A stretch of DNA of 63,999 nt, filler included, from 6 parts of 6 records of this genome joined end to end with filler, not necessarily neighbours in it, one strand, 5' to 3'. Positions 1 through 63,999 are shown, counted from the first letter of the whole stretch. A program made the numbers and translations. The notes: a model not told the origin generated them from the sequence alone.

Positions 1-80
1 GCCGATGGCAGATAGTGATCGACAGATTGCTGATTATCTTTTACAGAACTATTAATCTAATGGTATTCAGTGTTAAGAAT

Positions 81-1373
81 TTAAAGAACCGTTCCGTTTG
101 GTAATACAGATCCCTTGGGGATAACAATTATACCATCTCGGATCGTATGGGTTTCATATTCACCATCAGGTCTGTCCATCGAATCAATACCGATACGACA
201 ACCGTCACCAATTCGGACATTGGTATCAATTATCGCTTTACGTATTATTGTTCCACGGCCAATTCCGATATTCGGGATACCGTTAATCCTATTTTGTTCC
301 TTTTCTTCATCGGTTTCATAAAATGTTGCCCCCATACAGTAAACACCATCAAGGTTTGCGCCTGATTCAATGAGGGTACGGACACCAATGATGGAATTCA
401 CAATTGATGCATTGGTGATGATACTGCCTTCACTGGTAAGTGATTGACTTATGGTGCAGAAGTTGATTTTTGTAGCCGGCAGATGGCGTCGGTGTGTATA
501 GATAGGCATATGTTCATTGTAGAAGTTGAAATCGGGAGAGAGGGATGCAAGATTGAGGTTAGTATCATAAAAAGATTTAATTGTTCCAATATCTTCCCAG
601 AAATCAGTAAATATATGAGTTTGAACTTTCACTTTCTTCATGGTTTCCGGGATTATTTCCTTACCAAAATCAGTTTTATCATTATCTAGTGCTTTCTCCA
701 TGGTTGAGGCATTGAATATATAGATTCCCATTGATGCCAGATATTCAGTAGATTCAACTTTCTCACTGGAGGGAATTGCTTTCTTGCGTAATGTGTCCGG
801 TATTTTATATTCACTAATATCCATCTCTATAGGCGGTTTTTCTATAAAAGATGTTATTTGTCCGCTTTCATCAGCACCAATAATACCAAGACCGGTGGCT
901 TCCTCTCGGGATATCGGTTTTGCAGCGATAGTGAGTTCCGCCTTACTTTCGATATGTGTTTTCAGCATATCCTTATAATTCATCCTATAGAGCTGGTCGC
1001 CTGAAAGTATAATATAAAATTTTGGCTGCTGATCATGAAAGTGCCTTATATTCTTACGAACCGCGTCCGCGGTACCTTGATACCAGTCTTCACTCATCGG
1101 AGTCTGTTCTGCTGCCAGGACCTCAACAAATCCTTGTGAAAATGTATCAAAAATATAGGTGTTTGCTATATGGTTGTGCAGGGAGGCGGAGTTGAATTGT
1201 GTGAGAATATAAATTCGACGAATATCACTGTTAATGCAGTTAGAAATCGGGATATCGACTAATCTGTATTTACCGCCAAACGGAACTGCCGGTTTTGACC
1301 TGTCTGTAGTTAATGGTCTCAGCCTTGTTCCCTTTCCACCGCCTAATACCAATGCCAGAACATGTTTATTCAT
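81..1373 (-). CDS. glgC: Glucose-1-phosphate adenylyltransferase (ADP-glucose pyrophosphorylase)
   Basis: LGGGKGTRLRPLT..RSKPAVPFGGKYRLVD, WYQGTADAV, ILSGDQLY, FWEDIGT motifs; directly downstream of glgA. Confidence 0.97.
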   Translation of the reverse strand: MNKHVLALVLGGGKGTRLRPLTTDRSKPAVPFGGKYRLVDIPISNCINSDIRRIYILTQFNSASLHNHIANTYIFDTFSQGFVEVLAAEQTPMSEDWYQGTADAVRKNIRHFHDQQPKFYIILSGDQLYRMNYKDMLKTHIESKAELTIAAKPISREEATGLGIIGADESGQITSFIEKPPIEMDISEYKIPDTLRKKAIPSSEKVESTEYLASMGIYIFNASTMEKALDNDKTDFGKEIIPETMKKVKVQTHIFTDFWEDIGTIKSFYDTNLNLASLSPDFNFYNEHMPIYTHRRHLPATKINFCTISQSLTSEGSIITNASIVNSIIGVRTLIESGANLDGVYCMGATFYETDEEKEQNRINGIPNIGIGRGTIIRKAIIDTNVRIGDGCRIGIDSMDRPDGEYETHTIRDGIIVIPKGSVLPNGTVL

Positions 1374-2843
1374 GAGGTCCTCCCAAAGTAAAAAGTTTAG
1401 AATATAAAGAAATATATTTTTCAGTAGATTTTTCCCAAGAAAACCTTTTATCCATACAGCGCTTTCTTATTTCACTTTTTTGTACATCGGTACTGCCTTC
1501 CCATATGTGTACGGCATTTTCTACCGCATCATAAATAGCTTCTCCAGACATGCTGTCAAATACTATACCGGTACCTTCGTTAAAATTTTCAGAAAATTGC
1601 GCTACAGTATCTGCCAAACCGCCTGTTTTTCGCACAATAGGTATAGTTCCATACCGCAGTGAATATGTCTGATTCAATCCACAAGGTTCATATCTGCTGG
1701 GCATAAGAAAAAAGTCTGAACCAGCCTCAATGAGATGGGCAAGATAGTTGTTAAACGTGATTGAAACGGCAATATTGTCATATCTTTCAGAGATTGATGT
1801 TAATGCGGTTTCCAGCTCTTCCTCACCTGTTCCAACAATGACAAACTGAATGGCAAAATCTCTTAAAATACGTTCCAGCGCAGAATTATCACCTCCGCAT
1901 AATTCTCGAAAACCTTTCTGGTCTGCTAATCTTGATACTATTCCAATAATTGGAATGCTGTTGTCAATCGGAAGTTTAAAATGCTGCTGGAGTATTGTTT
2001 TCAGTTCAGATTTATTTGCCTGTGCATTGCTGGAATAGTGCAGGGGTAAAAGTGTATCAGTTTCCGGATTCCACTCAGTGTAATCAACTCCATTGATAAT
2101 GCCGGTTAAAACATCTTTTCTGGCATGAAGCAGAAGATGCAGTCCTTCTCCATAGTGACTTTCCTGAATTTCTTTTGAATATGTTTCGGATACTGTCGTT
2201 ATGCTATCGCAATAGGCAAGTCCGACTGCCAGAAAATTTATATTTTGAAGATTTCTTTTTCTCCGGTTAACAGTCCTAATGAGAAATCATCTGCCGGTAA
2301 CTGAGTAAAATGCATATCATGTTTGGGGAATATCCCCTGATATCCCAAATTATGAATGGTCATCATGCTTTTAGCTGCGGAAAAAAGACGGTTGGTTTTT
2401 CTCTTTAACATAAGTGGTAACAAACCGGTTGGCCAGTCATGACAATGAAAAATGTCTGGATACCAGCTTAATCTTCTGCACACTTCAAACACTGCATAGG
2501 TGAAAAGAGTAAAGCGGAAACTGTTATCTGCATAGGGCATATTCCCGGTTTCACCATAAATGCCGATTCTGCTGCTGAAAGATTCATGATCAACAAAAAT
2601 GAATTCAACATCTTTTTCAACTATTTTTGCGGTACGAATGTAGTGGTCATCGCCGATATGAATTTTTATTTTCCATGGGAAGAAATCGAATGATGATGAA
2701 TCTATAAATCCGTATAGAGGCATGATGATTTTAGCATCATGTCCCTTCAGTTTTATGTTATGTGCCAACGCTGTGACAACATCTGCCAACCCTCCCGATT
2801 TGGCAAACGGAACAGCCTCACTGGTGACCATAAGTATTTTCAT
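1366..2843 (-). CDS. glgA: Glycogen synthase; split by one frameshift near 2255 (A-run), probably a sequencing error
   Basis: N-terminal PFAKSGGLADV and HCHDW (ORF 2238-2843); the downstream frame continues through SRLADQKG to MPSRYEPCGLNQ..TGGLADTV (ORF 1366-1704). Confidence 0.93.
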
Positions 2844-2933
2844 ATTTTAATTAGAGCATGTATATAATACAGAGTCAAGCAAATGTAATTTTTTACGCAG
2901 CTGCGATAAATAATTTTTTGTTAAAAGATACGT

Positions 2934-3881
2934 TTACACGTATGCATTTCCCTCTAATTCGTCTATATAGTGCGCTGCTTTGTGGCTGGCAACAGCCCCC
3001 TCTCCGGCAGCAACGACCAGCTGACGAAATGGAGTAGAACGCACATCACCAACAGCAAATAAGCCGGGTATTTCTGTCTCCATATTTTGATTGGTAACTA
3101 TATATCCGGCTTCATCTTTTTCGATGTCAGGTACGATTCCTGTTTGAGGGATAGAGCCGATAAAAATGAACACTGCATCAAAATCCTCTTCATATGTAGT
3201 GTTATCTCTATTGTTCAGCAGTTTTACACCGGAAACTTTGAAAGTCTCACCGGTTATTTCAAGAACCTCATGATTGAATCTTACATCGATTTTATCATGA
3301 GCAAGAATACGCTGCGCTAGAGATTTCTGAGCTCTGAAACGATCTCGTCTATGAACCATGACAATTTCATCACTTAATTTTGAGAGATACAATGCTTCAT
3401 CGCAAGCGGCATCACCGCCACCTACAACAAGCATTTTTTTACCTTTGAAAAATGGACCATCACAGGTTGCACAATACGACACACCCCGGCCGGAAAACTT
3501 CTCTTCACCTTCTATTCCAAGTTTGCGATGCTTTGCGCCGGTCGCAATAATCACAGCATAAGCTGTTTTATCACCGATACTGGTATGTATAGTAAAAATA
3601 TCTTCCTGCTTGCTTATGGAATTTACTGTAGCATTGAGAATTTCAGCACCAAAATTCTGCGCCTGCCGGGTAAACTTCTGAGTGAATTCAAATCCGGTAA
3701 TCTTTTCGGGAAAACCGGGATAGTTTTCCAGATCATCTATAATTAATGCTTGACCGCCTGGTGCCATTTCTTCGATTAATACTGTTTTTAAGTTCGCGCG
3801 TGCGCCATACTGTGCCGCAGTCAAACCGGCTGCTCCGCCACCAATTATGATAATATCAGCATCAACTTTTGAATTACTCAT
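2934..3881 (-). CDS. trxB: Thioredoxin-disulfide reductase
   Basis: GGGAAG FAD motif, GVSYCATCDG redox motif, GGGDAA, HRRDRFRA. Confidence 0.96.
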   Translation of the reverse strand: MSNSKVDADIIIIGGGAAGLTAAQYGARANLKTVLIEEMAPGGQALIIDDLENYPGFPEKITGFEFTQKFTRQAQNFGAEILNATVNSISKQEDIFTIHTSIGDKTAYAVIIATGAKHRKLGIEGEEKFSGRGVSYCATCDGPFFKGKKMLVVGGGDAACDEALYLSKLSDEIVMVHRRDRFRAQKSLAQRILAHDKIDVRFNHEVLEITGETFKVSGVKLLNNRDNTTYEEDFDAVFIFIGSIPQTGIVPDIEKDEAGYIVTNQNMETEIPGLFAVGDVRSTPFRQLVVAAGEGAVASHKAAHYIDELEGNAYV

Positions 3882-3971
3882 CTGAATCCTCCCAACTAAT
3901 TTTCACTACTATATATCACTAATTTTCAGAAAAAAGTAAAGGGAAAAGTGAGTATTGAAGACTGTTCTTAG

Positions 3972-4637
3972 TTAAATACTGGATCGGATGTATAAAGGTC
4001 CCTGATTATCTGAATCCGGTCCGTTTTCCAGTAGTTTCTGTTGAGCGGTTTTGAGAAGAATTTCAGCTGCTGAAGAGTAGGGGACGACTGAAAAATTGGA
4101 ATTCTGTGTATCAACAGCGGTTGAATCAAGTGCTTCTATAAAAAGCTCTGCATTTGGTCCGCTAATTGCTATCTTCCCGGTAAAGTCCTGCAGATACTGC
4201 GTATAAAAATGATCAGGAGATATATCCAAATAATCTGATTCCCGTTTCCCATTCACATATAGCGCCGTATAAAAGCGTCTTTTTCTCGCATCAATCATGG
4301 GAATAACCATTGAATTGTCTGACTGTGCGGCATAAGTATCCAAAGATGGTATTGAAATAATCGGAATGTCGGAAGCTTTTGCCAGTCCCTTGGCAGTGGC
4401 CATGCCGATGCGTAACCCGGTAAATGATCCCGGACCGCGAGAACAGATTATTAGGTCAAAATCTCGCGGTTTAATATTGATTTTCTCACACAATGAGATG
4501 ATTTCAGGAATTAACAGCTCAGAATGAGTTAATCCAACATGTTTGAAAGTCGAGGCGTATTGAGACCTGTCTGATCCCGGTGTGGATATAGCAATATCGA
4601 GAAATGTAGTGGATGTGTCAAAAGCCAGTATATTCAA
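3972..4637 (-). CDS. tsaB: tRNA threonylcarbamoyladenosine biosynthesis protein TsaB
   Basis: ILAFDTST, HSELL, GPGSFTGLRIG, IDARK motifs; adjacent to tsaE. Confidence 0.95.
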   Translation of the reverse strand: MNILAFDTSTTFLDIAISTPGSDRSQYASTFKHVGLTHSELLIPEIISLCEKINIKPRDFDLIICSRGPGSFTGLRIGMATAKGLAKASDIPIISIPSLDTYAAQSDNSMVIPMIDARKRRFYTALYVNGKRESDYLDISPDHFYTQYLQDFTGKIAISGPNAELFIEALDSTAVDTQNSNFSVVPYSSAAEILLKTAQQKLLENGPDSDNQGPLYIRSSI

Positions 4638-5086
4638 TCTAACTGCTCCAGAGATCGGTACGAAATTTCAATCTTTCTTGTTTGATCATCATTCAACGTA
4701 AATGTAACATAAGTTGTGTATTCAGGCAGCAAGTCATCGATCACTTCACTCCATTCAATTACAGAAATACTATCTCCGTAAAGGATGTCATCTGCTCCCA
4801 TTAATTCAAATTCTTCAATCCCGGAAATACGATAAAGGTCCATGTGAAAAAGCGGCATTTTCCCAACATATTCGTTGATAAGATTATAAGTGGGACTGGT
4901 GATTGACTCTGGAATTTCCAAAGCGGCTGCCAATCCTTTAACAAATACCGTCTTACCGGCTCCTAACGGCCCCCTGAGAGAAATAACGGAACCATGTGCG
5001 CACCGAAAACCGAGATTTTTTCCAATTTCATACGTATGTTCCGGATTTTCCGAAACATACACTTCATGATCCGCAACAATACCCAA
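4634..5086 (-). CDS. tsaE: tRNA threonylcarbamoyladenosine biosynthesis ATPase TsaE
   Basis: GPLGAGKT Walker A, SPTYNL, HMDLYRI, IEWS. Confidence 0.95.
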   Translation of the reverse strand: MGIVADHEVYVSENPEHTYEIGKNLGFRCAHGSVISLRGPLGAGKTVFVKGLAAALEIPESITSPTYNLINEYVGKMPLFHMDLYRISGIEEFELMGADDILYGDSISVIEWSEVIDDLLPEYTTYVTFTLNDDQTRKIEISYRSLEQLD

Positions 5087-5097
5087 TACTGCTTATC

Positions 5098-6240
5098 CTA
5101 TTCTGAAAGTTTACGAATATACTCTGCCGCTATCGCATCATCAGGATCTATTTCATGAGCTGCGTGGAAGAATCTGAGAGCTTCGGTTCGATTCTCTTTT
5201 TTCAATTCCAGGACTCCGAAATTGGAAATGATTTTTACATTTTCCGGTTCAAGAGTCAGTGCTTTTCTTAAATATCCGGCAGCCTCGGTAAAATCACCAA
5301 TTTCCATGCAGCAGATAGCAAGTTCGTTATAGATATCGATATTGTTTGATTCTAACTCAAGACACTGTTGTAAAGATTTTTTACCATCCTCATAGCGGCC
5401 GATACGACGCTGTGCCCATCCCTTAAGAAACCATGCATTCCAGATTGTTGGATTGCTATGCAAAAATTGATCGGCTTTCTCAATTGCCTCAGTTTCCTTA
5501 CCCAGTTTAATTAAATCAAATGCTTCAGCAAAAACCTGATCATCAAGATGCTGTTTCTTTATTTCATCTACAATACCTGCAATTTCAGAACACCGATCGT
5601 CCTCGGGAGCCAATCCCATAAAATATTCAAAATGCTCAAGTGCTTTAGAAAGATTGTTGTTTTTCAGAGCAAAGTAGGCAAAATGATAATGGAGTTCAAT
5701 TGAATCAGGATGCTTCTCCAGTCCATTCATATAGGTGGTAAATGCTTTTTCAGTATATGTTTCCCACAGAGGGTTTTCTGATTTCTCGTAAACAGATAAG
5801 AGCTCTTCAAATACGAATGCTAAATTAATAAATGTAGCAGATTCTTCAGGTGCGAAATTATTTAAGGCCAGAAAAATCTCTTCTGCAACATCAAAGTCTT
5901 TGGATTCAGCCTTAATAACTCCTGTTCTGGTCAATTCTGCAATAAGATTCGGTTGAACGGTATGAATGAATTCCCGATAGTAGGGGATATCTTCATGTTC
6001 AGGTTTGTAAGCAAAGATTTTCAGCATGGCAGAGATAATCATCTCCCATGACAGGTCGGTTAACTCAGCTTCTGTTTTGCCCGGCGGTAGTTCAACGGGA
6101 ATTAAGTGTTTACTGTCTATGGTGAATTTTTCTATCTTTCTTTCCGTTCCTTCCGGTAATGAAAGAAAAATTATGTTCTGCAGCGGATCATATATGTGAT
6201 CCTGTGTTTGTGAACTGTCTGTTGTTTGGTTGTTCTGCAT
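5098..6240 (-). CDS. Tetratricopeptide repeat protein
   Basis: Multiple TPR-like helical repeats (WNAWFLKGWA..., IYNELAICCMEIG..A..YLRKAL..EPEN). Confidence 0.85.
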   Translation of the reverse strand: MQNNQTTDSSQTQDHIYDPLQNIIFLSLPEGTERKIEKFTIDSKHLIPVELPPGKTEAELTDLSWEMIISAMLKIFAYKPEHEDIPYYREFIHTVQPNLIAELTRTGVIKAESKDFDVAEEIFLALNNFAPEESATFINLAFVFEELLSVYEKSENPLWETYTEKAFTTYMNGLEKHPDSIELHYHFAYFALKNNNLSKALEHFEYFMGLAPEDDRCSEIAGIVDEIKKQHLDDQVFAEAFDLIKLGKETEAIEKADQFLHSNPTIWNAWFLKGWAQRRIGRYEDGKKSLQQCLELESNNIDIYNELAICCMEIGDFTEAAGYLRKALTLEPENVKIISNFGVLELKKENRTEALRFFHAAHEIDPDDAIAAEYIRKLSE

Positions 6241-6281
6241 AGTACCTGCTTTATATCGACAAGTTAGTTTGATAAGGAAAA

Positions 6282-6455
6282 ATCCCCGCAGTGCCGCTTA
6301 AAACGAAATCTCTTGAACTTTGTTTGTCCAAGTGGGTCCTCTGTCCGCTGCATCCTGTTCCGGTATTCCCGGAGCAATTCAACAGCAAAACTATGAAGTC
6401 CCTTATGATAAGTTTGACCCAAGAGACATGTGTTTTGCCCGAACACCGCAGGTTG
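6282..6455 (-). ncRNA. ssrS: 6S RNA
   Basis: About 175 nt directly downstream of zapA (conserved zapA-ssrS synteny). 5' CCUGCGGUGUUC pairs with 3' GCGGCACUGCGGGG; inner arms UCUCUUGGGUC/GUUCAAGAGA and GACCCACUUG flank a central bubble. Confidence 0.85.
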
Positions 6456-6480
6456 TTAATTACTTCTAATCAGCTGAAAA

Positions 6481-6786
6481 CTATTCAACTTCATTACTGA
6501 TTAAATCTAATAAATCAGTAGCTAGTTTGTCCACTTGTGCATACTCATTATCTTCACTCTTTTCCAGAGATTCAAGTTTAGCCTTGGTATCAAGCAGTTC
6601 GTCTGCAAGAATCATGTTAAGGAAAAGGCTGAGAACAAGAGGATCTGTAGCCAGAGATGACTTTTTTAGGTTTTCAGCTCTCTTTTCGATGAATTCTACA
6701 GTCTTGGCCAACTGTTCCGGAGAAGCATCCGTTTTTACGGATAATTTCCTGCCAAGAATAGTGACCTTGACTATATGTTCACTCAT
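6481..6786 (-). CDS. zapA: Cell division protein ZapA
   Basis: MSEHIVKVTILGRKLSVK..LNMILADELL ZapA pattern; start re-called at ATG 6786. Confidence 0.85.
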   Translation of the reverse strand: MSEHIVKVTILGRKLSVKTDASPEQLAKTVEFIEKRAENLKKSSLATDPLVLSLFLNMILADELLDTKAKLESLEKSEDNEYAQVDKLATDLLDLISNEVE

Positions 6787-7210
6787 ACCGGTATCTCCCG
6801 GGACGGGGATCAGGAGGAAGAAGAATGTCCTCATCCTGATCCAGGTCGATGATAATATCATCAAGGGGATCATCAACTGGCAGCTGCAAATCTTCAAGAT
6901 TCGCACTTTCCTGAGAAATGAATGTATCGACTTCTTCGTACTCTGCGTTGGAGGCAAAAGAGGCATGGTCCACACTGGTTACCTCTTCACCAACTTCATT
7001 CAATTCATTCAGGGCGTTTGTGATGCTTTCCTCGATGAGTTTAGTATCATTACCAAGACTTTTTGCAAAATCCTTTAATTCATCATTATGCATTTTCAGC
7101 ATATCGAGTTCATCCCGTAATGCTGTGTTCTCATCACGGAGTTTTTGGATAAGAATAACTGCCTTCTTAATTCGTTCTTCAAGCAGTTGTACCTTATCTA
7201 AAGTTAACAT
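6779..7210 (-). CDS. zapB: Cell division protein ZapB-like coiled-coil protein
   Basis: LDKVQLLEERIKKAVILIQKLRDEN coiled coil upstream of zapA; acidic tail. Confidence 0.7.
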   Translation of the reverse strand: MLTLDKVQLLEERIKKAVILIQKLRDENTALRDELDMLKMHNDELKDFAKSLGNDTKLIEESITNALNELNEVGEEVTSVDHASFASNAEYEEVDTFISQESANLEDLQLPVDDPLDDIIIDLDQDEDILLPPDPRPGRYRYE

Positions 7211-7211
7211 A

Positions 7212-7571
7212 TTACACTCCTAAAGCTTTTTTTGCCTGATCAACAAGTGCTGTAAATGCTGTTTTATCTTCGATTGCCATATTTGATAATGCTTTTCGGT
7301 TAATTTCAATGTCTGACTGCTTCAGACCATACATGAACTGTGAGTAATTCAGCCCCTCAGCCTGTACTGCGGCAGAGATTCTGGTGATCCACAATCTTCT
7401 GAAATCTCTTTTCTTCCTTTTACGGTCTCGGTATGCATACTGACCGGCTTTGGTAACGGCATCTTTTGCAGTTCTGAAGTTGGTACTGCGGCGGCCGTAA
7501 TAACCTTTAGCTTCTTTGAGAATCTTTTTTCTTCTATCTTTTCTTCTTGTTCCGTCAACTGCTCTTGGCAT
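7212..7571 (-). CDS. rplT: 50S ribosomal protein L20
   Basis: [47 protein letters not shown]. Confidence 0.99.
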
Positions 7572-7592
7572 AGTGGTTAATCTCCTTTTCCG

Positions 7593-7793
7593 TTAAAACT
7601 TGTAGGGCAGCATTACCTTTGCTTTCTTTGTTTCTGGCTCACTCAAAACATCATTGTGACGTAAGTTCCTCTTTCTTTTAGAACTTTTCTTGGTGAGAAT
7701 GTGCCTGGTGCCCTGCTTTTTGTATTTAACTTTACCGGAGCCGGTTACCTTGTACCGCTTGGCAGCAGCTTTTCTTGTTTTCATTTTTGGCAT
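7593..7793 (-). CDS. rpmI: 50S ribosomal protein L35
   Basis: [21 protein letters not shown]; lies between infC and rplT. Confidence 0.99.
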
Positions 7794-7869
7794 GTTGTAC
7801 CTTTCCTTTAGCGTTCTCAGGGAACAAGATCCCCCTGGAACTGCTTATTTATTTTTCGCTGACAGCGAA

Positions 7870-8421
7870 TTAATTTTTCTTATTCGATTTCGTGTTCTTT
7901 TTAGAAGGGCTGAGAATCATCGACATGAATCTGCCTTCCATAACCGGATTTCTATCAAGAATGTATCCAACTTCATTATCTTCAAGTAGTCCCAAAACCC
8001 GTTCCAGTACAGCACGGCCCAGTTCAGTATGAGCAAGTTCGCGTCCTCTGAAACGAATGGTAACTTTTACTTTATTGCCTTCTTCAAGAAATTCCGTTAC
8101 ATGTTTGGTCTTGAAGGCCAGGTCATGCTTTTCAATTTTCGGCTGCATACGGATCTCTTTCAGCTTAATCAAAGTCTGATTTTTCCGTGCTTCCCGCATC
8201 TTCTTTTCCTGTTCATACTTATACTTACCGTAATCAAGGATTTTACAGACCGGTGGGTTTGCATTTGGGGCGACCTCTACTAAATCGAGCCCTGCATCAA
8301 CAGCTATTTGCATAGCCTCCTGAGTGGAGACTACTCCACGCTGTTCGCCTTTTTCATCGATTAAACGAACTTCAGGAATTCTGATCTGATTATTAATGCG
8401 TTGTTTTTTTGCAGCCAACAC
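7870..8421 (-). CDS. infC: Translation initiation factor IF-3 (non-AUG start, GTG 8421 or TTG 8418)
   Basis: [54 protein letters not shown] upstream. Confidence 0.98.
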
Positions 8422-8568
8422 TCCTCCTACTGTTATAATAACATCTCAATAAATAGATAGGTGATTCTTTTGCCACCTATTAAAGTATGCAAAATATATC
8501 ACGAAGCAAACTGTGAGTCAAAGGGCCAAATAGTCAAATAACACCTTTGTACAGCTATTTCATAACAG

Positions 8569-8596
8569 AGACCTGAGGTTTAATGCCCTCAGGTCT
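8569..8596 (-). terminator. Hairpin, probable terminator after fba
   Basis: AGACCTGAGG-N8-CCTCAGGTCT perfect 10-bp inverted repeat. Confidence 0.6.
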
Positions 8597-8633
8597 GCTG
8601 ATTTGTTTGCATTTGGTAAAATAAAGTACGTGA

Positions 8634-9626
8634 TTAAGCGTTGCCGGCAGAACCAAGAACTTCAATATTTTTTCTCATATACATCTCTTTCAACGCAGCT
8701 CTTGCCGGGCCGAGATATTTTCTTGGGTCAAATTCACCAGGTTTCTGAGCCATGACTTCCCGAATAGCGGCTGTCATTGCCAAACGACCGTCTGAATCGA
8801 TATTGATTTTGCAAACAGCTAATTTTGATGCTTTTCGAAGTTGTTCTTCAGGGATACCAACGGAATCTTTCAGTGAACCGCCGTACTGTTCAATTTTATT
8901 AACATAAACCATGGGTACAGAAGAAGATCCATGCAGAACGATCGGAAATCCGGGCAGTCTTTTTTCGATCTCTTCAAGAATATCAAATCTCAGAGGAGGA
9001 GGAATAAGAACGCCTTCTTCATTGCGTGTGCACTGTTCCGGTTTAAACTTGTTTGCACCATGACTGGTTCCAATTGAAATAGCAAGTGAGTCAACTCCGG
9101 TTTTTGATACGAAATCTTCCACTTCTTCTGGTCGGGTGTAGGTTGATTCTTCGGCAACTACATCATCTTCAATACCTGCAAGCACTCCAAGCTCTCCCTC
9201 AACAGTAACTCCTTTTGAGTGAGCATAATCAACAACCTTTTTTGTTAACGCAACATTCTCATCATAAGGATGGTGTGAACCGTCGATCATGACAGAAGAA
9301 AATCCGTTATCAATACATTCTTTACAGGTCTCAAATGTATCGCCATGGTCGAGATGCAGAGTTATTGGAATTTCATAACCAAGTTCCTTAGCATACTCAA
9401 CAGCGCCTCTAGCCATATTGCGCAGAAGATTGATGTTCGCATAATCTCTGGCTCCCTTGGAAACCTGAAGGATTACCGGAGATTTGGTTTCAACACAGGC
9501 CTGAATAATTGCCTGAAGCTGTTCCATATTGTTGAAATTATAAGCGGGAATAGCGTAACCGCCTTCAATTGCTTTTTTGAACATTTCCGTGGTGTTAGTA
9601 AGACCAAGGTCTTTGTAAGATGTCAT
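8634..9626 (-). CDS. fba: Class II fructose-bisphosphate aldolase
   Basis: LHLDHG, SSVMIDGSH, VEGELG, LAISIGTSHG, VLHGSS, KINIDSD; start re-called at MTSYKDLG (9626). Confidence 0.96.
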   Translation of the reverse strand: MTSYKDLGLTNTTEMFKKAIEGGYAIPAYNFNNMEQLQAIIQACVETKSPVILQVSKGARDYANINLLRNMARGAVEYAKELGYEIPITLHLDHGDTFETCKECIDNGFSSVMIDGSHHPYDENVALTKKVVDYAHSKGVTVEGELGVLAGIEDDVVAEESTYTRPEEVEDFVSKTGVDSLAISIGTSHGANKFKPEQCTRNEEGVLIPPPLRFDILEEIEKRLPGFPIVLHGSSSVPMVYVNKIEQYGGSLKDSVGIPEEQLRKASKLAVCKINIDSDGRLAMTAAIREVMAQKPGEFDPRKYLGPARAALKEMYMRKNIEVLGSAGNA

Positions 9627-9784
9627 TTGATACCTCTTATCGATTTTTATTGCCCGTGATAACGAGCTTTTCCACAAGTGAAATTACTGTATATATCCGT
9701 TATGGTCAAGGGTTTAGCTTTGCCTGTACGAGGTTTTTTCCTGTGTTGTTGACCACGTCTGTATGAATCGGTAGAATTTTCATC

Positions 9785-10802
9785 ATGAATAAAAAACGTA
9801 CGCCTGTACGATTGATATGTAGAGCTGTTATTATCTTCCTGCTGCTTATTAGTCTGCTCTCCTGCAGTACAGATGACACTTTGATATTTCTTATGGATCC
9901 AATCTATTATGAGATGTCGCAACTCGATAATAAAGATTTTCAGAAAGATGTAAAGAATCAGGCAGAATCTTATGATTTGTCAGCAGAAATACTAGTTGCT
10001 GAACTCCAGCTTACCAATACATCAGGTGTTTCCCTTAAATTTTCAGAAAGAGATCGTAAAGCTTTCTGCCCATTTGGAAAATGGAGGTTTAATCGTTCTC
10101 TCTCCGATGATATCGGCGGTTACGGCATCCATAACGACTCAGGATGAAGAATTGTCAGAAATTGCATCCTTGATGATGAAATATCCCGAACACTTTATTT
10201 TGTTTGATACAGATGAAAAGATCATAGCTTCTATGTATCCTGATCTGGCAGGATATATAATAAGAGATGTCTATGAGGGTTGGGAGGCTGCCGGTGAGTA
10301 CGCGGCAACACTCCTTGCACAGGAAGAACTTACGCAGGGCAGTACCGCCCATGTGATTATCGTTGATGAAGATAGTTTTGGGTGGGAAAAGATTGCTGCT
10401 GCAGTAGAAGCAGGTTTCAGGAAAATCAGTACGGAAGAAGATGTATATATCTATTCATATTCCGTGGGAACTAGTGAGTTTGAAATAGTTGGTGAGCTTG
10501 GTTCTGAAGGCATGAATACCATTGCCAGCTGCGGTATCTATGCAGGAAACGTATCACCGTCTATACTGTTGGAAGCTTTGGGAAGTGATACGTTTGTATA
10601 TGGTGATTTTATACACCAGTCAGTAGATGAGCAGAATATGTATTTCGGTACTATTTTGGAGCCGGGCATAGGATTTTACTCGGATCTATTTTCCGAAATG
10701 CGTGGTATTCTTAATTCTGATGTGACAATACCTTTCATGGTAAGAAGCGAATCTCAACTCAGGATTGTGGTTGAAGGAGAGGAATATGAAAGCACGCAGT
10801 AA
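9785..10802 (+). CDS. Putative lipoprotein (periplasmic binding-like), split by a frameshift
   Basis: Lipobox LLSC after a hydrophobic stretch in ORF 9785-10147; continues in overlapping ORF 9996-10802. Confidence 0.55.
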
Positions 10803-11313
10803 ATGCTTCATTGTTATTATTGTATTAGTATTGGTCTTTGGTTCTTCAGCAGCAGCCGTGGATTATTCGAATGCAGCCCATATCGGGATTGAACCAGCAG
10901 CCGGTGGCGGAATACTTCTTACGCCAGGTGTTGATCTGAGAATGATTGGTGGAAGAGGATTATTTGCATCACGTACATCCATCGATTATCTGAATACAAA
11001 TTCTCGTGGATACAATGCTGCTGCAGGTGGGAATCTGTTTGTGCTCTCTACCTATGCTTTGCTTCAAGCTTCAATTATGTATGGCGATTTGACTTTTTAT
11101 ACCGGACCAGGCACAAGTCTCTATTTCTTTCCCAGTGACGATATTTACGGCTCTTTCACTAATGATAATCTTTTTCATTGGACTCTCGGTATCGCATATG
11201 CTCTCTATCCCCTCAACTTTTTTGTTGAAGCTGAAACAGATATAAACTACCTGACCTGGAATCTGGGATTAACTGCGCCGCGGGTAAAAGTAGGCGTGGG
11301 ATTAATGAACTAG
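10786..11313 (+). CDS. Secreted protein, possible small outer-membrane beta-barrel
   Basis: Signal peptide (..SSAAAA/V), alternating hydrophobic strands, C-terminal VKVGVGL. Confidence 0.5.
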   Translation: MKARSKCFIVIIVLVLVFGSSAAAVDYSNAAHIGIEPAAGGGILLTPGVDLRMIGGRGLFASRTSIDYLNTNSRGYNAAAGGNLFVLSTYALLQASIMYGDLTFYTGPGTSLYFFPSDDIYGSFTNDNLFHWTLGIAYALYPLNFFVEAETDINYLTWNLGLTAPRVKVGVGLMN

Positions 11314-11316
11314 TAT

Positions 11317-12123
11317 TTAGAGAATACTGTTTGTTATTATCCGTTTATAATTATTGAATACTATATCCAATAGCTCTTTTGTTGCCAATCCGGTTATTTC
11401 TGATGCTGCCTGGTATATATAGGGCATATTCTCCGGAGTGTTAATCTTTCCCCGTTTAGGGATTGGGGACAGATACGGGCTGTCAGTTTCCAGCATGATT
11501 GCATCCGATGGTATTTTTCTGAGAACAGAACGCAGTTCATCATTCTTATTATAGGTTATATTACCTGCAAATGAGATAAGAAATCCAAGATCAATCATCT
11601 CTTTCGCAATTTTATAATTTGCTGAAAAACAGTGCAGAATACCGCCCATATTTGGTGGATTATTTCTTACTGCCTCTACCATATCGGTATCAGCATCTCT
11701 GTTGTGAATCAATATGGGAAGATTCATGTTATTAGCGAGCTCAATCTGGTTGATGAATAATTCAGTTTGCAGTTTCGGTGTACCGTAATCCCAGTGATAA
11801 TCAAGACCGATTTCTCCCACTGCTGCAATTCCAGCATCTTGTATCGTGGTTTTTAGATTCTCGATATATTCGATAATGGTTATTGAAGGGTTTTGGGATG
11901 CGGATGCTTTTTCAGCAAATCCGGGATAGATTCCTGCCGCAAAATCAACTTTGTCAAATATTTTCAGCAATTTCTGACGTTTAGGTAAGTCATCAGGTTC
12001 TATACCGATATCGAGACCGCCGGAAAACCCTGCAGTGAACAGTTTTGCAAAATGGGAGACAATATCAATCCCTTTATCTTGTATATAGCGGGCATGAAAA
12101 TGTGAATCTATGTATCCGGTCAT
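11317..12123 (-). CDS. tatD: TatD family hydrolase
   Basis: IDSHFH, AVGEIGLDY, IHNRDA, LHCFS, LETDSPYL. Confidence 0.93.
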   Translation of the reverse strand: MTGYIDSHFHARYIQDKGIDIVSHFAKLFTAGFSGGLDIGIEPDDLPKRQKLLKIFDKVDFAAGIYPGFAEKASASQNPSITIIEYIENLKTTIQDAGIAAVGEIGLDYHWDYGTPKLQTELFINQIELANNMNLPILIHNRDADTDMVEAVRNNPPNMGGILHCFSANYKIAKEMIDLGFLISFAGNITYNKNDELRSVLRKIPSDAIMLETDSPYLSPIPKRGKINTPENMPYIYQAASEITGLATKELLDIVFNNYKRIITNSIL

Positions 12124-12185
12124 GCAATTACACTAATGAAAAATAATATTTTAAGCAATGAAATAAGAAACTATATCAACACTTG

Positions 12186-12214
12186 TTGACCAATAGGTGA
12201 GAGATGGTTAGTAT
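12186..12214 (+). promoter_or_regulatory. Sigma70 promoter for the tRNA
   Basis: TTGACC-17 bp-TAGTAT, ending 14 nt upstream of the tRNA 5' end. Confidence 0.65.
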
Positions 12215-12228
12215 ATCAAAAATAATGG

Positions 12229-12263
12229 GCCGAAGTGGTGGAATTGGTAGACACAGGGGACTT
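12229..12263 (+). tRNA. tRNA-Leu 5' half (probably TAA anticodon), truncated at contig end
   Basis: GCCGAAGTGGTGGAATTGGTAGACACAGGGGACTT: Leu-type D-arm GGAATTGGTAGAC and start of anticodon arm. Confidence 0.85.
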
Positions 12264-12363
12264 NNNNNNNNNNNNNNNNNNNNNNNNNNNNNNNNNNNNN
12301 NNNNNNNTTAATTAATTAANNNNNNNNNNNNNNNNNNNNNNNNNNNNNNNNNNNNNNNNNNNN
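12264..12363. other. Artificial contig linker
   Basis: N-run + TTAATTAATTAA (stops in six frames) + N-run. Confidence 0.99.
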
Positions 12364-13113
12364 GGTTATCAACAACGCCCTGAACTATTTTTATGCCTTT
12401 GCTCGTACCCATCCTGACTGCACCTGCGGCAAGCATTTTGTCACATATCGCACGGTCGTTTATGCCGGTTGAAGCTTTTACCATTATGCCTTCGCCTACT
12501 GTTCGCTTCATAAGCCGTACATCTTCGACTGTCGCTCCGCCTGTTCCGAAACCTGTAGACGTCTTAACAAAGTCTGTGCCCGCTCTTTTGCAAGCTCACA
12601 CGCACGAACTTTCTCCTCGTCAGTCAGCGCACTTGTCTCTATGATGACTTTAACCAGCGCTTTGGGGTGGGCTGCATCCACAACTGCTTTTATATCTTCA
12701 TATACATGCTCATAGTTTTTGTCTTTAAGAGCGCCGATGTTTATTACCATGTCCACTTCTTCAGCTCCGTTTTTGACAGCTTCCATAGCTTCAACGCCTT
12801 TTACAAACGTTGTGTTAGCCCCAAGAGGGAAGCCTATCACGCAGCAGGTTTTCACGCCTGTGCCGCTAAGACGTTCTGCAACGTGCTTTACATGAGTCGG
12901 ATTTATGCATACGCTTGCGAACTTGTACTGAATAGCCTCATCGCAGAAGCGGTCTACAGTACTGGTAGTAGTCTCTGGTTTTAACACAGTATGATCCATG
13001 TACTTTGCGTATGAAGCGTCGTATTTGCCCTGTGTCGGAGCCGGAGTCGATTCGCACTGCGCTTTATTAAGTACCTGACTTGTTACTTCCGCTATTATTT
13101 TATCTATATCCAT
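12364..13113 (-). CDS. deoC: Deoxyribose-phosphate aldolase with N-terminal encapsulation-peptide-like extension; frameshift near 12583; 3' end at contig edge
   Basis: [30 protein letters not shown], then in the second frame FVKTSTGF and RMGTS. Confidence 0.93.
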
Positions 13114-13123
13114 ATTTTCCTCC

Positions 13124-13912
13124 TTAGTGCATTTCTCTGCCGCCGGTTATATTGAAAGCTTGTCCGGTGCAGTATTCGCCGGAAGCCGTAAGGAAGAACA
13201 CAAAATCCACAACGTCCTGTATGTTCGTCAGCCTTCCGAGTGGTATTTTTGCAGTAAACTTCTTTATTATCTCTTCGCGGCTCATGTGCATGTTTTCTAT
13301 GTAACCTGCACTTACGCTTGACCATACTCCTGTTGCATCTGTTATGCCAGGGCATATGGAATTTATCTTGATATTGTCTTTAGCGTACTCAAAAGCAAGC
13401 GACTGGGTAAGAACTATAACTGCACCTTTTGCTGCGCTGTACGGCGCCATAAGTGCGCTGCCTGTTTTACCGGATTTTGAAGCAAAGTTGATTATCTTTC
13501 CGTCACCCTGACGCTTCATGCCGGGCAGTGCACCCTGTATGCAGTATGCCGTGCCGTATACGTTTACTTTGAACATCTTTTCAAATATCGCCTCGTCGTT
13601 TTCTTCAAAAGGGCGGTTGTCTACTACACCTGCGTTATTCACGAGCGCATAGATATCGCCGAGGTCTGATACTATCTGCTCGAAACATGCAAGGACTTCA
13701 TCTCTGTCCGTGATATTGAGTATGTAGCTTTTTGCTTCATAGCCTTTTGCTGCAAGATCTTTTGCAGACTGCTCTACCAGCGGGTCGATGTCTATCAACG
13801 CTACTTTCGCACCCTGCTCTGCGTACTTGGCCGCAATACCGAGTCCTATGCTTTTAGCCGCCCCTGTTACAACACATACTTTACCTTTAAGGCTATCCGT
13901 AGATAAACTCAT
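13124..13912 (-). CDS. SDR oxidoreductase, sorbitol-6-phosphate dehydrogenase (SrlD)-like
   Basis: [36 protein letters not shown] resemble SrlD. Confidence 0.8.
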
Positions 13913-14030
13913 TTTCTTTCCTCCAAAATTTATTTCTTTCCCTGCTTTAATAAGCAAGTATGATTTCAAATTGGTTATATTTATCAGACATTGAACAACA
14001 GAAAAAAATTGCTGTTCCTTTGGTTGAATG

Positions 14031-14066
14031 TTAAAGCCGCAGTGATCTAAGTGCCTGCGGCTTTAA
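14031..14066 (-). terminator. Hairpin between the kinase and SDR genes
   Basis: TTAAAGCCGCAG-N12-CTGCGGCTTTAA inverted repeat. Confidence 0.55.
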
Positions 14067-14085
14067 GCAGGAAGATTAATAAAGT

Positions 14086-15750
14086 TTACCCGTTCTTTAT
14101 TTCCCTTAAAACTTTCATTACATCAACACCATTGCGTCCAAATAGATCGTGCATTTTCTTATATTCCTCAAATATTCTGTTATAGATTTGATAATGCTCC
14201 ATATTCGGCATATATTTCTCATCTTTTATACGTGACATGCTTTTGGCAGCAGAAAATATATCATCATAACCGCCGGATTCACTGCCGGCTGCCACAGCTC
14301 CGTACATCGCAGCCCCCAGAGCTGAAGTTTGGTGTGATGCAGATACCTTTATCTCCATACCTAAAACATCAGCAAATATCTGCATTACCGTAGCGCTCTT
14401 TCTTGATAACCCGCCGCATGCAAACATATTGTTGATTTTGATTCCATGGTCAATATAATTATCAACTATTAACCGTGTTCCAAATGCAGTCGATTCTATT
14501 ATAGCTCTATACAACTCTTCAGGTTTTGTCTGCAGCGTCAAACCGACGACCATTCCTGAAAGATCCGAATCGACCAGTATTGACCTATTACCGTTCCACC
14601 AGTCAAGTGCAAGCAGCCCGGAACTGCCCGGCTTTATTTTCGCTGCTTTCTCATTCATCACATCGAATATCGTGATGTTTTTTTCCAAAGCTTCATTCAC
14701 ATACTCGTAGGGCGCTAAGTTGCTTACAAACCAGTCGTAAATATCACCCGCTGCAGCCTGCCCTGCTTCATATCCGAAATACCCCGGCAGTATGCCGTCT
14801 TCAACGACGCCGCAGATTCCATCAAGCAGTATCTCCTTTTCGTCCACCATCATATGACATAGCGATGTTCCCATTATCAGCACCATGTCTCCAGGCTCGG
14901 TAATCCCTACTGCCGGCACTGCAAGATGCGCGTCTGTGTTGCCTACACCTACAGCCGTACGGGGAACAAGCCCGGTTTTCTTTGCCATCTCTCTAGTCAG
15001 CCCTCCTGCCCTTTCGCCTATTAAAGACACCTTTTCTCCGATTTTGTCTTTTACAACGTTTTTGAGCCTTGGGTCAACCGATTCAAAAAACTCTTCTGAC
15101 GGATAGCCGTCTTCTTTGCTCCAAAAAGATTTGTATCCTGCAAGACAGCTGTTGCGTTTGTCCTGACCGGTCATCAAGTATACCATCCAGTCACAGCCTT
15201 CTATAAAGCGATAAGCATCGTTATATACTTTAGGATCATGATCTAATGTCTCAAGTATTTTTGCAAACATCCATTCAGATGAAGACTTGTTTCCATACCG
15301 TTTTATGAATTTTTCAGAACGCAGCTTTGCCGTTGCATTGATTTTATCAGCTTCGTCCTGTGCACCATGATGCTTCCAGAGCTTTGCCCACGCATGTATG
15401 CGCTCTTTGTACACCGGGTCAAAGCAAAGAGGCATATATTTTTGGTTTACCGGCAGCATGGTGCATGAAGTAAAGTCTACACCTATTCCTATAACCTGCT
15501 CCGGCTTTATCTCAGCTTTTTCCCAAACGTCTCTTAGCAGACATTCAAGCGCTTCCATATAATCCCTCGGGTTCTGCAGCGCAAATTCAGCAGGGATTTT
15601 AATATTTGTACCGGGCAGATATTGATCTATTACAGCATCCTGATATCCAAATACAGATATCGCTGCCTCTTCCCCAGTTCTGACGTTGACTAGTATCGCA
15701 CGAGCGGATAAGGTGCCAAAATCTAATCCAATCGAGTATTTTTCTTGCAT
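14086..15750 (-). CDS. araB: Ribulokinase (FGGY family pentulose/pentitol kinase)
   Basis: IGLDFGTLSARA, IGVDFTSCT, KLWKHHGAQ, LDWWNGNRS, ATFG-like STAFG. Confidence 0.88.
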   Translation of the reverse strand: MQEKYSIGLDFGTLSARAILVNVRTGEEAAISVFGYQDAVIDQYLPGTNIKIPAEFALQNPRDYMEALECLLRDVWEKAEIKPEQVIGIGVDFTSCTMLPVNQKYMPLCFDPVYKERIHAWAKLWKHHGAQDEADKINATAKLRSEKFIKRYGNKSSSEWMFAKILETLDHDPKVYNDAYRFIEGCDWMVYLMTGQDKRNSCLAGYKSFWSKEDGYPSEEFFESVDPRLKNVVKDKIGEKVSLIGERAGGLTREMAKKTGLVPRTAVGVGNTDAHLAVPAVGITEPGDMVLIMGTSLCHMMVDEKEILLDGICGVVEDGILPGYFGYEAGQAAAGDIYDWFVSNLAPYEYVNEALEKNITIFDVMNEKAAKIKPGSSGLLALDWWNGNRSILVDSDLSGMVVGLTLQTKPEELYRAIIESTAFGTRLIVDNYIDHGIKINNMFACGGLSRKSATVMQIFADVLGMEIKVSASHQTSALGAAMYGAVAAGSESGGYDDIFSAAKSMSRIKDEKYMPNMEHYQIYNRIFEEYKKMHDLFGRNGVDVMKVLREIKNG

Positions 15751-15782
15751 ATAACACCTCACTATAGTAGTTCTTTATACCC

Positions 15783-16757
15783 CTATTTTTTAGCGTTCTG
15801 AAAGAGCACAGCAATGATAATGATTACGCCTTTTATTACATCCTGAGGATAGCTCGGAATATTTAAAAGGTTCATTATGTTGCCGATAAGCGCCAGAACA
15901 AAAACGCCTGCAACAGTTTTGAGTATAGTGCCTTTGCCTCCCGACAGGCTTGCTCCTCCAATAACACAGGCAGCGATCGCATCCAGCTCATATCCATCTC
16001 CTATCCTCCCTGTACCTACGCAGCTTCTCGTTAAAATCAATATCGAACCAACTGCCGCAAAAAGACCTGATACACAATATGTCGTAAATTTTATTGCCTT
16101 TACTCTAACTCCGGAGAGCCTTACAGCTTCTTCGTTTGAGCCTATTGCAGTAATCAATCTTCCGTACGAAGTAAATCTGAGTATTAAAAACAGCGCTATT
16201 ACAAATAAAATCATTATTGCAGCCTGAGTGGGAAGTCCTAAAACGCCCGGCCCTTGAAACAAATATTTCTTTCCGAAATTTACCCATCCCTCATGTCTGA
16301 TCGCTATATTCGTTCCTTCGGAAAGTATAAACGAAAAGGAACTGGCAATCGACATCATAGCTAACGTTGCAATAAACGGAGCTACTTTTCTATAAGCAAC
16401 CAGATATCCGGATATGGCACCGCTAAGCAGACCTACGCCAAGTGCAGCCAGTATAGCAAGAAATGGGCTTACTTCGCTTTTCACAATTAACATAGCGCAG
16501 ACAACATTGGTAACCGCAACAATTGATCCGATCGATAAGTCGATTCCCCCAGTCAGGATTACCAGAAGCATACCCATTGCCATTATAGTAGGAGCTGCAT
16601 ATTGCCTTAGAAGATTGGTTAAATTGAAATCCGTTAAAAAGTCGTCTGTAGCGATTATACAAGCAATAAATAACACAGCTAAAAAGACCACGATTATATT
16701 ATCTAACAAAACCTGTTTTATTCTTTTCCAGCTCCATTTGCGTATTGTTGAACCCAT
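15783..16757 (-). CDS. Sugar ABC transporter permease (RbsC family)
   Basis: ILTGGIDLSIGS, GSNEEAVRLSG, ELDAIAACVIGGASLSGGKG. Confidence 0.93.
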   Translation of the reverse strand: MGSTIRKWSWKRIKQVLLDNIIVVFLAVLFIACIIATDDFLTDFNLTNLLRQYAAPTIMAMGMLLVILTGGIDLSIGSIVAVTNVVCAMLIVKSEVSPFLAILAALGVGLLSGAISGYLVAYRKVAPFIATLAMMSIASSFSFILSEGTNIAIRHEGWVNFGKKYLFQGPGVLGLPTQAAIMILFVIALFLILRFTSYGRLITAIGSNEEAVRLSGVRVKAIKFTTYCVSGLFAAVGSILILTRSCVGTGRIGDGYELDAIAACVIGGASLSGGKGTILKTVAGVFVLALIGNIMNLLNIPSYPQDVIKGVIIIIAVLFQNAKK

Positions 16758-16779
16758 CTTATACCTCCAGCAATCTAAG

Positions 16780-18279
16780 TTAGTTTACTTGGCCGACAGC
16801 CAATGTCATTATATTTTCTTCTGTCAACTCGTCTCTGCCCAGTTCACCGCTGACTTTTCCTTCATGCATAACAATAACCCGGTCGCTCATTCCGATAATC
16901 TCCATCATTTCTGAAGAGATGAATATAATTGCGATTCCAAGCTTGGCAAGTTCTTGTATGATTTTATATATCTCCACTTTTGCCCCGACGTCAACACCAC
17001 GAGTCGGTTCGTCAAGAATAATGACTTTGCTGTCTAGAGATATCCATTTTGACAGACTCACCTTCTGCTGATTACCGCCTGACAGGTTTTCCACCAGCGT
17101 CTCAGGACTCTGTACTTTTATCTCCAGCCTGTCTATCATTTCATTGACTCTTTTTATTTCTTTCTTATTGTTAATTATGCCAAAAAGCCTTGTGAACTCT
17201 GAAAGATTCGCCAGCGTAGTGTTCACCCTTGTCGACATTTTCAGCAGTATTCCGTGTTCTTTTCGGTTTTCCGGCACATAGCTTATACCATATTTAACTG
17301 CCTGCCTCAGGGAACGAATGTTAAGTGGTTTTTCGGCTAAATAGATTTCACCGCTGCTCTTTCTGTCAGCGCCGAAAATCAAACGCATCGTTTCTGTCTT
17401 GCCTGCACCAACCAAACCTGCGATCCCCAGTATCTCTCCTTTATTCACAGTAAACGAAACGCCCTTTACAACGTCGTCGCTCTTAATATTTTCAACACTT
17501 AATATTGGTTCACCGGAAAGCCCAAGCTTTGACGGAAACATTTCTCCCATCTCTCTTCCAATCATCTTAGTTATGATTTCCTGCATGTTTGTATGCTTGG
17601 TCTCAAACGTTCCCATCATTTCGCCGTCTTTTAAAACAGAAATACTGTCCGATATGCGAAATATTTCTTCCAAACGATGTGATATATAAATTATACTTAC
17701 GCCGTCATTTTTGAGCTTTTCGATAACATCAAACAGCTTCTCGGCTTCCTGCGGACCAAGAACCGCAGTCGGCTCGTCCAGTATCAAGACCTTTGCATCT
17801 TGAATCAAAGCCTTCGCTATTTCTGTCATCTGCTGGTATGCGACGCTTAAGTTTTTTACTTTTTCTTTAGGATTGATATTGAACCCAATCCTGAGTAATG
17901 ATTCGCTTGCTTTCTTGTAAAGCTCTTTCCAGTTTATCAGAGGTTTCTTCATGCTTACGTCTTCACCCATGAAAATATTCTCTGCTACCGTTAATTCTGA
18001 TGCAAGGGCAAATTCCTGATATATAATACTGATCCCAGCCTTTTTGCCTTCATGCGAATTCACAATATTAACGGGGCTTCCCTGCATGAGAATTTCTCCC
18101 CTATCTCTTTTATAAGCCCCCGAAAGTATTTTCATCAGTGTAGATTTACCAGCTCCGTTTTCGCCTACAAGTGCGTGTACTTCGCCTTTTTTAACTTTGA
18201 ATGATACATCTCTCAGCGCATGAATTCCGCCAAAAGTTTTATCAATATTGAGCATTTCAACCGCATATTGCTCCTGCAT
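16780..18279 (-). CDS. Sugar ABC transporter ATP-binding protein (RbsA family)
   Basis: [22 protein letters not shown]; two NBDs; start re-called at MQEQY. Confidence 0.95.
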   Translation of the reverse strand: MQEQYAVEMLNIDKTFGGIHALRDVSFKVKKGEVHALVGENGAGKSTLMKILSGAYKRDRGEILMQGSPVNIVNSHEGKKAGISIIYQEFALASELTVAENIFMGEDVSMKKPLINWKELYKKASESLLRIGFNINPKEKVKNLSVAYQQMTEIAKALIQDAKVLILDEPTAVLGPQEAEKLFDVIEKLKNDGVSIIYISHRLEEIFRISDSISVLKDGEMMGTFETKHTNMQEIITKMIGREMGEMFPSKLGLSGEPILSVENIKSDDVVKGVSFTVNKGEILGIAGLVGAGKTETMRLIFGADRKSSGEIYLAEKPLNIRSLRQAVKYGISYVPENRKEHGILLKMSTRVNTTLANLSEFTRLFGIINNKKEIKRVNEMIDRLEIKVQSPETLVENLSGGNQQKVSLSKWISLDSKVIILDEPTRGVDVGAKVEIYKIIQELAKLGIAIIFISSEMMEIIGMSDRVIVMHEGKVSGELGRDELTEENIMTLAVGQVN

Positions 18280-18391
18280 GATAGACCTCCTAGTAGTACG
18301 ATATAATCTTATTGCGCAATGTATATTGGGAGGAAGAATTAACCACCCAATATACATATTAGCGCAAAATGATTATTTTTTAAAGCTGCCC

Positions 18392-19414
18392 TTAAAATGC
18401 TGCATCCGGGTCATAATACTTATCAACATTATCGATACTTACACAATCAGCGGGTGTATAAGTAACTGCTCCGAAAGCTTCGCCGTCTTCGAGATAAGAT
18501 ATTAATACATCTACGCCGGTTTTACCTATAAGCCCTGGGTTATTTAGACCAGTAGCATAAGGTGCGCCGTCCATAATAGTTTCAAAAGCAAGCTTTTCGC
18601 CGTCTGCTGCGTTGCCGTAGATGACCTTGTCTGCAAGACCCATCTCTTCTATAACAGGCATGCATGCCAGTGTCATTACGTCCGCTTCGGAAAGAATAAC
18701 GTTAAATTCGTCAAGACCTGCTGCAACTTCCTGGAAGTTCTTAAGCGCTTCGTCAGCAAGCCAGTCAGTATATATCTGTCCAACAATTTCTATACTCGAA
18801 GTACCTGTTGTTCTTAATTGCTCCTCAACTATTCCACGAATGAGTCCCTGTCTTCTGTCTTCGCCGACTACACTTCCTTTTTCACCGGATATTATGAACG
18901 CTTTTATAGGAGTATCACCCACCTGCTGGGCTACCCAGTTACCGACAAGTTTACCGTTCTCTGTGTTGTTTGACAGTACAACAGTAACGACCGGAGCGGA
19001 AGCGTTAACCTGGTTGTCAAGGCTAACTACCGGAACGCCCTCTGACACAGCTTTTTTTGTTACTTCCACTATTGCATCTGCATCTTTAGGATTCATCAGG
19101 ATAGCATCTACACCCTGCGCAAGCAAATCTTCGATGTCAGAAATCTGCTGGTTGATGTCGTCCTGTGCATCCGTACTCACAAGCTCAACACCAATCTCTT
19201 CGCAATATGCTTCAATACCGTTTTGCATAGCCTTGTAATATGGATTCTTTTGTGTGAACATCGACAAACCGATTTTTTTGACTTCAGTTGCCTGCTGCGC
19301 ATCACTCTCGCTATTGCCTGAAGTAGGTGTAGCCTCTGATGCACAACCTGCAAATACAGCTGCGCCTAAAGCTAACAATAGCATTAAAACAACAATTTTA
19401 CTAAAAGTTTTCAT
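18392..19414 (-). CDS. Sugar ABC transporter substrate-binding lipoprotein (RbsB family)
   Basis: Lipobox FAGC; NPYY, QISDIEDLLAQGVDAI periplasmic binding protein type I pattern. Confidence 0.92.
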   Translation of the reverse strand: MKTFSKIVVLMLLLALGAAVFAGCASEATPTSGNSESDAQQATEVKKIGLSMFTQKNPYYKAMQNGIEAYCEEIGVELVSTDAQDDINQQISDIEDLLAQGVDAILMNPKDADAIVEVTKKAVSEGVPVVSLDNQVNASAPVVTVVLSNNTENGKLVGNWVAQQVGDTPIKAFIISGEKGSVVGEDRRQGLIRGIVEEQLRTTGTSSIEIVGQIYTDWLADEALKNFQEVAAGLDEFNVILSEADVMTLACMPVIEEMGLADKVIYGNAADGEKLAFETIMDGAPYATGLNNPGLIGKTGVDVLISYLEDGEAFGAVTYTPADCVSIDNVDKYYDPDAAF

Positions 19415-19466
19415 TTTTCTCCTCCTTACTTTTTTGGAAACAATTGATTTGCAAATTGTAAATTCC

Positions 19467-19580
19467 TCACATTTGCAATAATATTCATGCGTGTTATGTC
19501 ATTTGTGATTTTCTATTACACTAATCCTAACAATCTTTTTCCCATAAGTCAATATTTTTTAAATTCTCTCACATATGTGA
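19467..19580 (-). promoter_or_regulatory. Sigma70/A promoter with three operator-like palindromes
   Basis: TTGACT (19552-19547)-17 bp-TAGGAT (19529-19524) with TG extension; TCACATATGTGA (19569-19580), TGTCATTTGTGA (19497-19508), TCACATTTGCAA (19467-19478). Confidence 0.7.
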
Positions 19581-19593
19581 TTATTTCTGAATA

Positions 19594-19634
19594 AAAAAAG
19601 AGACTTAGATTGTCATAAGCTTATTAAGTCTCTT
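19594..19634 (-). terminator. Rho-independent terminator after the SorC regulator
   Basis: AAGAGACTTA...TAAGTCTCTT stem followed by a T-run on the minus strand. Confidence 0.7.
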
Positions 19635-19667
19635 AAAAATTGTTTGTTTTTCGGCATAAACCCTTTA

Positions 19668-20624
19668 TTATTTAATGTAATGATACAATCCTTTTGCCAA
19701 AACCTCATCAATTACCAGCACATTTATATATTCACTTCTCAAAATGCTTAAACAAGATTTCACCTTTTCCAGTCCGGCTGCTACACCTATTACTGTCGGT
19801 ATGTTTTTTATAGTACGCAAATCAACAGCAATAGCTCGTTCGTTTATCCCCGCGTTGCATGGTTTACCGTTTATGTCAAAGTATTTTCCGCATATGTCCG
19901 CTACCGCTCCTAACTCAAGCAGCTGTATTGAGTCCGCTTTAGTCAAAGAGCCGGATTGAATTTGCGCTGTTAGATGCAGCTTTGGATACCCAATACCCAA
20001 AAGGGCAATATCTACTTTTTTAAACCTCTCGAAGTGCGTTGAAATACTCGTTTCCTGCATCAGCATATCTTTTAGCTGTTTTGACTTAACCATATGAGGA
20101 GCATGAAGAATATAGCTGGTACCGTTAAGCTTTCTTGCAAAACGCTTCGTAATCTCTTGCCCGTCGGTATCTATCGTTTTCCCTGAAATTCCTCCTACAA
20201 GCTGTATGGTGTCAACGCCTATCGTACCAGGTATATCTATATAGTATGCAGCATAATAACTAGTTCTTCCAAGAGACACTCCGAGCATCATTCCGTCATT
20301 TAAATTCCGCTGTAAATACATTGCGGCAAGCGCACCCACATTTTCAATGCTTTTCTCTGGCCTTTTATGGGAACTGGCAATCAAAACATCTTTAAGATTA
20401 AATTTATTTTTAATATTCAAAGATAACTCAGGCTCTTTTGAAAGCGCATCATTAATTTTCACTTCTACAATACCATTTTCCATGCAGCTTTTAAGCAGCC
20501 GGGAAACATTTGAACGTGACATATGGAGATCTTGCGCAATTTGATGCTGTGACATATTCTCAATATAATATTTTTTTGCAACATCAACAAGCAACTCTCT
20601 TCTAGTTAACCGCACATTCTCCAT
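19668..20624 (-). CDS. SorC/DeoR (LsrR-like) sugar-binding transcriptional regulator
   Basis: VAKKYYIENMSQHQIAQDLHMSRSNVSRLL HTH; C-terminal sugar-binding domain. Confidence 0.92.
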   Translation of the reverse strand: MENVRLTRRELLVDVAKKYYIENMSQHQIAQDLHMSRSNVSRLLKSCMENGIVEVKINDALSKEPELSLNIKNKFNLKDVLIASSHKRPEKSIENVGALAAMYLQRNLNDGMMLGVSLGRTSYYAAYYIDIPGTIGVDTIQLVGGISGKTIDTDGQEITKRFARKLNGTSYILHAPHMVKSKQLKDMLMQETSISTHFERFKKVDIALLGIGYPKLHLTAQIQSGSLTKADSIQLLELGAVADICGKYFDINGKPCNAGINERAIAVDLRTIKNIPTVIGVAAGLEKVKSCLSILRSEYINVLVIDEVLAKGLYHYIK

Positions 20625-20839
20625 AAAAACCTCACTTATGTTAGTTTTATTTAATTATATATCAATTATGTCAAATATGATAGTAGAAAATCATTTGATA
20701 ATACTCTCATTGTAATAAGCTTTTTCGTTTTCTTAACTTAAATGATGGCGATTAAAATGAAAAAATGCAATGAATTGTCAATCATTATGTATAACTTTTG
20801 CGCAAGTATCAAATTATAAGCTTCCGTGTTATCAAATGC

Positions 20840-21871
20840 CTATTCTAGGTTTATGATTACTTTTAGAGCGTTTCCGCTTCTTGCTTTATCGAACGCAGAC
20901 CGCCAGTCTTCTAATGCATAGATATCTGTTGTGAAATCATCAAGCCTAACTTTGCCTGTGCTTATAAGCGCTATGCATTTTTCCCACGTTTCGAACCCTG
21001 AGCTGTAGCTGAAGTAAACATTAATCGCCTTTAGCACAGTAGCTGCCCAATCTATCTCAACACCTGTGTGAGGCAGACCTATTGCGCAGAATTTACCGTC
21101 TTTGCACAACATGTCTATGCCCTGCCGTATAGCCGCCGGCGCTCCTGACAAATCTATTACCAACTCTGCACCGCCGTCTGTCAGTTCTTTAACTTTCTTA
21201 ACGGCATCGATCTTTAAAACGTTGAGCGTTGCGGATGCTCCGTACTCCAGCGCCTTTATAAATCGGTAGTCTTCGTCTGCATCAATGCCCGTCATGTATA
21301 CTTTAGATGTTCCGCAAGCCTTTAGTATCTGCAGCGTAAGCAGAGCAATAGGACCGCAGCCGAGTATTACAGCATTCAGCCCTCCGCCTATCCCGACTTT
21401 CTCGAAAAGCGCATGCGCCGAAATCGCCATGGGTTCTATCAAAGCGGCTTCGTTATACGTCATGCTATCCGGTATCTTGTGCACAAGGCTTTCGTTCATG
21501 CATATATATTCCGCAAACGCACCGTCAATAAGGTATCCCGGCGACCTCTTATACGGACACAGATGACGCCTGCCCGAAAGACAAAACTTGCACTTTCCGC
21601 AGGCTTTCGAATGCTGCTCACATACCACTCTGTCACCCGGCTTTGCTGTAGTGACATCCGGGCCTGATTCTTCTATTATTCCGGAAAACTCGTGACCGAT
21701 AATAACAGGGGTGTCAGCGTAAAAATCCCCGTCCTGTATCTTTAAGTCTGTGCCGCATATGCCGCATGCCTTTACCTTTATCAATACCTCGTCTGAATCC
21801 GGCACAGGCTTTGGCATATCTAGGATTTCCATATTGCCTTTTCCGGGCTTTGTTTTAACTAAAGCTTTCAT
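20840..21871 (-). CDS. Zinc-dependent alcohol/polyol dehydrogenase (sorbitol DH/Tdh-like)
   Basis: CGICGTD, GHEFSG, CGKCKFC..C structural Zn site, GCGPIA. Confidence 0.9.
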   Translation of the reverse strand: MKALVKTKPGKGNMEILDMPKPVPDSDEVLIKVKACGICGTDLKIQDGDFYADTPVIIGHEFSGIIEESGPDVTTAKPGDRVVCEQHSKACGKCKFCLSGRRHLCPYKRSPGYLIDGAFAEYICMNESLVHKIPDSMTYNEAALIEPMAISAHALFEKVGIGGGLNAVILGCGPIALLTLQILKACGTSKVYMTGIDADEDYRFIKALEYGASATLNVLKIDAVKKVKELTDGGAELVIDLSGAPAAIRQGIDMLCKDGKFCAIGLPHTGVEIDWAATVLKAINVYFSYSSGFETWEKCIALISTGKVRLDDFTTDIYALEDWRSAFDKARSGNALKVIINLE

Positions 21872-21873
21872 AT

Positions 21874-22743
21874 TCAGTCCTTTTCTATGAACTCGTTAAA
21901 CAGAGTCCCTTTTACTCCTGCGTTAAACTTAAACAGTCCGCCGGACAACGGGTCTTTCTCTATATCTTTTTCGGAAAGACCGAGCCTTGATGTCGTTATA
22001 TACAGCGTGCTGAGGTCATAGTTGCCAAAAGCAACTGCGCTTGTAAGCTTTGCATCGACCTTAATCGTTGATGCTATACTGTGGCTCTTCGTATCTATGC
22101 ACACGACTCTGCCTTCTCCCCATAGAGCCACCCATATATTGCCGTTGCTGTCTATCGTCATACCGTCAGGTATTGAATCGTCGAATTTGAATTCAACATT
22201 GCGGTTAGTTATATCACCTGTTTCGGAATCGTAGTCGAACCTTAATATCTCTCCCGATAACGAATCCGTATAATACATTTTTCTTTCAGACCATACTATT
22301 CCGTTGGAGATATCGACTGGAGAAAGCGCTCTTTTAAAAGAATAGTCGCTGTCGATTCGGTAAAGCGTACCTTTACCCGTCTGCCCTTCTTTATTCATTG
22401 TACCTGCCCAAAGCCGCCCTTTTGGGTCTGCTTTTGCGTCGTTAAACCTAGTATTGTCTTCGTCTGCTTCCAGAGGCAGAACGTACTCTTTATTCAAAAA
22501 ATCATCGTCAAACTTGTATATACCGTCCTCTCCTGTTATAACGAACCCACCATCGCTTTTTTTGACCAGCGAAGTAGGCAGTATGTCTACAGCGTAGGAT
22601 ATATCTTTGTTTGCGGACGGATCATACATATGCACCTTTTTGCCCGTTATATCCAGCCAGTATAATACTCTTTCCCGTTTGCACCACAAAGGGCTTTCGC
22701 CGTGCTTTGCCTTGGCGTCCAGCACCAGTTCAGCTCGGTTCAT
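21874..22743 (-). CDS. SMP-30/gluconolactonase family sugar lactonase
   Basis: GESPLW, RFNDAKADPKGRLWAGTM, SNGIVWS, PDGMTIDSNGNIWVA. Confidence 0.92.
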   Translation of the reverse strand: MNRAELVLDAKAKHGESPLWCKRERVLYWLDITGKKVHMYDPSANKDISYAVDILPTSLVKKSDGGFVITGEDGIYKFDDDFLNKEYVLPLEADEDNTRFNDAKADPKGRLWAGTMNKEGQTGKGTLYRIDSDYSFKRALSPVDISNGIVWSERKMYYTDSLSGEILRFDYDSETGDITNRNVEFKFDDSIPDGMTIDSNGNIWVALWGEGRVVCIDTKSHSIASTIKVDAKLTSAVAFGNYDLSTLYITTSRLGLSEKDIEKDPLSGGLFKFNAGVKGTLFNEFIEKD

Positions 22744-22748
22744 AGGGG

Positions 22749-23564
22749 CTACCTCTTGCCGCCTTCAATGGCTTTGGATTCGTATGAAGGTGTACTTACG
22801 AGCTGGCTTGTCATACCGCCGTCTATAAGCACGTTTGACCCGTTGAAATATCTTGATTCGTCGCTTGCAAGGAACAGCGCTGCATCGGCGACTTCCCTTG
22901 CCGTGCCCGGTCTGCCTGCCGGTATGTTGCTGTTCCAATATGCCCTGCATTCGTCTTTATCGGGCGCTGCGTTCATGATGTCGTCCCATATCTGCGTTGC
23001 TATAAGCCCAGGCGACAAGGCGTTTACTCTTATACCTTTAGAAGCAAATTCGACAGCCAGCGATTTTGTCATGCCGACTACGCCCCATTTTGCAGCATCA
23101 TAAGGCGCCGCTCCCGGCATGCACTGGAGGGTGTGAACTGACGTTATGTTTATAATGCTGCCTTCGTGCTGTGCCTCTGCCATGTGTCTGACGGCACGCC
23201 GGGTGCACATAAATGTTCCTCTAAGGTCTACGTTTATTACTCTGTCGAAGTCTCCAAGTGTTGTATCAAGAAACGGTTTGTCAAAGTTTACTCCGGCGTT
23301 GTTGACGAGAACATCTATACTGCCGTACTCTTTTATAGCAGCAGCAAACAGTTTGTCGACTTGCTCTTCTATGGAAACATCGCACTCTACGAATATTGAT
23401 TCCCCGCCCGAGGAGTTTATCTCGTCACTTACCGGCTTTCCCGTCAGCGCACGCCTTGAAGAGCAGACTACTCTGCCGCCTTCCTGCGCAAACCTAAAAG
23501 CGATCTCTTTCCCTATGCCTGCGCCGCATCCTGTTACTACACAAACCTTGTTTTTTAGCCTCAT
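22749..23564 (-). CDS. SDR family oxidoreductase (sugar dehydrogenase-like)
   Basis: TGCGAGIG, NNAG, SVH..YDAAK. Confidence 0.9.
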   Translation of the reverse strand: MRLKNKVCVVTGCGAGIGKEIAFRFAQEGGRVVCSSRRALTGKPVSDEINSSGGESIFVECDVSIEEQVDKLFAAAIKEYGSIDVLVNNAGVNFDKPFLDTTLGDFDRVINVDLRGTFMCTRRAVRHMAEAQHEGSIINITSVHTLQCMPGAAPYDAAKWGVVGMTKSLAVEFASKGIRVNALSPGLIATQIWDDIMNAAPDKDECRAYWNSNIPAGRPGTAREVADAALFLASDESRYFNGSNVLIDGGMTSQLVSTPSYESKAIEGGKR

Positions 23565-23596
23565 TCGCTCATCTCCTTTAAACCAAGCTTATAGTT

Positions 23597-24592
23597 TTAA
23601 GCTTTTGCTTTTGCCATGTTGACGGCATTTTCACGCCTGCGTTTAAGAATGGTGTCAAGAACAACAGCAAATATCAATATCGCTCCTGTCATTACGTTCT
23701 GCCAGTAAACATCGACGCCCATCATATTAAGTGCATTGATGATTATCGCCATAAGCAGCGAACCGAGGAACGCCCCAAGCACCGTACCCTCGCCGCCGGA
23801 AAGACTGGCTCCGCCGATAACGCACGCTGTAATGACCTTCATCTCAAGCCCCAGCCCGATGTTTGTTGAAGCACTGGCAAGCCTTGCCGACATGACTATT
23901 CCGGCAAGCGCTGCAAGCACCCCGACTATGATATAGTTTATTATCTTGACTTTCTTTACCTTGATACCCGTCATGATTGCCGCTTTTTCGTTTCCGCCGA
24001 CGTAATAGCTCTGCCTGAAGAACTTGGTTTTTCTTAGCAACAGGTCAAATATTATAACTATTACAAGCGTTATAATTATAGGGATCTGTATGCCATTGGT
24101 TCCGCCTACCATGCCCTGGCCTATTACTGTATATGAATCCGGAAGGTTTATGACGGTTACGCCTTTTGCGAATATAAGCACAAAGCCTCTTACTATCTGC
24201 ATCATACCCAGCGTAACTATAAACGGATTTATCTGCCACCGTGAGATTATCGTGCCACTTATAAAGCCTATCAAAGCGCCTATCAGAAGACCCATTATTA
24301 TACTTAGCACCACTGGCACTCCGCTGTTAATGAAAAGGCAGGTAATTACGCCCGAAAGAGCCATCGTTGAACCTATTGATAAATCCAGCCCTCCCGATAC
24401 GAGCAGCACCGCCATTCCTGCCGCTATCATCGCCTCTACGCTTAGCCCGAGGAAAATAGCTTTTATGTTTCCGAAGGTGAAGAATTTCTTTGATACTATA
24501 CTTAGAACTATCGAACCGAGTATTATAAGAACCACCAGAACGGATTCCCTCGCTTCGAATACCTTTTTGACCATGCCTTTGATTTTGTCCAT
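23597..24592 (-). CDS. Sugar ABC transporter permease
   Basis: SGGLDLSIGS, GGNEKAA, VIGGASLSGGEG. Confidence 0.92.
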   Translation of the reverse strand: MDKIKGMVKKVFEARESVLVVLIILGSIVLSIVSKKFFTFGNIKAIFLGLSVEAMIAAGMAVLLVSGGLDLSIGSTMALSGVITCLFINSGVPVVLSIIMGLLIGALIGFISGTIISRWQINPFIVTLGMMQIVRGFVLIFAKGVTVINLPDSYTVIGQGMVGGTNGIQIPIIITLVIVIIFDLLLRKTKFFRQSYYVGGNEKAAIMTGIKVKKVKIINYIIVGVLAALAGIVMSARLASASTNIGLGLEMKVITACVIGGASLSGGEGTVLGAFLGSLLMAIIINALNMMGVDVYWQNVMTGAILIFAVVLDTILKRRRENAVNMAKAKA

Positions 24593-24639
24593 GCCTCTTT
24601 CCTCCTTAAACCCCCTTAGCTTTTTGGGGAGCATATAAA

Positions 24640-26146
24640 TTAAGCTCGCACGCCCGTAGCGTAAGAAATGATATTTTCTTCGTTTGCTTCTTTGTTGTTA
24701 AGCTCGCCCACAACCCTGCCGCTTTTCATAACTACTATGTTGTCGCTTATGCTGAGAACCTCTAACAGATCTGACGATATGACTATTACTGCGACGCCTG
24801 AGTCTGCTAACTTTCTCAGTATCTCGTATATCTCTGCTTTTGCACCGACGTCCACTCCCTTTGTAGGCTCGTCTGCAATAAGCACTTTAGGCTGTATACC
24901 AAGCCACATAGACAGCAGGACCTTCTGCTGGTTGCCGCCAGAGAGGTTGCGTGCAAACTGACTTATAGACGGTGTTGATACATTAAACTTGTCTACACAC
25001 ATCTTTGCATAGTCGTCCATGAGTTTGTTGTCGAGTACACCAAGAAATTTCTTTGCAAAGCGGCTTAGCTTCGGCGCTACGCAGTTCTCTTTAATCGATG
25101 AGTTGAGGAACAGCCCTTCCAGCTTCCTGTTTTCGGAAGTGTATGCGATACCCATTTTTATTGCGTCTGTGGACGAACCCGCTTCTACTTTCTTTCCTTC
25201 AAGGAGCACCTCGCCGGACTTTGCTTTATCAAGACCGAAAAGCGTTCTTGCGAACTCGCTTCGACCTGCGCCTATAAGCCCCGCCATTCCGAGTATTTCT
25301 CCTGCGTGTACCTTTATTGAAATATCTTTAAACAGCGATTCATGAGTAAGACCTCTTGTTTCCAGAACCACTCTTTTTTTATCGATCTTGTTTTGCCGGT
25401 CTATATATTCGTGCGATACGTCTCGCCCTACCATCAGGCTGACTATTTTTTCTTCGTTTACGTCGCTGATGCTGACAGTGTCTACAAACTTGCCGTCTTT
25501 TAAAACTGTGGCACGGTCGGCAATCTCGAATATCTCTTGAAGGTGATGAGAAATGTATATGATGGATATGCCTGACTCTTTTAGAGTTTTGATATTCTTG
25601 AACAGCCTTTTTGTTTCTACCTGAGTCAGCGACGACGTAGGCTCATCAAGTATGAGAACCTTTGGTTTGTTCGATATCGCTTTTAATATCTCTACGACCT
25701 GCTGCTTTGCTATCGTCAGAAGCTTTACAGGCAGCATCGGGTTTATGTCTTCACCGAAAGTGTCAAGCAGCTCTTTCGCCTGTTTTTTCAGCTTGTCTTT
25801 AGATATGATGCCGAGCCTGTTTGCAGGCTGACGTTTTGTGAATATGTTTTCCGCAACGCTTAGTTCGGGTATGAGTGAGAGCTCCTGAAACACTATACCA
25901 ATTCCGTGCTCTTGTGCGTCTATAGGGCTTTTGCAGACTATCTCTTCTCCGTCCATATATATGTCCGCTGTTTGGTTTGTGTATGCCCCCAAGGACATGC
26001 ATAAGCGTAGACTTGCCTGCGCCGTTTTCCCCGACCACCGCATGAACTTCGCCTTTTTTCAGCTTGAAGTCTACTTTGTCAAGAGCCAGCACGCCCGGAA
26101 AAAGCTTTGAAATGCCCCTTGCTTCAAGTACATAATTTTCCTGCAT
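24640..26146 (-). CDS. Sugar ABC transporter ATP-binding protein; frameshift near 25965
   Basis: [28 protein letters not shown] in one frame; LDEPT and LSGGNQQK in the other. Confidence 0.9.
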
Positions 26147-26246
26147 AATAACGAAAATCTCCTTTACAGAACTGGGAAGACATGGCGCAGCCATGCCTTC
26201 CGCTGCCTTTTGTAATACCAGTTATCCGCCTTTAGGCTAGTCCCTT

Positions 26247-26346
26247 NNNNNNNNNNNNNNNNNNNNNNNNNNNNNNNNNNNNNNNNNNNNTTAATTAATT
26301 AANNNNNNNNNNNNNNNNNNNNNNNNNNNNNNNNNNNNNNNNNNNN
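26247..26346. other. Artificial contig linker
   Basis: N-run + TTAATTAATTAA + N-run. Confidence 0.99.
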
Positions 26347-27844
26347 TTTTTCTAACCCAATTTTTAGCGACGTTTAAATCTCTTGTCAAGGCAATAGGAT
26401 ACTCATTATTTAGTTCGCTATAAAGCATACTTGCATTTTTGGCATCAACATCAAGAAGTGCCTTTACAAAATCAGATACTTTTTCACTCCTGAAGGATCT
26501 TAAGGATACTGATAAATGCATATCTGTATTGACTTTATATGATAAATCTTTAACCAAGTCTTCGAACGATCCAGTCCCTACATATTCGCTATCATAAAGT
26601 TTGTTAGATACATGTATATTCCATTCAGGATAATTTCTACGAAGAGCATCAAACCATTCTTTTAGGCCTGCCTCACCTTTGTTAATCTCTTGACCTCCAC
26701 CAATTAGACAGATTATAACTGCCCAGTCTTTATGTCTATCCATATAGTTTATTAGAAACTCTGGCTCTGTCATATTGAAATCAGGAACTCCCTTTTTTCG
26801 TTTCATAAAATCCGCAAGCTTCGGTTCGTCCCAAGCTCTTTGCGCTTCATCGAATATTGCTACTTTTTCTATTGGAGGTGTGTCTACAGAAACAGCATCA
26901 TCTCTAAAGTGATGTATAATTTGAATAAATGCTTTAGATTTTCTTAATGCTTCTTTTTTTGTTATTCCTTCTCTCTCTTTCTCATCTCTTGCTAGTGCTT
27001 CCTGAAGCACATCTACCAAAGGCTTATTTCCTGATAAAAAAACCGCGTGTTCCTCATTCTCAAACTTATGTCTTTCATTTGCAATATTTAGACCAGCTAA
27101 GGTTTTTCCTGCGCCAGGTACACCAGTAATAAAGCAAATAGATTTGTGATTTTTCAACTTGCTTTCATCTATGATTGTGTTTACGGCCATAGTTGTTTTG
27201 TTTAAATTAATTGCTCCTGCATCACTGCGAGAGATATCCTTAACATCATGTCCTCTATAAAGTGCCTGAGCTGCTTCGATAATTGTAGGTGTAGGCATAT
27301 ATTGTGAGTTAATCCATTGCTCTGGTTTGATTTTAAAATCACTAGCGAAATCACATATTTTACTTATAATTTCATTTAAGTTGTACTGGTTGCAAAGTAC
27401 AACGTCAAATATTCTATCAGAGGAAACATTTATTTCATTTGCTACGTCCTCAGCGCCTGTGCAAATCAAAATAGGGACTATTTTTTTATTATGACTTTCC
27501 TTATGGAAATATTTTAGATCGAGTGCATAATCCATAACTTGATCAATATCATGACTGGTGTATTCATGTGAACCTACCTTGAATTCAAGAAGAAAAATCA
27601 AATCTTCCTTTATCAAGATGTTATCGATACGATTGCCGATTCTTGGGATAGTATATTCGAATAGGATATATCCCTCATTTATTGAAGCAAGCTCTCGTTT
27701 CAGGATTTGAATTTCTTGAATCCATGTGTTTCTTTGCAAGTCTTCAAGTGAAAACTGATTGTTTTTCGTTAATTCACCTAAAATATGATTTTCATTTCTT
27801 AAAATAAATGTAGCTACTGAACTGCTGTAATATGCTCTTTTCAC
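26347..27844 (-). CDS. DUF2075 (Schlafen-associated SF1-like) helicase with N-terminal nuclease-like domain; 3' truncated
   Basis: RIDNIL..LLEFKVG PD-(D/E)xK-like motif; GVPGAGKT Walker A; IFDEAQRAW Walker B; LIGGGQEINKGEAG; LSVSLRSFR. Confidence 0.82.
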
Positions 27845-27904
27845 GTTGCTCTCCTATGAGTATAGATTTTTCATGAATATATGAAATGCTTGAACAATAT
27901 TGTA

Positions 27905-28285
27905 TTATATCTTTGAGATTTTTTTAGCGATAGGAATATCGGCAGGTAATAAATCATAATCTAATAGCTTTGGTTTAGAAACCCACATTAGCTCATCGTG
28001 TACACTTAATTTAATGTTTCCATTTGTTATTTTTGTTTTAAATGCAATAAGTTTAATCGTGTAATCAGAATATTCATATATACTTTCATGTATTAAACTT
28101 ACAGGCGTAATTTCTATGTCAAGCTCTTCCTTGATCTCTCTTATTAAGCTCTGTTCGGGTGTTTCGCCTTCTTCAATTTTGCCTCCTGGAAACTCCCATT
28201 TTCCCGCATGTTTTTGACTGTTAGCTCTTTTTAGAATTAGTACACTATCTTTTTCAGATATTACTGCAGCAACAACATTGATCAC
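27905..28285 (-). CDS. NUDIX (MutT/NudG-like) nucleoside triphosphate pyrophosphohydrolase
   Basis: WEFPGGKIEEGETPEQSLIREIKEEL Nudix box; LLPADIPI. Confidence 0.93.
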   Translation of the reverse strand: MINVVAAVISEKDSVLILKRANSQKHAGKWEFPGGKIEEGETPEQSLIREIKEELDIEITPVSLIHESIYEYSDYTIKLIAFKTKITNGNIKLSVHDELMWVSKPKLLDYDLLPADIPIAKKISKI

Positions 28286-28513
28286 TATTAACTTATACTC
28301 CTTATGTCTATTTATATATATTATAACATTTTATGTTTCTACTACCAAATCAATTTCGATTTTTATTAGAAAGTTTAAGCTGTTCGCATATTTACCAAGT
28401 GCTAGAAGTAATTATTTAATTTTATTATAAATAAAATATGACAAAGGTGTATACAGATTATTATAAAGGTTTAGAGTAGTTGCATTTAAATGATAAAATA
28501 GTTTCACCACAAG

Positions 28514-28546
28514 TTATGCACAGTGGTTATCCACAGCTGTGCATAA
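28514..28546. promoter_or_regulatory. Cluster of three DnaA boxes
   Basis: TTATGCACA (28514-28522), TTATCCACA (28527-28535), TGTGCATAA (28538-28546, inverted); all match TTATNCACA. Confidence 0.75.
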
Positions 28547-28639
28547 GTTTGAGATTTAATTGTTATCAAATATAGGTTCTATATCAATTCTATCGACTTT
28601 TAAATGGACGATGTTATATTTATTGGCTGCCGTATAAAA

Positions 28640-29517
28640 TTAACGATGCAATTTTTTAGATATCATCGCTCTTAGTTCGGAGCTTCTTTTAATTGCAAAC
28701 AGAGTTGCTGTTAATGGAAGTGTTACTGCATTAACTATAATTGACCATGATATAGCGATGTTGGATTTTAGATAATAGTGAAGTATGATGTCGACAGCTA
28801 AACAAATTATTGATATATCTAGAATTAAAACCATTAACAAACTCGATGTACTGCTTGTTGCCGCTTTAATAACAAAATATGAAATAAGCGACAAAACTAG
28901 CGCTGTAAGGCTAATCGACGTCATGATATAGATGGTTGTTTGCTGATTTCCTACAAACAGTACCGCTAATAGTGCTAATATAAACGATGCAAATACGTAG
29001 AATAATGTGATAGGCAAAAATTTTCTGATTCTATCAGTTAATATGATACCCGCAATTATTATCCAAAGTGCCAGTATTCCTACACTGGTATAGCTTGACC
29101 AACTAAATTGCTTAGATATAACGATATTGAGTAAAACTAAATATATTGCAACAGCGATACAATCAAGAGTGAACAACCGAAAGAAGGTGTTGCGCTTTTT
29201 AAAAAAGGATAAGCAACGCATATGCTTAGTAATGCCAAAGATAAAATAGGTATTAAAGACCAACTTACTCCAGTGCTCGTTAAAATATCAACAAAAAAGG
29301 TTACTAATGAGTAGATGATAAATTGCACCAAAAGAATAATGCCTGTTAAAATCTGCTTGATTCTTTTTTCTTCACTTATTGTGCTGATACGATAATCAGG
29401 ATAATCTGAATCGATCTCACTTTCATCGTTATTAGGATCAAGAACCTCCGTCTGACACAAGGGACACGAGCTATGATAGCCTGATAATTCTACACCACAA
29501 TGAACACAATACGCCAT
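28640..29517 (-). CDS. Zinc-ribbon membrane protein (DUF6320-like), split by a frameshift near 29200
   Basis: MAYCVHCGVEL..CPLCQT zinc ribbon; multiple TM helices; C-terminal ELRAMISKKLHR. Confidence 0.7.
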
Positions 29518-29527
29518 AATCTTCTCC

Positions 29528-30832
29528 TTATAAATTGCTTTTTAGTTTTACTTTTGCGCCCATTTTTACTAAGCGTCTAAATACATGCTTTTCTATATAC
29601 GTTTCTTTAATACTTCTTCCAAATGTAATATAAATATTACCATCGTAACCAAGCATACCACATGAGCATTTATCATGCGAAGAAGGTCCGAGATAGAATT
29701 TTAAATTTTCCACATGTGATTGCATTTCTGTTGGTAGTTTGACCATTCCTAGGTTAGAAATTGTACCAGAATATTGCGTGGAACTCTGTGTTTTGCTTAT
29801 GTAGTTTATCGCCATATTTTTTAGTGGAGACGGTACGTGCGCTAAAAGCTTATTTTTTGCAAGTGTGCAATTTTCGTGAACCATAGAAAGCAGATAACTA
29901 TGAGATAAATATTGTGCCATAAACCGCTTAATTTCAATAGTGATATCTTCAAACTTTGAGATACTTCTTGGGTCAATACTTGGCAAAATAAACAAAGAGA
30001 AGTTTCTCATACATTTTATTGGGTAAAAATTGCGCATATTCACTGGTATCTGAACAGACACATTTTTGTGTTTTCTTTTATCTTTTACCTGCTTGGATTG
30101 CAAATGCATTAAAGCTTCAAGGTATAGCGAAGCTAATAACTGTGTTATGGTTAAATCATATTGTTTTGATATAGTTTTTAAATCGCTTATTGAAACAATT
30201 CCTGTTATTACTTTATTAACTCCAGTTGAAAACATTCGACCACTGACTTTGAACGATTTGTTGCTGCTAAAAAGTGTACGATCTTTGTTTACATCAGGTG
30301 CTTTAGGGTGTTTTCTTACAACAGTTAAAAATGCATCCGTATATTCTTCGCTAGATGGATTTTGTTTAATATCCATAATACCTGGCGTTTCGCCTTTGAT
30401 GTTTTTTGAAAGCAGGAGATATTGGTTGACTAAACACTTTAAAAACTCTAATGAACCTGATCCATCCGTAAGTACATGGAACATCTCAAGTGCAATTGTC
30501 TTTCCGTAAAATTTTACTTTATATAAATACCCATTATTAAACTTAGGGTATATCCTTTCACAAGGAGAGGGAGTATCGTGCCAAACTAAAAGCTCATTGT
30601 TGTTCTGCTCTAAGTAATGCCAAAAAAGACCGTTTTTCATACTAACATTAAAATAGGGGAATCGAGGCTTGATGTTGTTGAGCGCATTTAGTAATATGTT
30701 TTCGTCAATGATATGAGTCAAACACATAGATATCCTAAAGATAGCTGGGTTTCTTGATGATTCTATAGCAGGATATATTTTTGCAGAAGTATCCAATGTA
30801 TACCATTTTAGCTTTTTATTCATGATCATCAC
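29528..30832 (-). CDS. Alcohol acetyltransferase / condensation-domain-like acyltransferase
   Basis: WYTLDTSAKIYP, GLFWHY, HxxxDG motif FHVLTDGSG, IPVNMR, SNLG. Confidence 0.75.
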   Translation of the reverse strand: MMIMNKKLKWYTLDTSAKIYPAIESSRNPAIFRISMCLTHIIDENILLNALNNIKPRFPYFNVSMKNGLFWHYLEQNNNELLVWHDTPSPCERIYPKFNNGYLYKVKFYGKTIALEMFHVLTDGSGSLEFLKCLVNQYLLLSKNIKGETPGIMDIKQNPSSEEYTDAFLTVVRKHPKAPDVNKDRTLFSSNKSFKVSGRMFSTGVNKVITGIVSISDLKTISKQYDLTITQLLASLYLEALMHLQSKQVKDKRKHKNVSVQIPVNMRNFYPIKCMRNFSLFILPSIDPRSISKFEDITIEIKRFMAQYLSHSYLLSMVHENCTLAKNKLLAHVPSPLKNMAINYISKTQSSTQYSGTISNLGMVKLPTEMQSHVENLKFYLGPSSHDKCSCGMLGYDGNIYITFGRSIKETYIEKHVFRRLVKMGAKVKLKSNL

Positions 30833-31199
30833 ACTCCTTCATTATTATATCACATCGTTAATGAATTTATTTGGTAATAAATCAAAAACTATCAGTTGAT
30901 TTTTCTTTATATCTTCTTTCTGCTTGAAATTTTTGTATACAAAAAGCATATAGTAATATAACCACATGCGTAATTATTAGAGCTTAAATGTAGTTGCTTC
31001 ATTAAAAGCATAAATAACTCATTATTTTAGTGCAGATAAACACATCGCTGTTTTTGTATCCACATATATTCAAAAAGTATTTTCATCTAAGAATGACAGT
31101 TTTTGTTTCTATCTGATATTACTATTTAAGTAAAACTAATCTGATACAATATCTCTAATGCTCCTTCAAAATCAAACATCTGTATAACTCCTTTGGTTT

Positions 31200-32093
31200 T
31201 TATATTTCTGGCGTTATCCAATTCTTTGAATCATCTAAGGTAAGTTCAATGAAATTTTTAAGTGCAGGTGAAATCCATTTGTCTTTATGATAAGCGACTT
31301 GCGAAACCATTTCCCCTTTTTCAAGATTTAGCAGTTCGATTGAAATGCTATTACTCTTAAGCTCATCTATAACTGTTATTAAAGGCAGCAAGGATATGGC
31401 TATTCCGTTCATAACGCATTTTTTAATCGTTTCTATACTCCATGATTCCATAACATTATCTGTATAGAGACCCTTGTTTTGTAGGTGGGTTTCAAAAATA
31501 TATCGATAACTACACCCTATCTCCGTAAAGATAGTAGCAAGGTTTTCTTTCTCTGAATCTTTAGAACGGTTAAAGTAATTAGGAGGAAATACTATTCCCA
31601 TTTTTTCTTCTATTAAATCATTGACTATTAGCTCAGGATTAGATTTTTTACTATCTAAAAGAAAAGCAATATCTAAATCGCCTTTGTTAAGAGCTTGTGT
31701 TAATTTAGCATTAGCAACATCCTTTATAACGATATTCACTTTTGGGAATCTCTTTTTATATTCTTTAAAAATATAGTTAAGTCTATAATTTAACAACGAT
31801 TCTGGTGCGCCTATCTTTATTGTTCCGCTTGGTATGTCATTATCGTATTTCATGTTGTCAATTTTGTCATAGATATTTAAAAGTTGATTCGTATTTTTAA
31901 GCAACTGTTTGCCAGTATCGGTTAAGATGATGCTTTTGCCCATTCTATCAAATAAAGGTGCACCCAAATGTAGTTCTAATGCTTTTATATGTGCTGTAAC
32001 ACTTGATTGCGCATACCCCAAATACTCTGAAGCACGAGTAAAGCTTCCTAATTCAACTATCGTTTTAAAAGTTTTAAAGTGACGAATTTCCAT
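31200..32093 (-). CDS. LysR family transcriptional regulator
   Basis: GSFTRASEYLGYAQSSVTAHIKALE..LFDR HTH. Confidence 0.95.
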   Translation of the reverse strand: MEIRHFKTFKTIVELGSFTRASEYLGYAQSSVTAHIKALELHLGAPLFDRMGKSIILTDTGKQLLKNTNQLLNIYDKIDNMKYDNDIPSGTIKIGAPESLLNYRLNYIFKEYKKRFPKVNIVIKDVANAKLTQALNKGDLDIAFLLDSKKSNPELIVNDLIEEKMGIVFPPNYFNRSKDSEKENLATIFTEIGCSYRYIFETHLQNKGLYTDNVMESWSIETIKKCVMNGIAISLLPLITVIDELKSNSISIELLNLEKGEMVSQVAYHKDKWISPALKNFIELTLDDSKNWITPEI

Positions 32094-32130
32094 TTTGAAC
32101 CTCTTTAATATATGTAGTTTGCTCTATTAT

Positions 32131-32145
32131 ATCAGAAAAACTGAT
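32131..32145. promoter_or_regulatory. LysR-type T-N11-A binding box
   Basis: ATCAG-AAAAA-CTGAT palindrome between the divergent lysR and DMT genes. Confidence 0.6.
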
Positions 32146-32230
32146 GGATGAGTTCGTTTATTTCAATTTTACATATACTAATATGATGTATATAATTCTT
32201 TTATCGGATATGTTAAATGGAGGCTTAAAA

Positions 32231-33130
32231 ATGAAGAGCATAATTAAAATAATAATCGCAATGCTTATATATGGGAGCATAGGAGTTTTTGTTAAAAATA
32301 TTAATGTGCCACCTATTGAGCTGGCATTTTTAAGAGCACTGATAGGGAGCATATTCTTGTTTATAGCTGGATTTATTATGAACAAAAAGTATTCTAAAAA
32401 ATCAATAAAAGAAAATTTAGTGTTATTAATAATATCAGGCTCAGCTATGGCAGTTAACTGGGTATTTTTATTTAAAGCATTCGAATATATTTCTGTATCC
32501 AATGCTACGCTAGTTTACTATTTAGCCCCAGTATTTATGATTATATTATCTTCAATTTTCTTAAAAGAGAAACTCAATATGTTTAAACTGCTTTGTGTTG
32601 CTGTGGCTCTCGTGGGGCTGTTTTTAATTATAAATGATAACTCTAAAACTATAGAAAATTCCAAGTCATATATAATGGGGATCATTTATAGCCTATCGGC
32701 GGCTATACTATATGCAAGTGTAATTATAATGAACAAGAAGATAAAGGACTTGTCAGGATTCCATTCAACACTGTTTCAACTCGTCTTTTCTACAATCATC
32801 TTGCTTCCGGTTGTTCTTGTCAGATCAAACTTAAGTATAGAAAGATTAAATAATAATTCAATCATATATATTGCAATTCTTGGTATACTGCATACAGGAG
32901 TAGCCTATCTCTTGTATTTTTCAGCTGTAAAAGAAATGAAAGCTCAATCAGTAGCCATCTTCTGTTATATTGACCCTGTTTCGGCGGTGGTATTTGCTTC
33001 GATCTTTTTGGGTGAAGCGTTAAGCCTCTATGGTATAATTGGTGGTTTATTAATCTTGGGTTCTACTTTTGTAAGTGAGCGTGGGTTTAGATTTTTAAAA
33101 GCAAAGAGCAAAATCCAAGACATAACTTAA
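32231..33130 (+). CDS. DMT/EamA family transporter
   Basis: Ten TM helices, two EamA repeats (YLAPVF..FLKEK; YIDPVSA..FLGE); start re-called at MKSIIK after GGAGG. Confidence 0.9.
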   Translation: MKSIIKIIIAMLIYGSIGVFVKNINVPPIELAFLRALIGSIFLFIAGFIMNKKYSKKSIKENLVLLIISGSAMAVNWVFLFKAFEYISVSNATLVYYLAPVFMIILSSIFLKEKLNMFKLLCVAVALVGLFLIINDNSKTIENSKSYIMGIIYSLSAAILYASVIIMNKKIKDLSGFHSTLFQLVFSTIILLPVVLVRSNLSIERLNNNSIIYIAILGILHTGVAYLLYFSAVKEMKAQSVAIFCYIDPVSAVVFASIFLGEALSLYGIIGGLLILGSTFVSERGFRFLKAKSKIQDIT

Positions 33131-33163
33131 ATAATTTTAATCATAAAGGCAATATAGGGTTGA

Positions 33164-33975
33164 TCAATATCCTTGGTCGTATATTAGCCAAGGGCTGTTT
33201 ATATCTTCTCTTATCATTATAAAAGCCCATCTTTCATAAGTACCCTCATTATACGGTGAATTCTTATTTTTCAAAGACACATCATAGTCAACTTGTATTA
33301 TAATTGTATTCCCGTCTTTTTTATCTTTATGATAACTGAATTTACTTTGAAATATCGGGTCATATTCATAGATTTTTAATAGTTTGAAACTTTCATTTCC
33401 TTTTAAAGCTTCATTGCTATAATTATTCCTATTGTCATTCGTATACATAACTGACTTAAGAAGCTCAATATCTTTTTCGTTTCGAGCTTTAAAGTATTTT
33501 TTATTGTGCTCTTTGCATTTTCAATGTCACTATCGCTAAAACCATAAACAGTATCTGTGTTTTCGGATGGACTATTTTGAGAAACAGGGTATTTAAGCAT
33601 CAGTTCATCTAAATAGTTTTCGAGTTGGCTGTTTTTTATATTAAATTGTTCATTGTCATATGCAACTGTTATAAAACCTTGTGTCCCGTACCATAATATG
33701 ATCTCGTCCTTATTATCTAGTGTAATCGTCGCGCTTTTCAGGTGCGTTGTTCCTGCATCATCTGTATATGTTTTGGACTCGTTTATTAAGTCTGATATAT
33801 TATCAAGTGCATCTGCATGCTCACTATCTAAATTGCAAACGACTTTGCTGTCCGCACTAGAAACATCCATAATGCATAGTGATTCGATTTTAAGATTATT
33901 TAAAATATCTTCGCTTGGTCTACAACCAGTAAAATATAATATCAATAAAAAAGTAATAAAAGTTAATTTTCTCAT
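33164..33975 (-). CDS. Lipoprotein with C-terminal DUF4829-like domain; frameshifted
   Basis: Lipobox FTGC; C-terminal frame WAFIMIREDINSPWLIYDQGY. Confidence 0.6.
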
Positions 33976-34097
33976 TTTTTCACCTCTTAAATAGTATACC
34001 AAGTATTAACCAATATTATATAAAAATAATGTTAATAGAATATGTTTATCGTCAATAGTAATAAAATACAAAGGGTATGATAATTTCGACACTCTGA

Positions 34098-34119
34098 CCT
34101 TCTGATTTCTCAGAAGGTA
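34098..34119 (-). terminator. Hairpin after the MutS2-like gene
   Basis: ACCTTCTGA-TTTC-TCAGAAGGT. Confidence 0.5.
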
Positions 34120-34183
34120 TAGACTGTTTAGGTTGATTTTAATGCTTATAATATAAGATTGTATTATTTAGTATAAAACTGTA

Positions 34184-36113
34184 TTACTTATTTTCCTCAA
34201 TCGCATCAATACGCATTTGCAGTTCTTTTAAATCTTTAAAGCGTCCTTTTTCAATATCTTTTTCCAGCTTTCTTCGTTGAAAAGAAATAAACAACTGATC
34301 TAAGTCATATCCATGTGGATAAAGCTCTTCGCGCCGTCTGTCCAGCTTCGTTCTTTTTCATAAATATTTGTATACTCACCATCATCAAAAGTGACAACTG
34401 TATAATCCGAAATTTTATGTTCAAATACTAAACTGAACTTTTTAGATTCGGTTAAAAAAACTCTATCTCCTTTGTTGTAAATAGTTCTTGCTTCATCGAT
34501 TCCTTCGCTTTTTCTGGTTATTTCTTCAACTCGGCTTTTCTTTTTAGCAAACTTTTTCACTTCTTTTACCTTAACGATATCGTGCCTAGAATTTATACTC
34601 TTAACTCTGTTGATGATTTTTCTGGCAACCCTAATTGTTTAGATATCCAAAGAGCATTGCTTTGTCCTGCAACACCAATTTTGAGTTTAAACAGTGGCTG
34701 TAATGTTTTTTTATTGAAGTCCATTGAAGCGTTAATAAACCCTTCATGTACTTCGCTATATTCTTTAATCTTACTATAATGTGTGCTGACAACTGTAATT
34801 CCACCTCTGCTATAAATTTCTTCCAAAATAGCAATGCCCAATGCCGCACCATCCTTTGGGTCCGTTCCTGTTCCGATTTCATCAATCAACACTAATGTTC
34901 TTCTCGATGATTTATTCACAATTTCAACTAGGTTTTTCATATGTCCTGAAAAAGTTGATAGAGATTGCTCTATGCTCTGTGAATCACCGATCTCCACAAG
35001 TATTTTGTTAAAAATCGAGATGGAGCTCCCCGAGCCTACTGGAGGAAGTATACCACTTTGTGTCATTAGTGCTATTAGGCCAATAGTCTTTAATACAATT
35101 GTTTTTCCGCCCGTGTTTGGACCTGTAACAACTATTGTTCGGTAATCGGTTCCGATTGTGATATCGAGAGGAACAGCTTCTTTACCCAGCATTGGATGTC
35201 TTGCTTTTTTAAGATCAATAACTTCATCATCGCGTATTTCAATTTCGTTCCCGCCAATATCTACAGAATATTTACCTTTTGCAAAAATAAAGTCGTATTT
35301 ACCAATAACCTTTGTCATGTCCTTGATTTGCGAAATATTTTCTAAAACCATACCCGTTAAGGTAGTTAAAATTTGATAACACTCTTCTTCCTCTTGCGCT
35401 TTATACATCATTATTTCAACAGTTAAATTCTTTATTGGATCAATTTCAATAAAGACAGTTGAACCAGAGCTAGAGGAGCTTATGACTGTACCTTGAACCA
35501 ATTTTCTTGCAGAAGCCTTAATTGGTATTACATATCTTTCGTCTCGTTGTGTATAGTAGTTTTCTTGTAGATACTTTGCGTTTTTACTAGAAGTTAGAAA
35601 CTTATTAAGCCTTTCAAGTCTCTTTTGGTGTAAAGCTTCTATCTTGTTTCTGAGTTTTTCTAAATTTTTACTTGCACGAGAATGCACCATGCCGTTTTCA
35701 ATGCAAAACTCTATCTCGTTTTCTATAGCTTCAAAATTACCAAGCCCTAAAGAATAAGAGTAAAGCACAGGCGCTGATAGCTCATATGTGCTTATAGATT
35801 TTTTCAATTGCCTTGCACATCTTAAAAAATCAGAAATCTTTATAAGATCATCTGGTTGTAGTATTATCTGCTTTTCGATCTTTTTTAGATATGGATTTAT
35901 ATCGTTTATGCCACCAAGCGCAAAGCCTTTGCCTCCAGAGAAAATATTGACTGCCTCTTTTACTTCTTCATATTCCTGCAAAATAATTTTGGGATTTGTT
36001 TTTGGAACCATCTGCTTAACTAACTCTGCGCCCAAATTACTTGCTGTATATTTTTTTATACTCTGTTTAATATCATTATAACCAAGTATGTCTATTGCTT
36101 TTTCTATGCTCAA
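34184..36113 (-). CDS. Short MutS2-family ATPase lacking the Smr domain (about 640 aa; frameshifts near 34620 and 34340)
   Basis: TTG start after AAGGAGG; RDERYVIPIK, SSSGSTVFIE, ARHPML, TGPNTGGKT, STFSGHM, IDEIGTGTDP, STHY; KOW-like YNKGDRVFL; ends YPHGYDLDQLF..RKLEKDIEKG..ENK* at 34184. Confidence 0.85.
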
Positions 36114-36154
36114 TTTTGTTTCCTCCTTACAGTACTCTGTATTTTTAAAAATAC

Positions 36155-36183
36155 AAAAAAATCGCAATTAGATTAATTACGAT
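36155..36183 (-). terminator. Leader (attenuator) terminator upstream of the MutS2-like gene
   Basis: AUCGUAAUUA-AUC-UAAUUGCGAU followed by UUUUUU, about 40 nt before the start codon. Confidence 0.8.
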
Positions 36184-36427
36184 CAAACAGATATCTTTTT
36201 TACGAATATGGGAATCTATTTAACTGTTTTCATAAAAGAAAAGTCAAAAAGTTAAAAAATCCATATTATGAAGTTTGATATTTTGATAAGTGAAGTAACT
36301 TAATCTAATTCTATCAACACTTTATTAAAATCGTAAATCAAATTAGGGATAACAATATACCCACAATGCTTTTTTAGCATCATTTAAATTTAATTATTAC
36401 GAAAACCAAAGTGTTATTTTGATACCT

Positions 36428-36449
36428 TTAGTTAAGATAATACACTCAA
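36428..36449 (-). CDS. Putative leader peptide: TTG-start MSVLS* (36449-36432) or GTG-start MYYLN* (36445-36428)
   Basis: Strong SD GGAGG at 36460-36456; both readings overlap the anti-antiterminator. Confidence 0.6.
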
Positions 36450-36494
36450 AAAATTCCTCCATATTATAAATTTTATAAGTTGTAATATAAATGA

Positions 36495-36523
36495 ATACTA
36501 ACATTTAGCATTATATATGTCAA
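36495..36523 (-). promoter_or_regulatory. SigA promoter of the MutS2-like leader
   Basis: TTGACA (36523-36518)-17 bp-TAGTAT (36500-36495) with TG extension. Confidence 0.8.
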
Positions 36524-36762
36524 GGATTGTACTGTGCTTTTTTGAATCTTAAATATTATTTTTGCTTTGCTATAGTCGTCAATATAGTTGGTTTAGTGCC
36601 ATTTTCATCACTTGATTTTTCTTTATTGATATGGATGAAAAGCTCTACTAAGTGGTGCTAACTTCTTGAATATGTAAACAATTCTTTATATTGGTGCATA
36701 TCTGTTTGCTTTTTGGTATAATTTTCTCATTATATTTTAGTAGCTGCCCCAAGGGAGGTCGA

Positions 36763-38135
36763 ATGAGGAGTCAAAGAAAAAAGGTATAACGCTTTCTTAT
36801 ATAAATATGATTTTTGGAATAATTCTTGGATTACTAAACTCAAAGATTATAGTCCAATTTGTATCTCAAAGCGATATTGGCGTATATGCTACTTTAGGGT
36901 CATTGATTGCAGTTATGGGCATTTTAGATTTTGGTTTTGCAGGAACTATAATTAGATACTACACAAAATCACTTGCACTAGAAAATGAAATTGATCAACA
37001 GAATACATTAGCTACAGGTGCTTTGATATATGTTGTGATTTCAATGATTATAGTTATAGTAGGGTTTTTACTCTTTCCTTTAATCGAGATTATATATAAA
37101 GTTTCTTTTACTGATCCGCAATTGATTCTTGCAAAGAGAATATTTATAATAATGATAATTAACTTTGTTCTTTCGATTTGTACAAATGTTTACAATGCTG
37201 TAATAACTTCTCATGAACGATTTGTTTTTGCTAATGCCATTGGTATAGCAAAAGCAATTATTAGTCCAATTTTAATATATATGTTGCTCTATAAAACAGG
37301 GAATATTATGGTAGTAGTTATTATCCATACAACTGTAAATATATTAGGAATAGTAGCAAAGATTCTCTACTCACACGTTAATCTCAAAATAGTGATTAAA
37401 TTCCACTATTTTGACAAAAAATTATTTGCAGCTATAACAGGCTTTGCTTTTTTTGTTTTTCTTAACATGGTAATGGATAAACTATATTGGTCTACAGATA
37501 ATCTCATATTGACGGCTGTTGCAGGTCCTGTAATGACGTCTGTATACGCATATTCGGGAACACTTACAAGATACTATCTCAACTTTTCTTCTCAGATCGC
37601 GAGTGTTTTTTTGCCAAAGATCACTACAATTTCAACCAATACTGATGATATGACAGAGTTAAATGAGATTTTTTTAAAAGTTGGAAGATTTCAATATATC
37701 ATTATTATGCTTATTCTCTCAGGTTTTATTATATTCGGCAAGGAATTTATTACGGATTACTGGCTAAATGAAAACTTTGAAAACGCTTATTATTTTGCAC
37801 TTATATTAATGATACCTCTTGTTGTACCGCTTATACAAAATACTGGCATTTCAATTTTACAGGCAAAAAATAAGCATAGATTCAGGAGCATTATTTATGT
37901 GCTAATTGCCATTTTAAATTTTGCTTTATCAATTCCGCTTGCAAAGGTCTATGGTGGTTATGGATGCGCAATTGCAACTGCGGGCTCACTAATATTAGGA
38001 CAATGGGTTATCATCAATTTATATTATAAGAAGAAAATTGGAATTGCAGTTGGAATATTCTTTAAGCATATTATAAAAATGTCTTTACCAATGATTATAG
38101 TAGCTAGTCTTAGCTACTATTTGAATTCACTTGTT
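36763..38135 (+). CDS. Polysaccharide flippase (Wzx/MOP family); early frameshift; 3' truncated
   Basis: GGAGG + ATG at 36763; LDFGFAGTIIRY, ERFVFAN, LYWSTD, LQAKNKHRFRS; many TM helices. Confidence 0.85.
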
Positions 38136-38235
38136 NNNNNNNNNNNNNNNNNNNNNNNNNNNNNNNNNNNNNNNNNNNNTTAATTAATTAANNNNNNNNN
38201 NNNNNNNNNNNNNNNNNNNNNNNNNNNNNNNNNNN
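38136..38235. other. Artificial contig linker
   Basis: N-run + TTAATTAATTAA + N-run. Confidence 0.99.
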
Positions 38236-38587
38236 AAAAAGAAGCATGTAAAAAAGTGATAGTTTTATAAATGTGCGCATATTTATGAGATCCGAAATTG
38301 TCGATATGGTAATCTAAAGTATGTCTTTTTTATAATAATGATCTAATGAATCAAAGATCCCCCGTATTTCTGGTAAATAAAGTTAAAAGACGTCAAGCCA
38401 GGAAAGCGATATACAACAATCCTTTTTATTGCACATCCTGGATGACAGATGATGAAAGAATCCCCCAAACAATTCAAAGATAAACTACTAATGATTAATA
38501 TGTTTAATTATACTTGAATTATCATCATTGTGGAAACGTCTGACAAGACGAAAAGTTTCAAAAATAGTGCAAAACGGGAAAAACAAT

Positions 38588-38932
38588 CTAGGAATTTTTC
38601 CCATCCGATGAAGATTCTGTCTCTGTGTTTGGTTTAAATCCCATTTGCTTCACATTGTTTGGTGATTCGGTGAAAACTTTGATTTCACCAAACTGGGCTT
38701 CGTATTTTTTTATGTTTTCGGTCAACGCTCCCAGTAACGATTTTGCGTGCTGAGGTGTCATGATAACCCGTGCATAGACCTTACTTTTTGGGACGCCTGG
38801 GACAATGCGGGTGAAATCCAGAATGAATTCAGCTGGTGAATGACTAATCAATGCCAGGTTCGAATAGATGCCTTCAGCTTCTTTTTCTCCGAGTTCGATG
38901 TTAATTTGTTGTTGTGGTCTTTCAGGTGCCAT
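38588..38932 (-). CDS. DUF3467 family protein
   Basis: INIEL..AEGIYSNLALISHSPAEFILDF..ARVIMTPQHAK..L.ENIKKYE..FG. Confidence 0.85.
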   Translation of the reverse strand: MAPERPQQQINIELGEKEAEGIYSNLALISHSPAEFILDFTRIVPGVPKSKVYARVIMTPQHAKSLLGALTENIKKYEAQFGEIKVFTESPNNVKQMGFKPNTETESSSDGKNS

Positions 38933-39322
38933 GTTATTTAATCTCCCATTTGTATAAAAAGCGAACTTTTTAATTTGCTAAACAGTGTATTGTTACGTTT
39001 GCAAATCTGAATACGGATTTGTCAATCGAATCAGTCAACATGATATGAGTGATAACGATTGAGATGTTATTTTGTGTTTTGTTTTCTTAAAGCGTTTATT
39101 ATAATAATTATTATAGAGAATGTAAATAAAAATTTTATCCCTCATATTTATTGTATACGAGACGATTATTTAGTAACCATTTATTCAGGTTTCAAAAAAA
39201 AGATTTATATAGTCCATATTCCTTAAAGCTATCTTTTAGTTGCATCAAAAAATTGTTTTAATTACATTAAATGATATAATCGAACTTGCTACAAAACCTG
39301 TATTTAAACTAAGAGAAATTTT

Positions 39323-42028
39323 ATGTCTTCAACATCGAAAAAGAGGCTATTTTTAATAGATGGATCTGCTGTCGCCTACAGATCGTATTTTGCGTTTTAT
39401 CGTAATCCTCTGATTAATTCAAAGGGTGAAAATGTTAGTGCTGTTTTTGGATTTACAAATATTGTTTTAAATATCCTTGATAAAGAAAAGCCTGATTACT
39501 TTGCAGTTGTTTTTGATACGCCTGAACCTACTTTTCGTCACGAGATGTATAAGGAATATAAGGCTCAACGTTCGGCTATGCCGGAGGACATGGTGGAACA
39601 ATTACCCAGAATCAATCAGGTCCTGGATATATTACAGATTCCAGTTATTTCCAAACCGGGCTTTGAGGCAGATGATGTCATGGGAACATTGGCTCACCAT
39701 GCTGAAAAAGAGGATCTGAAAACAGTGCTGGTCACAGGGGATAAGGATTTTATGCAATTAGTCACTGCGAAAACAATTGTATATGATCCTAAAAGAGCCG
39801 GTGCTGAGCCAGAATGGCTTGATGAAAAAGCTGTGCAGGCCAAAATGGGTATTTCTCCTGATAAGATCATTGATTTTCTAGCTTTGACCGGAGATACATC
39901 GGATAATATACCAGGAGTAAATGGCATAGGCCCGAAAGGTGCTGTGAAATTATTGAACACATTTGGCTCTCTGGAGGAAATTCTTGCAAATAGTGACAAA
40001 ATTTCCAACAAGAGAAATAGAGAGAGTTTACAAGCAAATATAGAAATAGCGAAATTATCAAAAATACTGGCCACCATTCGATGCGATGTTCCTCTGGATG
40101 TAATACCAGGTGAATTGTTACAAGGAGAGGTCAATAATCAAAAAGCGGTTGAATTTTTTCAGGAAATGGAATTTCGGACTCTAATGGATCGTTTCAGTCA
40201 ACGGGAGGTTCAGGTTGAGAAAAAATACCACCTCATAAATACGCCTGAAAAATTATCTACGTTTATAAAAAATCTTTCAGGCCAGAAAGTGTTTTCATTT
40301 GATACAGAGACTACCAGCGTTGATCCAATGAATGCTGATTTGGTTGGGCTTTCATTTTCCTGGCAGGATGGCGAAGCTTATTATATTCCTGTAAAAGGTC
40401 CAATGGACATGTTGGATGAAACCCCTGTTCTGGATGTGGAGCTTGTGCTTGATAGTTTACGACCTGTTTTAGAAGATAAGAAAAAGAAAAAGTGTGCCCA
40501 TAACGCCAAATACGATATGCTTGTACTAGATCAACATGGTGTTAACGTGTCAGGGCTTGAAGTGGATACTATGGTTGCCAGTTATTTGATAAATCCATCT
40601 GCACGCCAGCATAATCTGGATGCTGTGACATTGGAATATCTTAATTTTAAGAAAATTCCCACATCCAGTCTTATTGGCAGTGGCAAGAAACAAATTACCA
40701 TGGACCAGGTGCCTGTTGCAAAAATTACAGAGTACGCATGCGAAGATGCAGATATGACCTGGCGATTACGCGAGGTTTTGATCAAAAAAATAAAAGAATA
40801 TGAGCTCGAGAGCCTTCTTAATAATGTTGAAATACCACTTGTTGATGTATTGTTGGATATTGAAAAACAAGGGGTTATGTTAGATGAGCTGTTTTTGGCC
40901 AGAATGTCGTCAGAATTGGAGTTGGATCTCACAAAACTTGAAAAATTTATTTATGAATTGAGCGATGGTAAATTTAATATAAATTCACCTAAACAGCTGG
41001 CAACTATACTTTTTGAAAAGCTGAAACTGCCGCCTTCAAAAAAAACCAAAACAGGCTATTCCACAGATGTAAGTGTTTTGGAGGAACTGGCAAAGAACCA
41101 CGAGTTACCGAAACAAATTCTTGAGTATAGGCAATTAGCCAAATTAAAATCGACCTATGTAGATGCATTACCGAAATTGATAAACCAAAAATCAGGTCGT
41201 GTACATACTTCCTATAATCAGACTGTGGCAGCTACAGGACGGCTTTCATCCAGCGATCCAAATTTACAAAATATTCCCATACGAACAGAAATAGGCCGTA
41301 AAATCCGTCGTGCATTTATTCCATCTGATCCGGAACATGTATTGCTGGACGCGGATTATTCTCAAATTGAATTACGTATTATGGCACACCTCTCAAAGGA
41401 CGATACGTTAATGGCATCATTTTTGCAAAATGAGGATGTGCACAGTAGAACCGCGGCTCTGGTTTTTAATGTGGATGCCGACAAAGTGAATGCCGATCAG
41501 AGAAGAAAAGCCAAGGAGGTCAATTTTGGCATTATGTATGGAATGGGCGCCTATGGGCTTTCACAACGACTCGGTATCAGTCCGCAGGAAGCAGATGAAT
41601 TTATTCAAACTTATTTTGCCAGTTATCCAGGTGTACATGAGTTTATGATAAATATTGTTGAGCAAGCCCGGAAACAAGGTTATGTAAAAACTCTGTTAAA
41701 CAGACGACGATATTTACCAGAAATTAAAAGCGATAACCGTCGTGTGAGAGAATTTGCCGAGAGAACAGCCATTAATACACCCATTCAGGGTAGTGCTGCT
41801 GATCTTATTAAAGTAGCCATGATATCGATTCATAAAAAACTGACAGAAAAATCATTACAATCAAAAATGATATTACAGGTGCATGATGAACTCGTGTTTG
41901 ATGTCCCCAAAAATGAATTGGAGATCATGAACGAACTTGTGCGTCATGAAATGGAAAATGCAATTCATTTAGATGTACCCATAAAAGTAGATGCTGATGT
42001 AGCTGATAATTGGTTGGATGCCCATTAA
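39323..42028 (+). CDS. polA: DNA polymerase I
   Basis: 5'-3' exonuclease (LIDGS, EADD, GDTSDNIPGV), 3'-5' exonuclease (FDTET), polymerase (TGRLSSSDPNLQNIP, DYSQIELR, QVHDEL). Confidence 0.99.
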   Translation: MSSTSKKRLFLIDGSAVAYRSYFAFYRNPLINSKGENVSAVFGFTNIVLNILDKEKPDYFAVVFDTPEPTFRHEMYKEYKAQRSAMPEDMVEQLPRINQVLDILQIPVISKPGFEADDVMGTLAHHAEKEDLKTVLVTGDKDFMQLVTAKTIVYDPKRAGAEPEWLDEKAVQAKMGISPDKIIDFLALTGDTSDNIPGVNGIGPKGAVKLLNTFGSLEEILANSDKISNKRNRESLQANIEIAKLSKILATIRCDVPLDVIPGELLQGEVNNQKAVEFFQEMEFRTLMDRFSQREVQVEKKYHLINTPEKLSTFIKNLSGQKVFSFDTETTSVDPMNADLVGLSFSWQDGEAYYIPVKGPMDMLDETPVLDVELVLDSLRPVLEDKKKKKCAHNAKYDMLVLDQHGVNVSGLEVDTMVASYLINPSARQHNLDAVTLEYLNFKKIPTSSLIGSGKKQITMDQVPVAKITEYACEDADMTWRLREVLIKKIKEYELESLLNNVEIPLVDVLLDIEKQGVMLDELFLARMSSELELDLTKLEKFIYELSDGKFNINSPKQLATILFEKLKLPPSKKTKTGYSTDVSVLEELAKNHELPKQILEYRQLAKLKSTYVDALPKLINQKSGRVHTSYNQTVAATGRLSSSDPNLQNIPIRTEIGRKIRRAFIPSDPEHVLLDADYSQIELRIMAHLSKDDTLMASFLQNEDVHSRTAALVFNVDADKVNADQRRKAKEVNFGIMYGMGAYGLSQRLGISPQEADEFIQTYFASYPGVHEFMINIVEQARKQGYVKTLLNRRRYLPEIKSDNRRVREFAERTAINTPIQGSAADLIKVAMISIHKKLTEKSLQSKMILQVHDELVFDVPKNELEIMNELVRHEMENAIHLDVPIKVDADVADNWLDAH

Positions 42029-43349
42029 TATCCTGATTATGAATCAGAAAAATAATACAATTTTGGCGGAACAGAATAAAATGCTGGTAGAACGTGTCAA
42101 CGAGCTTTCCAGCCTTATTGAAGTGAGTATTATTATCAATTCCACTTTGGATTTGGATAAACTTCTTGAATTGGTATTAGTAAAAGCTCAGTCTGTTATG
42201 CATGCAGAGGCCAGCTCTGTTCTGTTGATTAATAAAGATACAAATAAATTGGAATGTAAAGTTGCTTTGGGTAAAGTCGGGGCTCAGGTTGCTCCTACGA
42301 TTCAATTATCCAGGGGACAGGGGGTGGCAGGTTGGGTGTGGGAACACGAAGAACCGCTGATTGTCGCTGATGCTGCCACAGATAAAAGATTTTTTTCGGG
42401 TGTTGACCGTCAATCCGGATTTAAAACAGATTCCATCCTTGCTGTACCTCTTATAGTCCAGGATCGTATTATCGGTGTTGCCGAGGTTATTAATCGGGTC
42501 GATGGCAATCAATTTACAGCAAATGAATTAGAGCTGTTTTCAACCTTTGGCAGACAAGTGGCACTTGCCATTGAAAATGCTCAAATGCACCAGATTGCTT
42601 TGGAACAGGAGCGAATTAACCAGCAACTCGAGTCTGCAAAGGTCATTCAACAAAGTTTTATGCCACAATTTCTTCCCTCCAGCCCTGGAGATATCTTTCA
42701 ATTAGCCGCCAAAAATATCTCAGCAAATGCTGTTGGAGGCGATTTTTATGATGCTATCAGATTAAATGAGCGCTATCTTGGATTGTTGATGGGTGATGTC
42801 TCGGGTAAAGGTGTCCCTGCAGCACTGCAAATGGCTCGAATAATGAGCGATTTTCGTTTTTACGCCCATAAAGAACGTCAACCCGGCCAATTACTTCATT
42901 TGCTAAATAATGAATTGGTGGAACGATGTCAGCAAGGAATGTTTGTTACCGTACAATATGCTATCGTTGATCTAAAAAATGGCACGTTGTCGTTAGCTAA
43001 TGGTGGGCATTTGCCAGCTGTGCATTGGCAACCGCGCAGCCAAAAGGCACAGTTCATTACCGTTGAAGAGGGGATTCCACTGGGCATTAGTAAGGATGTT
43101 TCTTATCAGTCCGTGGATATTGCTTTGCAGCCCAAAGAGTATATTATGTTTTATACAGATGGACTTGTTGAAATTCGTAATAAAAATAGAGAGGAATATT
43201 CACTAACCAGGTTGTTAAAATCTGTTTCAGGAGATTGGAATAACGCCTCCTCTTTTTTAAATGGAATTCTTGAAAAAGTTAGGCTGTTTTCTGAAAATAA
43301 ACCGAGCCATGATGATCTGACAGCCATGGTGTTTCGATGGAATGGCTAA
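42018..43349 (+). CDS. GAF + PP2C (SpoIIE/RsbU-type) serine phosphatase
   Basis: GAF (GQGVAGWV..DKRFF..VDRQSGFKTDSILAVPL); VGGDFYD, GDVSGKG, YTDGLVE, DDLTAM. Confidence 0.92.
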   Translation: MPINILIMNQKNNTILAEQNKMLVERVNELSSLIEVSIIINSTLDLDKLLELVLVKAQSVMHAEASSVLLINKDTNKLECKVALGKVGAQVAPTIQLSRGQGVAGWVWEHEEPLIVADAATDKRFFSGVDRQSGFKTDSILAVPLIVQDRIIGVAEVINRVDGNQFTANELELFSTFGRQVALAIENAQMHQIALEQERINQQLESAKVIQQSFMPQFLPSSPGDIFQLAAKNISANAVGGDFYDAIRLNERYLGLLMGDVSGKGVPAALQMARIMSDFRFYAHKERQPGQLLHLLNNELVERCQQGMFVTVQYAIVDLKNGTLSLANGGHLPAVHWQPRSQKAQFITVEEGIPLGISKDVSYQSVDIALQPKEYIMFYTDGLVEIRNKNREEYSLTRLLKSVSGDWNNASSFLNGILEKVRLFSENKPSHDDLTAMVFRWNG

Positions 43350-43370
43350 CTATTTTGTGTATGGAATTTT

Positions 43371-43793
43371 ATGACCTACTCTGTTGAAATACGTATAACA
43401 AGTGACCCGAAATTGCTCAGGGTGGTTAGAGCAACAACGGAACAGATATGCTCCATAATCGGTCTGGCCAATTTGGAATGTCATAAAATTGTACTTGCCG
43501 TTGATGAGGCGTGCTCGAATGTTATCCGGCATTCCTATAAAAGAAAAAAAGGTCAACCGATTTTTGTCAGTTTTAAACTATTTCGTACCAGACTGGAAAT
43601 TGTCATCCGGGACCAGGGAGAGCCTGTTGACAAGAAAAAACTTGTGCCACGAGACCTGGGGGAGATTAGACCGGGTGGTTTGGGTGTTTATCTCATCAGG
43701 AGTGTTATGGATAATGTTAAATATATTAACAAAATAGATGAAGGTAATTATCTTATCATGTCAAAAAAAATTAGCCAAAAGGAGCAAGTTTGA
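43371..43793 (+). CDS. RsbW-type anti-sigma factor / serine kinase (HATPase_c_2)
   Basis: LAVDEACSNVIRHSY, IRDQG, PGGLGVYLIRSVMD. Confidence 0.9.
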   Translation: MTYSVEIRITSDPKLLRVVRATTEQICSIIGLANLECHKIVLAVDEACSNVIRHSYKRKKGQPIFVSFKLFRTRLEIVIRDQGEPVDKKKLVPRDLGEIRPGGLGVYLIRSVMDNVKYINKIDEGNYLIMSKKISQKEQV

Positions 43794-44134
43794 ATCTAGA
43801 CATTAAAGCAAATTTAAAAAACGAGATTGCTACCATTCACATTAATGGTGAAGTGGATCTCTATTCCTCTAAAGAGGTGAGAGAAACCATTATTAAATAT
43901 ACAAAGTCGAAAACGCCCGCTATTTTGGTGAATTTATCTGATGTGAAATACATGGACAGTTCCGGAGTCGCAACGCTCATTGAAGGATTACAGCAAAGCA
44001 AAAAGTATGATGGACGTTTTATACTCGTCGGATTGTTACCAAATGTTCGGGAAGTATTTGAATTAACGCGATTGGACAAAGTTTTTGAAATTCGCAATGA
44101 TATTCAATCGGCTTTGGAGTATTTAAAAGCGTGA
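43790..44134 (+). CDS. STAS anti-sigma factor antagonist (RsbV/SpoIIAA type)
   Basis: GEVDLYSS, VKYMDSSGV phosphoacceptor motif, VFELTRLD. Confidence 0.92.
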   Translation: MNLDIKANLKNEIATIHINGEVDLYSSKEVRETIIKYTKSKTPAILVNLSDVKYMDSSGVATLIEGLQQSKKYDGRFILVGLLPNVREVFELTRLDKVFEIRNDIQSALEYLKA

Positions 44135-44934
44135 ATATGATAAGAAATACCTTTGGAAGCGTAGGCCGGAGTGTCCTGCAATTTTCTGTTCACCTGGTTC
44201 GGATTGCTAAAATTACCGGTCAATCTCTATATTGGATTTTTTATGCGCCTTTTAAAGGTAAAAAAATCCGCTGGCGCCTGACCATTATTCAGATGGTGCG
44301 TATTGGTGTTAATTCGATACCCATCGTATGTGTCATATCATGGTGTGTTGGATTAATTATTGCTATGCAATCAGCATATCAATTGGCCAAATTTGGCGCT
44401 ACCATTTATGTCGCTGATCTTGTTGGTGTATCTATCACCCGCGAGCTGGGACCACTTATTACTGCCATCATTATTGCCGGAAGGAGTGGATCTGCGATCG
44501 CTGCAGAAATTGGCACGATGAAAGTTGCAGAAGAGATCGATGCTTTGCAGACAATGGGCTTAAATCCTATTGGATATCTTGTTGTTCCCCGCACTCTGGC
44601 TATGCTGATTGTTGTTCCATGTTTAACCATTCTGGCTGATTTTTTTGGTATTACTGGTGGTTTTGTTTTGGCAGTTTTCAGTCTCAAATTGCCATTTATT
44701 GCTTATTTTAATGAAACCGCGACCGCCATTTTAGCCAAAGATTTTTTAACCGGACTTGTGAAAAGTGTATTCTTTGCCATTATTATTGCTCAGATAGGCA
44801 TCTATCAGGGATTTAGTGTTCGTGGTGGTGCAGAAGGTGTTGGCAAATCCACGACAGCTTCTGTTGTCTCGTCCATCTTTATGATCATTTTTGCTGATTT
44901 AGTATTTACAGCATTGTTTTTTTCAACCTTTTAG
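44131..44934 (+). CDS. mlaE: MlaE family ABC permease
   Basis: RELGPLITAIIIAGRSGSAIAAEIGTMKVAEEIDAL..GAEGVGKSTT. Confidence 0.95.
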   Translation: MNMIRNTFGSVGRSVLQFSVHLVRIAKITGQSLYWIFYAPFKGKKIRWRLTIIQMVRIGVNSIPIVCVISWCVGLIIAMQSAYQLAKFGATIYVADLVGVSITRELGPLITAIIIAGRSGSAIAAEIGTMKVAEEIDALQTMGLNPIGYLVVPRTLAMLIVVPCLTILADFFGITGGFVLAVFSLKLPFIAYFNETATAILAKDFLTGLVKSVFFAIIIAQIGIYQGFSVRGGAEGVGKSTTASVVSSIFMIIFADLVFTALFFSTF

Positions 44935-44941
44935 AGTTATT

Positions 44942-45730
44942 ATGTCAGAGCCCATTATCAAAATTAGAAACCTCCATACGAGTTATGGTAAAAGAGAAAT
45001 CCTGAAAGGTATAAATCTTGAGATATTTCAGGATGAGACACTTGTCATTTTGGGGCGCTCCGGATGCGGTAAAAGTACCCTTTTAAGACATATTGTAGGT
45101 TTGCAGAAACCTACAGGAGGGGACATTATCGTTAAAGGAATTAATATGGCCACGGCCACGGATAATGACACAGAAAATATATTAAAAAAAGCTGGAATGC
45201 TTTTTCAGGGGGCAGCACTTTTTAATTCTATGACAGTTGGCGATAACGTCGCCTTACCTTTGGTGGAACACACACCTTTAGAAGAGTCAACCATTAAAAT
45301 TATGACACGGCTGAAATTGGATCTCGTGGGTTTATCCGGTTTCGAGGATTTTATGCCCTCACAGCTTTCAGGTGGTATGAAGAAACGTGCCGCATTAGCA
45401 CGCGCGTTATCCATGGATCCTGAAATACTGTTTTGCGATGAACCCTCTGCAGGTTTGGATCCCATCGTGGCAGCTGGAATCGATCATCTCCTGTTAAAGC
45501 TGAAAAAGGCTTTTAGAATGACGATTATTGTTGTTACCCATGAACTCGCCTCTGTTTTTTTAATCGCAGACCGAATTGCTCTTTTGCACGAAGGCAAGGT
45601 TATCTTTTTAGGTAGCAAGGAAGAAATGAAAGAAAGCACCGATCCCATAATTAAACAATTTCTCGATCGACAACCTGATGCAGAACATGTGGATCGTGAT
45701 GAATATCTTCACTCTCTTGTTGGAGATTAA
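44942..45730 (+). CDS. mlaF: MlaF family ABC ATPase
   Basis: GRSGCGKST, LFQGAALF, LSGGMKKRAALAR, DEPSAGLDP. Confidence 0.95.
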   Translation: MSEPIIKIRNLHTSYGKREILKGINLEIFQDETLVILGRSGCGKSTLLRHIVGLQKPTGGDIIVKGINMATATDNDTENILKKAGMLFQGAALFNSMTVGDNVALPLVEHTPLEESTIKIMTRLKLDLVGLSGFEDFMPSQLSGGMKKRAALARALSMDPEILFCDEPSAGLDPIVAAGIDHLLLKLKKAFRMTIIVVTHELASVFLIADRIALLHEGKVIFLGSKEEMKESTDPIIKQFLDRQPDAEHVDRDEYLHSLVGD

Positions 45731-45826
45731 CTTTAAAAAAGTAAATAAATCATACATAAAGATACCTGTTAATATTAAAGCAAATAAAAAAGTGAACATT
45801 AATTTTAGATAAATGAAGGTCAGGCA

Positions 45827-46729
45827 ATGGAATATCGATCAAATGAGATTAAGGCGGGCTTGTTTGTCATTGCAAGTATAATAATTTTTATGGGTTTTCT
45901 TGTCATTATTTCCGGCCTGGATGCCTGGAGTGATAAGAAGATTTATCGTGCCCGTTTCCAGTACATTGGAGGTATTGAACGCGGCTCTGTCATCAGGTAT
46001 GCCGGCCTGGAAGTAGGTAAAGTAAAAGATATTATTTTACCTGCAGATAACGATCCTCGAGTGGAGTTATTATTGGAGGTGGATAATAACACACCCATAC
46101 GTAAAGATAGCTACGCATATCTGACAACAATTGGTATCATGGGCGCCTTTTATATCGAAATTACCCCGGGTACACCCGAATCACCAGTGATTCCATCCGG
46201 TTCTCTGATCAATTCCAAAGATGTAAAAGCCTTTGCACAAATGTCTGGGACGATGGGAGAGGCTACTGAAGAAATGACAGAGTTGATTACTCGTGTAAAT
46301 GATTTGTTCAATATTGAAAATAGAAAACACATTTCTTCAATGATTGCTAATTTTGATGATATGACCATATCCAATTCGAAAAATATTGAAATTGCCTTTG
46401 AGAATGTCAATAAATTGACAACTCATTTGGATTCCATGATTTGTAACCTGAATAAACTTGTTAATGAGAATCAGGGCTCCATTTCTCAGAGTGTGATTTC
46501 CCTGGATGAAGTATTGGAACAAAGCAGTAGGTTGCTGACGAAAATGAATGAGTCAATGGATGAATTAGACCGGTCCATGTTGAAAAATAGTAGCTCTTAT
46601 TATGAAATTGTTGAAAACTTGACTGCTGTCAGTCGTAATTTGGGTGAATTCAGTCAGCGTATAAAAGAACAACCATGGAATCTTGTCAGAAAAACACATC
46701 CTGACGAACGAGTGCTGCCAGAAAAATGA
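45827..46729 (+). CDS. mlaD: MCE/MlaD protein with long helical extension
   Basis: N-terminal TM; GIERGSVIRYAGLEVGKV MCE motif; C-terminal coiled coil ..IKEQPWNL. Confidence 0.9.
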   Translation: MEYRSNEIKAGLFVIASIIIFMGFLVIISGLDAWSDKKIYRARFQYIGGIERGSVIRYAGLEVGKVKDIILPADNDPRVELLLEVDNNTPIRKDSYAYLTTIGIMGAFYIEITPGTPESPVIPSGSLINSKDVKAFAQMSGTMGEATEEMTELITRVNDLFNIENRKHISSMIANFDDMTISNSKNIEIAFENVNKLTTHLDSMICNLNKLVNENQGSISQSVISLDEVLEQSSRLLTKMNESMDELDRSMLKNSSSYYEIVENLTAVSRNLGEFSQRIKEQPWNLVRKTHPDERVLPEK

Positions 46730-46806
46730 AATTATCGTTTGTTCTGTATTAAGAACAACGTCTTAAATTAGGTCAGTTTCTGTTTAATGCTACAGGGAGT
46801 TTCATC

Positions 46807-47385
46807 TTGAAAACATATTTTTCTATCTTGATTACGTTTCTGATCCTGGTGTCTTGCGGACATGTGCCTGAAACCCGCTATTATACGATAAACTATGACA
46901 TGTTGCCTGCTGAAACGGGTGTTGGGGATAACATACTGCTCATAAGGAGATTTACGTCAGATCCAATCTATCAAGGAGACAAGCTGATTTATAAAAAAAC
47001 TGATTTTGAAGTGAAATTTGATTATTACAGACGATGGGTTACTCCGCCCTCTGAAATGTTAACAACCGCAGCACATTCTCGTATCATGGGAAGCGGACTA
47101 TATCAGCGTGTCACACTTGTACCTCCTCATTTTAATTCGTTTCTTGTGCTCTCAGGACACGTTAAGCAATTTGAAGAGGTGTATAACCAAAATGGGCGGG
47201 AAGCAAGGGTGGCTCTCTGGGTAGAAGTTGAAAACTTTGAAACGAAACAAATGCAGTGGTCCGGATTATTAACTGGTAAAACCCCGATCAATGGCTCTGG
47301 AGAAGATGCGATTGTCCAGGCGATGAGCAAGGCCTGTAATAAAGTATTGGACAGTTTGGTGAAAAAATTACAAGAACTGCAATGA
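46807..47385 (+). CDS. ABC-type transport auxiliary lipoprotein (PqiC-like)
   Basis: Lipobox LVSC; YYTI, RRWVTPPSEML, LSGHVKQFE; follows mlaD. Confidence 0.8.
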   Translation: MKTYFSILITFLILVSCGHVPETRYYTINYDMLPAETGVGDNILLIRRFTSDPIYQGDKLIYKKTDFEVKFDYYRRWVTPPSEMLTTAAHSRIMGSGLYQRVTLVPPHFNSFLVLSGHVKQFEEVYNQNGREARVALWVEVENFETKQMQWSGLLTGKTPINGSGEDAIVQAMSKACNKVLDSLVKKLQELQ

Positions 47386-47539
47386 TCTTGCTTTTTTCTT
47401 GTTATTAATTATAAAGGTGTTTACAGCTATTTGACATGGTCAACTATAACTCTAGGATTGATCACCAAATAAAACAGAAAATAGCTGTAAATTAAAATGT
47501 GTAAATGATAAAAATAACCTGGATTCTATATATAAAACT

Positions 47540-48223
47540 ATGAATGCACAGTTTGATAAAATGTCTTTGGGGAGCGTCATTACTTCATGGACCTATAAGC
47601 CACCCAAATCGAATAAATTTCTGTTTGCAGCCCTTGGTGTGATTGGTGCTCTGCTGGTTTTTACCATTTTTTATGGTGAACAGTTATTACCGTGGATAAA
47701 AAAAATCCCAAGTATTTTCATCTATATTGCCATATTTATGCTAAGCCCATTGTTAAAGCTTTTAGGTTCCATGGGTAGAGATCAGCATTGGACGCTATAT
47801 GAGAAGGGATTTTCCGTTCTGATTATGGGTAAAAATAATGAAAGGCAGGAGCAGTTTGGATACTGGCATGATTATAAAAATTGCACTTATCAAAAGAATG
47901 TTGTCAGACTCATACCAGCTGGTCCTTTTAAACAGGCTGTTAAAGTAATTACAACTGCAAATGTCATGGAAATTTATTCTATTTGCCGTGAACGGATTAG
48001 CATGGAACAGGCTGTTCGTTTGGAAAAGTCTATAAAGAAGCCTGGGCCGCCAAAAACAAGAGAACAGGAAAAGCTGAAGCGGATGGAAAAATCCATAATC
48101 ACACATCAGTTAAAGGATGTCGAAAAATCTTCCGGTCAGGTGGAAAAGAAATCCCGAGGCTTTTCTCTAAAGGATTTGGAGGATTATTTCAAAATTGATG
48201 AAAATAATAAACAGAGCAGCTAG
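47540..48223 (+). CDS. Hypothetical membrane protein
   Basis: 227-aa ORF with two TM segments and a charged C-terminus. Confidence 0.6.
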   Translation: MNAQFDKMSLGSVITSWTYKPPKSNKFLFAALGVIGALLVFTIFYGEQLLPWIKKIPSIFIYIAIFMLSPLLKLLGSMGRDQHWTLYEKGFSVLIMGKNNERQEQFGYWHDYKNCTYQKNVVRLIPAGPFKQAVKVITTANVMEIYSICRERISMEQAVRLEKSIKKPGPPKTREQEKLKRMEKSIITHQLKDVEKSSGQVEKKSRGFSLKDLEDYFKIDENNKQSS

Positions 48224-48268
48224 TTAAAAAATTGATAAATGGGTACCCTGTTTTTCTTGATCATTTTT

Positions 48269-48302
48269 AAAAAACCGTCTTTAACACAGACGGCTTTTTT
48301 TT
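48269..48302 (+). terminator. Rho-independent terminator
   Basis: AAAAAACCGTCT-TTAACAC-AGACGGC-TTTTTTT. Confidence 0.7.
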
Positions 48303-48328
48303 ACAACGAGGGAGAATCTGGAGTGAGA

Positions 48329-48736
48329 ATGACTCGATGGTTAGGCGTTTTTAAAGGAAAGCATGTCTTGCCTGTTTTTTTCGGTCTCATTATACTTTTT
48401 TTCATGGATGATTTTTTACTTTTAATACTTGTGCAGAAACTGGAACTTTTTCGGATAAGTGGCTGGATTTATTACCTTGTTCTTGCCGGGCTTTTTGTCA
48501 TGAGTTCACTTTTGGCTTTTGCCGTCCTACATATTATGCGTAAAAATCCTACAACCGGGGTGGAAGGCCTTTATGGAAGAAAAGGGCGGGTTGTTCATGT
48601 GTCACAGGGCCAGTATCGTGTTTCCATAAAAGGCGAGATTTGGACGGCTGAGAGCAATGAAAAGTTAAAAGCAGGGGATAAAATAATTGTTAGATCTGTC
48701 GAAGGCCTGCTATTGTATGTTGATTTAATTCGTTAA
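48329..48736 (+). CDS. NfeD-like protein (C-terminal OB domain)
   Basis: TM helices then PTTGVEGLYGRKGRV..V.IKGEIWTAES..GDKIIV.SVEGLLL.V. Confidence 0.8.
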   Translation: MTRWLGVFKGKHVLPVFFGLIILFFMDDFLLLILVQKLELFRISGWIYYLVLAGLFVMSSLLAFAVLHIMRKNPTTGVEGLYGRKGRVVHVSQGQYRVSIKGEIWTAESNEKLKAGDKIIVRSVEGLLLYVDLIR

Positions 48737-48898
48737 TTTTGATGTATTAAAAGTTTATGATTGTTTTTTAATTGATAGAGATGATCCTTCGAATTAGATC
48801 CTGATTTAGATAACTCAAAAAGGTAAATGAGATAACATCCTGACGAATGATTTACCTGGTAGATACTTGTTATATATTATTCAAAGTGCACCCAACTT

Positions 48899-49718
48899 AT
48901 GCCGGAATTACCAGAAGTAGAAACTATCAAGCAGAGCCTTGAACCGGTTCTTGTCAACAATAGAATCGAAAAAGTGGACATTATAGAATCGCGGTTAAGA
49001 TTTCCTGTCATTAAGGAGGATTTTGAACTATGGGTGTCAGGTCAAAAGATTACCGCGATTAATCGACGGGCAAAATATCTTATTTGGGAGCTATATAATA
49101 ATGCTGCTGTAATCATCCATCTTGGTATGAGTGGTCGACTGGGATATTTTCGTTGCCAGGACCCTGTGGAACCACACACTCATGTGGTTTTTTATCTGTC
49201 AAGGAGTCATATTCGATATCGTGATCCACGCCGTTTTGGTTTTATTGAAGTCATGAAACCAGGTGATAAGAAATTTTATAAACGCTTCTTACATTTGGGT
49301 GTTGAGCCGCTGCAGGACAACTTTAATGCAGAGTATTTAAAGCAAAAAACCGCACATTCTATTCGACCTGTTAAAAATATGCTTATGGATGCCACGATTG
49401 TGGTTGGCATTGGCAATATTTATGCAAATGAATCCCTTTTTTTGCCGGTATTCATCCAGCCACACCCGTAAAAGAATTATCAATACTTCAACATACAGCT
49501 CTTATTCATTCCGTTAAAAAAGTTCTTAAAAAGGCGATTAAAAAGGGGGAACCACACTCAATGATTACAGGAATGCCAATGGAGAACCGGGATTTTTTCA
49601 ACTGGATTTGTCAGTATATGGACGGGAAAATGAGGCATGTCCACGGTGTAATCAGCTCATACGTAAAACTGTTCTGGCAGGACGCAGTTCATTTTATTGC
49701 CCCGAATGCCAAAAATAG
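48899..49718 (+). CDS. mutM: Formamidopyrimidine-DNA glycosylase; frameshift(s) in T/A runs from about 49440
   Basis: MPELPEVET, RRAKYL, HLGMSG, DPRRFG, GIGNIYANE; C-terminal zinc finger CPRC...GRSSFYCPECQK*. Confidence 0.93.
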
Positions 49719-49766
49719 ATACTGTTTCGTGATATAATTCCCCTGAATATAGTTTCATGCTAAAAT

Positions 49767-49866
49767 AAAAAAAGGCGCTGACTATTCATCAGCGCCTTCA
49801 ATTCGTGTCATCCCAACCGCTTCAGTCACCCACACACCTGACTGACACTGTGCTCCCAATGCACAT
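49767..49866 (-). ncRNA. Candidate ~100-nt small RNA with own promoter and terminator
   Basis: TTGCTT-16 bp-TAGATT upstream; hairpins GUGC/GCAC and UCAGUCA/UGACUGA; terminator AAGGCGCUGA-UGAAUAG-UCAGCGCCUU-UUUUU; no ORF. Confidence 0.5.
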
Positions 49867-50013
49867 CTATAATCTAATATTTAATTTTGAAAAAGCAAGT
49901 AAAAATCGCAAAAAATGTAAAAAAAATGTAAAAAAAATTAAAAAACATGTCGTAATATGCCTGCTGAAAGGTTCCGTTTAAGTAAAATACGACAGCAATT
50001 TAAAGCAAAAAAA

Positions 50014-50113
50014 NNNNNNNNNNNNNNNNNNNNNNNNNNNNNNNNNNNNNNNNNNNNTTAATTAATTAANNNNNNNNNNNNNNNNNNNNNNNNNNNNNNN
50101 NNNNNNNNNNNNN
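50014..50113. other. Artificial contig linker
   Basis: N-run + TTAATTAATTAA + N-run. Confidence 0.99.
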
Positions 50114-50376
50114 CCGATTCCTTCCTGCTTGGGCAAGTTGCCGCGGTAAGTGTTGGTAAAGTAAATGGTAAGATAATCTGTGATCTGGATTACTTTCACG
50201 ATTCCCGGGCAGAAGTTGATATGAATGTAGTCATGCGGGACGATTCGCTGGTTGAGGTTCAGGGAACAGGAGAAGATGGTGTTTTTTCCCGTCAGGAACT
50301 GAACAGTTTACTGGATGCAGCTGAGGAAGGTATCGCGGCAATTCAGGCTGTGCAAAAGGAGGCGCTGGGGCTATGA
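50114..50376 (+). CDS. rph: Ribonuclease PH, C-terminal fragment (5' truncated)
   Basis: Frame from 50116: [59 protein letters not shown]. Confidence 0.9.
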
Positions 50377-50915
50377 AATATTATAAGAAAATGGAAGGCG
50401 AATTATGCTATCTTTCTCCAATTTCCATTGATGATGCATCGCTCTATACCGAATGGCTGAATAATCTCGATATTACCCAGTATCTGACGCTCAACGTGTT
50501 GAATATCGGCATTGAAGGGGAAAAAGCCGCTCTATCCCGGCTTGCCGGAGAACACGCTTATGCAATAGTGGAAAAGGAAAACAACAGCCTGATAGGGAAC
50601 TGCGGTATTCATAATTGGGACAAGGTACACCAGAATGCCGAAGTCGGTATATTCATCGGAAATGAGGATTTTCTGGGAAAAGGCTACGGTACCGAAGCTC
50701 TGCGCCTGCTGCTGGAGTATGGTTTCGATTATCTGAATATCCATTCAGTACTGCTGAGGGTCTTTTCTCACAATGAACGTGCCATCGCAAGCTACCGAAA
50801 AATTGGTTTCCGGGAGATCGGAGAGTGGCGTGCAAGTCTGAACCAGAAAGGTGAAAAGCACGGAATAATCTTTATGGACCTGCTAGCGGATGAGTTTAAG
50901 CGGCTGAAGTCATAA
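50373..50915 (+). CDS. GNAT acetyltransferase, RimJ/RimL family
   Basis: [37 protein letters not shown]. Confidence 0.9.
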
Positions 50916-50942
50916 AAAACCGGCAGAATTATTTCTGCCGGC
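50914..50942. terminator. Terminator hairpin between convergent genes
   Basis: AAAAAA-CCGGCAGAA-TTAT-TTCTGCCGG. Confidence 0.7.
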
Positions 50943-50967
50943 ACAATCATTCACAATGTTTGATTAA

Positions 50968-51738
50968 TTAGAAAATATTCGCGGAACGACCCCAGTCATA
51001 ATTGGTCTGACGAAGCTCTTCTCTGGTCGGCATCGTAAACAGAATAACGCCTTCCGTGTTAGCCGCGTAGACACCGGTATCGATAATCTGGTAAGAAAAA
51101 TTCTTGCTGAATGTCCGATCGACGGTTTTGGTCTGCTTGGTTGCCGCATCATCCTTAACAGCTGAAATACACTCTTTCATATGATCAAGATTTCGATCAT
51201 ACATCGGTCCTATGTTTCCGCTGTTCTTGTAGTCATCCATATCAATAACCTTGATATCGGCAAAAATGATGGAAGGAACCATAACCTTATCATTATCCGA
51301 CACAATATATTCCCCGAACTGCTGGGGATTCAAGGAGCTAACTACAAGCGGATTGACCGGACAGAGTTCCTGATACATTGCAAATCCTTTCCAATTGCCG
51401 GGGACTTTGCATGAGGTTTTAAAAAGCTGTAATGCACGACCATCCTTAGTTACAAGATACATGGATTTCATGACAGAATGGGGGATTTTTTCCAGGACAC
51501 GATAAATCGAGAGGTAGAGGGAGTGTTTAGGTTCTCCATCACTGTGGGTTACACAGTTCTCATTGGCAAATTCCCAGTCGAAATCATTACCGAATCCGCC
51601 TTCAATCTCAATAAATATCAGCTGCTCGGCTGACTCTTTTTTCGAACCGGTAGCCATGTATGATCCAAACGCTTTGGGATCGAGTTCAGAGGCTATCAAG
51701 GCCTCCATGGGAAATACTGTTAAGTAGTAGTAAATCAT
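50968..51738 (-). CDS. Hypothetical protein
   Basis: CAGGAGG SD then MIYYYLTVFPMEALIAS; 256-aa globular-looking protein with no recognisable family. Confidence 0.75.
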   Translation of the reverse strand: MIYYYLTVFPMEALIASELDPKAFGSYMATGSKKESAEQLIFIEIEGGFGNDFDWEFANENCVTHSDGEPKHSLYLSIYRVLEKIPHSVMKSMYLVTKDGRALQLFKTSCKVPGNWKGFAMYQELCPVNPLVVSSLNPQQFGEYIVSDNDKVMVPSIIFADIKVIDMDDYKNSGNIGPMYDRNLDHMKECISAVKDDAATKQTKTVDRTFSKNFSYQIIDTGVYAANTEGVILFTMPTREELRQTNYDWGRSANIF

Positions 51739-51908
51739 CAGTTCCTCCTGATTCACTTGAAACAATTTCCTTAAAGTAATTGTTCTTAAACTATAGCACG
51801 TCTGATACAGCAATGGTATGGAAACGTGCAAAAACATCAAATTGCCTTATGTCTTCCGGCATGAAAATACTTCGTGCCGGAAGTTAGTTCTTCCTGGTAA
51901 GCCAAATC

Positions 51909-54065
51909 TTAGAAAAGCGCGAACAGGTTGAATTTTGAAAAAATCGATACTGATATAAGGGAGACGATTGCCATTATTTTAATCAGAATATCGAGGGAAG
52001 GTCCTACTGTATCTTTCAGCGGATCACCCACTGTATCACCGACAACTGCGGCTTTATGTGCATCTGAACCTTTACCGCCGTAATGGCCGTGTTCAATATA
52101 CTTTTTACCATTATCCCAGGCACCGCCGGCATTAGCCGTGTATAGAGCGAGCATAATGGATGAAAGGGTAGTACCAATCAACAGCCCGCCAACAAACTCC
52201 GCTCCGAAGATAAATCCAGAAACGAGCGGGGTAGCGACGGAAATAATAGCGGGGATTTTCATCTCTGATAGAGCACCGGCTGAGGAGATTGATATACAAG
52301 TCTTATAGTCGGGCTTGCTTTCTCCCGAGATAATTCCCGGATCAGCTTTGAACTGACGCCGTACTTCCTGGACCATTTTTCGAGCCGCGTTCGCAACAGC
52401 ATTGATAAGAATTCCCGAAAACAGGTATGGAAGAGCAGCACCCACAAGTGCTCCAACCAGAGTCATTGTACTGACCATATTCAGAATCAGGTCGATGCCG
52501 CCGGCGGAAGATTCTCCGGCCTGCGCATAGAGATATGAAGCAAAAAGTGAGAGAGCAGCAAGTGCCGCGGAACCAATTGCAAAACCTTTTCCAATGGCAG
52601 CGGTTGTATTCCCGACCGCGTCCAGTTCATCCGTTATATCTCGAACGACCGGATCGAGTTTTGCCATTTCACTGATACCGCCGGCATTATCGGCAATAGG
52701 CCCGTATGTATCAACGGATACGGTAACCGTAACAAATGAAAGCATTCCGATTGCTGCCATAGCAACTCCGTACAGCCCGGCTGCGGCATTTGCTACGATG
52801 ATGCAAACACCTAGCACGATAACCGGAGCGATTACCGAAGACATGCCAACAGCCATTCCCTGGGTAATAGTCAATGCCGATCCCTCTTTTGAGGCGGCAG
52901 CAATACCTTGGGTGGGTTTGAAATCGTAACTGGTATAGCGTTCGGCAAGCTGGCCGATTGTAATACCGCTGACGATTCCGAGGACCGCGCAGACCCAGGG
53001 AGAAAGTGTTCCCAGTTTGAAACTGATTGCGCCGAATGCCTCTCCGGAAAAATAGAACCAGGTTAGTATACCGGTTGATATAAGTGTAATACCTGCTCCC
53101 ACAAAAGTAGCCCGATTCAGCTCTTTATGCGGGTTCTTGGAAACTTTTTTCACCATCAGGTAGAGAACACCAAGCATAGAGGAAAAAAGACCAAGCGCGG
53201 CAAATATCAGCGGGAAGCTGACTAGTTTACTTACCAATGAATCAGAAATGACATTACCGGTTCCTCTGGCAGAGAAAAATGTATATGCTGCCAGTACAAC
53301 TGCCGATATGAGGGATCCCACATAGCTTTCCAGCAAGTCGGAACCGAGTCCTGCTACGTCACCAACATTATCACCAACATTATCCGCTATAGTAGCCGGG
53401 TTTCTTGGATCGTCTTCTGGTATTCCTGCTTCAGTCTTACCGACAAGGTCGGCTCCCATATCAGCAGCTTTAGTGTAGATACCTCCACCTACACGATTGA
53501 ACATGGCGATGATTGAGCAGCCAAGCGCGTAACTGGAAACGGTCATTGTGAAGGGGATATCGCTGATGCCGAGCCAGTTTTTGTGAAAAACCAAGTTCTC
53601 AGGTCGAATCTGTCCCAATAGTTCACCGAACACGATATAAATAATAAACAGTCCCAGCAGAGCAAATCCGCCGACGCTCAAACCCATAACGCTTCCACCC
53701 TGAAATGCTACCTTCAGTGTTTTTCCTATATCTTTTGTCATTCTGGCTTCATTAGATACCCTGACATTTGATATCGTAGCGATTTTCATGCCTACCCAGC
53801 CGGCACTGGCACTCATAGTGGCACCAAGAATAAAAGCAACTGCCGCATACCATGAAACCACTACTGCAAGAAGAACGGCTATACAGACCGCTACAATGGC
53901 AATAAGTTTATATTCATGCTTGATGAAGGCGTCCGCGCCCTCCTGAATTGCAGCAGCTATCTCCTGCATCTGTTCGGTACCGCTTTCCCGGCGTTTCATA
54001 CCATAGAAATTGATTGCCGCAAAGACCAGCGCCGCAAGCGCCGCAATGATAATTAATCCAATCAT
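51909..54065 (-). CDS. hppA: Membrane-bound pyrophosphatase, K+-dependent Na+-translocating type
   Basis: GGGIYTKAADMGADLVGK..IPEDDPRN..DNVGDNVGD; DLLESY (Glu at the Na+-PPase position); GNTTAA (Ala, K+-dependent); GDTVGDPLKD. Confidence 0.95.
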   Translation of the reverse strand: MIGLIIIAALAALVFAAINFYGMKRRESGTEQMQEIAAAIQEGADAFIKHEYKLIAIVAVCIAVLLAVVVSWYAAVAFILGATMSASAGWVGMKIATISNVRVSNEARMTKDIGKTLKVAFQGGSVMGLSVGGFALLGLFIIYIVFGELLGQIRPENLVFHKNWLGISDIPFTMTVSSYALGCSIIAMFNRVGGGIYTKAADMGADLVGKTEAGIPEDDPRNPATIADNVGDNVGDVAGLGSDLLESYVGSLISAVVLAAYTFFSARGTGNVISDSLVSKLVSFPLIFAALGLFSSMLGVLYLMVKKVSKNPHKELNRATFVGAGITLISTGILTWFYFSGEAFGAISFKLGTLSPWVCAVLGIVSGITIGQLAERYTSYDFKPTQGIAAASKEGSALTITQGMAVGMSSVIAPVIVLGVCIIVANAAAGLYGVAMAAIGMLSFVTVTVSVDTYGPIADNAGGISEMAKLDPVVRDITDELDAVGNTTAAIGKGFAIGSAALAALSLFASYLYAQAGESSAGGIDLILNMVSTMTLVGALVGAALPYLFSGILINAVANAARKMVQEVRRQFKADPGIISGESKPDYKTCISISSAGALSEMKIPAIISVATPLVSGFIFGAEFVGGLLIGTTLSSIMLALYTANAGGAWDNGKKYIEHGHYGGKGSDAHKAAVVGDTVGDPLKDTVGPSLDILIKIMAIVSLISVSIFSKFNLFALF

Positions 54066-54177
54066 ACGCTCTCGAGTCCTTATAATAATTTCTTTGAATA
54101 TTGTTGATTCAATCCGACGCCACATACTCGGAAGTAAAAAATTCAGACAGCGCCAAGCGTACCGGACAACCCCTTGA

Positions 54178-54236
54178 CCCGGCACATGAAAACCATTCTG
54201 GTGGAAATTTCCTCAGAATGTTCCTCGTAACCCAAA
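54178..54236 (-). promoter_or_regulatory. Putative Na+ riboswitch (DUF1646 / Na+-I class) aptamer
   Basis: UUUGGGUUAC...stem CAUUCUG/CAGAAUG...AUGUGCCGGG, just after a TATGAT -10; alternative hairpin GUGCCGG/CCGGUAC overlaps its 3' strand; upstream of a Na+-PPase. Class assignment is from recalled consensus. Confidence 0.55.
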
Positions 54237-54397
54237 CATATCATACCGAAATGAGCCGTGCTTGCATAGCCCTTCTGTATAAATATGCATAAATTTAACA
54301 GTAACTGCATATTTATAACCATATACACTATTATTCCTGCATAAACAAACAATTTGCTGAGTATTTTTATGAATTTTTTAAAGTTGCAGTCAGCAGT

Positions 54398-54469
54398 TTA
54401 TTTCAGTTCCTGAATCAGCGACTAATCCAATTCTTGGATCAGTGGCTAATCCAGTTCCTGAATTAGCTT
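54398..54469 (-). repeat. Three 24-bp tandem repeats over the proS stop, each a GAA-loop hairpin
   Basis: AAGCTAATTCAGGAACTGGATTAG / CCACTGATCCAAGAATTGGATTAG / TCGCTGATTCAGGAACTGAAATAA. Confidence 0.85.
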
Positions 54470-56161
54470 AGCAATATAGGTGTTCAGCTCATCTATCGGT
54501 ACCAGTTCAGCTTCCCCGTCTCCGGCTCTCAGCTTAATCTCGACAGAATTCTGTTTTAGAGCTCTGTTTCCAATCGTGATTCTGATCGGTATACCAATCA
54601 AGTCGGCATCGTTGAACTTCACTCCGGGAGAATCCTTACGGTCGTCGATAAGAACATCAATACCCTGATCCGCCAGGGAGTTGTATATCTCATCCGGTAC
54701 AGGATTGTTTTTAACAAGACTGACAATATGCACCTGATATGGGGCAACGGACAGAGGAAGACCCAGTCCGGATTCGTCGGAGTATTCTTCTGCCAGGCAT
54801 GCCAGTAAACGTCCAACGCCGATACCGTACGACCCCATAACCACGGGTTTTCTCGTTCCGTCCTCATCCTGGAACATACAGTTCATGGATTCTGAATAGC
54901 GTGTACCGAGCTGAAAGATATTCCCGACCTCAATTCCGCGTTTCATTTCAAGCGTAGCTCCGCATTGCGGACAGAGATGACCTTCAGCCGCGCTGGCAAT
55001 ATCGGCTACCGTTCCGTTGTAGTCCCTTTCAAAATTCGTATGCAGCATGTGATAACCGGGCTTGTTTGCGCCGGCAACCAGGTTGCTTGATTTTGCGGCA
55101 CTGTCATCTACAATTATTATACATTCTGCACCAATTGGTGAGCCATATCCAGGTTCCATACCGGCTGCCCTGATCTCCTCTTCATGAGCAGGTCTCAGTC
55201 TGTTCGCGCCGGCTGCATTCTGTAATTTAGCCTCTTCAACCTCAAGATCTCCCCGAATTACCGCGGTAATCAGCTTCTCAATCTCATTGCCTTCTTCATC
55301 GTTGAAGGTTCCCATTACAAATACAGCCTTGGCAGTCTTATATTCAGGGATGGAAAGAAATTGTGCTAAATCGGCAATCGTGGCTGTTCCTGGGGTTTCA
55401 ACCGTTTCCATGGGCAGCAATTCATCTTCGGGATAATATGTCTTCTTGAATTCAGCGACCTGCCTGTTTGCAGTAAGCCCGCATTCGGGGCAGATAATAA
55501 TTGAATCCTCACCGATAGGAGAAAGGTACATATATTCATGGGCAATCTTTCCACCCATCATTCCGGTATCGGAACCAACCGCTATTACCGGTAAACCGCA
55601 GCGTTTGAAAATCCTGAAATAGGCATCGTAATGATCGGCATACTGTTTCTCAAGGCCTTCCCAATCTTTGTCAAATGTGTAGCTGTCCTTCATGGTGAAT
55701 TCACGTACACGAATTAAACCGGCTCTTGGTCTGGGGTCATCCCGCCATTTAGTCTGCAGGTGATATACCATCGACGGCAGTCTCTTGTATGAATCTATCT
55801 GCTGACGAGCCAGATCGGTCACAGCCTCTTCGTGGGTCATAGCAAGCACCATATCGCGACCAACTCGATCATTGAACCGTCCCAGCTCTTTATCTATGCT
55901 GAAGTACCGGCCTGTCTCTTTCCAGATATCGGCAGGATTAACTACCGGCATCAAGATTTCCTGTCCGCCGATTCTGTCCATCTCTTCCCGGATTATCTGT
56001 TCGATTTTCTTGATGGAACGATATCCCAGGGGGAGAGCCGAAAATATTCCGGCACCCAGCTGGTTTATGTAACCAGCCCGAAGTAGAAATTCATATCCCT
56101 TGCTTTCCGCTCCGGTGGGGGCTTCACGCAGGGTTTTTGAGAATAGTCTGGACATTTTCAT
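54446..56161 (-). CDS. proS: Proline--tRNA ligase (bacterial type with editing domain)
   Basis: MTHEE, KWRDDPRPRAGLIRVREFTMKDSY, IEVGNIFQLG, MGSYGIGVGRL, GVKFNDADLIG. Confidence 0.97.
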   Translation of the reverse strand: MKMSRLFSKTLREAPTGAESKGYEFLLRAGYINQLGAGIFSALPLGYRSIKKIEQIIREEMDRIGGQEILMPVVNPADIWKETGRYFSIDKELGRFNDRVGRDMVLAMTHEEAVTDLARQQIDSYKRLPSMVYHLQTKWRDDPRPRAGLIRVREFTMKDSYTFDKDWEGLEKQYADHYDAYFRIFKRCGLPVIAVGSDTGMMGGKIAHEYMYLSPIGEDSIIICPECGLTANRQVAEFKKTYYPEDELLPMETVETPGTATIADLAQFLSIPEYKTAKAVFVMGTFNDEEGNEIEKLITAVIRGDLEVEEAKLQNAAGANRLRPAHEEEIRAAGMEPGYGSPIGAECIIIVDDSAAKSSNLVAGANKPGYHMLHTNFERDYNGTVADIASAAEGHLCPQCGATLEMKRGIEVGNIFQLGTRYSESMNCMFQDEDGTRKPVVMGSYGIGVGRLLACLAEEYSDESGLGLPLSVAPYQVHIVSLVKNNPVPDEIYNSLADQGIDVLIDDRKDSPGVKFNDADLIGIPIRITIGNRALKQNSVEIKLRAGDGEAELVPIDELNTYIAKLIQELD

Positions 56162-56294
56162 AGCCGACTCCTATGGTGCTTTGCATATTTTGAATGCAGG
56201 ATATTTTTGCTGCCGATAGATCTATCGATGGGTACCGATCAGCGGGTTTCCCGATGCGACAGATTACCAGAATAATGGTATAAAAACAACTCTT

Positions 56295-56336
56295 TACATA
56301 TATCTCAGTCATGTATATCTCTGTCGTGTATATCTC
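56295..56336. repeat. Three 15-bp-period direct repeats upstream of proS
   Basis: Minus strand GAGATATACACGACA-GAGATATACATGACT-GAGATATATGTA. Confidence 0.7.
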
Positions 56337-56450
56337 CGGGGAGAGCTCTTTTAACATAAGTCTGGTGGGTATTCGAAGCTAAAGAGCCCGAACCGACAAA
56401 AAGAGTATACGGCAAAGCTTTGGCAGCTCTTTCTAAACTCTTTCCAAACT

Positions 56451-58831
56451 CTATCTGAAATCGAATTTATCGCTGATTGGGGACGCGCTGTGGATGAAAA
56501 GATTATCCTCAGATGCCGTCATGGAAAAAATCTTGACACGCGCATCTCTCGGAAGCTGAATGGAACCCACTTCATCAGGTAGATCAATGCGGATGCGGTA
56601 TAGGTATCCGAAATAACAGGGAAAATCTGCACCACCGCCATGCATATGAGAAGCATGCCATTCGAGCCGTTCGCGTTTCATGAAACCCGGATCGATACGC
56701 AGGCAGCGATTCTTCCAGATGTAGTCACGAGGTTCACGGGGAGGATGCTCCCAGACACGTGTATCATACTGTCCGATAAATCCCGACATGGCTGGTATTT
56801 TTACGACAATCTCTTTATCGGGAGCTTCTGGAAATCTGAAAACAGCATCGGTTTCCGAATCTGCAGCAGCCAGAATATAGATCGTATCTGCCCGTACCCC
56901 TGGTAAAATATCTGGGACGGTAAGCAGTTCTCCTCCGCAGGCAAGTACGTTATAGGTGTCTGAATTCTCAATACGGAATGGAATTGGACCGTTATGTATT
57001 GTTTGAGGCATTGTCTCCTGCGGAAACAGAGGACCGCTTGCAGCTGCTGCATCACCATTGGTGGAAATTATTTGCGTATTGCGCGGAAAATCCATATAGT
57101 GGAAAGCCATTGGGCGGGCACTCTTTTTTCCATTGGCTGAAGCCAGGCGTACACGGAAAGCGGTAAGACCGTTTCTGGGAAGATCGAATAGTATACCCAT
57201 TCCATTCCAGTCACATCCCCCTGCATACTGCTCCTGGCCATCTACCATGAACGCTTCCAGAATGCGTGAGGTAAAAACGATTTCAGCCTGTTTCAGCGGC
57301 AGTCCCCAATTTTCTTTCACCCGAATTATATAGGAATCGGAAACATCCACGGACTCCTCCATTTTGCAGGCGATGACTGACACCTGAGAAGTTGAAAGTG
57401 TGAAAAAACTGATGGCAGCAGGCAGCAGTTTATCGGGCTGTATGGTATTCTTGCGCAGCTTGGGATGAAATGCCCGTATCGGCAGCCTGAATTGCTCGGA
57501 CAGCTGTTCGGTTCCGGCTTCAATATGTGTTCTCCGGTGGGGGTATAGAGCATAATATATATGGTGCTCACCCCAATCCTGACTGAACTGGTCTCTGAAT
57601 GTATATGTGAATGGTGATCGGCCGGGTGTATACAGCAGGGTGTGCCGCAGCAGATCATCTTCCGGAATATCGTACCCATACTTATCCGGCGATATAATGG
57701 AAAAACCATAATTTTTAGAGACATCGGTGTGGTCGATCCAGAACCTTGACGGGAACTCGTACTGATCTCTGGTATTTACCGAATGTCTTGTTCTCGATGT
57801 TTCCCAGTTGGATGCAGTATCAGGGTTTTTTACGGTCAGAGGAAATCCAACCTTTAGTGAAACACCTTTTTCAGACCAGGAAATATGTTCATGTATATGA
57901 ATCAGCTCCTCGCACCCTACCGCGTGAAGCGAAATGTGTTTTGTTATTCGGGATGATTTTCCAAGCGGAAAATCGATACTCACGGAGGCTCGTAACGGTC
58001 CTTGCTCATTGATCAGAATCCTCGCTGTCTCCTGTGATACGATGTTGTAACGTTTTCGTCGATCTTTCCAGTCCATATTCCAGGCTGGAAAAGAAATGGC
58101 CGCTCTTTCTGCAGTGAATAAAAAAGAGGTGCTTCCAGAAATTCCTTTCCGGGGTTATCTCCCTGAGGTTTCAGATAGATTGATGTAACAACTCCGTCAT
58201 TGGAGATAGCAATTCGGTACAGCCGGTTCTCCATCTGAATACCGGTAATTGTATTTTTTGCAGTCGCGGGAAACTCAATTGATGCTTTGCGGCTTTCCAG
58301 CCCTTCATGCGTTCTGAGCAGTTTCCAGGAAGACGATTCCATTTTTACCGCCATGAGGACATTGGCCCTGTTGCCGCGTTGGTCGAGAATCTGAATGGGT
58401 ATTTCGCTGCCGTCAGTCTCCTTTATCTTCAGCCTGCTGGAAAAATCGACATTATCGACAATACTGTTCACAATGGCAGTACGAGTTGTCGGTACAGGAT
58501 TAAAAAGCAGTAAATCCTGTGTTTTATATGGAACATTCTGATTGGAATCCGCAGTGACGGCTTCTTTCAGAAGCGGCATTCTCTGCGCAATGGATTCAGC
58601 GGCATCTTCAAGAACGGTTTGAAAATAGTGCATGGCAGTGACTGCATTATTGTAAGCAAACGTATAGGCTTTTGGTGTGCTGGTACCAGGAAGTATATCG
58701 TGCATCTGGTTGCCTATTAACAGCTGCCAGGCTTTGGCTAGTTTTTCTCCTGGATATTTTGTGCCGTTAATCCAGTTAGCCATGACCGCTGCAGCTTCTG
58801 CCGTGAATGCGGCCCGTTCCAATTGGCTGTT
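56451..58831 (-). CDS. Alpha-mannosidase (GH38), C-terminal part; 5' truncated; frameshift near 58090
   Basis: NQMHDILPGTS GH38 middle-domain motif, LFNP, MENRLYRI, GPLRAS, YEFPSRFWID, KYGYD. Confidence 0.85.
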
Positions 58832-58931
58832 NNNNNNNNNNNNNNNNNNNNNNNNNNNNNNNNNNNNNNNNNNNNTTAATTAATTAANNNNNNNNNNNNN
58901 NNNNNNNNNNNNNNNNNNNNNNNNNNNNNNN
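58832..58931. other. Artificial contig linker
   Basis: N-run + TTAATTAATTAA + N-run. Confidence 0.99.
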
Positions 58932-61726
58932 TTTTTCCTCGAGGGAGCCGAGGGTAACCAGCTTGAAGACCTGAACCCCGCGCCGCTGGCCGATGCGATG
59001 AACGCGATCCGTGGCCTGGTCTTCCTTGGCCGCATTCCACCAGCGGTCGTAATGAATCACCACCGAGCCGGCCACCAGGTCGATCCCGGTGCCACCGGCT
59101 TTCAGGCTGCCCACAAACACATGGCACATGGGATCGGTGTTGAAGGTCTCGATCAAGCGGCCGCGTTGTCGGCTGGCGCCGGTGAGAGCCACATGGCCGA
59201 TCTTTTGGTGTTTCAGATAGTCGGTGATGATGGCGATCATTGCGGTGAATTGGCTGTAGACCACCACCTTCTGTCCCGACTCCAGGCTTTCCGTTAGCAG
59301 TTCCTTGAACAACTCCCACTTGCCGGAGGCCTCCTTTTCATCGGCGGTCACCGGCTGTTTGTCCAGCATCGACGGGTGGTTGCAGATCTGCTTGAGCAAG
59401 GTGAGCAGGGCGAAGATGTGTATGTAGGGGACCGCCTGGCTTTCATTTTTCAGGGAGTCGATGATTCCCTTGGCTCGCCCGGCGATGGCGTCCCGGTAGA
59501 GCTTGACCTGCCTGGCGCTGAGTTCGCAAAACCGGATATCTTCTATCTTCTCGGGCAGTTCTTCAAGCACCCGGCTTTTCATGCGCCGCAGGGTGAAGGG
59601 GTGGATCAGGCGGCGTAGTCGTTTGCGATTCCTGCCGGTTTCCCCGGATGCCGTCGAGTCGCCGACGAAGCTCTGCTTGAATTCGTCGGCCGATCCCAGA
59701 TATCCGGGAACCACCACATCCATCAGGGCCTTGAGTTCCAGCACCGAATTTTCGATGGGCGTGCCGGACAACCCGATCTTTACGGCCGCCTTGATCCGGC
59801 ATGCGGCCCGATAGGTTTTTGTTTCCGCATTTTTGACCTGCTGCATTTCATCGAAAACGGCCAGACAAAACTCGATTTCTTCCAGCGCCAGGATATCCCT
59901 GAGCAGCAGGCCGTAGGAGGTGACCAGCACATCGGCCTCGGCCAGCGCTGCGGTCAGGTCCCGGCCGGCGCCATAGTAAGCCTTGGCAGCCAGTGCCGGG
60001 GCATGCTGCTTGATTTTGACGGTCCAATGGCTGAGCACCGTGGTCGGACAGACCACCAGGATGGGCCGGGGTGGTGTATCCTGCTTGCGGATTAAGGTCA
60101 TTAGGGCCATCATCTGATGGGTTTTACCCAGTCCCATGTCATCGCACAGCAGGCCGCCCAGACGATTCTCCCACAGCCACCACAGCCATTTCAACCCGAT
60201 CTTCTGGTAGTCTCGCAGGGTGGATGCCAGGCCCGGATCGTCGGGCAGGGTCACGGGTTCCAGATTGAGCAGCCGGGAAAGGGTTGCCGCGTTGTCATCG
60301 TTGCCGCTGATGGTTGGTGCGATCGGTTCCATGGCGGTGAATCGGAACAGCTCCTGTCGGGAAAGCTTCAACGCCTGGCCGTCGTCGCTGAACCGATTCG
60401 GCGGCAGCGTCTCAGTGAATGCGGTCAGGGTCTCCATGAGTGGTGAGTGGGTGTCCACCCAACCGACGGTGGTGCCGATGTAGCGGTTCCCGGCCCGGCG
60501 CGCCGCGAGGATGTCGGCCAGGGAGACGGTTTCATCGCCGAACCCGTAGTTCATCGCCAGCCAGCACCAATCCCGGTCGATGGCGGCCGGAGCCAGCGTC
60601 AACGTGTTCCATTTTTTTAATAACCGCAGACCCTTGACATCCGGATCGACCAAGAAACCGTCTCCGCTCAGCTCTTCGCCAACCGCCTCGAGGAAACTGG
60701 GGATCTGGTATCTTTTGAAGGCCATGCGCTTGGGGGTGTCGAAGCTTCGTGCGTTGCCCGGTTTTTCCAGCTCTGCCAGGATCTTCAATTCGGGGATATA
60801 CACGATATTGCCGTAAATGAATTTTTCCAGTACTTCGCGCGAGATGAAGCGCTCTTCGCCTTGGTCCTGTATCACTCGAATGACCGGCAACACGTCCAGA
60901 TCGGTTTCAGTCTTTTGGCTCACGCGGAAAAGGCTTTTCAGAGGAATGGGGTGGATGGGCAGATCGTGCTGATTGGGAAGGTGCTTGCCCAGGCAGGCCA
61001 ATAGCGCACGGACCCGCTGGCGGGCGATACGGATATGGAAGATGGCCTCGTTTTGCGGGCTTCTGCCGGTGGCGATAAAATTGCCGGTTTTTTCGTCCAC
61101 CGATGGCCGCAGGTGGCAGCCGTCGGCGCCGAATTCCATGAACCCGTGGTAGGCCAGGCGATACCACACGCTTTTTTCCAGCCCCTGACGGCGGGATTGC
61201 ATGTTCAGCTCATGGAGCTGGCGCTCCGCATCGGTCATGGTCAAGAGCTGCAAGCGGCGCAGCACCTCGGCGCGGTCGGGGATAACCTCGGCATCCGCCG
61301 AGAAATGCCCCAGCCGCTCGGCCAGGCGGTTGCGGTCACTATCGGTCGAGGCGTAGCTGATGATGCTCTTACTGTCGGCCGTTTTGACCTCCAGGGTGGT
61401 GCGCGTGCCGTTCTTTAAAAACTGCACCTGAGCCGTTTCCAGCGTCAGCCGTTCGCCCTGGTTCAGGGTTTCGGCCAGCGCGTACCAGAGGCTTTTGGTA
61501 AAACGGGCCTCCAGCCCCATGGTCTGACGCGCGTTGCCGCCTGTGCCCAGGGACTGCATCAGGGCTTTGAGATGCACGCAGGTCCGCTTGCCGGATTTCT
61601 GGCAGGTGCAGAATTGCTGGCTCGGCTTGCCGTTAACGAAAAAGCCACTCCCGGGTGGCGATCCTCGGGCGCGGGCATGCGCGCCATGGCGTGGCGATGA
61701 AATTCAAGATATGGATCCGCTGGCAT
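58932..61726 (-). CDS. SWIM zinc finger-SNF2 family helicase; frameshift near 61640; 3' truncated
   Basis: Upstream in-frame FCTCQKSGKRTCVH (SWIM CxC..CxH); LRDYQ, DDMGLGKT, DEMQQVKN, SGTPIEN, QATDRVHRIGQ. Confidence 0.88.
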
Positions 61727-61993
61727 GGATGACGTTTCGGTTGGGGTTGATAAAAGCCTCTTTTAAATCCTGACCCCGACCGGTGTCAAGCGGATCGAAG
61801 GCAGTGGAACCGCGAAAGCAGCGGGGATGATTTGAAAAGCGTTTGACAATAGGCGCTTACCCATGACATGGGGGAACGGCAGGGCCGCGTTTGACCGGCC
61901 GACTGGTAATGCAACCATCGGCGCTGGCTCGGTTCGCCGATCGTCCATCGGTCGTACCGAACGGCAGCTAAAACAAGAACAGGGAATCCGATA

Positions 61994-62593
61994 ATGACCG
62001 ATGATCACCAACCGTTGATTGTTGCCTTGACCGGGGCCAGCGGCGTGATCTATGGTGTCCGCGCGTTGGAAGTCCTCAAGGCGCTCAAAATTCCAGTGCA
62101 TTTGATTGTCAGCCAGGCGGCAGCGCTCAATCTGGAGATTGAAACGGATTACCGCCTGCCCCAGATCGAGGCATTGGCAACGCATGCGTATGACGTTTCC
62201 GACTTGACCGCCGCCATTGCCAGCGGATCCTTCCGCACCCGGGGAATGCTCATCGGCCCCTGTACCATCAAGACGCTATCAGCGGTGGCCAACGCTTTCG
62301 ATTATAACCTGATCGTGCGGGCCGCCGATGTCTGCCTGAAAGAGCGGCGGCGATTGGTCCTGATGGTCAGGGAAACACCGCTGCATGCCGGTCACCTGGA
62401 ACTCATGGCCAAGGTTGCCAATCTTGGAGGGATTATCCTGCCGCCGGTTCCCGCCTTCTACCACCAGCCCAAGACCCTCGACGATATCATCGACCAAAGT
62501 GTCGGCAAGGCGCTCGACCTTCTGGGGGTGGAGCACTCGCTTTTCGGGCGCTGGAGCGGGGGCTGTCGCCGGTATAAAATTCCCACCATCTGA
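61994..62593 (+). CDS. ubiX: Flavin prenyltransferase UbiX
   Basis: VALTGASGVIYG, IASGSF, PCTIKTLS, RAADVCLKERR, VRETPL, PPVPAFY. Confidence 0.96.
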   Translation: MTDDHQPLIVALTGASGVIYGVRALEVLKALKIPVHLIVSQAAALNLEIETDYRLPQIEALATHAYDVSDLTAAIASGSFRTRGMLIGPCTIKTLSAVANAFDYNLIVRAADVCLKERRRLVLMVRETPLHAGHLELMAKVANLGGIILPPVPAFYHQPKTLDDIIDQSVGKALDLLGVEHSLFGRWSGGCRRYKIPTI

Positions 62594-62671
62594 TACTATT
62601 ACCACCTATCCGGCTTCCATGGCCTGATTTATGTGGAGCCTGGATTACACCGCAATGTTATAGGATTAGCC

Positions 62672-63999
62672 ATGTTCGCGCACATGAAGAGTAAAGTCCT
62701 GCGTACCGCGCTGGGTAAGGCCGCGGCCGATCTGGTTATCATGAATGGCACCCTTCTCGATGTCTATACCCAAAGGGTGATTCCCGGGCGGAGCGTTGCC
62801 CTGCGGGGTGAATATATTGCTTACCTCGGATCCGACGCTACGCACACCATCGGTAAGCACACCCGCATCATCAATGCCGATGGCCGGATTATTTCACCTG
62901 GTTATATCGACAGCCACACCCATATCGAGAAGTACTGGGAGATCACGGAATTTTTAAAGTACGCCCTTGTCGGTGGAACGACCAGCTACATCACCAACCT
63001 CAATTCCTATGGACTCGCCGCCGGAAAGAAGGGGTTGAAGCGTTTTTATCGCAAGTTAAAGACGTTCCGGCAGATGTTCGTTGCCTGGTGCCCTCGCTGG
63101 TTTCCTTGAGCCCGCGGTTGAAAGACAGTGCATCGACAGTAATGGATTGGCGACGTTGTTAAGCGATGAGAAAATAGTGGGGATCGGTGAGTCCTATTGG
63201 CAGGAGGTCATCCGGGGCGAGGGAAACCGCTTTTTATCATTGATGGAAACAGTGGAAGCGGCAGGCAAGGTCATCGAAGGCCATGCTGCCGGCGCTATCG
63301 ATAAAAAGCTTGCCGCATACACGGCAACAGGCGTTCGCTCCTGCCATGAGGCGATTACGTCTACCGAGCTGCTGGAACGACTCGAAATGGGCCTATACGC
63401 CATGGTTCGGGAGGGGGATATCCGCCGGGATCTTGATATCCTTCTCCCGATCATCGACGCCATCGATACGAGAAGAATAATTCTGGTTACGGACGGAACC
63501 AACCCCAAGGCCCTGATCGAAGACGGTTATTTCGTGGATGTCTTGCAAAAAGCGGTCGATATGGGGATGGATCCGGTTCGCGTCGTCGGCATGGCATCCC
63601 TCAACCCGGCCACCTATCTGGGTATCGATCACCAGGTGGGCGGGCTTGCTCCGGGGCGACTGGCAAACATCCTGATTCTGCCGGACCTGCGCCAATTGCG
63701 GCCCGATCTCGTCATCGCCAAGGGGCAGGTGGTGGCCGAGGAGGGAAACCCAACGGTTTCGTTTCACTCGCCTCCCTCCCGGCCGTTTCTATGGGATACC
63801 GTTAAGATCCCGGAGGTTTCGGTCCCTGTGTTGCGTACACCCCAACGTGGAAAAGAATCAACGGTGCGCTGCGTCGATATCGACGCCGGCGGCCTGGTCA
63901 CCACCGAGGGCATTTGTGACGCGCCGGTCGTATCCGGCGCGTTTGTCCAGGACCCGGATCATGACCTGCTGAAACTGGCCTTCATGGAACGGGTGACCG
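62672..63999 (+). CDS. ade: Adenine deaminase; frameshifted; 3' truncated
   Basis: ADLVIMNGTLLDVYT, PGYIDSHTHIE, later IEGHA, SCHEAIT, MVREG, VTDG, SLNPA, GLAPGRLANIL. Confidence 0.85.

What the first reader, a model, noticed from the sequence alone, without database searches (positions are those of the whole stretch)
34184..36523. Smr-less MutS2 paralogue under a micro-uORF attenuator: candidate antibiotic-inducible ribosome-splitting factor
Seen in sequence (minus strand): (1) promoter TTGACA-17-TAGTAT at 36523-36495; (2) SD GGAGG with a 5-codon uORF (TTG MSVLS* or GTG MYYLN*); (3) a long imperfect hairpin pairing CUUAACUAA (uORF end, 36436-36428) with UUAGAUUAAG (36308-36299), AACACUUU with AAAGUGUU, and UCGUAA with UUACGA; (4) the sequestered strand AAUUAGAUUAAGUUAC (36310-36295) is complementary, with one bulge, to GUAAUUAAUCUAAUU, the 5' arm and loop of an intrinsic terminator (36183-36155) just before the gene. 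These structures are mutually exclusive: a ribosome stalled on the uORF would free the antiterminator. The gene has the MutS2 ATPase, coiled-coil and KOW-like parts but ends without Smr. Established: this leader logic controls antibiotic-induced ribosome protection and rescue genes (B. subtilis vmlR, Listeria lmo0919/vgaL and hflXr), and B. subtilis MutS2/RqcU splits collided ribosomes. Inference: this is a MutS2 counterpart of HflXr, an inducible rescue or resistance factor. I do not know of it being characterised.
Basis: partly seen in the sequence, partly recalled or inferred. Interest (0 to 1): 0.88.

Follow-up and report, generated by a model that had tools for sequence, protein, structure and literature searches.

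The report
Inducible Smr-less MutS2 ribosome-rescue candidate
A shortened relative of the ribosome-splitting protein MutS2 sits behind a tiny upstream reading frame and a transcription stop signal of the same kind that controls tetracycline-resistance genes, so it is probably switched on when ribosomes are blocked and may be an unrecognised drug-tolerance factor.

Summary
The gene belongs to a distinct clade of MutS2 relatives of about 640 aa, widespread in Bacillota. It has the MutS2 core with intact ATPase motifs, a KOW-like barrel and a conserved C-terminal helical motif. It has no Smr domain and almost no coiled coil.

Its two frameshifts are most likely assembly errors. Contigs from a public run add one base at exactly both A-runs, and two other genes in the window are split.

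The leader is conserved. In 26 of 46 paralogue loci it has a Shine-Dalgarno sequence, a 3-8 codon uORF (MSVxS*/MSVxVLN*), a covarying helix over the uORF, and a terminator. A model built from these leaders also finds the tet(W) leader and leaders of an RsgA-like GTPase, a BpsA_C protein and a GNAT.

Weak points are the window's own AT-rich leader and the equilibrium folding tests, which do not show a switch. Induction and ribosome splitting are untested. I found no paper on this in six full-text searches. The scan has no earlier finding of it.

The parts
36495..36523 (-). Candidate sigma-70 promoter, TTGACA-17-TAGTAT with TG before the -10 hexamer
   Evidence: 10 of 12 matches. Promoter-like sites are not enriched over shuffles in this region. 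The neighbouring gene at 36807 is divergent, so the leader needs its own promoter.
36456..36460 (-). Shine-Dalgarno GGAGG of the uORF
   Evidence: A Shine-Dalgarno-like sequence 4-11 nt before the uORF start is present in all 25 group-A leaders listed. These leaders were picked by a Shine-Dalgarno plus short-ORF scan, so this count is not independent.
36432..36449 (-). Micro-uORF TTG AGT GTA TTA TCT TAA (MSVLS*)
   Evidence: Homologous to MSVVS* in L090, L091 and L176-L179 and to MSVxVLN* in more distant relatives. Read-derived contigs show T7 instead of T6 just before the start codon, which does not change the frame.
36295..36310 (-). Strand that pairs either with the uORF end or with the terminator 5' arm and loop (proposed antiterminator)
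   Evidence: It is the best partner of the terminator within the leader (-13.2 to -13.7 kcal/mol). The homologous strand is the best partner in 5 of 7 sub-clade leaders.
36154..36183 (-). Intrinsic terminator: 9-11 bp AT-rich stem with a G-U pair, followed by a run of seven Ts
   Evidence: -6.4 to -8.7 kcal/mol. Homologous to CCGTGATT..AATCACGG-T6 in relatives. Missed by the consensus scan.
36122..36128 (-). Shine-Dalgarno AAGGAGG of the main gene
34184..36113 (-). Smr-less MutS2 paralogue gene (TTG start 36113, stop 34186-34184), read in three frames in this assembly
   Evidence: TIGR01069, 569.5 bits, profile positions 2-502 of 790; 77% identity to an intact 642-aa protein.
34617..35135 (-). 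ABC ATPase domain (MutS domain V) with Walker A, signature, Walker B and H-loop
   Evidence: PF00488, E 1.3e-31. The motifs are invariant in 42 family members.
34617..34621 (-). First apparent -1 frameshift: a run of five As where six are needed
   Evidence: The contig from run X1 has one extra base here.
34354..34358 (-). Second apparent -1 frameshift: a run of five As where six are needed
   Evidence: The contig from run X1 has one extra base here.
34340..34473 (-). KOW-like five-stranded beta barrel (KGDRV...KR..L)
   Evidence: Models. Fold matches to Spt5 and NusG KOW domains, Z 8.6 and 8.3. Aligns with the KOW region of canonical MutS2, E 7.5e-4, probability 25%.
34187..34330 (-). Conserved C-terminal helical motif ELYPxGYDLDxLF..RKLxKDIxKG that stands where Smr would be
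   Evidence: L-Y-P, Y, F, R and G are invariant in 42 members. No family or fold match.

Best explanation
The locus encodes an intact ATPase of about 642 aa from an old, separate clade of MutS2 (RqcU) relatives. This clade kept the ribosome-splitting core and a KOW-like domain, but lost the coiled coil and the Smr domain and gained a short conserved C-terminal motif.

The gene is transcribed from its own promoter through a leader of about 380 nt. A ribosome loads on a 5-codon uORF at the 5' end of this leader. When that ribosome finishes and leaves, the uORF pairs with a strand about 120 nt downstream, the terminator just before the gene forms, and transcription stops. When the ribosome is held on the uORF, for example by a drug that blocks initiation or early elongation, the downstream strand is free to pair with the 5' arm and loop of the terminator, and RNA polymerase reads into the gene. 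The protein then most likely uses ATP to split or clear blocked ribosomes, as B. subtilis MutS2 does, which would raise tolerance to the inhibitor.

Shown here: the anatomy, the conservation and covariation of the leader, its kinship with the tet(W) leader, the protein's domain make-up, and the likely integrity of the gene. Inferred: stalling as the signal, which drugs act, ribosome binding, and splitting.
For: Protein.
- The 506-aa piece scores 569.5 bits on TIGR01069 mutS2, above the cutoff of 400.
- It aligns with B. subtilis MutS2 from ribosome complexes (7qv3, 8qpp) over residues 4-536 at E 1.7e-110. Foldseek's top hits are MutS2 structures.
- The ATPase motifs are invariant in 42 members.
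- 42 paralogues and 16 canonical MutS2 sequences are separated by one branch with SH-aLRT 100 in a quick, unrooted tree.
- 49 of 151 genomes of one order have two matches at E <= 1e-100, typically one open frame of about 795 aa and one of about 640 aa.

Gene integrity.
- Contigs from run X1 add one base at 34616 and at 34353, which are exactly the two breaks.
- In the same window glgA is split at a run of As, and a GH38 mannosidase is split beside a masked stretch.

Leader.
- Of 46 paralogue loci, 26 have the MSV-type uORF leader and 15 have a second type with a 16-19 codon uORF ending in LLNK*. Three are unclear and two have too little upstream DNA.
- In 13 core leaders, three helices are 83.6% paired, against 34-50% when the partners are slid. 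Fourteen of 23 pairs change on both sides, and 0 of 500 shuffles reach this.
- RNAalifold on 7 close relatives pairs the whole uORF with the downstream strand and finds the terminator: 33 pairs, 6 with compensatory changes.
- The terminator's best upstream partner is that same strand in 5 of 7.
- In truncated transcripts the terminator's 5' arm is more often paired when the uORF is masked: mean 0.47 rising to 0.60, up by more than 0.2 in 5 of 22 and down by that much in none.

Link to drug response.
- The model R1 was built only from paralogue leaders. Of 37 listed hits in 151 genomes, 29 lie before MutS2 paralogues, 2 before tet(W), 1 before an RsgA-like GTPase and 2 before BpsA_C proteins. 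Three were not examined.
- In a sample of 151 Bacilli genomes, 13 of 17 new hits lie before MutS_V open frames and 3 before BpsA_C proteins.
- The tet(W) leader shares the 7-codon uORF, the helix, the hairpin plus U-rich tract, and TTTTTATGC after the terminator.
- tet(W) mRNA rose 52-fold with tetracycline in C. resistens (PMC3350403, passages). R1 hits that plasmid's leader at 30.4 bits.
- tet(M) readthrough is induced by tetracycline, and that preprint cites induction by spectinomycin, lincosamides and streptogramins (preprint 10.1101/2021.03.24.436905, passages).
- B. subtilis lacking mutS2 is hypersensitive to chloramphenicol, tetracycline and erythromycin, and the Walker B mutant is as sensitive to erythromycin as the deletion, whereas KOW and Smr mutants are only modestly affected (PMC10897456, passages).
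Against: - With the uORF masked, the terminator stays in the minimum-energy fold in 22 of 24 leaders. A clean switch appears in only 1 of 24.
- For the window itself, masking changes nothing (0.27 in both states) and the masked MFE does not choose the antiterminator.
- The window's leader is not found by R1 at E <= 1. Its terminator is weak, its uORF helix is -4.8 kcal/mol, and the antiterminator complementarity is matched by 6.5% of shuffles.
- The KOW likeness is weak by sequence: hhalign probability 25%, and the Pfam MSSS domain is faint in 2 of 42 members.
- In canonical MutS2 the KOW and Smr domains recruit the protein to collided ribosomes. A protein without Smr and without the coiled coil may bind differently or not at all.
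- The contigs that mend the frame have depth 3-6, one contig each, and probably come from the sample the window was assembled from.
- The tet(M) preprint found no role for its annotated leader peptide, so even the known relative is not understood mechanistically.
Confidence: 0.6

Rival explanations
1. The leader is a general gauge of translation capacity, for example starvation, slow termination or recycling, or cold, rather than an antibiotic sensor. The protein is a back-up ribosome quality-control factor for such stress.
For: Any ribosome anywhere on a 3-8 codon uORF covers the whole helix strand, so the design does not specify the cause of the delay. Peptide length and sequence vary (MSV*, MSVVS*, MSEVVFN*). 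The stop codon lies inside the conserved helix. The same leader precedes an RsgA-like ribosome-biogenesis GTPase.
Against: The same leader class precedes tet(W), a GNAT acetyltransferase and an MFS transporter, which are typical drug-response genes. tet(W) and tet(M) are drug-induced according to the passages read. The uORF has no run of codons for one amino acid, unlike classical amino-acid attenuators.
Confidence: 0.2
2. In this particular organism the system is decaying: the gene is a true pseudogene and/or the AT-rich leader no longer switches.
For: There are two frame breaks in the assembly. R1 does not hit the window. The terminator and uORF helix are weak, and the window lacks the second terminator that many relatives have.
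Against: Both breaks lack one A in a run of As, and the run's contigs carry the extra base at both. glgA in the same window is split at a run of As, and a GH38 gene is split too. All three frames remain open and similar to intact relatives over their whole length (77%, 49% and 70% identity for the three pieces). The uORF, the partner strand and the terminator are all alignable with relatives.
Confidence: 0.08
3. The protein acts on DNA, in the older view of MutS2 as a suppressor of recombination, and is induced during stress. It has no role on ribosomes.
For: It has the MutS family fold, and structural matches to MutS and MSH proteins follow the MutS2 matches. Eukaryotic MSH4/5 have a MutS2-like architecture without Smr (PMC11275761, passage).
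Against: It lacks MutS domains I and II, as MutS2 does. It has no Smr nuclease. It carries a KOW-like domain, a fold typical of ribosome and RNA polymerase partners. It sits under a translation-sensing leader shared with a ribosomal protection gene.
Confidence: 0.07
4. The protein protects the drug target directly, dislodging the drug as Tet(M) or the ARE-ABCF proteins do, rather than splitting ribosomes.
For: It shares a leader with tet(W). It is an ABC-type ATPase.
Against: There is no likeness to ABCF or EF-G-type factors. The closest solved relatives are MutS2 on collided disomes, a protein reported to split ribosomes.
Confidence: 0.05

Closest known systems
B. subtilis MutS2 (RqcU), sensor and splitter of collided ribosomes
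   Same: Same core: lever/clamp plus ABC ATPase, about 40% identity over some 510 residues, with all ATPase motifs. A KOW-like barrel follows the ATPase. Loss of MutS2 sensitises cells to ribosome inhibitors.
   Different: About 640 aa instead of 785. No Smr domain, and the coiled coil of about 110 residues is reduced to one short helix. A family-specific C-terminal motif. A separate clade that co-exists with the canonical gene. Under a uORF attenuator.
Listeria HflXr with its leader rli80
   Same: The same logic: a paralogue of a housekeeping ribosome-splitting factor, placed behind a short ORF, an anti-antiterminator, an antiterminator and a terminator, and induced by stalled ribosomes (PMC6310831, passages).
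   Different: HflXr is a GTPase, not a MutS-type ATPase. rli80 has a 14-codon ORF with an RLR motif. The R1 model finds nothing real in a Listeria chromosome record: two weak hits, both at gene starts.
Leader of the ribosomal protection genes tet(W)/tet(M)/tet(O) (P_tet, srn0030)
   Same: The tet(W) leader matches the model of the paralogue leaders end to end, at 30 bits. It has a 7-codon uORF (MRQGILK*), a helix from the uORF end to a downstream strand, a hairpin plus U-rich tract, a terminator, and then TTTTTATGC. It is drug-inducible at the transcript level.
   Different: It drives a mobile EF-G-like GTPase rather than a chromosomal MutS2 relative. Its mechanism is itself unsettled. The window's own leader is linked to it only through intermediates (L090, L091 and L178 hit R1; the window does not).
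Plant plastid MutS2A
   Same: A MutS2 duplicate that lost Smr and co-exists with a full-length copy, studied in ribosome quality control (preprint 10.1101/2025.09.02.673837, passages).
   Different: Of cyanobacterial origin and an independent loss. No attenuator. I did not compare the sequences.
Leaders of the ARE-ABCF genes vmlR and lmo0919
   Same: Short uORF plus terminator logic that responds to ribosome inhibitors (recalled; these papers were not read here).
   Different: No sequence or model match was tested for vmlR. Nothing was found in the Listeria record.

Membership tests
MutS2 / RqcU (TIGR01069) | MutS2 core: domains III to V, without the mismatch-binding domains I and II | tested here: met
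   569.5 bits on TIGR01069 against a cutoff of 400, profile positions 2-502 of 790. MutS_V and MutS_III only. Matches the 7qv3 and 8qpp MutS2 sequences at E 1.7e-110. Foldseek's top hits are MutS2.
MutS2 / RqcU (TIGR01069) | Intact ABC ATPase motifs (Walker A, signature, Walker B, H-loop) | tested here: met
   GPNxGGKT, STFS, DE and TH are invariant in 42 members and present in the window's translation.
MutS2 / RqcU (TIGR01069) | KOW domain after the ATPase | tested here: met
   A five-stranded barrel in two models. The best fold matches are Spt5 KOW (Z 8.6, rmsd 2.2, 58 residues aligned) and NusG KOW (Z 8.3, rmsd 0.9, 49 aligned). It aligns in register with the KOW region of canonical MutS2, E 7.5e-4 but probability only 25%. 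The support is mainly by fold; Z near 8 is borderline by the tool's own note.
MutS2 / RqcU (TIGR01069) | C-terminal Smr domain | tested here: not met
   No Smr hit in the window's pieces. None among the 25 families listed of 36 for 42 members at E <= 1. The proteins end about 50 residues after the barrel.
MutS2 / RqcU (TIGR01069) | Long coiled coil between the ATPase and KOW | tested here: not met
   Only one helix, 528-540, in the model. The profile alignment with canonical MutS2 stops at about residue 518-520. The length is 640 aa against 785.
MutS2 / RqcU (TIGR01069) | Binds collided ribosomes and splits them with ATP | not testable with these tools
   Needs biochemistry.
Ribosome-dependent transcription attenuators of resistance genes | Conserved short uORF with its own Shine-Dalgarno sequence at the 5' end of the leader | tested here: met
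   25 leaders, 4 further close relatives, and 17 of 17 model hits in Bacilli with a 7-9 codon ORF at the expected place. The first set was chosen by a uORF scan, and the model includes the uORF, so these counts are not independent.
Ribosome-dependent transcription attenuators of resistance genes | The uORF overlaps one strand of a conserved helix (anti-antiterminator) | tested here: met
   Compensatory changes by clade. 83.6% paired against 34-50% when slid, 14 of 23 pairs with changes on both sides, 0 of 500 shuffles. RNAalifold on the sub-clade.
Ribosome-dependent transcription attenuators of resistance genes | Intrinsic terminator between the uORF and the gene | tested here: met
   A hairpin plus T-run was found in 24 of 25 leaders, though one of them (L023) was the upstream hairpin, not a terminator. 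It is conserved in the sub-clade. In the window it is weak, -6.4 to -8.7 kcal/mol.
Ribosome-dependent transcription attenuators of resistance genes | An antiterminator pairing that excludes the terminator when the uORF is occupied | tested here: inconclusive
   For: the partner strand is the best partner of the terminator in 5 of 7; a copy of the 3' arm lies next to that strand and differs by clade; 5'-arm pairing rises from 0.47 to 0.60. Against: the terminator persists in 22 of 24 masked MFE folds, and there is no change for the window.
Ribosome-dependent transcription attenuators of resistance genes | Readthrough induced by a ribosome inhibitor and dependent on uORF translation | not testable with these tools
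   No RNA run is listed for this DNA. Only literature on tet(W) and tet(M).
   The window has no hit at E <= 1. Its closest relatives do hit: L090 E 0.011 and L091 E 0.035, L178 E 0.0021. The tet(W) leaders score 30 bits. Membership of the window therefore rests on transitive alignment, not on the model.
Rfam families | Match at the gathering score | tested here: not met
   Nothing in the leader, and nothing in 10 related loci, including tet(W).
HflXr | HflX-type GTPase | tested here: not met
   The protein is a MutS-type ABC ATPase. The likeness is in logic only.

The most novel reading that the evidence does not exclude
Bacillota may carry an old chromosomal response to translation inhibitors, wired through one class of heptapeptide-uORF attenuator. 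Its main output would be a dedicated Smr-less MutS2 clade that clears drug-blocked ribosomes by ATP-driven splitting, which would be a new class of intrinsic resistance or tolerance determinant. Side outputs would include an RsgA-like GTPase, a BpsA_C-fold protein and a GNAT. The leader of the mobile tet(M)/tet(O)/tet(W) genes would then be a recruited copy of this chromosomal switch, which would also explain how those clinically important genes are induced.
Probability: 0.3. Interest if true: 0.9.

Novelty: new variant of a known kind. Interest (0 to 1): 0.78.

Why it matters
HflXr showed that a duplicated ribosome-splitting factor under a stalling-sensitive leader can be a resistance gene. 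This would be the second such case, built on a different engine (MutS2). It is far more widespread: about a third of the genomes sampled in one clostridial order have two MutS2-family matches, and members occur in Bacillus, Lysinibacillus, Paenibacillus, Enterococcus and Clostridium.

It gives MutS2 research a natural variant without Smr and without the coiled coil, for asking what recruits the ATPase to ribosomes.

It also ties the long-unsettled tet(M)/tet(W) leader to a large family with enough variation to solve its structure by covariation. And it points to three further unstudied genes under the same switch.

Tried and rejected
- Whole genome of the window: none is held, so I could not ask whether a canonical MutS2 co-exists in this organism.
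- Rfam: no family in the leader or in related leaders.
- RNA evidence: no RNA holder is listed for this DNA. Run X2 gave no cover.
- Equilibrium switch test: masking the uORF leaves the terminator in the MFE fold in 22 of 24 leaders. I treat this as a limit of equilibrium folding for GC-rich local hairpins, but it remains a negative result.
- RNAalifold on the 13 core leaders found only the 7-bp main helix. I therefore wrote the fuller structure by hand before counting pairs, which favours it.
- The first 24-sequence alignment was poor at its 3' side for diverged leaders and was not used for counts.
- Full-length profile comparison did not align the C-termini. Only cut-out sub-profiles did, and weakly.
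- ESM Atlas on residues 540-642: best score 0.79, unnamed clusters, no lead.
- C-terminal helical tail: no fold match. The tool says residues beyond about 94 of the model were barely tested.
- R1 on a Listeria chromosome record: two weak hits, both at gene starts and so false. In the same call the stricter filters missed the pSOL1 hit that one search had found.
- L157 (R1, E 0.044) is the start of a membrane protein gene and so false. The gene after L163 is unclear.
Close relatives came from the genome search instead.
- Literature: six full-text searches returned no paper on a bacterial Smr-less MutS2 paralogue or on its leader. PMC8319848 had nothing on a tet(W) leader. No supplementary files were opened, so lists of drug-induced genes in Term-seq or RNA-seq supplements could still name such a gene.
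- The careful tree search did not finish. The tree quoted is the quick one.
Full report
**1. What is in the window**

- Promoter: TTGACA at 36523-36518 and TAGTAT at 36500-36495. The scan gives 10 of 12 matches with a TG before the -10 hexamer. Promoter-like sites are not enriched there, though: 19 found against 14.7 +/- 3.9 in shuffles.
- uORF: GGAGG at 36460-36456, then a TTG uORF at 36449-36432 (MSVLS*), with an overlapping GTG frame (MYYLN*).
- Switch strand and terminator: the strand AAUUAGAUUAAGUUAC at 36310-36295, and an AT-rich hairpin with a run of seven Ts at 36183-36154.
- Main gene: AAGGAGG, then a TTG start at 36113.

The neighbour at 36807 is divergent, so the leader needs its own promoter.

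The MFE fold of the 389-nt leader contains the long imperfect hairpin and the terminator. Its energy is -81.2 kcal/mol, z = -3.93, and 0 of 100 shuffles fold as well.

In the window alone the switch is only suggestive.
- The antiterminator duplex is -13.2 kcal/mol against -8.7 for the terminator.
- That strand is the best partner of the terminator anywhere in the leader.
- But 6.5% of 200 shuffled leaders do as well.
- The helix at the uORF end is only -4.8 kcal/mol.

**2. The gene and its breaks**

The gene reads in three frames. The first 506 codons score 569.5 bits on TIGR01069 mutS2 (cutoff 400), covering profile positions 2-502 of 790. The only Pfam domains are MutS_V and MutS_III.

The other two pieces match the C-termini of intact relatives of about 640 aa. 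The three pieces are 77%, 49% and 70% identical to P0001. Each break is one missing A in a run of five As (34621-34617 and 34358-34354).

One public DNA run holds 85% of the sampled words of this stretch. Its contigs differ from the window at only three places, each by one extra base in a homopolymer. Two of them are exactly the two breaks. The third is the T-run between the Shine-Dalgarno sequence and the uORF start. The depth is only 3-6, there is one contig at each place, and the run may be the window's own sample.

Two other genes in the window are also split: glgA (Glyco_transf_5 positions 1-191 and 197-238 lie in two overlapping frames at a run of As) and a GH38 mannosidase (next to masked Ns).

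I read the breaks as assembly errors and the gene as intact, at about 90%.

**3. The protein family**
- A search of 5.8 billion proteins returns a dense family of 630-650 aa proteins. The top hit is 77% identical. Sources name members in Helicovermis, Fusibacter, Bacillus cytotoxicus, Cytobacillus, Lysinibacillus, Oceanobacillus and others, always as 'endonuclease MutS2'.
- In 151 genomes of the order of a Fusibacter genome, 137 have a match at E <= 1e-100 and 49 have two. The two are typically an open frame of about 795 aa at about 40% identity and one of about 640 aa.
- In a quick, unrooted tree of the first 510-520 residues or so, 42 paralogues and 16 canonical MutS2 sequences fall on either side of one branch with SH-aLRT 100. 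Bacilli and Clostridia occur on both sides.
- Walker A, the ABC signature, Walker B and the H-loop are invariant in 42 members.
- P0001 aligns with B. subtilis MutS2 of the disome structures over residues 4-536, E 1.7e-110. Its AlphaFold model (pLDDT 80) hits MutS2 structures first.
- After the ATPase there is one short helix, a five-stranded barrel and three or four short helices.
- The barrel alone matches KOW domains best: Spt5 at Z 8.6 and NusG at Z 8.3 and 7.9. It aligns in register with the KOW region of canonical MutS2, E 7.5e-4 but probability only 25%.
- No Smr hit appears in the window's pieces or among the 25 families listed (of 36) for the 42 members.
- The tail ELYPxGYDLDxLF..RKLxKDIxKG is conserved. 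It has no match anywhere I looked.

**4. The leader is conserved, and this is the main result**

I took 46 paralogue loci and read 700 nt upstream of each.
- 26 have a Shine-Dalgarno sequence plus a uORF of 3-8 codons, beginning RTG AGT GTN in most and ending GTT CTT AAC TAA in many. The peptides include MSVxVLN*, MSVVS*, MSEVVFN* and MSV*.
- 15 have a different leader, with a 16-19 codon uORF ending in LLNK*.
- 3 are unclear, and 2 have too little upstream DNA.

The end of the uORF pairs with a strand 90-120 nt downstream, and the two sides change together by clade: TTATC with GATAA, GTTTTTAAC with GTAAAAAC, CTTTTATAG with CTGATAAAAG, and GGTATCTA with TAGATGCC.

For 13 core leaders I wrote three helices by hand. 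They are 83.6% paired against 34-50% when the partners are slid, 14 of 23 pairs change on both sides, and 0 of 500 shuffles reach that.

Terminators follow in 24 of 25 leaders by the script, though the one called for L023 is the upstream hairpin, not a terminator. There are often two in tandem.

Next to the partner strand lies a copy of the terminator's 3' arm, and it differs by clade: CACGG with CCGTG..CACGG in Clostridia, CATAGC with GCTATG..CATAGC in Bacilli.

For the window's own sub-clade I added four metagenome relatives, all with MSVVS*. RNAalifold on the seven leaders pairs the whole uORF, start codon included, with ACTATTAGATTATGAACTGCCAT. It also finds the terminator: 33 pairs, 6 of them compensatory. 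The terminator's best upstream partner is that same strand in 5 of 7.

**5. Tests that went against, or only weakly for, the switch**
- With the uORF masked, the terminator stays in the MFE fold in 22 of 24 leaders. A clean switch is seen in 1 of 24.
- In transcripts cut before the 3' arm, the 5' arm is paired more often when the uORF is masked: mean 0.47 to 0.60, up by more than 0.2 in 5 of 22 and down by that much in none. The Wilcoxon p of 2.6e-4 is on related sequences, so it is not a true probability.
- For the window there is no change.
- The family model R1 does not find the window at E <= 1, although it finds non-training relatives, among them L090 (E 0.011), L091 (E 0.035) and L178 (E 0.0021).

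**6. What else the leader controls**

R1 was built only from paralogue leaders.
- In 151 genomes of the clostridial order it has 37 listed hits in 35 genomes. Of these, 29 lie just upstream of a MutS2 paralogue, 2 before tet(W), 1 before an RsgA-like GTPase and 2 before a 390-aa protein with a BpsA_C domain. Three weak hits were not examined.
- The tet(W) open frame scores 1285 bits on NF033148, and 621 bases of leader plus gene start are 100% identical to tet(W) plasmids.
- In 151 Bacilli genomes, 18 have hits. Of 17 new hits, 13 precede MutS_V open frames, 3 precede BpsA_C proteins and 1 is unclear.
- One Bacillus-like genome has a further copy before a GNAT acetyltransferase.
- The tet(W) leader has the same plan in detail, down to TTTTTATGC after the terminator.
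- A member with this leader lies on C. acetobutylicum pSOL1, next to a TetR gene.
- Rfam has no family for any of these leaders.

**7. Literature**

I saw passages only and opened no supplements.
- B. subtilis MutS2 binds collided ribosomes through its KOW and Smr domains and splits them with ATP. The deletion is hypersensitive to chloramphenicol, tetracycline and erythromycin. The Walker B mutant is as sensitive to erythromycin as the deletion, whereas KOW and Smr mutants are only modestly so (PMC10897456).
- HflXr is induced through a 14-codon ORF attenuator (PMC6310831).
- tet(W) mRNA rises 52-fold with tetracycline by an unknown mechanism (PMC3350403).
- tet(M) readthrough is induced by tetracycline, and the preprint cites induction by spectinomycin, lincosamides and streptogramins. 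Its annotated leader peptide seems dispensable, and 'another putative peptide leader' is suspected (preprint 10.1101/2021.03.24.436905).
- Plant MutS2A lacks Smr (preprint 10.1101/2025.09.02.673837).
- Cerullo et al. 2022 I saw only as a cited reference and as the title of PDB entry 7qv3. Dar et al. 2016 and Su et al. 1992 are recalled, not read.
- Six searches found no paper on a bacterial Smr-less MutS2 paralogue or on its leader.

**8. Reading**

The most likely account (about 0.6) is an intact, inducible MutS2-type ATPase whose transcription is gated by ribosome occupancy of a micro-uORF.

Because even 3-codon versions of the uORF exist, the sensor probably reports arrest at initiation or early elongation. 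That would fit tetracyclines and inhibitors of the peptidyl-transferase centre, but this is inference.

What the protein does on ribosomes without Smr and the coiled coil is open. The window's copy has a weak, AT-rich version of the switch and may be leaky.

**9. Verdict**

It is a new variant of known kinds, worth experiments.

Noticed in passing
L089, L103, L112-L117, L020, L055, L009, L023, L092 (upstream of the paralogue gene); L088:1-197: Many relatives have two terminators in tandem. The second has a sequence-conserved stem (GGCTATAGGTG...CACCTATAGCC plus a T-run) and is often followed by a Shine-Dalgarno sequence and a small ORF of 4-20 codons before the gene. The window lacks it. It may be a second checkpoint.
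   Followed up: partly
L093-L102, L104-L106, L109, L111 (upstream of the paralogue gene): 15 paralogue loci have a second leader type. It has a 16-19 codon uORF ending in (R/E)LL(N/D)K*. The uORF end (CTTAATAAATAAGGAG) forms a hairpin with CTCCTTATTTATTAAG, and a near-copy of the first strand contains the Shine-Dalgarno sequence of the next ORF. This looks like translational attenuation. In five of them a small HTH-like ORF of about 95 aa lies between the leader and the gene.
   Followed up: partly
L150:500-790, L147, L175:322-464: The tet(W) leader carries a 7-codon uORF (MRQGILK*) whose end pairs with a downstream strand, then a hairpin plus U-rich tract and a terminator. This may be the 'other leader peptide' suspected for tet(M) in the preprint read.
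   Followed up: partly
L127 (RsgA-like GTPase), L129/L148/L159/L160/L171 (BpsA_C-domain protein of about 390 aa), L156 (GNAT), L003:1321-2597 (MFS transporter): The same leader class precedes other genes: a second RsgA-type ribosome GTPase, a methyltransferase-fold protein of unknown role (five cases), an acetyltransferase, and weakly an MFS pump. These are candidate members of a regulon that responds to translation inhibitors.
   Followed up: partly
Just after the first terminator in L089, L103, L113, L116, L117, L009 and in tet(W) L150:~755: A conserved ATGC directly follows the terminator's U-tract (TTTTTATGC). The tet(M) preprint reports ribosome binding at an ATG just after its terminator.
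   Followed up: no
window 1369-2846 (-) and 56454-58879 (-): glgA (starch synthase domain split at 2241-2286, at a run of As) and a GH38 alpha-mannosidase are each in two frames. The assembly seems prone to homopolymer errors, so other apparent pseudogenes here deserve the same doubt.
   Followed up: partly
window 33167-34005 (-): The gene just downstream of the paralogue also looks split at runs of As. It is a 200-aa frame with no family hit, overlapping a 118-aa frame that has DUF4829.
   Followed up: no
window 6279-6457 (-): 6S RNA (RF00013), 56.1 bits.
   Followed up: no
window 12264-12363, 26247-26346, 38136-38235, 50014-50113, 58832-58931: Five places, each with two blocks of 44 Ns twelve bases apart. 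One lies at the 3' end of the divergent neighbour gene.
   Followed up: no
L185 (C. acetobutylicum pSOL1, record positions 102908-105797): A paralogue with an R1-type leader (uORF MSV*) sits on the pSOL1 megaplasmid, right after a TetR/AcrR regulator gene and near an MMPL transporter. This is a convenient model organism for tests.
   Followed up: partly
L091 (G003:C1:840658-842583) and G124:C3:51943-53871: the genome search flags one in-frame TAA or TAG inside these two paralogue matches. My own translation of L091 gave an intact 640-aa frame, so the flag for L091 may be the gene's own terminal stop.
   Followed up: partly
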